64,000 nucleotides of DNA from Vitrella brassicaformis CCMP3155 (taxonomy: Eukaryota; Protista; Chromerida), in assembly GCA_001179505.1 (NCBI GenBank), contig CDMY01000260.1, positions 62,001 to 126,000 on the forward strand, given 5' to 3'. The notes beneath the pieces were generated by a model. The model saw nothing but the letters and a program-made list of their open reading frames with translations. It made no database searches and had not been told where the DNA came from. Made by a program: the position numbers and the translations under genes. Below are positions 1 through 64,000 of this stretch, one piece after another. The stretch's first letter is position 1. Every line of letters starts with the position of its first letter.

Positions 1-1129
1 TGGTGGCCAGATGGTGGTCTGCAGTCAACCGAAGAGCAAGTTCCCTCAGTGGTCATCTCGTCACTTCTGTTGCGTCTGAGTACCTGGCGGCTGAGATCGT
101 TGTTGCGTCCAATGAATCCGTCTGCTTCTCGCAACGCAGCTGACTCGTCAACCACTTGACTCTGCAGGCAGCAGGGGAAAAGACACATGGAAGAACTACG
201 CGAATTGTCGTACGTCACGTGTTGTTTCGTTTCCTACCTGCTGGTCGCTGACGCTGTCGCCTTTTCGTGGCGGTACTGGGGGAGACTCGGTGTTACCGTC
301 AGTGCTTGCCGCAGCGACAGGTGGCTCCGAAGACGGCAAAGGACCCTGAGAGGGTAAACATGAATCGTCGAAAGGCGAATCTCTCACTGCGGGCGCTCTG
401 TCTGTCTACCTGCATATCATTGGTAGTGTCAGCAAGGGATGATGCAGGTGAGGCAGACGGCCCGGGAGGATTCTGAAGAGAGAGGGGCACGCAGACAATG
501 AGGGATCGATGAACCCTGGACCTGTGGGACTGACTCGCCGTCTTCCCACCTGCTGGCATCGCTTCCTGAAGGCTTTGACCCATGACTTGGTCCCCTTGAA
601 GCCAATGATGTCCAGCCGACTGGCGATCTCCATCGCCATGGCACGGATGTCCTCTGTAGGGACACTTGTTGGGTTGTCATGGGTGGCCATCCACTGCCGC
701 ATCTCGTTCTCGATCTGCTGGTACTTGGGCGGTGTATGGCGTTTCTTGGTCGGGTCGATGAATGGCATGCCGCCCTCCCTCTGCTTCTCTTCCTGCCGCT
801 TGGCGCCTCTGAGCCAGTTTGCGAAAAGGTAGGGCGGCAAGCGCTTCTCTCTTGCGAAGTCGTCTGCTGTGATCTTCTCTCCGCTCTGCTTGCGCTGGTT
901 GAATTGTTCCACCAAGCGCAGCCGCTCTTCGATAGAGACCTCCTCTTTCCTCCGACGCATCACCTGCAGACACACAAGTGTAAGGCTTAGCCTGTTGGTT
1001 CTCAGAGCAACTGGTGTGTCGAATTGCCAGGGTTATCTGTGAGGATCGTTGACTCGTTGGTCGTGTAGACGACGGGGTTGGAGGGAGGGACCCTGCACGC
1101 CTTGCTGCACCCTGTTTGTTCGTTTGCAT
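1..1129 (-). CDS. CENP-B/pogo(Tc5)-type double HTH DNA-binding protein, multi-exon, runs off the left edge (5' end uncertain)
   Basis: Exon 550-963 (AG/GT bounded, phase 0) encodes VMRRRKEEVSIEERLRLV...FAREKRL..LFANW...PKYQQIENEMRQW...IRAMAMEIASRLDIIGFKGTKSWVKAFRKR. This matches the psq-like HTH + HTH_Tnp_Tc5 pattern (F.GS..W...F..R). Further small in-phase exons follow toward position 1. No DDE domain is visible. Confidence 0.75.
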
Positions 1130-1598
1130 CTCTTTCTGCAAACGAAAATTGCCCAGTTTGACATTGCCAAATGCCGTGTGGGAAGCCTGCTGCCTTAGAG
1201 CACCTGAACGATGGCGATCAAGTGGTCAATCACACGAGAGCTGTCATCGCCGCGTTGGGGACTCCGAGGCGCGGACGCAGCTTCAGGATGCGAGCTTGAC
1301 ATTGAATCAGAGGGGATTGAACTCAATCGAAAGAGCAGATAGCGATGCTGTAGCGGCCGCTGGCACAAGACGCTTCCACGAATCGCCCTTTCCAGCGTTT
1401 TCCGGGCCAGCTTTTCATTGGTGTTGCGGTGGCGGGACCTCGAATTACGGCCGCGACTGGACCCGCAATTACGACCACATGTCCAGTACGTCCAGCGCGT
1501 CGCGCTCTTCCGAAGCACTGAGGATCTCGGTTGGCATTCTTGCTTCCTCGTTGTTGTGTCCGTCCCTCATCGCTCTTTTCGTCTTGCACAATTGAAAG

Positions 1599-2573
1599 AT
1601 GGCGCCCATATGCTTCCGTGGCGGCCGAGGTGGTGGATCCGGCAGAGGTGGTGGCCGCGAGCAGCGTGGCCGTCAGTGCTTCGTCTGCGGGAGCGTCATG
1701 AACCAGCTGCGAAATGGCCGTCGTCGCTGCCCATACCACGACCAACACTTCGCAACGGTCTATCATCAAACACATCCCATCTACTGGACCAGCATCCATG
1801 TGGGTGATGGGTGGGTGAGGCGGGAAAGGCGAGGACGGAGGGGGGGAGGGAGGGAGGGGNNNNNNNNNNNNNNNNNNNNNNNNNNNNNNNNNNNNNNNNN
1901 NNNNNNNNNNNNNNNNNNNNNNNNNNNNNNNNNNNNNNNNNNNNNNNNNNNNNNNNNNNNNNNNNNNNNNNNNNNNNNNNNNNNNNNNNNNNNNNNNNNN
2001 NNNNNNNNNNNNNNNNNNNNNNNNNNNNNNNNNNNNNNNNNNNNNNNNNNNNNNNNNNNNNNNNNNNNNNNNNNNNNNNNNNNNNNNNNNNNNNNNNNNN
2101 NNNNNNNNNNNNNNNNNNNNNNNNNNNNNNNNNNNNNNNNNNNNNNNNNNNNNNNNNNNGGAGGGGGGGAGGGAGGGAGGGGTGTCTCACGTCATGTTGT
2201 ATGTGTGGGTGCTTCGTTCAGAATGGAGGGCGCTTCCATGCGAGCAATGACGGCTACGTCTACGCCTCGCCGACGCCAGAGGACACCTTCAACTATGCTA
2301 CCTACCAGTGAAGACCACACACAGGCACACGGAGCCTCCCGTGCGTGTGGGTGTGTCCTACATGGGTGTGTCCCTCTGTGTGTATGCAGAGGCGTCATCG
2401 TGAAGATATCCATCCGCCGGGCCCACCTTGACTTGTCTTTCAATCAGCCTGGCAAGGTGCGCTTCAGCCCCAACGTCGACTACAACATCGAGGCGTTCGC
2501 TGTCGTGACCAACCAGTGGTCCCTGCCCACTGCCCAGTGGACCAACGTGCACGTCCGCGTCAACCACGTCTGA
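1599..2573 (+). CDS. Small 3-exon protein (156 aa): RGG tract, CxxC..CxxH motif, putative ADP-ribosyltransferase-like fold
   Basis: Exons 1599-1799, 2222-2307 and 2390-2573 join in phase with GT-AG introns. Product: MAPICFRGGRGGGSGRGGGREQRGRQCFVC...CPYH...VYHQTHPIYWTSIHNGGRFHASNDGYVYASPTPEDTFNYATYQGVIVKISI...NIEAFAVV. The first intron contains an N gap. Confidence 0.6.
   Translation: MAPICFRGGRGGGSGRGGGREQRGRQCFVCGSVMNQLRNGRRRCPYHDQHFATVYHQTHPIYWTSIHVGDGWVRRERRGRRGGGREGXXXXXXXXXXXXXXXXXXXXXXXXXXXXXXXXXXXXXXXXXXXXXXXXXXXXXXXXXXXXXXXXXXXXXXXXXXXXXXXXXXXXXXXXXXXXXXXXXXXXGGGEGGRGVSRHVVCVGASFRMEGASMRAMTATSTPRRRQRTPSTMLPTSEDHTQAHGASRACGCVLHGCVPLCVCRGVIVKISIRRAHLDLSFNQPGKVRFSPNVDYNIEAFAVVTNQWSLPTAQWTNVHVRVNHV
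1860..2159. other. Assembly gap (300 N) inside an intron, flanked by G-rich tracts
   Basis: Run of n in the sequence. Confidence 0.99.
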
Positions 2574-3263
2574 CGTGCATGTGACTGCATGGTGGCGGTG
2601 GACTGCGGCTGGCGTGCGTTGCGAGCCACTCAGCCTGGCTAGTACTTCCAGCTCGCCAACGACGCCACAAGACCCCACGTCTCGTCTGAGAGTCCACGGC
2701 GCGGGGCGTGCATGCGTGTGTTATGTCGTGTCATGTCGTTTGCATGTATTCGTGTTAAGTGAGACGTCGTGCTGTGTATGCGCGTTCGTGTGTGATCCGT
2801 CTCTATGCATGGTCACAGACAGTGCACGGAGATGAGACAACAAACGATGCGATCACTTTATCTGAGTGCCCGGTCATGGACAAACAGGTGACAAAGACGA
2901 ACCTCGCATGCCCCTTGGCATAAGTACCCCCCGCCGACACGCACACGCACACAGACGCCGAGATATGAACGTCCAGAGACCGACCTTCACAATATGCGCA
3001 CTCCCGTGGTCCATTCATCCATCCCCCGATTTCTCCCCCCTCTAGTTTGGCGCGTGCACCGGGCAGGGCGCGTGTGTGTCTGGTGCACCGTAACAGCAGC
3101 ACTGGAGAGTTTGTATCAACACATAAGGTCGGTTTACAGCAGCAGCAGCAGCGATACCTGCACTCAGTCGCTCGCTGACGCGATCGGCCCATGCCAGCCA
3201 TAAATGGGATGGCTACCTGTACATATGCTACATGTCTAATTAAGCCCCTGCCCCCTCCTTCCT

Positions 3264-4646
3264 CTAATTCCACATCATGTCAGCCAGCACCTCTCGGCCG
3301 ACACTGCTAGTCACCCATCTATACCTCCTGCCCACCTCTCCTGCCGTCTCCCACACACAATCCTGCAGCAGCCTCCAGAACGCACCCCGGCCGCCCTGAC
3401 GATCAACCACAGCCCACTCGTCCCCCAACACGGCCACCGACATACCAGCAAGACTTGGAGTGACGGCGGCCATGCTCGACTCCTGTTTGTTGTGGTTGAT
3501 GCAGCTGCAGCTGGCCACTGACACGGCGGCGGTATCAGATTGGCTGCGGGTGGGCTGAAGTGGGGGAAGGCCGTGGGGGGCGTGGGGGAAATGGTGTACA
3601 GGGTGTCGGGGGGGCTTGCCGCCGGTGCATGTGATGCGCGAACAGGACTCCTTGAGGAGAGACTTGAACACCTAAGAGACAAGACAAGGCGGACGGACGG
3701 ACGGGAGGATCATTTTCCCTTCTGTGCGGGTCCGTTTGTGTCTTCACATTCTCACCTGGTCGATGAGCTTCATGTCCTCCTCGTACGCCTTGGCATCCTC
3801 CTCCACACGACGACTGCAACGCGCACACACCACCACACAAGAGACATCATGAGACCTCCCTCCTCGTCTTCTGTGTTCTCACATGGCACCAGCCTTCCTC
3901 TGATTATGAGGGAGATTATCGAGCGCCGCGAGCATCCCGCCGCCGTCGCAATGACCGCCGCCCGACGGCCTCGACGGCGAGGGAGTGGCGCTGCGGTGTG
4001 GTCCGGCTCGCCGCTTCCGTGCGCTGCACTGAGCCGCCCCGTGCAGATGATTCAAATGGTCCAGGTCCATCTGCATGGCGCAAAGGGACGCAAGGATGAG
4101 GAAGTGGGTATGTATTCTCTTCCTTCCTGCTGCATGTGTGTGTACTGTACCTGCATGCGACAGCGCAGGTTGGCCACTACTAGGTTCTCATCGGCGTGAA
4201 CGGATCTGAAGTGGGCCAGCCACTCCGCCCACCGCCGGTAGAGGTACTGCCGGTCCCGCTCACGCAGCATCCTCAGAAAGGCCTGGAGATACCTGCACAC
4301 ACACACACACACACACCACACCATCATGATGCATGGCTTGGTTCTTTCCTCCATAGATGTGGAATAGATGTGCGGTTCGCCATCTGGCCCACCCGTCGCC
4401 CATATCGTGCCAGAGAGGCCGGGAGCGCGCGGCGTCCCTCTCGGCCGCCTCAACCATCTGCTGCTCGGCCTTCTTGTGGCGCGTCCACTCATCTGGGTTG
4501 CGGGGAGTGGGACTTGACTTATTCCGAGCCGCCGCCTCGAAGGCAGCCTTTCTGTCGGACACTATGCCGTGAGGATCATACTCAAAATACAAAAATGGGC
4601 GGGACGGCAGCACGCTGCGGCTCCTCCCATCACCATACTGATGCAT
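3264..4646 (-). CDS. Hypothetical multi-exon protein
   Basis: Coding-like exons separated by TG-rich GT-AG introns: MHQYGDGR...NQAMHHDG / YLQAFLRMLRERDRQ...CRMQ / MDLDHLNH...KAGAM / VEEDAKAYEEDMKLIDQ / VFKSLLKESCSRITC...VLADMMWN*. No family recognised. Confidence 0.55.
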
Positions 4647-4733
4647 CCCCAATAGGGATGCGCCGGGCCAGATCGCTAGTGTAAATCCTGAAGTCTGCCC
4701 TGAGGTTCTTTTGCGTGCATCTCCTCTGCCGCG

Positions 4734-6678
4734 ATGGACTTCATCAATTTGGTTAAGCGCCTGAATGAGATCGAGACCCGCAACAGGCAGCTCGAGTTCC
4801 AGATCTCGAGTGAGCAGTCGGTGGCGGGCACACATGACAAGACCCTCGAGGAGCTCAAGCACAAGATTGACGCCGCAGAGAAGCGACAGGCGGCCCTCGC
4901 AGACGGCAACCGCAGCCTCAGGGTGCAGCTGGAGGAACGCAGAAACCTCAACAACAGCCTAGAGAACGTTGCGCTCAAGTGAAGGGGGGGGNNNNNNNNN
5001 NNNNNNNNNNNNNNNNNNNNNNNNNNNNNNNNNNNNNNNNNNNNNNNNNNNNNNNNNNNNNNNNNNNNNNNNNNNNNNNNNNNNNNNNNNNNNNNNNNNN
5101 NNNNNNNNNNNNNNNNNNNNNNNNNNNNNNNNNNNNNNNNNNNNNNNNNNNNNNNNNNNNNNNNNNNNNNNNNNNNNNNNNNNNNNNNNNNNNNNNNNNN
5201 NNNNNNNNNNNNNNNNNNNNNNNNNNNNNNNNNNNNNNNNNNNNNNNNNNNNNNNNNNNNNNNNNNNNNNNNNNNNNNNNNNNNNNNNNNNGGCAATGGA
5301 TGGATGGATGGACGGATGGATGGATGCGGTGTGTGTGTGTGTGCAGTGCGGCTCAGGAGATTGACGTGCTTGAGGACAGCTATGAGCGCAAGAACAAACA
5401 CAACGACGACAAACAGGCTGTTCTCGAGCAGAAAATGGTCAGTCAGCATCATGATGCAACAAAAACACCCACAGACCCATCCATCCACCATCCTCTCCTC
5501 AATTGTCTCTCTGTCGCTCCTTCATTCATTCATTCATTCGCTCATTCGATCAGCACGGTGTCAAGAAGTCGGTGGGTCGTGTGCGCGCCTACATGAAGCG
5601 CCGCAGCGACACCGTCGGGCAGCACATGATCCACGGCCGCCATGAGGGGGATGAGGAAGTGGGCGAGGAGGAGCTCGAGGAGGGGGAGAGGGAGAGCGAG
5701 ATCGACGCGGCCAAGAAGGCGCACAAGGACGACCCCGAGCACATCGAGAAGCAGCTCTCCATGTGTCTCGAGAGTATCCGGCACATGGAAACGCTGCTCG
5801 CACAGAGACAGCAGGAGTGAGTGAGTGCGTCGCCTCAGCACACTACACAGCACACATAACACACAACACACTGATGGATGGATGGATGCTATTGGATGCC
5901 CTCAACCCCCCTCCCTCTCCCTCTCTCTCTCCCTGCGTCTCTCAGGTTTGACGATGCCGTCCGCCGTGACCGCGAGAATGCGCTCAAGCGTGAGCAGAAC
6001 GAGAAGCAGCGACGCGAGAAGCAGACACAGCAGCAGCAGAAACAGAAGGATAAGGACGCGGAGGCGGCCGGCGGCGATGGTGGGGGTGAGGGTGAGGGTA
6101 AGGGTAAGGACGACGGGCTGCCCGACGACCTGGGTGAGCTGACGGCCATGTACGAGAAGTTCATGTCGGCCGAGGCACAGCAGCAGCGCACCAAAGAGCT
6201 GGCCGCTCTGCAGGTGCGGTCGGTGCCTGCGGGGAGTGCCTGTAGCGGCGCTGCAAGACTCCATCCATCGTGTGTGTGTGTGTGTGTGTGTGACAGGTTC
6301 AGGCGGAGGATGGCAGCCGCACGTTGGAGGAGCACAAGGCATACCTCACACAGACGCAGGAAGGTGGGCTAAACACTTACTGCTCAGCAACGGTGTGGTG
6401 TGAGTGATGTGGTGGTCTGTCTGCCACGCGTGGTGTGCAGAGTGCGATGAGATGGACACTCTGCTGGCACAGCCGCTGTGCTTTGTGTGCATCCAGCAGC
6501 AGCCACAAGACGAAAACATGACAATGGACGTTCAGGTGCGGCGAGGGAAGACAATGGGATGGATAATGGGATGGATGGATGGATGCACGTGTGTGTGTGT
6601 GATGTGTGTTGTCTGTCTGTGTTGCGTGTGCAGGAGGGTGAGGGTACGGGCGACGGAGGAGTGGAGCAGACGACATGA
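4734..6678 (+). CDS. Coiled-coil hypothetical protein, multi-exon
   Basis: Heptad-rich E/K/Q exons: MDFINLVKRLNEIETRNRQLEFQ..., QEIDVLEDSYERK..., FDDAVRRDRENALKREQNEK..., ending EGEGTGDGGVEQTT*. Canonical splice sites. Confidence 0.65.
4992..5291. other. Assembly gap (300 N) inside an intron
   Basis: Run of n. Confidence 0.99.
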
Positions 6679-7079
6679 ATGAAATTAGTGGCGATCTGAT
6701 CTCTAAACACACACGACAGATCAAACCATATCAGAACAGATCGGATTGATCAGAACAGATGCAGCGCACCGACAGACACGGAACAGGCCAGGCCCCCCCA
6801 CCCTCCATACGTCCAATCGTCAGATCGATCAGCATCCATCGCATGTATGCTATGCGTGTCTGTGCGTACCGTACGGCTGACAGACAGACAGACGGACAGA
6901 TGAGCGCGGTTGGTGTGCTGTGTGCTCTGTGTGCTCTGAGTGGTCAGTTGACCCTCCATCTGTGTGAGCGTTCAATGAGTGACGTCTACCGATACACACT
7001 GACTGACCACACCGTCCGCCGATTGACTGATTAAGTAATCCCCACGTCCGTCCAATGCACACACATCGACCGACATCAC

Positions 7080-8415
7080 TTAGTTGGGGTTGTTGTGGGC
7101 GTAGTACCGCTCGAACGATCGCCTGCCATGTGATGATGGGCACACATAGCAGACCACAGCACAACCAACAGCCGTGAATTGGTCCCTCTCTCTGTCACAC
7201 GGCACGCACACTGACGGACTCACTTGAGGAAGTCGCCGAAGGTCTGGCCGTCGACCCACCTCTCCGCCAGAGGGGGCACCTGCACAATACACACACACAC
7301 ACACACACACAAACGGCTGAGCGGTCGTCATGCAGTCTGCCTGCCTCTCGGTGGCTCGCCTTTTCTGAGGGCTTCTCTGGTCCGATGACGTCAGCTGGTG
7401 ATGTGCCGGAGGGGGGCGACATGCAGTCGTCCCAATTGGGCTCCATGAAGAGGGCCAAGCTCTCCCTGAGAGAGAGCCTCATAGAGAGGGATGGAGTGGA
7501 GGCATCATGATGTGTGTGTGTAGGTACCTGCACGTGTTTGGTGTGGGCGGTGCGCTGACGCAGTGCGGCGTCGCAGCCAAACATCCGCCCTAAATGGCAT
7601 GGTGACAGAGAGAAGGATGGACCGCTATGCTATGCTAGGTGTGGCGGCCTCAGTCTAGTCGCTTGCCTTACCGTGTGTATCTGTGAGGCCTCTCCGATCT
7701 GGAAGCCAATGCACTCCTCGCCCATCGACACCTGACGGGACGGACCCAACGACACACAGAATGCACGTGTGGCTCCCTCCGGCCCCCACCCACATGGGCT
7801 CACACACCTGCTGTATGCAGCCATCGCGCCTTTCGACGAGCAGCCCGGCTTTTGTATTGCCGCATGGGTCGGATTTGGGTGCGGCGGCAGCTGGGGAGGG
7901 CACCACCTCGCCTGTGACGTCATCGATGAAGATGGCCGGACACAGGGCCGTGATCGTGCTGATGGACAGTACACACAGACACACACACATGCATAGCAAT
8001 GGGTGCGTGGCTATGACTTGCCTGTTGTCGTTGTGCCAGCCGCACCAGGACGCCTCCAGCCCATTGGCATCGCTCTGGCCACATGAGGCCTGCTGCTGCT
8101 GCAGGGGGAAGTAGTGCAGCAGGCGACCCACCATCAGGTGAGACCGACGCAGCCTGACCCACACACACACGCACACTCAGCCCCCCCTCTCTCTCTCTCT
8201 TTGTTGCCACTCACGTGGCTTCAAGTCGATCAGGTGGGTATGACGGAGTGCACTTTGCCACATAGCGGTCGCACTGCTTGATGACGAGCATGCCGACTCG
8301 ATGCATCAGCTGCCCCAGCGCCCTGGCCTTCTCCCGCAGCTCATGCAAGGGATGACCCTCCACACACTCAGGCTGCAGCCATCCCATCCACCACACCCAC
8401 ACACAGACGCTATCG

Positions 8416-8452
<37 letters not shown>

Positions 8453-9267
8453 ATGTGTTTGGTTCTGCGACGATAGGGTATCTCTCCTTGGTGCTTCGCA
8501 GCTCCTCTGCGGACCTGCCGGTGTCAGCGCTCCATGCGTCGAGGGGCGACTCGTGGATGGGGTTGAAGTAGAACGACGCCTTGGCTGCATGCGTGAGTCA
8601 CATACACACACACACACACGGGGGGCGAGGGAGAGGGAGAGAGAGAGACCGTGGGTGGGTGTGAGCTGCACTCACACACGTCCGTCCTGACCTGTGTCTG
8701 GTCTGCCCTTGAATTTCTCCCTCCCACATGAGTACCTACATGATATCGCCAACACAGCCGATGTGTTGTGTTGCCACACCCTCCCTCCCAGACACGCCAG
8801 CCCTTCTCACACCGCTCACCCGACGCAGTAGTGTGTAGAGGGTCTCTCCAGTTTCTGCAGCTCCTCTGGCGGAAGCCTAGACAGAAGGCGGGCCTGCACA
8901 CTCGGACACACACAGACACACACACACAGAATACACACAGAATACACAAAGGGATAGCCCCACACGCACCAGTTTGAGCGTCTTGTGGCGCAGATTCCTC
9001 ATCTCTTGGACACCAGTCACCACGAGAAGGCCTGCCAACACCGACACAGGCAGCATGGCCATGCATGGCATCACACAACAAATGATCGAACTCATCTCGT
9101 CAGTGCACTCTCTCTCCAGCGCATGGTTCCCCTTCTGTGCTCTCCTGTGCAGACGGCGCATGCAAGTCCTCACCGATGCCATCTCTGCCGAAGGCCCGGC
9201 CTACGGCATCCGACAGATCTTTGCCAGCAATCAGATCCTCATAGGAAAGGGATTCGATGACCGCCAT
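7080..9267 (-). CDS. 2-oxoglutarate/Fe(II)-dependent dioxygenase (IPNS/DIOX-like), multi-exon
   Basis: Spliced product MAVIESLSYEDLIAGKDLSDAVGRAFGRDGIGLLVVTGV...GYSCGREKFKGRPDT..SFYFNP...GRLLHYFP...WCGWHND (HxD)...GFQIGEASQIH.GG.LAATPHCV (distal His)...RESLALFMEP...RSFERYYAHNNPN*. Confidence 0.85.
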
Positions 9268-9507
9268 GGCGAATACGAGAGGCGAGTCGCCTGCGAGCCG
9301 AGCGAGGTAATGGACGGATCGTTTCTCTAACCCGTTCCCCCGACGGGGGGGACCTCGTCGGACTCCGAGCAGCTCACGAACAGTAGCGGACCACCGATGT
9401 GTGCCTCAATGCCTTCATCTGGTCCCTCTCTCTATCGCTTTCCTTGAGTCTGCAGGCGCTCTGCTGACCTGATTCGTTCGCCGTGTGACACAATAATTAT
9501 CCATGCG

Positions 9508-12500
9508 ATGGCGTCGGCAGACAGCAAGGATAGCAAGGACGTCAGGGCCATCGTGCTGGAATGCCTCACGGCAGACCCCGCCATGGGCACCAAAGTCAAG
9601 CAGGGCGCCTCGGACATCGCCGCACTCAGCCACGACATCGCACAGAAGGCCATGGACAGCAAAGCGAGCAGCAAAGCCCCTCCCACTACCACCAACAAGG
9701 CGACCATTGTGAGGCCGGCTGCTGAGGCGCCAGTAGCTGCCACCACGCCGCCCGCGGCTGTGTGTGCGCCTGGCGGTCCCAGCTGGTATTTGCTTGTGCG
9801 GCTCAAGGGGGGCAAGGCGTTCGTGGATTATCTGGAGGTGCAGGACTTCCCTGACTCAGTGTTCGTGTTGCACCTGGTACGCACACACGGTCGCATGCAC
9901 CTGCCTGGATCTGTGTGTGGGTGGCTGTCGTCAGTCTTTCTGGGACCAGCGGTTTCGCTCCAAGCCGACAGCGATCCGTTCAGAGCCCAAGTTTGACGAC
10001 CACTTCTTCCTTGAGCTGCCCGAGCTGCAGCGGTCGCCGTTGACGACCTTGCTGGGCAAGAAACTCCCACTGCACTTCGTGGTAAGTGAGACGCGCCACC
10101 ACACCACAGAACACACGTCTGATCGGAAGCTTAAGCACGCCGCACCCCCTCCCCTGTCGCCCATCTCTGACCATCTAAGGGTCCCCATACACTCATGTGT
10201 GTCGTGCGTGTGTGTGTACCTGTGTATGTGTGTGTTAGATCACTCGCGAGGACCCCTACAGTGCACACAAGACACGGGCAGCACCGACAGATGGCGAGAG
10301 TGTGGCTGGGGGCTCTGGTGCCAGCGAGGCCGGGCACTTTTATCGGTCGACCGTCATCGCATCACAGCCTGTGGACTGGAGGGAAGTGCTGTGCAAAGGT
10401 GACGGACTGACTGACTGACTGAGGCCATGAATCCATGTCGCCCAAATCTCTCTTTTTGCACCTCTGCGTGTGTGTGTGTGTGTGTGTGGCTGTGGCTGTG
10501 CAGGTCAGATGACGCTGGCGATAGAGTTGCGTGGCGTAGGGGAGAAGGCGCAGCTGAACCTGGGGTTGCTGCTGGTGGAGCTGTCGATAGTGCCGCAGGT
10601 GTCCGACGGTGGCGATGGGGATCCGGAGCTGCTGCAGACGAGGGAGGTGGAAACACAACTCTCACTGGAGCTCAACAGAAGGTGCGCGCCCAGCCACCAT
10701 CCATCCATCCTCCCTCCCTCCCTCCCTCCACCCACCCACCNNNNNNNNNNNNNNNNNNNNNNNNNNNNNNNNNNNNNNNNNNNNNNNNNNNNNNNNNNNN
10801 NNNNNNNNNNNNNNNNNNNNNNNNNNNNNNNNNNNNNNNNNNNNNNNNNNNNNNNNNNNNNNNNNNNNNNNNNNNNNNNNNNNNNNNNNNNNNNNNNNNN
10901 NNNNNNNNNNNNNNNNNNNNNNNNNNNNNNNNNNNNNNNNNNNNNNNNNNNNNNNNNNNNNNNNNNNNNNNNNNNNNNNNNNNNNNNNNNNNNNNNNNNN
11001 NNNNNNNNNNNNNNNNNNNNNNNNNNNNNNNNNNNNNNNNCCCACCCACACTCGTGCCATTCTCGGTTCATCAGGTCGGAGCAGCACCGCGCCTTCTTCG
11101 AGCTGACCGACAAGTGGTGGCGGGCCTACTGCGCCATGCACCCATCATTCGACCAGCGACTCGTCAAGCTCAGTGCCGAGAACGAGAACAGAGTTTACTT
11201 CCCCGTGACGTCGTTCCTCGCCCCCTGCCTGGCCAGCGATGGTGGGACGGGGGGAAGGGACGGCTTGGCGGCACTCATCAGCACGCACATCGATACGCCG
11301 TACCAGGCGGCTCGGTTCGTGTCGCTGTTCAGGGACGAAGAACTGGTGAGTGGTGTGGACGGATGGACGGATGGATGGATGGATTAGTTTGCTCACGTGG
11401 TGTGTGCGGTGTGTGTGGTGTGTGTGGTGTGCAGCGGTCGAGCGCAAGCCACTGCGCCTGTGACGTCTGGCACACACTGCCGGCTGTGCTTGCGCGGGGA
11501 CGGGCCACGACAGCGGAGCGGGCACTGCTGCTGTGCAGCCTCCTCTTAGGCTTTGCTATGGATGCATGGGTCGCCATCGGTACACACACACACGCACACA
11601 CGCACACACAGACGCGCGTGTCGATGTGTGTCGCATTCAGGACTGGAGAGCGATGGCCGGGCCCATCTGTGGGTCATCACACGAGAGTGGAAGGCTGACC
11701 TCAGGCACGGCACTCACTGGGAGCCAGCCACAGGTGGGTGAATGACACACATACACACCCACGCCACACCACACGCACATCGCACATGTGACTGCTGTGG
11801 CTGTCGTCCATGCCATGCAGGTGACCGGTATCACTCGAGCGACCCCCACCTGGCGTCCCTCTACCCCGCCATCCACTGCGTCTTCAACCGCTCGGCCCTC
11901 TACGCCAACTGCCAGCTCGACGACCGCCCCTCCGCCACTCATCTGGCATTCGAGGAGGACCCCGCCGCGTGGCACCCCCTGACTGCACCCCTAGTCACCG
12001 CACCCGCACTGAGGTCCGTCCGTGCAGAACACTCAATGGATGGATCGATGCACCTGGACGTCTGGATGTGTGTCTGTGTCTGTGTGTGTGGGTGTGTTTG
12101 TCTGTTGGTCTGTCAGGATGTACACCGAGGAGGGGCCGTCGATGGGTCAGGGCGGGTCGGCTGTGATGGGCCGAGGTCCTGGTGTGACAGACTTGGCGTT
12201 GAGGAGCTGGTGGCGGGCTGACAAGGGCGAGCCAGGCACCTTCTGCAGATCGACGCTGACAGAGGAACGGGTGAGCCGTCGAGAATACCCACTCCCCTCC
12301 CCTCTCTCCCTTTCCACGCGTGTGTTGTGTGTTGAATCAATCAATCATTAGGTGGAGAGCTACCTGTGCGGTTGCATCGCCGACTACCGTCGGGCGACTG
12401 TCAAGGCTGATACGGTGTTCGACCCTTTGCTGCGACACCTGCTGTCGACCCCCCTCTACTCATACGAGCTGACAGCCCATGTGCCCGAGCTGGACGCGAG

Positions 12501-12962
12501 CAGCGCCATGAGGGCCGGCAGACCGCCCCCAGCCAAAGACCACGCCAGGTGCTTCCAGGTCAGTCTGTTGTCAGTGGTCAGTGCAGTGGAACAACATAAC
12601 TGTGCCTTTGAAACAATCGCTGTGTCATCAGGACGTGATCAAGGGCGTGTGCGGGCACGAGTCGGTCTTCAAGGTACGTCACTCCAACGCATTAGGTCTT
12701 TCTGTCTCATGTCTCATGTCTCACTTATCCGCGTGTGTGTGTGTGTGTGTGTGTCACACAGGGTCTGCCGCTGTCGTTTCCGCACGCCGAATCGCGTCTG
12801 TTCTTCCCGACGTTCCTCGGCCACCCGGAGGGCCGCGCCATCCTCGACTTGCCAGTGGGTGGGGCCAAGGCCCTCTACGCCGTCAAATGCCGCATATTCA
12901 GATACCCAGAGGACATCCTGGCCGTGCGGGTCATGATCGCTGTCAGGCACCATGTCGACTGA
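9508..12962 (+). CDS. CEP76: Centrosomal protein CEP76-like (C2 + transglutaminase-like region)
   Basis: YLLVRLKGGKAFVDYL, FWDQRFRSKP....EPKFDDHFFLEL, KWWRAYCAMHPSFDQRLVKLSAENEN..YFPVTSFLAP, HIDTPYQAARFVSL, RALLLCSLLLGFAMDAWVAIG, AHLWVITR, C-terminal FRYPEDILAVRVMIAV all match recalled CEP76 motifs. Confidence 0.85.
10741..11040. other. Assembly gap (300 N) inside a CEP76 intron
   Basis: Run of n. Confidence 0.99.
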
Positions 12963-13541
12963 GTGAGTGACGGAGCGTAGCGCTTCTTTCTTATCCATCT
13001 CATCTACCTGTCTGTGCATAGAATCGACATAGCTTGGCTTGGCGTGGCGCGATGGATGGGAGGAGAGAGTTACATGTGCGCATGCACCCTACTAGCATCT
13101 GCCTTTCCCAGAGACATGAGGGGGCCGGATGAATTGAACATACGGAGATGGACGTCTTTGCCATTGGAAAGCTCTTTTGGTGCATGTTGTCCCCTTTGCC
13201 AACACACGCGCGGACGCGCCTAGGGTGTTGCGTGAAACCGCTGGTGCTTGAGCTGTTGAAGTTGCTGTGTGCCGAACACACACCGTGGTCAGAAGGATCA
13301 ATCTCTGCCGTACAAGCCTTTACGCAAGGCACGCAACGCACGAGTCCATCATGGGCATGGCCAGCCCGCCAAGCAAGACACGCACGAGAGCTGCCAACGC
13401 TCACCGAAGATGCGCGAAATAGAAAGACAGGTCTGCAAGCTAAGCAAGTACAAACCCTGCTATCAAAACCCAACATGAGCTTTTGAGCTTGCAAGGCCGG
13501 GAAAGTCAGAGCTTCGCTTCCTTGCCGCTAGTTGGTTGCAA

Positions 13542-14776
13542 ATGGATGTAGCTGAGAAGTTTGACAAGCTCAAGGAGAAGTACCAGACGCTCAAGCAGCA
13601 GAATGGTGTGCTCAAGAACGCCCTGATAGAGAAGCAGCAGGAGTGCCAACGGCTGGAGGACCAGCTCAAGGATGCTGAGATCCAGGGCCGCAAGAAGGCC
13701 GAGGAGATCGACAGCCTCCAGTACCACCACAACAGACTCACCAAACAGATCACACAGCTCACCTCGCAAGTCGAGGAGGCGGTACGCTCGCACACACACC
13801 CAATCGACCGACGAGGGATCAGTTGTGCGATTGCTGCCTGTCATGCATGTCATGTCATGTGTGTGTTGTGTGCAGCGTCAGAAGCCGTCGAGCTTCATCG
13901 GCGGATTGCTCAGCGGTCAGGGTAAGGAGACCCTGCAGAGGCTGGAGAACGAGCTCACTGTGGTGCGGGAGGAGCTGGGGCTGAAGATACAGGAGAATGG
14001 TAAGCTTCAGCCAGCCCAACAACCATCCGTCCATCATCTTGAGCTCACGATGGTTTGGCGGCGGGGGTGGTGTGTGTGTGTGTGTCAGAGGCGCTCCACG
14101 TGCAGCAGTTCGAGACGAAGCGTGCCCACCAGGAGGAGATGGAACAGGTGCAGCGCACTGTCAACAACACTCAGCACCAGATACAGGTAAAGGGCTGCAC
14201 GACACACAACACACACGACCAACACAAGACCTCATCTATCGTCTGTCTGTCGCCTGGCATCTGTCCATCCATCCATCCATCCATCCATCCGTCCGTCCGT
14301 CCGTCCGTCAGCATTTGGAGGAGTGCCGGGCGTCTCAGGACGACGAACTGCGCAAGAGCCGAGACGCCCACGCCGCCCTCAGCGCCAAGCAGGAGCAGGT
14401 TGAGCAGCACCTGGGTGAAGCGAGGGGCGAGCTGCAGACCCTCAAGGCCACAGTGACTCACCTCAAGGCCAACTTCAGCAACGCATACAGAGACCTAGCC
14501 AAGAGGTTCCACACACAGGTGAGCACATGGTGGTGTCGTGTGGTGTCGATGGCTACATGGATGGATGGATGGATGACTACATGGTGGTCATTCATTTCAT
14601 TGGCTGTGTGGGTACTGTACCGACAGGTTCCTCTTGACCTTTGTCGATATCCTTCCTACCAGCTGTACGATGCCCACAGGGCCTCGCTGGTCGCCATTCA
14701 GGTACGTACGTACGTCAGCCGCATACGCCGCACCCCGCCAACGCCATGCCTCTTTTCTGCCATCCCATCCCTGTCC

Positions 14777-14808
<32 letters not shown>

Positions 14809-16870
14809 CAGCACCAGCAGCGCCATTGGTTCCTGGAGGTGCTTCGGTCTGTCAGCCACTACACGCAGGCACTACTGGCTGCCTACGGTGCGTGGCGGTC
14901 ATGGCTCAGCAAGCCCATCCCGGCACTCAGTGGCACCCAGGGAGGCGATAGAGGCAGCCCGACGCTTGATAGAATGGACGTCGCGAGGGAAAAGGTGAGT
15001 CAGTCAGTCGATTGCGGAGGTCTCCGTGTGTGTGTATATGTATGTGTTTCCATGTGTTGTTTGTATGTGTAGGCGCACGGTGCCGTTTGTGGTGTTGAGG
15101 AGGCTCTCCGCGGCATGAGCGAATTGTGTGTCGAGCTGGTGCAGGGGCTGCAGAGGAATCCCAGCGACTTCTTCGCACTGCTCGCTGCTGATGGTGAGTG
15201 AGGACTGCGGCCGATATATCAGAGGTCGCCGCTGTCAGGGTCTGTATGTCTGTTGTCAGATAAGCCCCATGAGCCACCATCGCACTCTGTTGACCAGCTT
15301 AGGAAGACGTTAGATGGCCTGAAGGTACCAGCCAGCCCACACACAGAGAGAAAGAGAGAACAAGCCAGACACCTGTGTATGGAGCCGGGTTTGGTTTGTG
15401 CCATCAGTCGAGCCGGGCGACCTTCCTTCGTCTGCACAAGGCCTTCATCACCTACCACGTGCTGCTGCTGTCCCTCGAGGAGCTCATGCTCAGCCCCTCC
15501 GACACGCCCAACGGCGCCCTCTCGCCCCACTCGCCCCTCTCGCCCACCAGCCTCTCGCCCTCACACAGCCCCAGGGCGGCCATGTCGCCCCTGCAGGGGG
15601 CCATGGAGGCCCTCAGGCGACTCCGAATCTTCACCACACAGCTGTTCAGATATATCGATGTCATCTCAGGTAGACGTGAGGGTGTGAGGGAGGGGAACGG
15701 CACCGAGTCGGGTCGGTATGCATCTTTGCTGGTGTCTGTTCGTTTGTCAGATTGGCACATGGACACGGAGCCTCCCCTGAGCGCGCTCCACTGGCAGGCG
15801 CCCTCCCACGACCCCTCCGCAGCCATCCTCTCCACCCAGCCCCTCGACCGTCGCGCCTCCACAGCATCCACGCGCTCAACCACTGCACCAACCCTGTCAG
15901 ACGCGTCATCAGACGGCCCACAACACCAGCCACAGAGCATGCCGGTGCTCATATCCGCGCGGCCAGAGTTGTCCCGATTCATATGGGGGCGGGTCGAGCG
16001 CGCTGTGCGAGAGACGGCCAAGGCCTGGGAGTCGCTGGCGAGGTGCATGGCGCTGAAGGGCGATCGCATCGGGGGCGGCGGGGGGGCAATGATGGCATTC
16101 GGTGAGGGCACCACAGCTGTGTCCGGCACCAGCAGCGAGTTCTACGCCCTCATCAAGGCCCTCCACCAGGCCAGCAGTGCGGCTGTCACCCCGTCGCTGC
16201 GGTCGGCCATCAAGGGCCTGGGGGAGGCCGTGCACGGCGACCCCAAGAGCATCATCGCCGCCCACTCAGCCGTCCAGCAGGGAGCGTCATCCTGTCGCTC
16301 CCTGGTGTCTTCCGTCGCGCAATCCTTGCGTTCTGCGCCCGAGCGCATCGACGTGCGTGAGGCTCGCGAGTGGCGTGTCAAGGTGCATCAGGCGGGTGAG
16401 AGGGAGAGGCAGCTCAAGGGGGAGCTCCAGCGGCTGCAGAGCGACATGAACGCCTCCCTGGATGAGAGCAGTCGGCTGAGGGAGGAGCTGCGGCAGGCAG
16501 AGGACGAGTGTGCCCTCCTGCAGACCAATCTCACCGTCCTCAAGCAAACCCGGCTTCCATCCCCCGCACCGGTCCCCGTAGCTGACTCTGCTGACGAGGC
16601 GACCACCACCATCACGACCAGTGACGCCGGGTCAGAGCCATCAGCCCCGCCAGCAAGGCCGCGTCGCGGCGACTGGCTGGAGGGCAGCATAGAGCCATGT
16701 CGGGGGAGGGATGGCCATGACACCAGCAGCAGCGTGGGCGGTGGTGGTGGTGAGGTGGAGATAGAGGTGTTGCGTCTGTACGAGAACACCATCCAGCAGC
16801 TCAAGGCCCAGCTACAGGAGGTGGACGCCAGAGCCCTCGACCTGCACGGCGAGCTGCGGAAGGCACTGAG

Positions 16871-16906
<36 letters not shown>

Positions 16907-17378
16907 CGACAGACAGCACGGACAGCCAGAGAGACGTCAGACATATTGTCCATCCATCCTCTCCTGTCTGCCTGTCTGCCTGCTCTGTGTCAGGCCTTGC
17001 GGACGAGCGAGGCGGATCGAGAGCGGCTCGAGTTAGAGCTGTCGTCTCTGCGGGAGCGTGTCGAGGCGACCAAGAGCGACATGGCGGTCACTCAGCAATC
17101 AGTCGACTCCCAGCTGGCCCTCCTCACGGAACACATCTGCGAGCTGTCCGAGCGACTAAGTGAGAAGGACGTCCAGCTGGCGGCCCTGCAGGCACAGAGG
17201 GTCCTCTGTGGCCGATGCGGCGGATGGAACACGGGTACATGACGAGACATGTATGGAAGCGAAGGCTACCTGTGTGTGTGTTCTGTTGTGTGCAGTTGGT
17301 TGGCTGATGGGCGATAGAGGCGGCGGCAATGGGTTGTGTCACATCTGCAGGGGCAAGGTGCTCGAGGCGCCAGAGTGA
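13542..17378 (+). CDS. PPP1R21: PPP1R21-like (KLRAQ) coiled-coil protein
   Basis: N-terminus KLKEKYQTLKQQNGVLKNALIE...RKKAEEIDSLQYHHNRLTKQITQL resembles the KLRAQ domain. C-terminal YENTIQQL and SQLALLTEHICELSERL resemble the PPP1R21 C-terminal domain. Multi-exon. Confidence 0.75.
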
Positions 17379-17649
17379 CCTAATGCGAGATGGGCCCATG
17401 TACACATAGCCTGGCCAGATCTGGTGCAGAAGAGGAATGTGAGTGTTGGTCCACCTGTCTTTGTGCAAATTGCAACACGCTCACTGCAGATCTACGTATG
17501 CGAGACATGAATATGTGGTCCCACTCATTGCCCCTTTCGGGCCCCAAAGCTCTGGCTCGCACAACCCATCCCCTCTCTATTCGTCCATCTAAAAAGATGC
17601 AGCTTCCGTCGAGTTGTCCTCTCTCGCCAGAGCGTGGAACCACGACACT

Positions 17650-18898
17650 CCGCATGAGAGCCGCAAAAGCAGACATCATGGGTGGATGCTTACATCGGCC
17701 ATAGTTGCGCTGGGCTGCCACAACGGCCAGCCCGACCATGAGGATGAGACCGAGTTCGAAACGAAGCGTCACCATCATCAGCGGCTCAGCAAACATCGCG
17801 GATGATGTGCTCACTCGGCGGCTAAGACCTCCTATGCGCCACAACGAAAAAGGGAAGCGCGGCGGAGGGGGCTTCCTGCGCGTAAACTCGTGATGCCTCC
17901 CTTTCACGGGGAGGAAACAGATTTTGACAGCATCCCACAGCCAATACCCATGAACCTGATGGCGGCTCCCTGCGAGGTGCACGTGTTGCCCTGTCAGATA
18001 GGCGATAACAACCGTTGTGTGGAAGATCTGCGATGCAACTTCCTCACCTACGATGAGGTGCCACCAAAGACAAGGACACCAAAGCGCCGCACCATCCCTC
18101 CTCTCTCTCCTTCCCTGCAGCCGACTCCCTGGTGGATGACCAGCAAGCCTCCGCCCGCCAACGTTAACGAAGCCGAAGCCGCTGGCGAGGAGCAGGACGA
18201 CCAGCCGCAGGCGGCCGCTCCGGCCAAGACCAAGAGTGAGCTGCTGCACGGCCGTCTGCTGCGGGGGACGGCCATCAAGCTGGCCGACTACGGGATGAGG
18301 GGCATTGTCGGGGTGGCGGAGGAGGCTCAAAGGGCCGGGGACGGTGAGATTGGGGAGGGGGCTGTGGATTTCTCCGCTGTGGAGGGCGCCAGGGTGCTCA
18401 AGTCTGTCGGAGAGTTCGATGAGTTCACGTAAGCGGACGGCTGGGCTGTCCTCAGGGAGATGCATGGCTCTCTCTTTGTGCGTGTGTGATGCAGGTACTG
18501 GAACCAGGACTCGTGGCCGCGCAAGAAGGACGACATCCAGCAGTGCATGATCTATACCATCATGGCAAAAGCGGTCGGTCACACACCGCAGCCGCACCCG
18601 CAACTGCCCGTACCCATTGCCACCATCTTTCTTCTCCTCTGTGACTGTCTGCTGTGCGCTCAGCTGCATGATACCAGTGCAGATGTGGAGGGCATTGCTG
18701 GCCCGGCCATGATGAGTGATAGCTGAGTGGGTGAGCAGGGGACAAGGGATACATTGACTGACTGCAATGAATCAAATTTGCTGCATCATGGATGAATGTG
18801 CTGATGATGCTAACTGACTTTGGCACATGTCCCTAATACCATCCAGGCAGTGGCACGCAGCCATTGGTCCATCATGCAGCCCACACGTAGCAACCGCG
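17650..18898 (+). repeat. Copy 1 of an inverted segmental duplication (partner 38657-39943) carrying RNASEH2C and its upstream region
   Basis: Reverse complement matches over about 1.2 kb, e.g. 17651 cgcatgagagccgcaaaagcagacat vs aatgtctgcttttgcggctctcatgcg at 39916, and gtagcaaccgcg at 18887 vs cgcggttgctac at 38657. Confidence 0.95.
17893..18726 (+). CDS. RNASEH2C: Ribonuclease H2 subunit C (copy 1), 4 exons
   Basis: EVHVLPCQI..., LLHGRLLRGTAIKL..YGMRGIV, VGEFDEFTYWNQDSWP..KDDIQQCMIYTIMAKALH: recalled RNase_H2_suC signature (H.LPC.I; FRGR.L.G; F..FTYWN.D; A.ALH). Confidence 0.8.
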
Positions 18899-19079
18899 CT
18901 CTCCCCTCCCTCCCTCCCCCCCCTCCCTCCCTAGCTGCAGAGACCGCACGAATTTACGTATTTATGCGGCTGCGTTTGGCGTCATGGACGTAGCCTCGCC
19001 GCGTCGCCGCTCCTGCCGGTCCGTTAGCAGCGTAGTGCAGGGGAACAGCCTGCTGTGCGTCGGCCTGCGGAAGTGCGCC

Positions 19080-20642
19080 ATGGCCACCTCAGCAACGTCA
19101 GTAGCCGCCGGTGCGGCCGGCTCCTCGCAGCACGGCTGCCTGCTGCTGAGCGCCAAGCACGCGGCGTTCAAGAGTAGGCATCCGATGATGAAGATCTCCC
19201 TGCCAAGGCAAGCGGGGACCGAGCCACAAATTCTTTCTTGTTTTGCGTTTCTATGGCGGGGTGTTGTGTGTGTGGTGTTAAGGTGTTCGCAGCAGTCGGT
19301 GTGGTCGTACTTCGAGCTGCCGGGCGACCGTAGTGACAGCAGGGCAAGGGAGGAGCCTCTCGTGTTCGTCCACGGCACCTCTGGGACGGCGTCGTGCTTC
19401 TTCCTGCAGATGGAGGAGCTCGCCAAGAAGGTGCTGCGGAGATACATTGCGCTATTACAGAGATACATACCGCTTTCTGGATGCTCTGCTGATGCCTATC
19501 GATATATCGCACCACACGAGGCCACATCGCATCGTGTGTGTGTGGTTGGGTCTGTCCTGTCTGTCAGGGTTACCGTGTGATATCGTGTCAGTATGCCGCC
19601 TGCAAAGACGTCCGTGATTGGGTCAAGTCGTTCGACAGGTTCCTCGACGCACTCTCCATCACCAAGGCGCACCTCTTCGGCGCTCAGCTAGGTGACAAGA
19701 CCACTCACTTCACACGCACATACACATACGCACACACACACATGATGCCAATTAATGTGTATCTCATTGCCACACACGATGCTCAGGTGGCTTCCTAGTC
19801 CAGTCGTATGCGGCCAGCCACCCCGGCCGCGTGTGCAGCCTCATTCTCTGCAACGCCTTCAGCAGCACGGCCCACTTCGCCGATGCGACGCCCTGGCTGT
19901 CACTCATCGCCTATCTGCCCGGCATGGTGGTGCGCCGTTTGGCCCTGGAGGCCTTCCCCCGGTGGGACAAGATCGGCACCGACATGTGTCAGAAGGAAGC
20001 GGCGGCCTTCATGCACCACCAGCTGTCATCGGTGCCCACCAAGGACCTGGTCTCGAGGCTCACGTAAGGCAATAAATAAATAAGGGTCGGGAGAGAGGGA
20101 GGGGTGGATGGGTGCATGTGTTGTCTTTTGGTCACATGTCAGCTTGAATTGCACGGCGAATAGTGTGCCGAGTGTGTTGCCAACAGATCAGAAGCGCATC
20201 ACACTGCTGCACGTGGCCGACAAGACGCACATACCTGAGGCCCTCACACAAGACGTCAAGAAGAGGTCAGTGAGGAGCAGGAGCCCATCAACCCACCCAT
20301 CCATTCTTTCTCTCTCTCTCTCTTCCTCTGTCTCTCTCTGTGGGTTAATGTGTGTCTGTCAGATACCCCCGGGCACGTGTAGCCGAGTTGAAGTCGGGCG
20401 GGGACTTCCCGTACCTCAGCCGCCCCGATGACGTCACGCTGCACATCGTTGTGCACCTGCGGGCCGCAGGGGTCTTCCCCCAAGCACACCTGACTACAAG
20501 ACACGACAAGGTGACACACAACGGGGTGGGGGCGGGGGCGGTGGGGGGGAGTGTGTCGTCACGGTGTGGGTGCCTGAGTGACGAGGAGAGGGCTGCCAGG
20601 AAGAGGAAACAAATGGAATGGAAGAACCCATTCGCTGACTGA
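19080..20642 (+). CDS. SPG21: Maspardin-like alpha/beta hydrolase-fold protein
   Basis: VWSYFE, PLVFVHGTSGTASCFFLQMEELAKKGYRVIS, SFDRFLDAL...AHLFGAQLGGFLVQ, SLILCNAF, DLVSRLTLNC, YPRARVAELKSGGDFPYLSRPDDVTLHIVVHLR. Confidence 0.9.
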
Positions 20643-20785
20643 CTGACCCGGCCCATGTGTGTGTGGCTGGGCTGACTCGATGAATGGCCGGGCCGACTGA
20701 TTTGTGCAGACAGATACATGGATTGGATTGATGTGAAGCGTGTGTCGATACATGCACATATAGGTAGGTGCGAAGATATTTCTGC

Positions 20786-21943
20786 TCATGCATCTGCATC
20801 GCCCGCCTCCCCCTTTTCGCCTCGTTCGGCAAGTATTCTGTCGACCTGCTCACAGTACAGCTCCTGAGCGATCTTCTGCTTCTTGCTGAACCCACTGCCG
20901 ATCGCCTCCACACCCTGGGGAATGTACCCACTGTAGCCTAAACCACACGCACAAGCACACACACAGACCCGTGGGCTGGGCCACACACGGGGGACAGACT
21001 TGCGTGTCTTCCAGCTGACCAGGAATCGACCGAGTGAGGTATGTATCCAGTCTGTCCTTCTTTGGCAAAGAGAGCTTGTAGGGGTACACGTCGGCGATGG
21101 AATAGGCCTGACTGCTGTCCTTTTCCTTGGCGGCCTGCCGACACTCAGCCGCGATTTCGTTGGCACGCTGCAGCAGCATTCATGAGACAAGGAGACAGAG
21201 ACGCCACGCAATGGGTGGTCATGTGCCGTCGCTGGTGAGGCTTTCCTGACCTGGAAGGTGGCCCCAACGATTGTTTCTGAATACATACACACACCGACAT
21301 AAATTGCAAACACGTGAGACTCATAAAGCGGCAGAACACTTCCGCGTCTGTCTCACCACTGTATTTCGCAGGCACATAACCTGAACAGAGTTGAAAGAGG
21401 GATACATGGCCATGCGTCACAGTCAGGACACTGAGCGCAGGTACCTGAGTAGCCTGGAAGACTGGACACGGTATAGTCCTTCTGCACCCGCGTCATCCCG
21501 TCACTTGTGTAGGGGCAGCCCGAGGGCTCCGGCCGGCACGCTGCCCGCTTGGCCTGCGTTTCTGCACTGACCGTTCTGGCCTTGGCGGCACCCTCCGTGA
21601 CGAACTGACGCCGCAGCGTCCGATTCATCGACGCAAGCCCCGCTGCATGTAGTGCACAGACGTGGCACTGTTATGTCTGCGTGGTTTGCTTCTGTTGCTG
21701 TTGACCTGCAGCCTGGTTTGCAGAGGAGAATGTGCCGCCCATGATGCTCTCGCTCCTTTTGCCTGGAATGAAGCCTGGCAGCAGACAAAGGAATTAAAGA
21801 TGCCGAACCCACACACACCCATTGAGGCGAGAAGGGAAGGAAGAGGACATGCCTGTGAAGCCTGGGATGGGCGTCTTTAGGTACTCGTCGATCTGCGCAG
21901 TGGTCTTGTCCTCTACAACCTCCTCTGAGCCCTCTGAACGCAT
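20786..21943 (-). CDS. FAM166/CIMIP2-like ciliary microtubule inner protein (PGY/FxG repeats)
   Basis: Three spliced repeats: PIPGFTGFIPGKRSESIMGGTF, LPGYSGYVPAKYSETIVGATF, IPGYSGYIPQGVEAIGSGF. Needs a GC-AG first intron and a 24-nt microexon. Confidence 0.6.
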
Positions 21944-22024
21944 CTTTCTTCAGTCGGTCTGCAAGCTAAGCCCGCTTGGGTTTCACTTTGAGCTCGCAAT
22001 TTGAGGGAAGTGAACCGACTGTGG

Positions 22025-25000
22025 ATGCGAAGGAGTGTTGGCCGGAGCACGAGCCATTTTTCACCCTTGCTTACCCCTTTTTGCTCTTTTCTTCGGTTGT
22101 TTTGCCTCGCCCTCGTGCTGCTTGTCCTGACAGTAGTGCCTGGCTGCTGTCGAGCGACCAACAGATCCTCGGGAGGAAAGAGGGCCAACCGGAAGCCGAC
22201 CGCCGGTGGTGAAGACTCGAGTCGCTGCGGACCTGCTGCACTCTCATCCCAGCAAAGCCCTGACACCCCTCCCGCCACCTCTTCTATCAAGTCGTTCCTC
22301 GCGCGCCACCGTCGTCTCGTCAAGCCGTCTGCCGCCGCGCCCTCGCCTGTCCTCGGCAGTCTCTTTTCGTCCCGCCAGTCGCCGTCGGTCAACGTGGATC
22401 CCTCTTCCTCTTCTGTGACGGAGCCGTCTCAGAAGCGCCTCAAGACCGCCCAGCCACACACACCAGTCGCCCAGGAGGAGGCCCCCCTGACCGCGCCACT
22501 CTCTGTGCGCATTGACGTGACAGCCATGGGCAACAAGCTGAGCGCACCGGAGCAGCAGATGCTCGAGCAGCTCGAGGGCGACAAGCTCGGCCAGGCGCAC
22601 CTGCTGGAGCCCATCAAGGAGGACAAGAAGGCGGTCAAGAAGCTGCTGGCCGAGCTGATCAAGGCCGACAAGGCCTACCCAGGCGGCCTGCAGAACTACA
22701 TCGACCGAGCCCGCAAGCTCCTGGCCGAGAGCAAGGCGGGCGTCAACCCGTTCGAGGGCTACGTGCCGGAGATCCCCGAGGGCGAGAAGCTCGACGTCGG
22801 CAGCGCCGAATTCGCCGACTTTGAGAAGCTGGGCATGGAGCAGCTGGAGGGAGCGTGCTTCGTCCTGGTGGCCGGCGGGCTGGGGGAGCGGCTGGGGTAC
22901 CCCGGCATCAAGATCGGCCTGCCCGCCGAGACCACCACCGGCATGACCTACGCGGAGCTGTACATCAAGTACATTCTGGCCTTCCAGGCCTATGCGACCA
23001 AGAAGGCTGGCAAGCCCGTGAAGCTGCCGCTGGCCATCATGACCAGCGAGGACACCCACGCCCGGACGGTCGAGCTGCTCAAGAAGCACAAGAACTTCGG
23101 GCTGCCTGCCGACCAGCTGACCTTGATGAAGCAGGAGAAGGTGCCGGCTCTGATGGACAACGAGGCCAAGATAGCCCCCAAGGAGGACGACCCCTCCGGC
23201 ATTCAGACCAAGCCACACGGACATGGGGACGTCCACACGCTGCTCAACTCACACGGTACGGTCAGTCGGCTCGGCCACACACACACATGGCGGCTGGCAC
23301 CGCATGGCATGTGTTGTGGTGATGCGATGCGTGTGTGACCACTGACTAATGTGTGTGTGTGTGTGCAGGTCTTCCCCAAAAGTGGGTCAAGGAGGGCCGC
23401 AAGTGGGTGGTGTTTTTCCAAGTGAGTCCTCGCGACCGACGCTGTCTGTCCTCACACAAACAAACGCACAGCACATGGATGCAGCCATGCCCTCACCTTT
23501 GTGTGTGGATGGGATGCCTCTCAGGACACCAATGGGTTGATTTTCCGTTCCGTGCCAGCGGTGTTGGGCGTGTCGGCCAAGAGGGACTTCGCAATGAACA
23601 GCGTCACCGTACCAAGGCACGCACATACGCACGCACGACAACACACACACAGACATACACATGTACCGTGCGTCGTGTGTGTGTCCTGCCTGCAGGAAGC
23701 CTGGTGAGGCGGTGGGCGGCATCTGCAAGCTCAAGAAGGACGACGGCTCCTCACTCACCATCAACGTCGAGTACAACCAACTCGGTACACTCTCTCCCTC
23801 CCTCCCTCCCTCCCTCCCTCTCCATCCACAGATGGATGATGGGATGCATTCCCTCTGTCTGTCTGTCTGTGTGTGTGCCTGTTGTGTTGTGCAGATCCGT
23901 TGCTGAAGGAGACGGGCGACAAGCAGGGCGACACTGCCGACCCCGTGACGGGCAACTCCAAGTTCCCCGGCAACATCAACGTGTTGGTCTTCAAGGCCGA
24001 CAGATACGCAGAGACGCTCACAGAGACCAACGGCACCGTGCCAGAGTTCGTCAACCCCAAATACAAGGTAGGCTGACACTCGACACACACGCACACATAC
24101 ATGATTGGGGAGACGGTCGACCTGACGGACATGTGTGTGTTGTGTAGGATGCGACCAAGACGGCGTTCAAGTCGCCCACTCGGCTGGAGTGCATGATGCA
24201 GGAGTTCCCACGGCTCTTCAAGGACACCGACAAGGTGAGCGGGGAGGGGAGACCGATACGATAGATACCCACACGCATACGAACACACTATCGACATGTG
24301 TGTCGTTTGGTGTGGCTGTGCTGGTCCCTTCCTCCCTCCCTCCCTCCCTCTCATAGGTAGGGTTCACGGAGCTGCCCCGCTGGTACTGCTTCTCGACGGT
24401 CAAGAACAACGTCAAGGACGCCGCAGCAAAGGCCAAGGGCGGCCTGCCACCAGAGGCACCCTACACCGGTAGGTACCCGACACACCCACACACAACACCC
24501 AGAAGACGCCACACATAGATTGGCCGTCCATGTGTGTGTGTGGGCAGGTGAGATGGACATGTACGCCAATGCCGGCCAGCTGCTGTCGATTGCGGGCAAG
24601 GCTGTGGGGTCAGAGGTGGTGTTGGGCGAGCCAGTGGAGGTGACATACCTGGACATCCCCTACATGATGGGCCCGCGCATCGTCCTCAAGCCCAGCTTCG
24701 CCGTCTCCATCGAAGACATGAAAGAGAAACTCAAATCCGGCAAGATCAACATCTCCGCAAAGTGAGAAGGAAGGAGAGCACAGACAGCCGGGACGGGAGA
24801 ATTCTTGTCGAGGTGTCTGTCTGTGTGTGCGTGTGGTGCAGGTCCACATTGGTGCTTGAGGGTGACATTGAGATCAAGGACCTCGATCTCGATGGCGCGC
24901 TTGTCATCAAAGTCGCACCTGGTGATGCCACCGCCACCACCACCACCGCCACCATGACACACAGAGAGAGACATTGTGTGTGGTGGTTGTGCTGTGCTGC

Positions 25001-25185
25001 ACTGTGTAGGTGCCAAGGCGATTGTTGATGGTCTGAAGGTGAGCAACCCCGGCTGGGAGTTCGTGCCTCTGGAGCAGCCGGACAGCGCCGACACCGCCCT
25101 GCAGATCCGCGGCTACCAGCTCAAGAAAAACGACGCCAAGGAATACACCATCAACAAGGGCACAGAGACCCTGTCCACTCCATAG
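22025..25185 (+). CDS. USP: UDP-sugar pyrophosphorylase (start at 22025 or 22526)
   Basis: FVLVAGGLGERLGYPGIKIGLP, YPGGLQNYIDRARKLL..SKAGVNPFEG, LAIMTSEDTH, KQEKVPAL.DN, TKPHGHGDVH, NVEYNQLDPLL, FPGNINVL, EFVNPKY, TRLECMMQE. Confidence 0.95.
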
Positions 25186-26739
25186 GCTGGCAGGCATGGA
25201 TCCATCACACCAATTCGTTGGTCCGTGTTTCTGATCTGTGTGTGCCTCTATGTGTGCGTGTTGGAGAGCGGGCGTGGCGTTTATGGACGTGTGTGTGCAT
25301 GTGTCGCGCATCTGTGGCAAGGGGGGAGGGAGGGAGGGAGAGAGAGAGGTGGTTGCTGCAATTCTCTCTAGCGCTTTTCTAGTGTGTGTGTGTGTGTGGT
25401 GTGCATTTTCTTCTCTTCTCGGCAGGCCATCCCATCCATCCATGCATCCGTAGACACGAACACAGCTGCTCGAGGTTTTGTGGGCACACCGATCGCACCG
25501 CACCCGTTCATTCATCCACCTCTCGTAGCACAGCGCGCACATATGAGCAAGCCGGTGCTCTTCTCGGTCTTGCACGCGGCCAGAGTGTTGTTCCTTTGCT
25601 TTTCTCGGAGGTAGAGAGGAGAAGAACAAACCACCGTGTGCAGTGTAGCAAACACTCCCCTGTCTGTCTGTCTGTCTGTCTGTCTGATATGAGAGAGAGA
25701 GAGAGGAAGATTCCTCGGAGAGGTGTCTTGTCGTTCTAGGCAGATCAGGGTAGGTCCTAGCACCAGCAGCAAGCAGCATAGCAACAAGCCAGCTCTCACA
25801 CAATCCGCTGCAATTTTGTAAGAGCCCCTCGCCTGCTAGCTGCCTGCCTGGCTGTGATGCCTGGCAGTTTCATGATCCGACTTTTTCGTTTTTCGTCGTC
25901 TGCGTGACGTATTCATGCGTGACCGAAATGGCGTTCATTTCCTGGCTGCATCTGTGGCTGACGTGATGAAGCCTTTCGTCTGTGTGCTCGGATCCTGTCG
26001 GTGCCATCCATTGTGACACTCCCTGCGCGAGGGTCCCTCGACACCTCTCGTGCGGGGAAGGCTGCGTGGGCGCGACAATGATACGAACACACACACAGAG
26101 TCGGTACGTTTCTGCGCGCATGTGCGTGAGGGGTTGGCAGAGAGAGAGAGAGAAAGGGGGTGAGGCGGCATCAGCCCGAGAGCGGTCACAGCAAGAAGAA
26201 GGGAAAACAGCCAGCCGTATTTTTGTCCTCGTGTGTGTGATGATGAGACAGACAGATATCTGATGCGAATCTGAGGGAATGAGTGTATCTTCAGATCAGA
26301 TAGATGCGGCACGCGCCTCTCCGTCTTCCCTCCCTGATGGATTCATCGATTGATTGGCAGGCTGTGCGTGCATCCATCGGTCAGTCGGTCGGTCGGTCGC
26401 GTGTTGTCTTGTCGTGCCGTTCTGTTGTGTTGTGCTGTGTGGGGTCGTATATATCGTATTGCTGACAGTCACCCATCCGGCCGTGTGCGGTCTGCCAACG
26501 AAGTGCTCTACCAGTGAGTGAGTGATTGTGATGGGCGAACGGGCAGGTGAGGTGGGGGGTGTCTGTTGGACTCTCTCCGTGTTGATGTCTTCGTATGCCG
26601 CGAACCATGCGCAGTGCTGCATGTGATGTGGAACCTAAAAGGTATCGCACAACCTTTGGTGTTCTCGATGAGTTCGATCCACTGCGCGCTCAAGGCATGA
26701 TCACATACCGCCTCTCGCGAAGCTTTCCGTGTTGATGGG

Positions 26740-29700
26740 ATGGATCTGACGTCATCGATGACATCTTCATCTGCGTCCGACGCCATCGCGCTGCTGCAGG
26801 CGGCTGACCGCCCCGATCTTCCTGGCACGTGCGTCACATTCCGACGCCCAGCGGAAATCAGCCGGTTCCTCGAGAGCACCAGAGCACGCGGCCGCACTCA
26901 TGGGAAGCTGCTTGTGTGGCTGTTCGAGTGGGCCATGGGCGAGGTCAAGAAGGGAACGGCGTTCGGCGAGACTGACTGGCGGTTCCTGCAGGTGGTGCTG
27001 CCCGCCCTGCCTGTGGAGTACCCCATCCAGGCCTGGCTGCCGCTGCTCTTCTCCCTCTGGCAGGAGACCAAGCCATCTGTCTGCATGTCCCTGCCTGCGG
27101 CCGTCACCGCGAGTCTGCTGCGGCGGTTCAGAGGCCTGTTCATTCCATCTATCGACATGGTCCTCCCCCCTCTAGAGAAGACCGTCGTTGTGCTTGTGGA
27201 GGACCCGGCGAGGCGTGACGCGTGGGCCGCTGCTGGGGCGGTGCTGCTGTTCCTGGCGACGGCCCTGAGGGAGCAGACCAACCCCAAACGCGTGTTTGCT
27301 TTCCTCACGTCGATGCTCAGCGGCCCTGTCGCCAAGCTAATGGCGGCGTCGGTCGTCACTGAGCGGACAGGTGCGACGAAAGCTGCCCTGCAGCTGTGTT
27401 CGGCCGCCCTGCAGTGGCTGTTCGACGCGCCTCACCTATCGGGGTTTGAGGCCGCCTTTGTGCAGGATGGCATGCAGGCGCTTATCGGCAAGTACTCGCA
27501 GCACAAGAGGAAGCAGAAAGAGACGGCAGATGAGACGAGGAAGCAGAAGCAGCAGCAGGCCTTCCAGGGTATGCTGTTCGAGAGGCTGAGGAACGTCATA
27601 TGCTCCACCTCCACACCACAAGGAGGCAAGCAGCAGCCAGCCAAGGCGTCCAGGAAATCCAGCAAAGCGGAAGGAAAACAGCAGGAGCCGGCTGTGGCTG
27701 CCTCGTCGGAAGCGATCGAAGGCTGCCTGCTGCTGCTGCCTTGCCTGTTCGCGGCCTATATCCGGGCAGTGAGCCGCAGAGGCGATCAGGCGGCCTCTCA
27801 GCGCCACCCAACCACACCCGATGCCGGCAAGGATAAGAAGACTGATGTGTTCAGGGGTTCGTCATCATCGCGTCATCAGCTGCAGACCTCGGCAGAGTTT
27901 TGTTTTTTCCTGCATCTGTACAACATGGTGTTGGGGCTGTACAAAAGCTCCTTGGCTGACAGTGGGCCGTCGCGGCAGCGTGTGGCGGCGCTGCGGTGCC
28001 TCATCACACTCTGGAAAAGGTCCGGTCCGCACACAAACCAACAGTGACTGGCGAAGGAAGAACGACCGACCATATGTCTGTCTGTTGTCATTTGCCCCTC
28101 ATTGTTCCTCTCTCTCTCCGTGTGTGTGCGCATCGATCAGGGTGACAGTCCACGGTGTCTACCGTGTCCGTGAGGACGCTGTCGGCGTGCAGCAGGGCTG
28201 CCTCAAGACCCTCGCCCATCTCGCTATCACACGCCTGCAGGCAGTCACCCTCGCCCCTACCAGCATCGATACCAGCACCAGCACCAGCACCAGAAAGCGT
28301 CCTCTGGATGACGACAGCTGTCGAGATGAGGTGTGGTTGCTATGGGAGGGGCTGAGTGTCGTGCTTGAGTTGGAGCCCTCTCTCGTCGAGGAGCGGCTGC
28401 CGGCCATCTGGAGGCTGCTCGAGGACCAGCAACAAGAGGAGCAACAGCATCGGGCGGGGAACTCCCACCAAGGGCCATTGGCAGGGTGTGAGGGAGAGAG
28501 AGAGCAACCACGGTGTATCGTCAGTGTTTGGTGGACTGTCCCTCTCTTTGTTGATGTGTGTGTTGTCAGTGAGGGCTTCACCGTCCGTCTGCTCGCCGTG
28601 TTTGCGCGCCTGAACGACCTCCCCTCCATCATCGAATCCATCGCCACCGCGTCAAAGGACAGCGACACACCAGACGCCCCCACGCCCCTCTCCCTGACCT
28701 TCATCACACCTGCCCGAGTGCTCGCCAGTGTCCAGCGGGCAGCAGCATCGGCACTGCCCGTGCAGGTATGCAGGAAAGTGCATGTGCGTGTCTGGATGTC
28801 TATGTGTGTGACGAATCGAATCGGTCCCGTGTGTCGTGTTGCCCTGCCGGCAGAGTGAGAAGATCTGGATGGGCCTGCTGTCCTGCCTGCGGGAGCGGCT
28901 GGCGAGTGCCGCTGAGTGGCGGGGACACATACAGAGGGAAAAGAAGAGGCTGAAGAAGCGGAAACGAAGTGAAGGTGCCGACGCAGCAGATGCAGATGGA
29001 CGTCAAGGCGCGGGTGTGCCTCTCGCAGACCTGGAGAAAGGTGAGAGAAAAGCACACAAACACAGGGGGGCCCCAACATTCCTTCCTTCGATTCTTCAAT
29101 GTGTTGGTGTACTCAGGTCTGGAGTTCCGTGAGCGAGCGTCAGGCAGCATCGCCCTCGTGCTCAGCCACTTCGTCGCCCACACAGACGTCAAAGAGGTCC
29201 TCCTGCAGCCGCTGGCCACTCTCACCCGCGACACCTTCTCCCTCGTCGCGCCCACACCGCCAGACGGCCCCGCATCCCCCATGCTGCCGCCCATCGCCGC
29301 GCCATCCCTACTGCTGGCACTGGCCAACCTCTCACGACGTCTGTGTGCGTGGCTGCCACCTATGGTGACGACCGACGAAGGCAGCAATGGCCGCATACGT
29401 GAGCTGCTAGACGTGTCGCAAGGCGTGCTGCAGCAACTGGCGGAGACGTCACAGGCGAGTGATGATGATCTCGAGACGCGGGACATGGGCGTGCAAGTGG
29501 CGTTGCAGCTATTGGATCGGCTGATTGAGATCCCCGGGGCGCGTCACGACCATGCCGCCCAGTCGCCGGCCTCGCGCATCCTCGGCGCTCTTGCCCCCGG
29601 CCCACCAGGCGATCAAGACGATGCCGACGACGCGCCTGCGTCTCTGCGGACATTCGTGTGGCAGCACGCCGCTCCACATCTTCGAGTGCTGCTTAGGGCA

Positions 29701-32700
29701 ACAGCAGCGGCTGATGGCAACGATGAAAGCTGTGGGGTGGTGTGTCGCTACCTGCTGCCCAAGAGGCTGGCACACGCACTGCCGCCTGCAGTGGTCGGGC
29801 AGGGGGCGAGTGGCAGAGTGGTGGGTGTTGCGGCGACCACTCGTGCGTTGTGGCTGGGGCAGCTGGGCGTCGATGTGCTGGAGATTCCTGCGATCAAGGT
29901 GTGTCGCAGAGGGGACACAAGACACCCACACAGGGGCAGACTGACCTTTTGGTATTCATGTCCTCCCCACAGGTCCCGCTATTGACGCGGTTGACTGATC
30001 TGCTCCGCCAGGCAACGACAAAGCTGCGAAAGAAGACGGATCGTCTGCGAGAGACCGTTGCTGCCCTTCCGCGAGAAAACCTCGTGAAAGGGTGAGCGAG
30101 CGATGGATAGCTCCATAGAGAGCCCATCACCGTGATGTCAATATGCGCGTGTGCAGGCTGTCTGCGGCCGTGCAAGACATCTGCGCCCTCTACGCCGCCA
30201 CGTCCCTGTTCCCTCCTGCCTACTTGGTCACCCTCCCCGCCCCTCCACTGCTAACCCTGCTGCTGCGAACATGGCACACACTCGGCCCCCTATCGGACCT
30301 CAAGAACATGGTCCACCTACCACCACCACTGGCCCCCACCGTGCAGCAGGCGGCTATGTGCTGCGCCATGGTCTTGCACCGGTTGTGTGCATCATGCGAT
30401 CGCGGACCGTCGTTTCTGGCTCTCCATCTGCTGAGGGAGATCGATACTGACGACGAGCAGGCGAGTGCCTGTGCACAGCGGCTGGCGGCTGCTATTGGTC
30501 TTGACGACAGCAACGGTGGTCTGGACGAGGGTGTGACACTCCCTGGGGTGGTGGAGATGCTGGCGGCCGACGACCATCGGGAGCAATGCGACGAGAGAGT
30601 GGATGCCGCCGCGTCGCTTCTCGTCCTGGCCGTATCGGGCCTCCTGCAAGACAGTGGCCAACCGCAGCAGCAACAGCCACAGCAAGGTGCCACCCTGCTG
30701 CAAAAGATGCAGGCTCTCGTTCGCGAGACCCACATAGACGCCGAGCTCACCGTCCTGCCCGCGTTGTCATCGGCCACCCTCTTCAAGCCCTTCCTATCTC
30801 GCGACGAGCGAGCCTGCTGGCAACTGACGGCGAGCAAGAGCAAGCATCGCTTCGCTGGGCGTGTGTTGGCCACTGTGTGGGACCGCGTTGCCGCTCTCGA
30901 CGGCGGGGCGGCCTTGCTGCGTCGGGTCAAGGTCAGCTCGGGAATGGTTGACCGCATCGACAAGGGAGTGGGCAAACGCGCCCCCGATCTGGCGCCACTG
31001 CTGCTGCGGCTCACATCCTCCCACCTTGACGCGCAGCTCACTGATGCCGACGAGGAAACGATGACAGAAGAGTCTGTAAGCGAGATGGCCGCTCGGCTGT
31101 TCGCCATGCTGCCGCGCGTCATCGGGCATGACGACAAGGCTGCGTGGGGCGGGGCTGTCGATCGGGCGCTGGAGGCCTTCTGTCGGCACTGGGGCAGGAG
31201 GGAGAGCATTCTGAGTGGAGAAGAGGACGTGACGATTGGCCTCGTGGACATGCTGGTGGGGAGGACCGCTGTGCTGCTGTCCGCTAGAATGGAGGACACC
31301 GTCGCCAAAACAGGTGAATGAGAAGTGGCGTCTGCTTCCACGAGTGTGTGTGTCGACTGATTGGATTTGATTGGTACTGTGCGTCGATCAGGTGTGTGGC
31401 TTGACAAGACGTGGCGGTGTCTGCTGGACGGCAGCATCAACATGCAGGAGAACTCCTCCACCCCTCTCGACAAGTGCTGGCTCACACTCATCCCACAGCT
31501 CTCAACCCAAGACCTCTCAGCCGTCATCTCACGACTCGCAAACACAATCGCCACACCCACACCGAACCAACACCCCCCTCTCAAGGCGCTTGCGGCCCTG
31601 GAGGGCCTCTCCTGTCTGCTTCGGTCGCGAGGCAACATCATCAAGGCACTCGGCCCACCAGAGGTGCCGGCAGGTTTGGCGAGGGGCATTATGGGGTCGT
31701 TGCAGCTGGCGAGAGAGCTGCTGATGGGACGGCACGAGTTGGAGGAGGACAGTGGGAGGACGGCTGCTGGCGTCTTGGCGTGTGTGAGGGGCGTGCAGTG
31801 CGCTGTCAACTTCATGGCGGCGACCAGACGCAGAAGTGATATTACATGGATGGATGGATCCATGGATGGATGGATGGATTCCTGTGTGTGTGTGTGTGTG
31901 TGTCCCAGGTTCCCACATTAGTGAGGGTGTTGGGTCGACTGTCACCCCGGCCGACCGGCTGTGCGCATCACTGCTGCTCACTGCAGCTGACATCGCCTCA
32001 AACGCAGCAATGCACAGGTGAGGTGTGCGATGCCAACACACCACACGACAGGTCACCATCTCACATCATGGCAATGCAATGTCAACCGCGTCAGATTGCC
32101 CACCAGAGGCCCCTTTGACATTTCTGAGGTGGCTGGTGTTGAGTGCCGGCTGCTGCCCAATGTGGGCTACTACGCCCTGTATGTGCTGCTGACGCCCTCG
32201 CCACACATCCGTTTGTCGGCGGCCGAGCACCGCAGAGCCGACTCGCTGTGGGTCAAGAAGATCGCCGTCGTCCAGACAATCATGACCAGACTGCTCAGGG
32301 CCGTCTTCATGATGAGCGACGCCACGTAAGCTAAGCGGACCGGACAGCACATAGAGATGTCTGTTCCCTTTCAGGGAGGGAGGGAGGGATGTGTGTGTGG
32401 TCGGTGTCTGTCGGTCTACGCAGGTCTGCCCTGAGTCTCGCGCAGGACGTCTGTCGGCTTTGGGCGCTGTTCGTGCTGCCCGAGAGGTAAACCTAGAACC
32501 TTCCACACACTCACCTCACTCGTGCCATCCATATTCTGCTATGCGTGTGTGTTCCTTCTCTCTCAGGCTGTCGTCAACGCGTCACTACCTGACGGCATTC
32601 GTGGGCGAGTTCGTCGACCAGAAACGACAGTTCACCACACTCACTGGCAGCATGGCCTCTGAGCTGAGCGAAGGGGATGCCACCGCGTTTGCCAGCTGGT

Positions 32701-32870
32701 CCCGTGTGATTGCTGTCCTGTCTGCCGGGCTGGCGCCCATCTTTGAGGCGTGCAGCGACCACGCCAAGCAGAGCCTCTATGCGGGACTGCTGCACGAGGG
32801 CAACAGGGGGGTCTTCCAGGAGGTCTATGGGGCCTTCACTAAGCAGCACAATTATAAGGGCAAGGTCTGA
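26740..32870 (+). CDS. URB2: URB2/Npa2 nucleolar pre-ribosome-associated protein
   Basis: Very long leucine-rich helical multi-exon protein ending LAPIFEACSDHAKQSLYAGL...VFQEVYGAFTKQHNYKGKV*, typical of the Urb2 C-terminal domain. Confidence 0.75.
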
Positions 32871-33196
32871 GTGAGCGATTGAGGGCTCTGACTGGTCGAG
32901 TGGGTGGGGAAGTGGTGGTTGTTGATACGATCGATGTAGAGGACGTGTGTGTGCCCTGCCCTGCCATGTGTGTGTGATGAGGGCATGAGGGCATCTCGAT
33001 GGCTGACACTGGTTGACGCTAGACGCTTTCTATGAGGGTTGTCATAGGTCATCTTCACGTGATGGATACACACCTGACATACAACGCAGGTCAGTCGGCA
33101 TGGAGTGTCTCTCTCATCCACACGCAGCTGCTCTCATCGATCTGTTTCCATCCCACCAGCGCACACAAGGCACAAAACACACACACACGACACTCG

Positions 33197-35378
33197 TCAT
33201 GTCCTCCACCACACCTGCAGACAGACAGACAAGGGAACAGACAACCAACCATCAGATCGGTCACACCCATGGGCACACACCCGCAGCCAATCAAGTGACT
33301 GACCCCACTCACCAGTCGCAGCACAATGACAAGAGCAAGCGGCCAGTGGGGCGGCCCCGCCGCCCAGCAAGCCGTAGAATACATAGAATTTGCATCGGCG
33401 TTCTCCACCGGGCCCTCGGCAATGTCTCCTGCACACACAACATACACACAAAGGAGAGAGGTGTCTCGAGCCGTTTAGATGCATCAATCCTCCCCTTAAG
33501 CCCCTTGCCAAGGACCCAAGTATGCTCACCACAGAGCCCCTCGAAGCGCATCAGGCTATCTTCTACAAACACATACCGCGCCAGCTTCTCGGCCGTCCAG
33601 TGGACACTCCCACGTGGTGGTGAAGCGGTGCTGTCCTCCTTCTTGTCTGAGGAGGCCCCATCGAGCACCACTACTGCAGGCGCGTGTCTCCCGCCACCCC
33701 GATCTCTCACAGACACTGTTATCGTCCCGTCATGCTCGTCCTTAAGCCCCTCACTCATAGCCACTGATAGGATGTGGTCCTCGTCAAATGCCACACCGGG
33801 GATCTGCTGTGCCTTCCCAACAAATGCGGAGGAATCGTTGCCTGGGTTGGCGAGGAACGTCGCATTGAGACCGCTCAGTGCCGCGATTGTGTCGGTGTGT
33901 CTCGCGGTCGTGAAGAGAGGGAACAATCGCCGAGAGAGGGGACAGAACTTGCAGTGGGATGCGGGCAGCACGGTTGGGCGAGAGGGGAAGTGCTTAATAT
34001 AGAGGGCGATGATGCCGGCAGGGTCCTTCTGCAGCCACACCAGAGGTCCCATTAGCACAAATATCTCATCGTCTGCCCGTGACGCATTCATCGCCTTCAT
34101 CCGCTTCTCTAGCGACGTCAGTGCATCTCTCCTGTGGGGCAGCAGGGTGAGCGACACACCAAAGGGTAGCTGATGGACAGCAGAAAGCGCCGTGCTCTTG
34201 CAGAAGCTCATCCGCTGCTGCTGCGCGTCCGTGCCAGTGAGATACTCCCACCGGGACTGCAGGTCCCTGTCTCCCGTGCTCATGAGGTGCAGGTGCCTCC
34301 CCTCTTTGCTCGCATCGGCACACGTGCTCTTGTCCGCATATTTCTTCACAGACGGGCCTTTGGGTTCTTTACCAGCAAAGTGAATGCCGAAGTTGCCCTC
34401 CTCGAACTGGTTGTAAGAGTGCCGCCCGAACTCGGTATACTGAAGGAGACACATGTTGTGCTGCGCCTCCCTGCTGAAGAAGCGAAAGCAAGTCTGCCCA
34501 TAGCACCGATTCCCCAGACATTCGTCCAGGTTGGATCGGCATTTTGTGGGTGAGCCGAGGAGCACAAACACAAGGGCCGTCTGGTCGCCCCCGATGGGCT
34601 GCGGCGGTCTTGGTACGATCTTCAGCGCATCCGCAATCAGCCTGTGTGAGAACTCGGTGTTTTTGAGAAAGAAGGCCCCGCTGTTGATCGCAGTGGTGGT
34701 GGTGTCAGTGAAAAAGATAGCGTCTCTGTCCTCACACTTCCACTTGCGGATGAGCGCCTCGATCGGCTCCTCACAGTTGACCACGATCATGTCCGCGTCC
34801 TTCCACACAATATAGTCATAGCCCTTCTGCTGCAGCGCATACGACACCAGCTGCAGCTTCCGCTCATACGGCGACGAGAAAGACCCCGCCCCGATGAGGT
34901 CCAGAACCTGCTGCACTGTCTTGGTGAGAATGGAAGCCCTGGGACGGACATCCACAACGAGAGAATACCCCCACTTGTTGGCGTACGCCTTGACGTTGCT
35001 GAGAGATGCCTCCCAGTCCTTGGCCTCCGAGCTGGGGTACCACATAAGCGACACAATCGCGATTCTCGCAGCGTCGCCGCGGCCAGGGATGGTCTGAATA
35101 GAGGACTGGTCGCGCACCGGTGGCAGAGGGGACGATGCAGGGGCGCCAGCAGCTGACACTTGCATGGTCGGAAGGCCGACCGGGGGCTCGAGAGCTCCGT
35201 TGTAATGGGCCATTTTGGTTTTTATCGGCAGGAGGGATGGAGCGTCTTCTGCAGTGGTGCTGGAGTTGGCAGCTGCTGTTTTGCCGATATGGCGGCCTGG
35301 CGGTTGTCCTGTTGCCGCTGCAAGGAGAGGCCCGACGAGGACAACGAGAAAAGAATAAAATGGCCAAGGCGGATGCAT
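33197..35378 (-). CDS. Glycosyltransferase family 34 (GMA12/MNN10-like) with N-terminal signal/TM and a second domain
   Basis: One long exon: N-terminal hydrophobic FLVVLVGPLLAAA, NVKAYANKWGYSL, ERKLQLV, YDYIVWKDADMIVVN (DxD), AINSGAFFLKN, GGDQTAL, FGIHFAG. Two short terminal exons end ...LVIVLRL/VWWRT*. Confidence 0.8.
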
Positions 35379-35670
35379 TCCGTGGCGGGCGCCCTTGCGA
35401 GGCGGAGAACTAGGGGAAGCAAATGCAGCTTTTTTCTCCCCTCTTCCCCATGATCGCTGGCTTAGCTCGCCTCCTTCGTTGACGTTACTACACTGAGCCC
35501 CCCCTGAGCCCCCCCCCCTTCACGCTTGTCTGGGCCCGTCGTAGCACGTGGCTGTATCGAAAGTGGCGTGCGGCGGTGTCAGGAATCAGCGGAGTCGTTC
35601 ATCGTTCACCGGAGTGCAGATTGGAGGGGCCCTGCCCGTCACGCCTCCCCAGGGCGACACTGACGACACC

Positions 35671-38151
<2,481 letters not shown>

Positions 38152-38656
38152 GTAGCACAACAAACATGGCCAGCCAGCCTGATGGATGGATGGACTATCT
38201 ATCGGCTGGCTGACATTGACATTGGATGTAGCTTAGCTGGTGGGTGTATGTTGATACGCACTGAGTGAGTGCAGTGCCGTCCCTTCTCTTCGCGTCGCGT
38301 AGTCGCCCAGGGCAGCCGTCAGTCATGTGTGTGTCTGTGGTTAATTGACACACGTGACCTGCTGGCTGGCCTGGCCTGCCTCTGCTCTGCTATTTCTCTC
38401 GCTGTAGATGGCTGTCGGTATCAATTAAAATTGGTGCTGCTCTCTGCTCTGCTTTCTTTGTGAGTAGATGCATGCCTGCCTGTACTTATGCTCCCCTCTC
38501 ACGAGTATGAAAAGTTTGTCGTGATGTGCGGAGGGAAGGGGCTGCATGCCACTTTGCTTGGCCTTTGCTGGTGTGTATGGGTGGGCATGTGAGCCATGCA
38601 GCCAGGGAGGGACGAAGGGAGCAAGGGATGGACGGATGGATGGAGGGAGGGGGGAA

Positions 38657-39943
38657 CGCGGTTGCTACGTGTGGGCTGCATGATGGACAAATGGCTGCGT
38701 GCCACTGCCTGGATGGTATTAGGGACATGTGCCAAAGTCACTCAGCACATCCATCCATGATGCAGCAAATTTGATGCATTGCAGTCAGTCGATGTATCCC
38801 TTGTCCCCTGCTCACCCACTCAGCTATCACTCACTCATAGCCGGGCCAGCCATGCCCGCCACATCTGCACTGGTATCATGCAGCTGAGCGCACCGCAGAC
38901 AGTCACACAGAGAAAAAAGATGGTGGCAATGGGTACGGGCAGTTGCGGGTGCAGGTGTGTGTGGTGTGTGACCGACCGCTTTTGCCATGATGGTATAGAT
39001 CATGCACTGCTGGATGTCGTCCTTCTTGCGCGGCCACGAGTCCTGGTTCCAGTACCTGCATCACACACGCACAGAGAGAGAGCCATGCATCTCCCTGAGG
39101 ACAGCCCAGCCGTCCGCTTACGTGAACTCATCGAACTCTCCGACAGACTTGAGCACCCTGGCGCCCTCTACAGCCGAGAACTGCACAGCCCCCTCCCCAA
39201 TCTCACCGTCCCCGGCCCTTTCCTCCTCCTCCGCCACCCCGACAATGCCCCTCATCCCGTAGTCGGCCAGCTTGATGGCCGTCCCCCGCAGCAGACGGCC
39301 GTGCAGCAGCGCACTCTTGGTCTTGGCCGGAGCGGCCGCCTGCGGCTGGTCGTCCTGCTCCTCGCCGGCGGCTTCGGCTTCGTCAACATTGGCGGGCGGA
39401 GGCTTGCTGGTCATCCACCAGGGAGTCGGCTAAGGGAAGGAGAGGAGGGACGATGCGGCGCTTTGGTTTCCTTGTCTTTCGTAGCACCTCATCGTAGGTG
39501 AGGAAGTTGCATCGCAGATCTTCCACACAACGGTTGTCCTCGCCTATCTGACAAGGCAACACGTGCACCTCGCGAGAAGCCGCCATCAGGTTCAGTGGGG
39601 ATTGGTCTGTGAATGAATGAAAATCTGTTTCCTCCCCGTGAAAGGGAGGCATCACGAGTTTACGCCCAGGAAGCCCCCTCCGCCGCGCTTTTTCCCTCTG
39701 TTGTGGCGCATAGGAGGCCTTTTAGCCGCCGAGTGAGCACATCATCCGCGACGTTTGCTGAGCCGCCGATGATGGTGACGCATCCTTTCGAACTCGGTCT
39801 CATTCTCACGGTCGGGCTGACCGTTGTGGCAGCCCAGAGCAACTATGGCCGACGTAAGCAGAGGGGGAACGCACACGCACCAAATTCACCATGTTTCCCG
39901 GCAGATCTGCCCGAAATGTCTGCTTTTGCGGCTCTCATGCGGA
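38657..39943 (-). repeat. Copy 2 of the inverted segmental duplication (partner 17650-18898)
   Basis: Reverse-complement similarity to 17650-18898 across exons, introns and flanks. Confidence 0.95.
38827..39652 (-). CDS. RNASEH2C: Ribonuclease H2 subunit C (copy 2), 4 exons
   Basis: Same exon structure as copy 1: MPPFHGEETDF..EVHVLPCQIGEDNRC.., LLHGRLLRG, FDEFTYWNQDSWP, AKALH..AGPAMSE*. First intron is 58 nt here versus 63 nt in copy 1, with the same splice positions. Confidence 0.8.
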
Positions 39944-40740
39944 TATGGATGGCTGTGTGGCTGTATCCATGGCTGCAGACGTGTCGGCGGAAGATGTTGC
40001 CGTACAGGGCACTGAATCCCTCGCCACCGAGGGTGGGGCAGGGCGGAATCTGCAGACTCTACAGAGGGATCTATCGTTTCTGCTCTGTGTGTGTGTGTGC
40101 AGTTGGGCAGATGGCGTTGCTGCAGCTGCAGCTCAACCACACCCTGACCACCATCACCGCCGCTTACGCCCTTAGCACGGCCGCCATGACCACCAGCACC
40201 GCCGCTCACGACCTCAGCACGGCCGCCATGCACGCCATCGACAAGGCCCGGCAAATGCTCTATACAGACGCCCTCGGAGGTGAGGGCGATTTCATGGCTC
40301 CGTCGCTCTGCTCACACACACATGTGTGTATGTCTGCGCTGTTGTGTGTGTGTCTGTCCGGGACCGCCCGGCTGCAGACCGGTGCAAGGTCAATCGATCG
40401 TTCCCGGACTATGAGGGGGCCAAGATACTGCAGCGCTGCGCCAAGGAGGGTTACGTGTGTGTGATGGACAAAGAAGTCCATGCAGCTGACTACGTCCCTG
40501 GCACCTGCTACAACTGGTTCAAGAAAGGCGAGAACAACGCCGACTACCAGTGCGGCGACGCACCCATCCTGGAGGAAGACGGCTTCTTATACTGCCTCAG
40601 GTAAGGAGGTATAAACACCACACAAACAGACAGCTGGATGGATGGACCGACGCACTCTGTGTGTGTGTGTGTGCGACCCTACCCTGCCCGTGCGTGTGTG
40701 CAGAGAACCCACTGGGATCTTGCGCGTGCCCAAGTGGTAG
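39769..40740 (+). CDS. Putative small secreted protein with Cys-rich C-terminal part
   Basis: Signal-like MMVTHPFELGLILTVGLTVVAA-QS. In-phase exons run to DRCKVNRSFPDYEGAKILQRCAKEGYVCV..GTCYNWFKKGENNADYQCGDAPILEEDGFLYCLREPTGILRVPKW*. Middle exons uncertain. Confidence 0.45.
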
Positions 40741-41584
40741 CCGGCCACTGAGGACCGACAGCCAGCCACACCAAGTATGTCTCTATCCCCCAACCAACCA
40801 ACACTGCCGGCCATAGCCACGGTAGCCAGCTGCAGAGACAGACAGACAGAGAAAGACCCAACTCATTCAGTTAGTTTAAAGGGGAGAGAGAGAGAGAGAG
40901 AGAGAGAGAGGGGAGGGGGACAGACAGAGTCGGATCCATCCATAAAGGTGTGTGCTTGATGCACAGCATCATGCACTCATTCATTCAGTCATTCACTCAT
41001 GACCCGATCGGTCGACCCCTGGCTGCCTGCCTGCTTGTGTGTGTGTGTGTGTGCGTGTGTGAGTGTGTTTTAAGATGGCTGCACGTGTGGTTTGTGCAGT
41101 CACTGGTGGCAGCGTGCCGGCCGGCTGTACGTATGTATGTCTATATGTGGGACCCTCGCCACTCTGAAAATGTGCAGAGACACGCATACCGTCCCATCGC
41201 ACAGCCAGAAGCGCGGGCAGCTATAGCCCTCATCAAGCGCAGCTTCGCGGCTCAGCAAAAGTCGCAGAAGATGCGTTCACTCGGCGGCTAAGAGGCCTCC
41301 GCCCATCGAACAAAGGCGCCGGGGGAGGAGAGGACAGTTGCCTCGTGAAGATTGACAGCTGGTGCTGCGGAACTCTAGCTGGACTGGCCATTCCACACCA
41401 TGCATGACTTTGAACAGCGCACTTGTTCGCCACTCAGGCGCATCATAGATAGTATGCAAGGATCGATATCCACACACACACATACTTATATACGCACACA
41501 CGCAAGGCCGACAAAATTACCGACCGACGCCGACCCCTGGCTCGGCTCAACAAACACACCGCATTCGTCAGTCAGTCAACTCGC

Positions 41585-43501
41585 TCATTCGCGTCTTGTC
41601 GTTGCCCATTTCGCCCCGCCATCAATCAGGTCAGGCACCAGCGCCACACCAATGGCGGCCAGAAAGGTGACAGCGCCGACCAGCCCGCCCCGTCCAAAGC
41701 TCTCAGACAGGATGATCGACGCCCATGCCGCCGCATAGAGGGGCGACGTGGCATAGAACACACCTGCACGCACACCAACACACAGACAGGGCATGCCCAT
41801 GTGTGTGTTTGGTCTGTCTGTCTGTCTGTCTGTCTCACTTACTGGCCATCGACGCGCCGACTTTGGGGTGTGCCCAGTTTTGCATCTGCATGGTGACGGC
41901 CATCTGAACGCCCTGGAAGCCCATCAGCAGGGCCAGCACCACCCACTCGCGTGACGCCAGGAGGGCCGGCAGCACCCCGCCCCATCCCTGTGCATTGGAC
42001 GGCCGCAGATCGCCGGCCACGAGGGCCAACAGGACGGCACCAAGCACCTGAACAGACAGAGAGAAGTGTTCCACGCATTGCAAGGGGGATCGGTGTTTTG
42101 TGTAACGTACGCCTGTGGCTTGTTTGGCAATGGCGAGGGGCACAGAGGACTTAGGGGGGAGGGAGCCGCCCATCTGTGCCGACGTAGGCACAGCCAGCCA
42201 TTTAGTCGCGTCAAGGCTTGCACGCCATTGCCCCTCTCTCCTTCCCACCCACCCTCCTAGCTCACTCACCTGTGCCAGCCGAACATCATGCGTGGCGAAG
42301 CAGAAGGCGGCCAACGCGCACAGCGCCTCACCCTGACAGACACCACACACAGCATGGGGATGGTCATCTACCCTGACACCCACACACGCTTACATGCACA
42401 AAAGGGTACATGATCCGTTCCCGCAGTGAGCCGGTGAGATGCGGCCTTGTGAGCTCTGCAGCAGCGGCCGCACCGGGACTGTCAGCGGCCATCATGGCCA
42501 CACCTGCAGACACATCCACAGACACCACACACACCACAGACAGGCAAGTGCGTGCCTCTTGTTTGTGTGTGTGTGTGTCCAGCATCGCTTTGTGCACGGC
42601 ACTGACCTCCCACCGACATGACTGACGCCACCCATATCCGGGGAGGAATGAACCTGCCAAACACAAAACCCTTAGGGCACAGCAGACAGACAGACAGGCA
42701 AGACAGATACAAACGCGGCTGCAGAGTGAGAGTGTGTGTGTCCCCCCATCCGCCGACTCGCCTACCTCAAGTATAGGAGTGATGACGGTGCATAGCTGGC
42801 CGAGGAATGCCGATGTGCCGGCCGAAACGCCGCGGCTCATGCCTGCGAGGGAGAGGCTAAAGCCGATCAGCATGTACATGCCCAGCTCAACACCTGAATG
42901 ATGAACATCAGGCAGGGCAACCACACACACACACACACACACACGTACACACTCATCAAGGGCTCATACTCTCATTCCCATGCTGACCCACTCGAGCAAC
43001 CCTCCTCTGATCACGCGTGACTTGACCGCTGCCCACTTCACGACCCATAAATGACACCAGCAGCTTGTTGACCAGCAAACAGATGAGCGTCGCACTCTGC
43101 AGGCTCGCGTTAACGAAGCTGGATGGCAGAAAAGTGCTGAGCTTGACGTTGAGGTACTTGCACATGGGCGCCGTTGTGCCCCACACGATGGGCAGACTCC
43201 CAAGCACCACGTAAGGCAGCCACCTGCTGCCGTAATCAGCGAGAGGCCGCACCTGCATCTCCTCTTTGCTGGTCTTGGTCTGCCCGTGGCTGCCGTTAAT
43301 CGGGACGTCTGGTGGCTGGGCAAAGAGCCGCGAGAGAGGCCGTTTCCTGTGTGCTGGTGCTGTTGTCATTCCCCTCCTCATGAGTGGCCTGATGGATGAA
43401 AGGCGTGAGGGAGATGCGATGAATGAATCAATCGGATGGGAAGATCCGTATGCCGATGGGCTGATGACGACGATCATCTGCGTCAAAGATCGCAGATTCA
43501 T
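41585..43501 (-). CDS. EamA/DMT-family transporter with N-terminal extension
   Basis: IVWGTTAPMCK, GVELGMYMLIGFSL, SAGTSAFLGQLCTVITPILE, IWVASVMSV.GVAMM, GEALCALAAFCFA, VFYATSPLYAAAWASIILSESFG..GLVGAVTFLAAI: two-repeat DMT pattern. Confidence 0.85.
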
Positions 43502-43580
43502 TGAATGGCCCACCCTTGCACCTCGTACTTCTGAGCTCGCAAAACCCTTTGAGCCGTGTAGAGCTCTTTCCCCAGCTGAG

Positions 43581-45491
43581 ATGGCAGGTTGGGGAGAAAG
43601 GATGGCGGATGTATTATTTCCGATGCGCATGGAGGCACAGAGAGCTGCCGAGCTGCGCCAGCCCGGAGAGCCCTTCACCGTCACCCTCTCCTCCAGCGGA
43701 GCCCCGGCTTACGACCTGTCGGCCACCAAACAGCTGGCGTTCGGCTTGGCCGATGGATCTCTCGCGCCTGATGCGGCTGCCCGGCTGCTGACGCAACACA
43801 GGGCCGACCCTTCTGGACTCTACTACAAGGAGAGCCGCCGCCGGTCCGAATCATATTGGTCTTCTCTGCTCCATCTGGCGGCCGAGAAGTGCAGCGGGGC
43901 GGAGGGTGCGGCCATCCTGACACACCTTCTCTCGAGCCCCTTCTGTCCAGATGTCAACCAGACCACCCCGTTTGCCGAGGATTGCTTGCGCATCCCCTGG
44001 GAGTCTCACGACGAGGCGCCCTTGGACGCCCTGCTGGACCGCCTCCCTCGTGCGACAGACTCCCCCGGTCGACGGGAGCACCCCACTCAGCTGCCCGCCC
44101 TCCTGCCTATGATCGAGACGCTCCTCAGCCACGGCGCGACATGCTACAGCCACTGGGACAGTGAGGGGCTGCTCGGCAAGGTCTTTCAGAGCGGCGCTGA
44201 CATGACGGCCAAGGAGTGCCTCGAGGCCGTCGGTCGGCTGACCAGCGCGGCCGCAAGAGCAAGGACCTACAGACCCACCGCATCCATCCTCTATGGACCC
44301 TTCACCTTCTCGTCTGCGTGTGGCTGCCGATTCCGCGAGGAGGAGGCGGTGCCAGGTGGGCGGCAGGGGGAGGGCGAGAAGGCGGCGGCTGACGAGGGCC
44401 AGACCAACCCCGCCATTGCCATACTCGAGAAGGTGCTTGAGGGGACGGGCAGAGAGGTGTTGGAAGGACAGGAGGGCAGTCGTGCGTTGGAGCGTGCCGT
44501 AGAGAGTCAGAACAGGGAGGTGGTGTACTGGCTGGTGAGGCAGGGAGTGCAGGATTGCCGACGCCCCTTCCAGGACGATCGCACACTCTGTTCTGCTCAC
44601 TGGGATGTCGATGTGATGTCACTGCTGGTGAGCGAGGCGGGGGCTGACGTAGACGACGGGCTGCCCCTCGTCAGTTTTGTTCGTCGTGAGCACTACACTG
44701 CTGCACACCACCTGGTGCACCTGGGGGCGTCCGTAGACAGAGCACTCACACACCGCGGCACGAGAGCCAAAGACCGGCACCGCATTTTGTCGGTGTATCA
44801 CTCCTATCTGACTCGCTCTGTGCCGACACACGCCATGCGCTTCATCAACACATCCCTCGCCCCTCTGCGCACCCTCTCTGGCGTGTCGGCCTGTCATCGC
44901 GTGTTCGGTTTGGGTGTGTTGTGCTGTCAGATTGCCGCTTATCTAGACCCCCTCGCTCCACTGCCCTTCTCTGATCGCACGCCACTCGGGCGGCGGCTCA
45001 ATGCCGCTCTGCGTCATTTCCTCAAGCGTGCCTGCAATTTGGCTGGCCACTCTGTGAGGCGGCGTTTGTTTCGACACACTGCCTTTGTGACACCACACCT
45101 CACACACGCATCGGCCAGCGAGGAAGGGGGAGGGGCGGGATGCGGGCAGATACTCGACGAGGGCGTTGTGTATGGAGTGCGCGACGTGCTGCACGTGATT
45201 CGGTGTGAGGAGGCCCACCACTACGGGCTGCCTCGCATGGTCAGGGGCTTTGGCAACAGGAAGGCGTTCGCGTGTGCGTTTGATGGCAATGTGGTGGGGG
45301 GTGGGGTAGGGGGAAGGCAGTGTGTGGTGGAGAGGATAGAGGGGTGGGAGGGGATGGGGGAAAGAGGGCCGCCCGGGGCCATGTGGGCCAATGGGCAAGA
45401 CAAGACCATAGACGAGGTACCTGGGGGGAGGCAGCGAGGGAGGGAGGGAGGGGGGTCGTCACGGATAGGCTGGCAAATGGTGTGTGTGTGT

Positions 45492-45522
<31 letters not shown>

Positions 45523-45860
45523 GATGTTATGGATGAGGATGCCATGTCTGGCATGGAGGATATGGCCGATGAGGACAACAGGTCAGCGAAGCGACAAAAC
45601 AGAGGAGGGCGCCGGCCATTGGAGCACTCATGAGTGTATGTCTGTCTGCATGTCGTGCGTGTGGTCTTGTTGTTTGTCCATCCATCCATCCATCCAGCTT
45701 GGGCATTGGTCGTGGTGACGATACGGGCGCCAGAGCAGCAGCGGCACGAAGGGGACGACCAGTGAGTGGCAAGTCAAAGGAGGGGACAGATTGGTCTGTC
45801 TGTCTGCTCCGTCTGTCTGTCTGTCTGCAGCATGAGGAGCTCATGCCATCGGATGACTGA
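43581..45860 (+). CDS. Ankyrin-repeat-like protein, large first exon and acidic spliced tail
   Basis: SLLHLAAEK..GAAILTHLL...DVN, ALERAVESQNREVVYWLV, SLLVSEAGADVDDG.PL, AAHHLVHLGASVD. Terminal exons DVMDEDAM.. / HEELMPSDD*. Start codon uncertain. Confidence 0.6.
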
Positions 45861-46248
45861 CGGCAGCAACCAATCCCATCCAATTGAGTGAAGGTGCGTG
45901 ACCGCCACAACGGCTGGACAGCCGTCTTATTTCTTTCTTTGTGTGTGTACACGTGCACTCCCACGTGCAGCCAGACAGATGTCGATGTGAATAGGTACGT
46001 GTATGGATCGCGATGCATCTGATCTGCTGCCTTCAGACTCAGACACAGACGCGGGTGTGTGTGACTGACTGACTGACTGGCTGAGTGAGTGAGTGGTGTG
46101 GATGTGGCCGGTTCATGACATGGTGTGGTTGAACGAATGTGTACATACAGCCGAGATCGAATCATTCATTCATTCCCCTTTGCAAAGGGGATCGGCGGAT
46201 CGGTCTCGGTCGGTTGGGTTAGGGTTTGACAAGCACGCACGCATAAAT

Positions 46249-46320
46249 TGTGGTATCCAGCATTCGAACCTGGGTCGTCACGCCCACAACGTGACATCCT
46301 AACCGCTGGACTAATACCAC
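46249..46320 (-). tRNA. trnH: tRNA-His (GTG)
   Basis: GTGGTAT/ATACCAC acceptor stem, D arm GTCCAGCGGTTAGGAT, anticodon arm TCACG-TTGTGGG-CGTGA, T arm CCAGG-TTCGAAT-GCTGG, discriminator A. Confidence 0.9.
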
Positions 46321-46559
46321 TTGCGAGCTGTGGCGCCAAACCCTTGCGAGCTCTCAAAAATTCGAGCAGGAAAAGGCGCGAAGATGGAGGCCAAACAGGA
46401 GACCTCCTCTGCACAAATATGGCGGTGAGCAAAGAGATCTCACACGCAGACAGAATGCTTGCTCTATCCTGTGCCGTGTTGGTGTGCTGATTGATCTATG
46501 CAGCGACGCGCTCTCCCACTGGTGGAGTAACTGCAGCAGTGCGGCAGCCGCATGGCGCA

Positions 46560-46967
46560 CACGCCTCACACAACAGACAGGCCTGGGAGGCACCGAGTCG
46601 GACCACCATGGGAAGGAGCCGAGATGTGCAGCGGGCGCGATCCATCCTGGCGACGCACGAGCGCAGAAAGAAGAACAAGCATGTGCGCGTCTGCGAGGAC
46701 CTGTCCATGACCTTCACCCCTCTGGTCGTCACCGTCGATGGGGTGTGGGGGAGGGAGGCGGAGCACTTCTTCACCCGCTTGACTGAGCAGCTGTTGACGA
46801 GGCAGGGGTGGTCAGATAGGGGGCGAGGGCGGGTGCATGGGTGGCTGCGTGCTCGTTTGTCTGTTGCATTGGTGCGGGCTGCTAGCCTGTGTTTGAGGGG
46901 CGGGAGGCAGTCATGGCGTGGTGTTGGGGCGATGGACGGGGCTGGGGTGTTCTCATCGGATGAGTGA
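46560..46967 (+). mobile_element. 5'-truncated non-LTR retrotransposon relic (restriction-like endonuclease C-terminus, CRE/R2-like clades)
   Basis: ILATHERRKKNKH...C...MTFTPLVVTVDGVWGREAEHFFTRL....VHGWLRARLSVALVRAASLCLRG matches the RLE tail pattern (E..K..KY; F.P.V....G..G.EA; W.R.RLS.AL.RA...C.RG). Upstream part is frameshifted and no RT is seen. Confidence 0.8.
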
Positions 46968-47915
46968 GCGTGCCCTTTTGTGCATAGGCATATGTGGATA
47001 GATTCATGGAGGCGATTTGGACAAGCGAGTGCATGGATGCCATCTGTCAATTATCTCTTCCCAGATGTGCAGCGGGTGTGAGCCTCAGGGAGGAGAGCAG
47101 CATGACGGAGAAGGATGAGAGAAAGATGATTGTGATGAGCGGGCGGAAGGTGACGAGGTAGCGGCTGCGTCGTCAATGCTTTGTGTGTACTCAACTGCGC
47201 CTTTTTCCTCTGACTGGTCTGGACTGGAGACAAGACATCATGAGTGTGTCTTGTGCCTGCCTGATCCATGAGTGGGATGATCATCGAGGGCGATGTGCGT
47301 GAGTGAGTGCCGCTGTGCTGGGGTCGGTTGACTGCAGTTATTTTCTCCGCCTTATTTGTCTAGATTGGTTGATGCGCACAGGTGTACAGTAGACATGATG
47401 TGTCTTGTCTGTCTGTCAGCATAGCGCTCCCTCTGCGTTTGCGGATGTGAATGACTGATTTGTGTGCATTAGACAGACATGTGCCTGCCATGTGTCCGTC
47501 AGCATAGCGCTCTCTGTGTATTTTATCTTCCTCCCCTCATGTGTGTGTGCGTGTGTGTGTGTGTGTGTGAATGGTGGGTGAATTGCGGATGTGTGGTGTG
47601 GCAGACAGCCCGGCCGACAGACAGACAGACACCACATCAGAATATTGTGTTTATGCTGTGCAGCGATCGACGCCAGCCAGACTTTTGTTTGTACACTCAG
47701 AAAAGACTCACACATGTCCCATGAAGGGATGAATCATGACAGTCATAATAAAGACCATCAATGTCGATCGTCCATCTCATCCATCTCAATCACCACCCTT
47801 TCTGTCCTGCCGTCCCCTTCCCCCTCCCCCTCCCCCTCCCCTGACCATCAATTTCACACGTCTGTCTGTCTATCTATCTGGCTATGTCTGTGGCTGTGGC
47901 TGTGGCTATGGTATG

Positions 47916-50900
47916 CTACTTACTTATCGGGATAGAAGTCGTTGGTGGTGGCGTTGGAGTCGGTGCGGAAGAAGGGCGTCCCCAGGTGCGGCACCAGCCC
48001 GTCCAGCAGCACCTGCGCCAGACGCACATCCTCACACTTGAGCTCCACCTTGCACACACCTGCACACACCACACGCATCCATCCATCCATGCATCCCCTC
48101 GCAAACACAGGCCTCTCTGCTATGCGTCTGACCTGTGAGCTGCCCCGTGCCGAGCCAGCATCTCATGAGGCAGAGTGCGTCGTGTGAGCCGCCCCGCGGC
48201 CCCACGCGCAGCATGGTGAGCCGGGCGGCGGCCACCAGGGCGCCCTCTGCAAGGTGATGCTTCATACCCTCCACACGCTTGAATGCGCCGCCGTAGGTGG
48301 CATGGCGCGTCAGCTCGCCCGTGTCCTCACTCAGGGGGCGCGACAAACGGATCAGCGACTGTTGGGGAGAGAGGTGGGCAGAGAGAGGGGCATGAGAGTG
48401 TCTTCCTGCGTGTTGGTGTGTGTGGATGTGTGTCTGTGCACTTGCCTGTCGTGTTTGGAAGTTGGGGTCCCACCAGACGGCGAGGAATTGCTGTGGTGTG
48501 AGAGTGGCGGGCGAGAGGAACTTGGGCACGATGAGGGGCAGCGTGAAGTGGCTGCGGTGCACCGAGTTGTCCGACAGGTACACGTCTACCTCACACTGAC
48601 AAACAAACCATCGACACACACACACACCCACACCCACACACACGTTGTCGCAAAGACAGGCGTCCGATTGCATCTCACCCACCGTCGGCGGCACGTCGAA
48701 GAGCCCCACCATCTCTACGTGAATCGGCTGTATGTAGACACGCGCACGGCTGGCGGACGCCGCCGCGCTCCCACTCCCACTCCCACTCCCGCCGCCACTG
48801 GGCGTCCCCTCCGCCCCCGCCGTCGCCCCCTCCTTGGCTCCCTCCTTCTCCTTCTTGGTAACTATCAGCGGCGCGTGCGACATGGGCAGCAGGTGCATCA
48901 CGAGGTCTTGTCGGTCGGCGTTGGTGCACGAGAGTCGGACGGACGTGAAGCGGGTGGATGGCGCGAGTGTGGGTTTGAGGCGCAGCTCGATGGCGCCGCG
49001 GTTGCCCTCTCGTGTGGATCGGGTGAAGGACATCTGGCAGCTCACCTCTAACAGACAGACAGACAGACAGATGGGATGGGATGGGTGGAATGGAAACTAG
49101 CAAGAGATAATAGAGAGCATATTGTGTGTGTGCGGTGGGTGCGGTAGGGCGGGGGGGTGTGGTCCCGTACCTAGCATTTCGTCTCGGTAGAGGATGCCGT
49201 TGTTGGCCATGCACATCTCCCTATAACGGTCCCTGCAACACGGTGTGTGTGGATGGATGGGTGGGTGGATGTCACAGATCTTGTTTCCCCTCTGCCTACC
49301 GGTTTTGCTCCTCAATGGTCTTGTGCGCGTGAGGGGGCACAGTGAGGTCGCTCCTGATCATGGCCTCCATCGGCTTCTCGCCCGTCTCGCTCACATGCTC
49401 CAACTCCACACGCAGCCGGGCTATCTCGCTCTCGCGCTTGCGCAACAACTCAGTCAACTCACCAACACGGCTGCCACACCCACACACACACAGAGTGTGG
49501 TGTGTTGTGTGTGCGGCTGTCTCTTATGTGTGTTGCCTTGCATACACTTCTAGCGATGGCACGTCCTTCATGTCGTTCAGCAGCGACTGGTTCTCGCGAG
49601 AGAGCGATTCGATCTGGGCCGACAGGGCCGGTGAGCGGTCGGGCGGGGGCAGGGGACGCCGCGTCTGCAGACATCACACGCACACAAAGCAACAAATACT
49701 ACAGGCCGGCAAGAATGCCGAGCAGCAGGGCGAAGCGCGTTTCGCTCGTAGTCAGACAGTCAGTGTGTCTGCCGTGCCGACCACATGATCAAACTGGCAG
49801 TTGTCGAGCTGCAGGTTGTTCTGCCCGCTACTGAGTGGGAAGGGATTGCTCTCGTACAGCACACTCCACCCATCGCCGCCTCGCGACTTGCCTGACACCA
49901 AGCAAATCAAATCACCCACATGGCACACACACACGTGTGACGTGTGACGTGTGACGTGTGACGTGTGACGTGTGGCTGTGTGTTGGTGTGCCCGCACTGT
50001 CTGACATAGCCAAGCCACATACCATCGACTCGTTGCCACACAGTCAGTGTGAGGTGCGAGGCCGACTTGAGCAGCGGCTGCCACAGGTCCACACCCTGCA
50101 CCGCCAGCAGACTGTACCTGTGCTCACACACCACACACCACACACACCATACAACAATGACTAACAAGTCACAAGTGCGTAGTCCGCCCACTCACTTGAC
50201 AGTGTGCACAGCCGTCCGGCCGTCGCCTTCGTCGGCACCCCTGAACTCAGCAACGGCGGGCGGACTGTGCTCGGATGTCACCTGCTTAGGCCAGAGCAGA
50301 AGATGCACACAAAGAGAGAGATCTCCATCCATCCATCAGGGCTGGGATGGTCTTGCTGGGCTGGGCTGGTGTGTGGGGTGGGCCTGCCTGGTCGTAGGTA
50401 CCGTTTTGGTGTAGCGGACCTCCACCTGCAGCTGAGGCAGCCTGTCGGTCGAAATGCTATCGTCCGGCCCATCACCACCTATGTTATGTGCACACAAACA
50501 AGAAAACACAAGAAGCGACCAATACACACACACACACACACGCCACGCGCCTCACGCCACACCTTCTGCATCATTCATTCGTCCACCACATCACATCACA
50601 CACGTGCTTCTACAGCTTTCTACCTTTGGTACTGCTCTCCTTGCGCCTATCCTCGCGCCCGCCCGTCAGGTGCTTCACCATCGGCAGGCCAAACCGGTCA
50701 GGCGCCCGGCTGCCCCGCCCCTTGGTGGTGCTCTCGTCATCGCGCCAAAAGCGGGAAGGGCTCGGCAGCCACTGCTCGCCCAGGAAGGTCTCCTCACCCC
50801 AGATCTCCACCAGCAAAGGCGTGGCAGGGGTGGCCAAGACGGCCATGAGCTCGTCGATGAGCCGGGCGGTCTCTGCCTCCTTGTGTGCAAGTTTGTGCTG

Positions 50901-51514
50901 GATGGCCACGAGCTGTGCGGTGGGCTGGCCGCTGGATTTGAGGAGCTCCTGCATCTGCGACTCGTAGAGGTCCTGCTGCTGCTGGAGGGAGGTCTGGAGC
51001 TCCTTGATCTGGTCATCCTTGGCCGGGAGCTGCTGCTTGAGCCGGTCCAGCTGCTGCTGCAGCGCCTCACGGTTGGCCTGGTGCTCCGTCGCTGCCGCAT
51101 TGGCGCTGCACACACACAAAGAACACACACACATACACAGAGAGCGTGTGATGTCATCTGATGTGTGTAAGTGTTTTCCTGCAGGATGAGCCCTCACTCA
51201 TTTCGCTCTACGATGATCTTGTTGAGTTCGCTGGTGGCCCTCTCGGCCTCCCCTTTCTGCTCCTCGACCTCTTTCTGGGCCTTCGCCACCGCCTTCCGGC
51301 CGCGGGAACGGGACTGCAACGAGCCAACACACACAGGCACTGCACTGCAGATGGCGGCCATGTGTTGCATGCCTACGGGCCTATCTACCGAGCAGTAACA
51401 GAAGAGTGAGAGCAGCCACAGGAGGAGGAACACGGCTCCCCCGATGGCGCACCACAGCCAGAGGTCGAGGCCCAGGAAGTCGGTTTCGTTGTCCACGCCG
51501 AACAACGACGCCAT
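47916..51514 (-). CDS. TM + coiled coil + C2-like + coiled coil + AP-2 alpha-adaptin appendage (ear) protein
   Basis: Exons join in phase from MASLFG...LWLWCAIGGAVFLLLWLLSLFCYC through LLVEIWGEETFLGEQWLP to CMANNGILYRDEMLEVSCQM..NRGAIELRL and FTLPLIVPKFLSPATLTPQQFLAVW, ending FYPDK*. Confidence 0.7.
49933..49973. repeat. 7-bp tandem repeat (CGTGTGA)n in an intron
   Basis: cgtgtga repeated about 5 times. Confidence 0.9.
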
Positions 51515-51744
51515 TGGCCTCACTGCCAGCCACAACTGGAAACACCAGGGTTTGGGTAGCAGGGTTTTCTACCCTAAACCCTAAGCCCTACGGCTCGTCC
51601 TACACAATAGCCAAGAAATCAAGGGTCCAAGAAATCAAGGAGCTGAGCTCTGCAAGGAGGGGTTTTGATGGTGGCGCCCTTCCGTCGGCCGAGAGAGCAA
51701 GCGACAGTCCCTTGAAGCATAGCGACGTCAGGCAGTGAAGTGGG

Positions 51745-54440
51745 ATGGACCCGTCCGGCAGCAAGCGCGTAAGTACAACACTGTTGTGTGACACTGTTAC
51801 TGACCTTTCCTTTCTCGCCGCTGTTTGTTTCTGTGCAGGGCGCTGTGTCGCACCCGGACGGGCCGAGAACTCAGAAGAAGCCCCGGGCGGACACCCCGTC
51901 AGCAGCGGCAGCAGCAGCAGCAGTCAGCGCCAGTGCCCATGATCCCATCATATTCCCCTTCCCAGTCTCAGTTCCGCCCATTTCCCGTCCCCCTGCTCTG
52001 GCCGCTTCCCATTACCCGCCCTGGTCCGCACACCCTCTGCAGCCCATCTTCCAGTCCGCCGAGACAAGGGCAGCGGCCGGTGTTGGCGCGTCGCCCGGCG
52101 TCCCTCGCTGCAGCCCCTTGCCGACTTTGCCACTTCCTCAGTTGAGTCTCCGCGAGTCCATCATGGCCATGCCCCTAGGGCCTGCCTTGAGGCGTGCACC
52201 AGCCATCTTCCACCTCAACCCACGGCCGGAGAAGCACGTGCCTCTCACGGCCGAGGGAGTGGAGGTGATGGCCAAGAGACTGCAGGTGGCGAATGCGTTG
52301 GTGTGCCAGCAGGGCATGGAATGGAACAGCAGTCAACTGCAGTGGGTGGTGGAGGCCGAGGTGCGGCTGGGAGGTGCCCACACGGCGCCCTTCAAGGTCA
52401 CAGAGCCGTTTGCGCCGGCTCGGTACACCTACGAGGGCATCTTCAGCGCCCTCACCAAGGCGTGGGAGTTCAAGTGGCGGCTGCAGCAGCAGTTCAAGCT
52501 GTCTCCCTCTGCGATCCTCGAAACCCTCAGTCGAGCGGCATTCCCTCCCCAATCCCTCACCCAACGCGACGGCAGCACCACCACGCAGCAGCAAGGCGGC
52601 CCCGCACCACCACCACCACGACCCAGAATCAGCCCTGCCCCTGAGGAGCATCGTCACGAGCCCGCGGACGCCAGTCCCCAACAGGAGCACGCCGAGAGTG
52701 TGAGCGTGGGGGCCGTGACGGACGCGGCACCTGCGGGCGGGGCACCTGCAGCTGAGCAGCCGTGTGACGAGAGGCAGTTGGTCGACAAGCTGATGTCTCT
52801 TCTCCCCCCCTCACTCAACTGTGTCAAGACTCACATCAAGCCTCTGTGGGCTGGCACGTGGCAGGGCCTCCGGCTGACGGGCTTCGTCGCCTCGTTTGTG
52901 CCAAACGGCGGTGACCGGCCGGGGCAAGGGCAGCGTCTGGAGCTGAGGGTGCCTGTGGAGCGTGACGGCCAGCGGCCTCTGAGGCAGGCAGTGGCCATCG
53001 CCCTCGTCGAAGCGGCAAAGTGGCGTTTCAGGATGGGCATCGCTGCTCAGGAGGAGGAGGGGATGGCCAGCGAGGAGGAGACCGACCAGCTCAGAGCATT
53101 TGGAGCACTTGCCGAGAACTTCAAGCAGCCTGCACCAGACAGACAGCAAACCGAGTCGGCAAACGGCAATCGCGAAGATGCGGCAACCGACGAGAGCACC
53201 CCCGTTTCCCTCACGCCGCCCGCTCTCCCTGAGCGCGACGCGGGCAACGGCAACCAACAGATGCTAGAGGCACCACGACAGACTGCGGAGGCTCCCTCTC
53301 CTTCGGGTCTTCACCCGAGCCCACCAGCCATCCCGGTTGCCCCTCCGTCTCCCGAGCAACACCCACCACGAGCCATCCTGCCAGCAACCGTCAAGCAGGA
53401 GGTCAGCGGCACGGCAGAGAGACGGAATGTCACGGCCGAGTCGCCGCCAGAGGCCCCCCCAAAGACGAAGGAGGGCGAGGGCGTTGCCATCGTGGGTGTG
53501 GTCAAGGCTGAGGGAGAGGAGGAGGGCAAGGCAGCTGCAGCCGCTGCGAGTGCCGCGGGGGGCCCATCGGATAGCAGGGGCAAGGACAGGGGCAGCCCTG
53601 CCGCTCTGCCGGGTGTGCCGGCCGCGGAGGGGGCCAACGACGAGGGACGGCCCCAGGTGGCGCTGAGCGACCTGACGACAGAGCATCTGATCCAGCTGAT
53701 GAGCGCCCTCCCTCAGCCCGGCCTTCGCCAACTCGCGAAGCGATGCCAAGAGGTCAGTTAGCGACGTCTGCACACACACATCACACCGTCCAGCGTCCAG
53801 TGCGTGTGTTTTCTGTTTGTCTGCTCAGTCGGTCGAGCGGTTCAATTTGGTGCCGTTCGCGACGTTCGCCGACCTGGAGAAGCTGGTCCACGACCCGGCA
53901 GAGAGGGAGGACCTGCTGGCAGAGCTGCCGATGTCCGAGTGCACCCTCTTCATGCTGCAGCGCTTGGTCAAGACACTCAAGGACAGGGCGGCAGCCAATG
54001 GGGGGCGTGTGGCGTCGCCTGTGTGCGGCGAGGGGGCCGGTGGTGGGCGTGTGGAGGGGCTGGATAGCGAGGGAGTGGCGTTGCTGCTCGAGCAGAAGAT
54101 AGTGAATGCGGATATGAAGCCACGACTATTCATCCTCGTAGCACAAATCCGAGAGGTGGGTGGGGAAAACGCAACGCAGGCAGCCATGGATGGATGGATG
54201 GATGCATGGATTGGCTTCCTTTCTCTTTTCCCCCACCCCCGGGGTCAGCATTGCATCCCCGGCAGTGTGCTGAGATGCCTGTGTGCCCGGACCACTGACA
54301 TCTGTGGCGAGGAGGGGGAGTGGGTGCAGCAGCTGACGGGCAAGCTGCAGCCGAGGTGGGACATACGGCTGAAGCGAGTAGTGCGGGAGACCCTGCTAGC
54401 GGCAGACAGAGAGGAGGGGGGCAAGGTGGAGGGTGAGTAG
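51745..54440 (+). CDS. Hypothetical protein with a divergent ApiAP2-like segment
   Basis: Long exon with GMEWNSSQLQWVVEAEVRLGG....FKV...TYEGIFSALTKAWEFKWRL (G..W....W.V...F.V...A...A pattern), Pro/Ala-rich linkers and a helical C-terminus ending KVEGE*. Confidence 0.45.
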
Positions 54441-55222
54441 ACAGAGGGGCCGAGAGACAGATGGATGCAATGCACTCGGCACTAGCGACTTAATTTGAGC
54501 GATGAGTAAGGAATTGCGGGTGTTTGTTTCACGTAGCTATCGACGGCCTGCCTTGCCGTTTGCATGCGGGCAGGGCAGGGCGGTGTGTAATGTAGATAGG
54601 CATACTGCCTCGACAAAGCTGCGGTGGTGGTGTGGTGTCCATCCATTCTTGTTGTAAGAGACACACACTTTTTTGATTGATTGATTTGTTGACCGACCGG
54701 TGTATTTGTATACATGGCACTCACTGGCAATGTATGCCAAACTGTCTGTGTGTGTGTGTGCTATGCTATGCTATGCCGTGTGTGGCCGTGTGTGTCCGTA
54801 TCTATATACATACACACACACATACATTAATGAGTTTATTTGTATTCCCCAGTCAGTACACAAGAGATCGCATGCTACGCTACACACACCGATCTCTTTC
54901 TCGTCTTCCCACCGTCCACAGCCCGCAGCATGACAGACAGACAGAGCAGAGCGTCCCGTGCCGCTCGCGTATCGACACACACATATATAGATGTACACAC
55001 AACGTCAGCAACCAAACCAAACCGGCCTCCCCTCTCTCTCCTGCGGTCCTTCGGACACACACACAGAGGGGAGGGAGCTGGAGACGCCGCACAGACATGC
55101 AGACAGACAAAATACACACATCAAAATTGCGGTAAACAGGCCGCTGGCTAAGACAGGCAGCCAAAGTCTGTACAACAGAAAGGCCCATTCCCCTGTCTTT
55201 CTCCCCAGGTAGTGTACCCTCA

Positions 55223-57341
55223 CTAGGCAGCAGCTGGCTGCTGTCTCGTCAACGAGTTCTCCATCAGCCGACTGATCGCCCTCTGGTAGGTCCACAGCAC
55301 GTCCTGCCGCTGTGGGGCGAGATCGGCGAGCGCCGAGGTTCGCAGACCGGTGGCAGACCATTCAACCTCCTCCCTGAGCCAACACCAGACAGACACAGAG
55401 GCATCTCAGTGTCCGTCCATTTCTCCCATTTCGTTGTGTGTCACGCACGCATCAGCTCACTTGATGTGGCCGAGGAGGTTGAACACCGACGCATGACGGC
55501 CAGACGAGCCGCCGTGATCGGCCACCCTCACCGCACCCACATCAGCATCACGCGAAGAAGAAGAAGAAGGCTGGTCGTCGCCGCCCCTCGCTCCGCTGGT
55601 CAGCCTTCTGATAGTCTCCTCTATCGCTGAGCCGTCTTGTCCTTTCCCTCCGCCATCATCATATTTCCTCCGCTCGCTCAGCCACTCCCCCTCGCGAGCC
55701 GCCGCGCCCGGCATGTGATGATGGCCGCTTTCGCCATCTCCATCACTCATGGCCTCGAGGCACTTGCGGATAAGGCCGTCGAAGATGCGCTCGGCTGGGG
55801 CAGCTGCCGTGCAGATGAGCCTGGATGGCTTGTCGTAGAGGATGTCGAGGAGCGTCACGAGTCGCCTGGCCGCGTCGTGGTCATCGTGCGAGAAGGCTGG
55901 CACGTTGGTGAGGATGACGGTGTGGAAATGGTCTGCAATTGAAAGGTAGTCCGGGGCACCTGTGGTGGGAAACAGACAGACAAGAAGATGCTTTCTGCGT
56001 CCGTGTTCCTTGCTTTGTGTGGTGTGGGGGGGTCAGGGTGTCGCCGGACTGACCTAGGTTGCGCCTGCACAGCTCGTCAAAGTCAAATTCAGCAATCCCC
56101 CGCCCAGAATCCGCGCCGTCCTCCCAGCTCTTGCGCACTGCCAACCTCCTCCCCATGCGCACGGGTACCTCCGTGGCCTTGGGCGGACCTGACGCACCAA
56201 TGCTGCGCTTCAACTGCATCAGCTGATCGTCTGTGCGGGTGTTGAGGGGGTGCAGGAAGGTTGCTGGCGGCCGGGGGGATGTCTTGGCGTCGCTTCGTGT
56301 GAACCGGCGATAGTCGCACACAGACTGACGGAGCCAGGGAACAGAATCCGTGGCTATGCTGCTCTCCTCAGGTGTGTGCGCGTGTGGGTACCTACCTTGA
56401 CATGGATGATGTCGCTGTGCTCTTTGAGCAGGTGAATGAAAGGCAGAAACAAATCGCGATTAAGTCCGCCTTGATACAGCTCTTCGGGTGGCACATTGCT
56501 GGTGGCCACGACCACCAAGCCTCGCGCCCACAGGTGGCGGAACAGGTGCAGCACGATCATGGCGTCGGCAATCCCCATGATCTGAAGCTCATCGAAGAAG
56601 AGGACCTTGACGCCCGCCGTGAGCTCCGACGAGATGCGGCCACACGGATCGGGGAAGCCCCCCTCCTGCTGCCGAAGCTGGCCGAAAGAAGTATAACAAT
56701 TGGCGCATCAGAAGCAGTGGAACACTTAGTGTGGTGACTCACCTGGTGTATCTTCGCGTGGATGCTAAGGAGGAAGTCATGGAAGTGGTGACGGACAACG
56801 GCAGATGAGTGTCTGCTCCCCTTGAGATCCTCCACAAGGCTGCTGTACAGCATGTTCATCAACCTGCAGACACAACACACTTGAAGAGTATGCCAACGGG
56901 ACGGACAGCACGTGTGTGGCTCACTGACATGGTCTTTCCACTGCCCACTGGACCATGCAGATACAGTCCCGTCAGGCCGTCTTGCCCTCTCCCCTCCAAA
57001 TGGTGCAGAACAGCGCTCTTCATGCCCTCCAGCTGCCCTACGCACCTCCGCTGTGCCACATCGTCGGCGAACGTGCCGCTGCGCACCAACTGGTCATAGA
57101 CGAGAGGAAGGGGAAGGCGGGGAGTGCTCCTCGCGCATCGGGAGGGAGCCGAAACAGACAGATAGCGCCACTGCTGGCACGCGAAGGGAGGGATCACGTG
57201 CGATGCGAATGGCCGTAACACAGATAAATGCCTCGTGACGCGAGTCATCGTGTAGAGGAGGCTCCAGCGCTTGAGGCGACAGAGCAGCGGTTTCAGGGAG
57301 CACCCTAGGAGGTCGCGAGCTAGAAGCGATCGTGGATGCAT
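55223..57341 (-). CDS. AFG1L: AFG1/LACE1/ZapE-family ATPase
   Basis: GLYLHGPVGSGKTMLM (Walker A), HFHDFLL.IH, VLFFDELQI..IADAMIV, VVVATSNVPPEELYQGGLNRDLFLPFI, FDFDELC..NLGAADYL.IA..FHTVIL, ARRLVTLLDILYD, RAISRLME. Arg-rich N-terminus is compatible with mitochondrial targeting. Confidence 0.95.
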
Positions 57342-57888
57342 CTTCCCGCCCTGCTGAGCTCGCAGATCCCAAGGCAGATCTCGAGGCATCCTCAGCCTTG
57401 TTTTCTTTTGGCTGAGGATGCCATCGGCTTCCCCTCCCTCTGGGGGTCATGTTGGTCCTCGTCCGGTCCTCGTCTGTGCCCATTTGGCTGTGGTTGGCGT
57501 CTCCGATCTTTCCTCGTGATGCTGCCCGCCGCAGCTCATCATACCGCTCAGCCTTATTGGCTCTTCCTCTGGCGTCCTTCTCGCCCCCCCGACACGCTCT
57601 CCCACATCCCCCCGAGCCTCAATTGGGTCTTCATCGTGAAGATCTGCTTGACGACGCCGTCTCAGCGGACCGACGTGACGAGAACTGCACTCGCTCCTGC
57701 CTGGGACATGCGGCTTCCCCCCCGTCCCCGTTCGTCAGAGTGTGCTGAACCGCTGGTGTTGCCGTGGTGAAGCTGCAATGATGCTTGCGTATGGATGGGA
57801 GGGCATCTGCTTTATTGCATGGTTCGCTTGTTGCACTGGCACCGTGATCATGATGTGCTCTGTGTGGTGTGGGCGGAGGGGGTCTGTC

Positions 57889-58301
57889 ATGTCTTGTCAT
57901 TTGGATGGTCTCTGTGTCTTAGGTAGCCTATCACGTGAGGTCGCACGCTGCCATGTCTTTTCTTTTGCGTGCACATGATTACGCGTGTGGTTATACTTCG
58001 GCGTGCCTCTGTGCATTGAGACCAGACTCCTGTCATTCATGGTGCTGCCTCTGTCCGTCTGTGGGACCCTTCTTGCCTCTGTCTGTCTAGCTTGCTTCCC
58101 CCGCCTTCCCCCTGCCTTTCATGTCCTCGTGCTCATCATCTTCGTTTGAGTGCTTGGTGGTGGGGGTGAAGCGGCTGATGATGTCTTGTCATTGGTGTGG
58201 TCTCTTCTCTGCGGTAGCCTATCACGTGTCGTTGCCCGCCATGATGTCTTTTCTTTTGCGTGTGCATGGTTGCGCGTGTGGTTAGACTTCGGCGTGCCTC
58301 T
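57889..58301. repeat. Imperfect direct repeat of about 120 bp (57889-58010 and 58181-58301)
   Basis: Shared blocks atgtcttgtcatt, ggtagcctatcacgtg, atgtcttttcttttgcgtg, cgcgtgtggtta.acttcggcgtgcctct. Confidence 0.85.
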
Positions 58302-59171
58302 CTGTTGCGACCATACTCATGCCATTTCAGCCAGTGCCGCATGTCTGTCTGTTTGTTCATTACCGCGGCGGGGCTCTCCCCTTTAGCTGCCTTCTGTCTT
58401 CCTCTGCCAGCCTAGCCAGGACTTCCTGTGCATGTGCCTGCCAAGTGCCTATCGACTTAGATCACACCGTGCTGCCCACTGATCCAATACACGTCGTCTT
58501 TCCCTGTCTGACTGTCTGGCAAGAATGGATTGAGCGCAACCCACTCAGTGCGTGTGAAGGGATAGAGTGCACCTTAGGTATTGTCTATCATATGTTGCAG
58601 GGCCTCATGGCCTGACTGGCTGTTTCCTTCTCTCTCCCTTTGCTATCTTCCTCTCTTCCTTCCCTATGGGTCCCGTGTGTATATGGTGGTGTATTCATGT
58701 GATTGGCTGATTGTTGCTTTGGTGGCTCAGAGGGCGCTCATTTTTCTACTTCCCCCTTCTGGCTTCTGTACACTTGCCATGGCTCTTGCTGGGCGACAGC
58801 GCCCATCCTTGTGTATGTAGCCGGAATCGGTGTTTGTCAACGTTCTACAAGGCAGCCAGTGCTCTCTGTTGCCATCTGTTTGTCCGCCGGTGCCAGTGCA
58901 GGGAGGGGTAGACAGGCCGTGTGCATGCTTTGCATGTACATGCTGCTAGTTTAGTGCGTGAGACAACAGGATCCCTCCGGGGTTACAGACACGAGTCTCG
59001 TTAAACACACTAACCAACCAACCATCTGAGGTCCTTTTCCGGAGATCTGCCCAAAGGAGGCCTTCTGATGGACGACTCGTTCAGATCTCACCCACAGGTG
59101 ACGTCCTTTGCCGTACACACCCAGATCTTTGGCTGTTGGCTGATCTGGCTGATGTGTGCGTGACTCTCCAG

Positions 59172-59661
59172 GCTGGCGGGACGGCGGACACCACATTGGT
59201 CGTGGAGCATCATCAACATGACACCCAAACACAGGTGGGTGGAGATATAGCTCGTGCACCGACGCGCCCATGTGACTGTGCTCCATCACCACCAATCTGT
59301 CACATCTTGTCTGTGTCTGCATGTCTGTCATCAGGTGTCCACTGAGAGGGCACCGGAGGTCACCATCGGCGAGCGGATTCGGCTGGTGAAGGACTTCGAT
59401 GCGCGAAAAGGATCCGTCGAAGATCAGCATGGCAAAGTTCGCAAAGGAGAAGGGCGTCAAGTATGGCCAGTTCTCGCAGTGGCGCTACAATCTGAAGAAG
59501 CAGTGGGAGTCGGGCAAGCAGATCATCGATCCGAACAAGATACGCGACAGACAGCCCAAGTACCCGCAGATTGAGGATCGATGCGGCGATGGATGGCCGG
59601 CCGTGACGACCCAATGAGCGTCCCCCCCAAGGCCATCCGGGCAAAGGCGATATCACCTTAG
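59172..59661 (+). pseudogene. Frameshifted paralog of the CENP-B-type HTH gene at 550-963
   Basis: Three reading frames give VSTERAPEVTIGERIRLVKDFDARK / DPSKISMAKFAKEK...FSQW..IIDPNKIRDRQPKYPQIED / MRRWMAGRDDPMSVPPKAIRAKA, colinear with the left-edge gene. Two frameshifts and an early stop. Confidence 0.85.
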
Positions 59662-60946
59662 TGACATACCTGAGGTAAGACACGGAGAAGCGGAAGAAGG
59701 TCTGTTTTCACTCGGTGCTTTGTGTCATCAGGATGATGATGTGGTTACTGTGGACGACTGTGTGGAAGGTGATGTCGTGGTAGCTCCTGATGATCTGGAG
59801 GTGCTTGCGGTGTTGTGAATTGGAGCAAGGTGACGGGTTACGTGCGTGTCCCGCGCACAATTTGTGCTCTAGTGAGTGCGAGTGTGACATCAGTAGCTGT
59901 CCTGTGTCACAAACTGTCCTGTGCCAATGCGTCTCTTTGTTTGCTTTCGTGTCGTCTATCCTCATATCTCTCTGATGCAAACACACGTGGTCAATGTCTG
60001 CAAGCATCCTGTGACACCACGACGAATGAAGGAGAGGAAAGGTTGTGCTGGCGGAGGATGTGTCTGTCGGGATGTGTTGGGTGTATTACGTATGACATGC
60101 GTCAATGACTGAATGGATGACTCGGGCAGGAGAGGAAGGCAGCTGACCGGTGACGTCTGATTGTGTAAGCGTGTATCTGATTCTCACGGCTCTCTCAATG
60201 CCTTCCGTCCACACACCTTCACGTGAGCTACCGTGTCCATGCAGTTCGATACACGCACCCTTTCCCAACAGTCACAGGCAGCCAACCACAGCAACGCACC
60301 CTTTCCCAATCAGGCAAGAGCAGTCAACCACAGCAAGAGCACAAATGCATCAAGAGGAAGAAATCCCTGGGCAGGGAGTCGCTGAATCACTCAGAGCCAA
60401 GCACGCATCCTCTGTACTTGATTTTTCTGTTCTATCTATCTTTCTATCTATATTTCTCTTTTGCCTTTCTGTCTCTTTGCACACAACACGCACAACGATT
60501 GAAAAAGTATCAACACTCCACTTACAGTATCTGACCGATCGATATCTCTCGCCTGCCCTGAAGTGGCGATGAAGACATGCACTGACAACACACAGATGTT
60601 GCCAGTCAGTTCAGTCGCTACCCCTCCCTCTCTCACTGAACACATCCCACGCTACATGAGGCAGCGATTGCATTGAAAGGATAAAGATACTATATACAAA
60701 ATCAGCAATATTAACCATACTATCGGAAAGAGACATTGCATCAATTGCCCGCAAGAAGAAGCGGACACAACTCATCCAGCCCGGCCACGCCCTCTCCCTC
60801 TCTCCCACATGCACACATACAGCCAGATAGCCAGACAGACAGACAGACAGACGGGGAGAGAGAGAGAAAGAAAACGAGCACGTCGGCATAGTACACCACA
60901 ACACATCCATAGGCCAGTGACGAAAACACAGTTATTGTGCACACAA

Positions 60947-61318
60947 ACAGCTGGGCACACAAACAGCCAACGCACACAGTAAGTCTTAGTTAGTAGATCA
61001 GAAGTCTGGTTGGAAGATGGCATCCAAGTCGTGCAGTTTCTTCACCAACGGCACCATGATTTGCTGCAGCAGATAACGACACGACAGATAAACAATTTGC
61101 TGCAGCTCGTGTGGGATCAGCTTATCACACTTACAGCTGGGCACACAAACAGCCAACGCACACAGTAAGTCTTAGTTAGTAGATCAGAAGTCTGGTTGGA
61201 AGATGGCATCCAAGTCGTGCAGTTTCTTCACCAACGGCACCATGATTTGCTGCAGCAGATAACGACACGACAGATAAACAATTTGCTGCAGCTCGTGTGG
61301 GATCAGCTTATCACACTT
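60947..61318. repeat. Two identical 186-bp tandem units containing the last NYN exon
   Basis: acagctgggcacacaaac...cagcttatcacactt at 60947-61132 and 61133-61318. Confidence 0.95.
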
Positions 61319-61724
61319 ACTCGTATGACCCGTCCGATGTCACCAAGAAGACCGGCTTCTGACCTTGAGTCTTTTCCAGCGTCTCCACGAAGTCGCCATC
61401 CTTCAGTGCAAGAGAAATGGAGAACGATCGCATGACAGATGACCACGGGTGACCATAGATAAACGAATGTGTGCAACATACCCCAGCCACGAAGACCACC
61501 GCTGCGATCTCGGGGTCGTCGGCCATGTCTTTCAGCATGTCAGCGATTGCGATGTCAGCACCCTTCTGCTTGCCATTTGACTTCACCCTACACACAAGAG
61601 GGGGCAGGTGCGTCTGTTCTCTCGCCATGATGTGTGTGTCGCATCTCCCATACCGGGCCTCGTGGATCTTGGCCATGTGTTCAATGCCCTTGTGGAAGTT
61701 CTTGAGAGCTCTCTGGGCTGCCAT
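61184..61724 (-). pseudogene. Second, diverged NYN-domain gene copy (3' part; 5' part lost in the gap; 1-nt deletion in last exon)
   Basis: MAAQRALKNFHKGIEHMAKIHEAR/VKSNGKQKGADIAIADML.DMADDPEIAAVVFVAG/DGDFVETLEK. Last exon has caaatcatgg versus caaatcaatgg in the right copy, giving DKSWCRW*. Confidence 0.7.
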
Positions 61725-62024
61725 NNNNNNNNNNNNNNNNNNNNNNNNNNNNNNNNNNNNNNNNNNNNNNNNNNNNNNNNNNNNNNNNNNNNNNNNNNNN
61801 NNNNNNNNNNNNNNNNNNNNNNNNNNNNNNNNNNNNNNNNNNNNNNNNNNNNNNNNNNNNNNNNNNNNNNNNNNNNNNNNNNNNNNNNNNNNNNNNNNNN
61901 NNNNNNNNNNNNNNNNNNNNNNNNNNNNNNNNNNNNNNNNNNNNNNNNNNNNNNNNNNNNNNNNNNNNNNNNNNNNNNNNNNNNNNNNNNNNNNNNNNNN
62001 NNNNNNNNNNNNNNNNNNNNNNNN
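61725..62024. other. Assembly gap (300 N) within the NYN tandem array
   Basis: Run of n. Confidence 0.99.
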
Positions 62025-62622
62025 AGCACGCATCCTCTGTACTTGATTTTTCTGTTCTATCTATCTTTCTATCTATATTTCTCTTTTGCCTTTCTGTCTC
62101 TTTGCACACAACACGCACAACGATTGAAAAAGTATCAACACTCCACTTACAGTATCTGACCGATCGATATCTCTCGCCTGCCCTGAAGTGGCGATGAAGA
62201 CATGCACTGACAACACACAGATGTTGCCAGTCAGTTCAGTCGCTACCCCTCCCTCTCTCACTGAACACATCCCACGCTACATGAGGCAGCGATTGCATTG
62301 AAAGGATAAAGATACTATATACAAAATCAGCAATATTAACCATACTATCGGAAAGAGACATTGCATCAATTGCCCGCAAGAAGAAGCGGACACAACTCAT
62401 CCAGCCCGGCCACGCCCTCTCCCTCTCTCCCACATGCACACATACAGCCAGATAGCCAGACAGACAGACAGACAGACGGGGAGAGAGAGAGAAAGAAAAC
62501 GAGCACGTCGGCATAGTACACCACAACACATCCATAGGCCAGTGACGAAAACACAGTTATTGTGCACACAAACAGCTGGGCACACAAACAGCCAACGCAC
62601 ACAGTAAGTCTTAGTTAGTAGA

Positions 62623-64000
62623 TCAGAAGTCTGGTTGGAAGATGGCATCCAAGTCGTGCAGTTTCTTCACCAACGGCACCATTGATTTGCTGCAGCAGAT
62701 AACGACACGACAGATAAACAATGAGTTGCTGTAGCGCGTGTGGGATCAGCTTATCAAACTTACTCGTATGACCCGTCTGATGTCACCAAGAAGACCGGCT
62801 TCTGACCTTGAGTCTTTTCCAGCGTCTCCACGAAGTCGCCATCCTTCAGTGCACAGGAAATGGAGAACGATCGCATCACAGATTGCCATAGATAAACGAA
62901 TGTGTGCAACATACCCCAGCCACGAAGACCACCGCTGCGATCTCGGGGTCGTCGGCCATCTCTTTCAGCTTGTCAGCGATTGCGATGTCAGCACCCTTCT
63001 GTTGACGATTTGACTTCAGCCTACACGGAAGAGGGGGCAGGTGCGTCTGTTCTCTCGCCATGATGTGTGTGCCGCATCTCACATACTTGGCCTCATGGAT
63101 TTTCGCCATGTGTTCAATGCCCTTGTGGAAGTTCTTGAGAGCTTTCTGGGCTGCCATGGTGCTCATGTCGTCGGGCCGTGTGCTCACCACATAGGTGCTG
63201 TTGGGGGTGATCTCATACTGAGGCCATTTGTAGCCGAAGCAGCTGATTAGGTACTGGAAGCCCTCGGGCGTCATGGAACGTTCCGTGAGGGCAACATGCC
63301 TTTTGTCCAGGAAGGCCGAGTCGATGATCACGGCAGCAGCTCCTCGACTGCACACACACACATTACTCACCTTACTCGCTCTCTCTGCCTGGCAGTCATG
63401 GAACCTGTTCATGGTCGTTGCTGGGGGTCCGTTCAGAGGTGGTGGAGACACACGACCCGGCGTGGGTGTGGGTGCGGTAGGTGTGGCTGTGCGGGGCGGC
63501 GTGCCAGCGGAAGGCAGTCGCCCTTGGTACTGCTTCTTGATCGCCTCTAGCTCCCTGAGGCACTTAGCTACGGCATCCGGCTGGTCTGTAGTGTTATCAC
63601 ACAGAACGGAAGGGACATGTGCCTGTCGTGGCCTTCGTGTGTCTCTATCTATATGGGCTGACCTTTGACTTTGATAATTGTGCTGTTGTCGTTTCGGTGG
63701 GGGATAGAAATGTCAATCACATCTGACACATAAGCGTTTTCAGCACAAGGGGCATGTGTTTGGTTCATCCGGCCTTCCAGTGATGTGCGTACCCCGTCCG
63801 CCGCATCGATCGCGCAGGGCCGTGACGGTCGAGCCGCCCTTGCCGATGTAAAGACCAGCCACGTCCTGCACTCATACACCATACGCACAAGAGAGGCGCG
63901 TGTGTACGTGCTCCGCCGGTTCCGTGTCTGTGTGTGTGTGTGCGTGTGTGTGCATGGGTATCTCACCGATGCCTCCATGTCGAACGTGGTCTCGATCTCA
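62623..64000 (-). CDS. KH-domain + NYN (LabA/DUF88-type PIN) ribonuclease; 5' end lies beyond the window
   Basis: In-phase exons EIETTFDMEAS/DVAGLYIGKGGSTVTALRDRCGGR/DVIDISIP..STIIKVK/DQPDAVAKCLRELEAIKK (KH with GKGG loop), then a P/T linker, then VIIDSAFL...QQKGADIAIADKL...VVFVAG/DGDFVETLEK..KPVFLV../DKSMVPLVKKLHDLDAIFQPDF*. Confidence 0.8.

Follow-up and report, generated by a model that had tools for sequence, protein, structure and literature searches.

Myzozoans (apicomplexan parasites, chromerids, and dinoflagellates) take in material at stable micropores that are organised around Kelch13, the protein that underlies artemisinin resistance. Functions of the ear of AP-2 alpha have passed, in myzozoans, to ear proteins without an adaptin trunk. 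A gene in a stretch of 64,000 nucleotides from the chromerid Vitrella brassicaformis CCMP3155, referred to below as the window, had been predicted from its sequence to encode a membrane-anchored protein with such a stand-alone ear. The locus raises the questions of whether the ear is genuine, whether it belongs to the same polypeptide as the membrane anchor, and at which membrane the protein might act.

Gene structure and the membrane-anchored N-terminal part

Tracing of splice sites and reading phases delineates a 14-exon minus-strand gene at positions 51514-47920, with GT-AG introns and one GC-AG intron (Table 1). The phases are consistent across 13 introns, so that the ATG at 51514 is in frame with the ear-coding exon, as originally predicted, and the second of two adjacent GT donors, whose use the prediction required, is the donor of exon 8 at 49545-49544. 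The in-frame translations of the exons are found, letter for letter and in collinear order, in a public 774-residue protein of V. brassicaformis (CEL98002.1 / A0A0G4EM02), with either no residue or one split-codon residue between consecutive pieces. Our independently built model differs from CEL98002.1 in a single residue only: the public protein implies an end of exon 7 at 49782, with the donor at 49781, and not at 49785, with the donor at 49784. Public databases already contain the protein, annotated as uncharacterized, and the novelty is in its reading alone. A literature search by accession numbers found no paper, and an exact-protein look-up returned no Vitrella transcripts.

In a whole-genome search, all exons were located at this locus only. 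The gene appears to be single-copy because the Colpodella homologue, used as a query, has its sole Vitrella match here. On inspection, we discounted a possible paralogue on contig C40 (E 0.2) as a chance match. Complete transcriptome open reading frames of Colpodella and Digyalum carry the same layout from the transmembrane segment to the ear, which argues against a split into two genes and agrees with the claim that the locus forms one gene.

Table 1 Coordinates of the gene, its coding segments, and an upstream repeat within the window
Feature	Position	Strand	Remarks
Whole coding region	47920..51514	-	14 exons, 774 codons + stop
Exons 1-5	51514-51389, 51313-51198, 51105-50624, 50478-50402, 50281-50196	-	
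Exons 6-10	50117-50023, 49891-49782, 49664-49546, 49470-49300, 49232-49171	-	
Exons 11-14	49047-48683, 48595-48446, 48358-48133, 48059-47920	-	
Single transmembrane helix, about residues 18-41	51392..51463	-	Cys39 and Cys41 at the predicted cytosolic end
First long helical/coiled-coil stalk, residues 42-171	50835..51313	-	interrupted by intron 2
Beta-rich middle region, residues about 176-345	49839..50822	-	exons 3-7
Second helical/coiled-coil segment, residues 377-431	49389..49628	-	exons 8-9; AF2 helix
Lead-in helix (455-469) and ear beta sandwich (about 470-625)	48530..49319	-	exons 9-12
Ear alpha/beta platform subdomain, residues 626-757	47974..48529	-	exons 12-14
Codon of Trp644	48473..48475	-	aligned with Trp840 of AP-2 alpha
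Telomere-type repeat TTAGGGTTTAGGG	51572..51584	-	58-70 nt 5' of the ATG, between this gene and a divergent plus-strand ORF

A 17-residue acidic stub with an N-x-T sequon comes before the transmembrane helix, and the sequence SRSRGRK follows it. The top 19-residue Kyte-Doolittle window covers residues 20-38 with a score of 2.29, and the flanks of the helix carry charges of -4 on the N-terminal side and +5 on the C-terminal side. All six full-length relatives that retain their N-terminus share this layout, and the helix and the charge asymmetry are conserved in Vitrella, Digyalum, Colpodella, Besnoitia, Cystoisospora, and Eimeria. Since the acidic stub and the helix are succeeded by a basic cluster, nearly all of the protein is predicted to be cytosolic according to the positive-inside rule. 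The predicted juxtamembrane cysteines are present next to this basic flank, and their position at the predicted cytosolic end of the transmembrane segment makes Cys39 and Cys41 candidates for palmitoylation.

The two coiled-coil segments that had been proposed correspond to long helices in the AF2 model, at residues 17-171 and 377-469. The N-terminal one consists of helices at residues 17-138 and 144-171. Coiled-coil-type Pfam matches in this first stalk are weak. In the beta-rich middle region, AF2 predicts seven strands with pLDDT of about 50-74, and the signature LLVEIW ... FLGEQWLP is conserved in every full-length relative. These strands had been described as C2-like. They are present as predicted beta strands, but the C2 label was not confirmed: the region has neither a C2 nor another Pfam match in exon-by-exon and full-length scans, and its models are of low confidence. 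The equivalent region of the Besnoitia protein, encoded by a single exon and folded alone, reached a mean pLDDT of 44, which is too poor for a fold search.

The C-terminal ear and its putative ligand site

The AF2 model of the C-terminus folds into a beta sandwich and a platform subdomain, in line with the predicted full appendage and the fold that an AlphaFold check was expected to return. Residues 455-757 have pLDDT values mostly of 75-91 outside a Vitrella-specific disordered loop rich in Gly, Ser, and Ala (residues 545-581). The strands of the sandwich at residues 472-621 have pLDDT mostly of 73-91 outside this loop, and the platform mostly of 75-91 except for one short loop. In VIA, residues 455-754 of the model superimpose on residues 696-938 of the AP-2 alpha appendage 1w80_A with a Z of 24.6 and an rmsd of 2.6 Å for 237/248 residues. 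The Z values for other appendages are 14.3 for beta2, 13.8 for gamma-COP, and 10.8 for the gamma2 ear. AP-2 alpha appendages occupy the first eight places among the Foldseek matches (E 4e-15 to 5e-13, TMt 0.78-0.85), whereas the gamma-COP and beta2 appendages match with E values of about 1e-7 to 1e-6. Structure searches also match the sandwich to gamma-ear/GAE sandwiches. Both the feature and the structure neighbours of the ear in the ESM Atlas are alpha-ear clusters. As modelled, the C-terminal domain is a complete AP-2 alpha-type appendage, closer to alpha than to beta2, gamma-COP, or GAE.

The Pfam ear models PF02883 and PF02296 gave no match at E values up to 10 with the exons, or up to 1 with the seven full-length family proteins (P0001-P0007), so the link at the sequence level is weak. 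Pfam scans of the exons, of a 354-codon open frame, and of the seven proteins detected no ear, C2, or trunk domain, and whole-genome HMM scans for ear domains matched other loci and not this one. In contrast, a profile of the family, compared with PDB sequences, matched only alpha appendages; the seven best matches are all of this type (E 0.004-0.07) and collinear. In these alignments, NNGILY of the Vitrella ear is paired with NNGVLF of solved alpha ears. The two parallels with alpha-adaptin quoted in the original prediction are real, as the profile aligns them to KNNGVLFENQLL and to a 23-residue stretch of solved alpha appendages. A BLASTP comparison with the platform exon of Vitrella AP-2 alpha gave 52% identity over 25 residues (E 3e-6). 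The domain therefore counts as an ear by its fold and by weak profile similarity. The ear had been called established, which is correct for the predicted structure and a weak but specific profile match, but not at the Pfam threshold.

The Adaptin_N trunk (PF01602) is absent from CEL98002.1 (P0001), and the genome's 25 PF01602 matches are all on contigs other than C260. The protein carries an alpha-type ear without an adaptin trunk. A canonical AP-2 alpha of Vitrella is encoded on contig C989, and contig C943 holds a separate trunk-less ear locus. With the AP-2 alpha appendage (1w80, 1b9k, 1qtp) the ear shares the bilobal fold, the platform tryptophan, a start of the form NNG[VI]L[FY], and a linker of the form LPxxxxKFxxP. 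However, the identity is about 17-19%, and the Vitrella protein has no trunk or hinge, stands outside any heterotetramer, and has a transmembrane anchor of its own.

The W644/W840 pair is the last position in the HMMER alignment between the family profile and 1w80/1b9k. W644 is invariant in 10/10 family sequences. The basic residues R719 and K732 are likewise invariant in the family, and they are putative equivalents of R905 and R916 of the mouse ear, a placement that draws in part on where the structural alignment begins and ends. In AP-2 alpha, the ligand site of the platform is centred on W840 (PMC5694535). W644 corresponds to the tryptophan that forms the DPF/DPW/FxDxF pocket, and the alignment marks it as part of a putative ligand site.

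The family and the ear proteins of the Kelch13 compartment

An exhaustive phmmer run retrieved seven representatives of the family. Colpodella and Digyalum have full-length relatives of this layout as complete transcriptome open reading frames, and Besnoitia, Cystoisospora, and Eimeria have them as gene models; a fragment is present in Neospora. The Besnoitia gene is BESB_054960. Neither phmmer nor word-indexed searches with the Besnoitia ear, the Digyalum ear, and the Neospora fragment found a member in Toxoplasma or Plasmodium, and the word-indexed searches returned only coccidian relatives or nothing. A metagenome scan with the family alignment found nothing, and a search among the unnamed clusters of the ESM Atlas showed none that was KIC5-like. 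By homology, this is a small family that spans free-living Vitrella and Colpodella and coccidian parasites, and the protein type is unstudied. The combination of an alpha ear, coiled coils, and a transmembrane anchor is conserved in Vitrella and Colpodella as well as in the coccidian members, and the pocket residues are intact.

PfKIC5 (PF3D7_1138700) is described as a protein of the Kelch13 compartment that contains an appendage sandwich (alpha/beta/gamma) and an alpha-adaptin platform without Adaptin_N, the ear being detectable by structure prediction only (PMC10718435). Disruption of KIC5 reportedly causes no endocytosis defect in trophozoites (PMC10718435). Predictions for KIC5 further include a transmembrane segment, an SMC/Rad50-like coiled coil, and a basic 'NLS' near the N-terminus (PMC9829687). 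As far as these published descriptions go, and domain order aside, the Vitrella protein has the same list of elements: a trunk-less alpha ear, a transmembrane segment, and a coiled coil. The original prediction had mentioned neither that KAE/KIC4 and KIC5 are described examples of trunk-less ear proteins nor the transmembrane segment and SMC-like coiled coil reported for PfKIC5. According to the literature, no homologue of KIC5 has been identified in Toxoplasma, whereas the family of the Vitrella protein occurs in Besnoitia, Neospora, Cystoisospora, and Eimeria. Judged by architecture alone, the family would most likely be the counterpart of PfKIC5.

TgKAE (TGME49_272600) and PfKIC4 are trunk-less proteins of the K13 micropore complex that occur throughout Myzozoa and have coiled-coil motifs and a C-terminal alpha-type ear (PMC10105704). 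The ear of TgKAE binds Eps15L via WxxF, and the ear of myzozoan AP-2 alpha is reportedly degenerate and does not bind Eps15L (PMC10105704). The Vitrella protein has in common with TgKAE/KIC4 the missing trunk, the C-terminal alpha-type ear, and a coiled coil. However, KAE is 1672 residues long and its ear is well enough conserved to carry the annotation 'adaptin C-terminal domain', whereas the Vitrella protein has 774 residues and an ear below Pfam detection. KIC4 contains VHS and GAT domains and no transmembrane anchor has been described for it; in contrast, the Vitrella protein has an N-terminal transmembrane helix and no Pfam VHS or GAT match. KAE was not among the retrieved relatives, although its length fell inside the search range.

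Proposed role and alternative explanations

We favor the reading, with a probability of about 0.6, that the gene encodes a single-pass transmembrane protein whose alpha ear acts as a hub for accessory proteins, and which is likely the counterpart of KIC5 at a micropore or cytostome-type endocytic structure. The ear would work in an AP-2-like manner, serving as a hub to which accessory proteins, for instance Eps15-like ones, attach through short aromatic motifs. It would be tied straight to the membrane, and pairing of the coiled coils would probably render the platform multivalent. The outcome would be a fixed recruitment platform instead of a soluble, cycling adaptor. If the family is the counterpart of KIC5, the protein may act at the micropore or cytostome-type endocytic structure of myzozoans. 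We infer the micropore/Kelch13 role and the recruitment of Eps15 by analogy with TgKAE/PfKIC4 and PfKIC5. Should the assignment to KIC5 be correct, revision would be needed of the published view that homologues of KIC5 are lacking outside Plasmodium, including the statement that Toxoplasma has no identified one, and KIC5 itself would be seen not as a nuclear protein but as an ear platform anchored in a membrane. It would also open up tractable systems for studying how accessory proteins become pinned to a fixed endocytic site.

It is possible, though rather doubtful, that the family is instead a third, unrecognised alpha-ear lineage of chrompodellids and apicomplexans, orthologous to neither KIC5 nor KAE, in which the ear is tied to the membrane by a transmembrane helix of its own. 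Such a lineage would be a candidate integral-membrane anchor, so far missing, by which the micropore of myzozoans is held stable and in place as an endocytic site.

The ear could be genuine and yet serve another membrane or trafficking step, at Golgi- or endosome-like membranes or at the alveolar IMC membranes, with lineage-specific partners and outside the Kelch13/micropore machinery. Subunits of AP-1, GGA, COPI, and the BBSome do use the appendage fold elsewhere, on other membranes, and homology searches linked the Vitrella family to no K13-compartment protein. We consider this explanation unlikely, because the ear is clearly of the alpha type in its fold (Z of 24.6 as opposed to at most 14.3) and keeps the alpha platform tryptophan, and because the known trunk-less alpha ears of myzozoans, KAE/KIC4 and KIC5, are proteins of the K13 compartment (PMC10105704, PMC10718435).

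An improbable explanation is that the ear is a degenerate remnant that does not bind linear motifs, and that the function resides in the coiled coils and the conserved FxGEQWLP module, a region that is among the best-conserved parts outside the ear. The sequence is so divergent that Pfam models miss the ear, and degeneration has been reported for the ear of myzozoan AP-2 alpha itself (PMC10105704). However, no other part of the family's proteins is as well conserved as the ear, and W644, R719, and K732 are the same in all chrompodellid and apicomplexan members, a pattern expected from selection on a binding site.

The notion that the model fuses neighbouring transmembrane/coiled-coil and ear genes, or that the similarity to ears is a chance or modelling artefact, could draw on the missing transcript match and on a structural alignment of only 10 sequences, but is largely refuted by the consistent phases through 13 introns, by the same N-to-C layout in the Colpodella and Digyalum open reading frames and in three coccidian genera, and by the agreement of four methods (PDB profile, Foldseek, ESM Atlas, and VIA) on the ear.

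Upstream of the gene encoding this proposed membrane-anchored ear platform, the telomere-type repeat listed in Table 1 occurs once in the window, where 0.01 occurrences would be expected. It may be a putative promoter or 5'UTR element.

Domain organization of CEL98002.1

The public protein CEL98002.1, the product of the window gene, is a membrane-anchored cytosolic protein in which helices that fit coiled-coil pairing are followed by a C-terminal ear of the AP-2 alpha-adaptin type with a conserved platform pocket. Residues 1–17 are acidic and contain an N-x-T sequon. Residues ~18–41 form the sole strongly hydrophobic segment of the protein (Kyte-Doolittle 2.29), with Cys39 and Cys41 at the cytosolic end of the helix, in agreement with the original prediction of an N-terminal transmembrane (TM) segment with juxtamembrane cysteines. 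The N-side flank of the segment has a charge of -4 and the C-side flank one of +5; because of the positive-inside rule, the bulk of the protein is predicted to be in the cytosol. The AlphaFold2 model, built with a 10-sequence family alignment, contains a continuous helix 17–138 and helices 144–171, 377–431, and 451–469.

The C-terminal domain (residues 472–757) was modelled with confidence (pLDDT mostly 75–91), with a disordered Gly/Ser/Ala loop interrupting it at residues 545–581. In a Foldseek search of the PDB, AP-2 alpha appendages take all of the first eight places (E 4e-15 to 5e-13, target TM 0.78–0.85), followed by gamma-COP and beta2 appendages (E ~1e-7 to 1e-6, TM ~0.45–0.49). An independent VIA-align search of 48,161 representative chains identified 1w80_A as the best match (Z 24.6, rmsd 2.6 Å, 237/248 residues), with model residues 455–754 aligned to chain residues 696–938; the runners-up were the beta2 appendage (Z 14.3) and gamma-COP (Z 13.8). 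When the profile of the family alignment was compared to all PDB sequences, the seven best matches were alpha appendages only (E 0.004–0.07). They align in two collinear stretches: NNG[VI]L[FY], where the sandwich starts, and its final strands, continuing through LPxxxxKFxxP to the platform tryptophan. In the latter stretch, the protein shares 52% identity over 25 residues with the platform exon (FTLPVCLTKFFSPASLSAEQFTSYW) of the AP-2 alpha gene in Vitrella. Alpha-ear clusters are also the nearest in the ESM Atlas, both by sequence features and by structure. The full appendage proposed originally is thus upheld by four agreeing lines of evidence, but not by Pfam, whose ear models matched neither the individual exons nor any of the full-length proteins of the family. 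When the whole genome was scanned with PF02883 and PF02296, matches came up at other loci only. Because the Pfam ear models do not match the gene, the ear, although established by its predicted fold and weak profile similarity, falls short of the Pfam threshold. As proposed, it stands without an adaptin trunk: Adaptin_N has no match in CEL98002.1, and 0 of its 25 genome matches are on the window's contig.

About seven strands are predicted between residues 178 and 341, and the FxGEQWLP signature of this middle part is conserved in the full-length relatives. The segments previously called "C2-like" are indeed predicted as strands, but the evidence speaks neither for nor against the C2 label, with no Pfam C2 match in the exons or full-length family proteins and a pLDDT of only 50–74. 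The ear and helices dominated the fold searches with the full model, and the Besnoitia equivalent of the middle domain, folded alone, had a mean pLDDT of 44, too low for a fold search. The domain is spread over five exons in Vitrella and is mostly in one exon in the Besnoitia orthologue, which has 4 coding exons versus 14 in Vitrella. The orthologue contains a low-complexity insert of ~200 residues between the LLAEIW strand and FVGEQWLP.

Relatives and a probable role at the Kelch13 micropore

The relatives from Digyalum, Colpodella, Besnoitia, Cystoisospora, and Eimeria stiedai share the order of N-terminal TM segment, basic cluster, helix, LLxEIW...FxGEQWLP, variable region, and ear. In the Digyalum and Colpodella transcripts, the TM part and the ear are on one message, not split between two; in these relatives, the split into two genes that was named originally as a refutation is not seen. 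No family member was retrieved from Toxoplasma, Plasmodium, dinoflagellates, or metagenomes in searches with length windows and word filters, which is weak evidence of absence. No mention of the accessions of CEL98002.1 and the Besnoitia orthologue was found in the literature. The conservation of a TM-anchored ear architecture from chrompodellids to coccidia is a new point.

Trunk-less alpha ears at the Kelch13 (K13) complex are already known as a kind. Toxoplasma KAE is such a protein, the ear of which binds Eps15L in a WxxF-dependent manner, and the ear of Toxoplasma AP-2 alpha is degenerate (PMC10105704). The K13-compartment proteins of Plasmodium include KIC4, which is homologous to KAE, and KIC5; in both, the ear came to light only through structure prediction (PMC10718435). 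For KIC5, predictions also give a TM segment, a region resembling SMC/Rad50, and a basic 'NLS' at the N-terminus (PMC9829687). Because this list of elements, taken from the published description of KIC5, agrees with that of the family, the family is probably the KIC5 counterpart (probability of about 0.6); the basic residues clustered next to its TM segment may well be scored as an NLS. The published lack of an identified Toxoplasma KIC5 homologue may reflect divergence rather than absence, which is a further new point.

Membership of the family in KAE is unlikely for four reasons. KAE has 1672 residues and is annotated with an adaptin C-terminal domain, whereas CEL98002.1 has 774 residues; a TM anchor is not described for KAE, in contrast to CEL98002.1; KAE was not among the relatives retrieved in the homology searches; and Vitrella holds another trunk-less alpha-type ear locus. 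That locus, at the end of contig C943, matches the family profile at the sandwich start, LPxxxxKF, and CLxRxxLGTG, and the contig has no Adaptin_N match. It is a candidate KAE/KIC4-type gene.

The literature makes the K13 micropore the most likely place of action, and it is possible, if rather unlikely, that the ear acts at another membrane. There, at a fixed membrane site, the ear would recruit proteins that carry DPF/DPW, FxDxF, or possibly WxxF motifs. The aligned platform tryptophan W644, together with R719 and K732, is invariant in 10/10 family sequences. Judged by the mouse ear sequence and by where the structural alignment begins and ends, R719 and K732 would occupy the positions of R905 and R916. 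W644 corresponds to W840 in PDB chain numbering, the centre of the DPF/FxDxF site of the AP-2 alpha ear (PMC5694535). The ligand pocket is intact across the family, likewise a new point, and its invariant residues speak against a non-binding remnant, which is improbable.

Gene model and locus

CEL98002.1 (UniRef A0A0G4EM02), the database record of which has no functional name, was recovered by exhaustive phmmer with a naturally open 354-codon frame as the query. The 14 exons starting from the ATG at 51514 have consistent phases and canonical splice sites apart from the intron 12 donor. All their in-frame translations are exact collinear substrings of CEL98002.1, with no more than one split-codon residue separating neighbouring pieces; therefore, the protein is the spliced product of the window gene. 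This confirms the original tracing of the frame into the ear exons, including the use of the second GT of an adjacent pair as the exon 8 donor. Exon 7 has alternative donors, both in frame. In the whole assembly (72.7 Mb, 1064 contigs), all 14 exons map to the window locus and no second credible locus was found; a fused or artefactual gene model is highly improbable.

Coordinates of the gene, associated features, other Vitrella ear loci, and relatives
Feature	Location	Strand	Length	Remarks
Window gene	window 51514-47920	minus	774 codons + stop	14 exons
Open frame (phmmer query)	window 48035-49096	minus	354 codons	
Repeat stretch within intron 6	window 49935-49975	minus		CACACGT unit repeated
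Intron 11	window 48596-48682	minus	87 nt	in frame, stop-free
Intron 12	window 48359-48445	minus	87 nt	in frame, stop-free; GC donor (GCAAGT)
Telomere-type repeat TTAGGGTTTAGGG	window 51572-51584	minus		58-70 nt upstream of ATG; 1 match in window, 0.01 expected
Divergently oriented ORF	window 51788-53761	plus	657 codons	no Pfam match
Canonical Vitrella AP-2 alpha gene	contig C989:189348-193862	plus		Adaptin_N, Alpha_adaptinC2, Alpha_adaptin_C matches in order
Second alpha-type ear locus	contig C943, ~460-1750	minus		three collinear exon-sized family-profile matches, PF02883 match
Digyalum oweni relative			817 aa	complete transcriptome ORF
Colpodella angusta relative			1008 aa	complete transcriptome ORF
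Besnoitia besnoiti BESB_054960	CM008349.1:2686414-2692975		1008 aa	
Cystoisospora suis relative			874 aa	
Eimeria stiedai relative			1292 aa	
Eimeria flavescens model			916 aa	lacks N-terminal part
Neospora and Eimeria acervulina fragments				lack N-terminal part

Since introns 11 and 12 are in frame and stop-free, the 354-codon frame is open across them, and retention of either would add 29 residues to the ear, not truncate it. Most introns of the gene are short (67–145 nt) and contain many GT/CA microsatellites and short tandem repeats. The telomere-type repeat is located in the ~270-nt gap between the gene and the divergent ORF, and may be an element of a bidirectional promoter.
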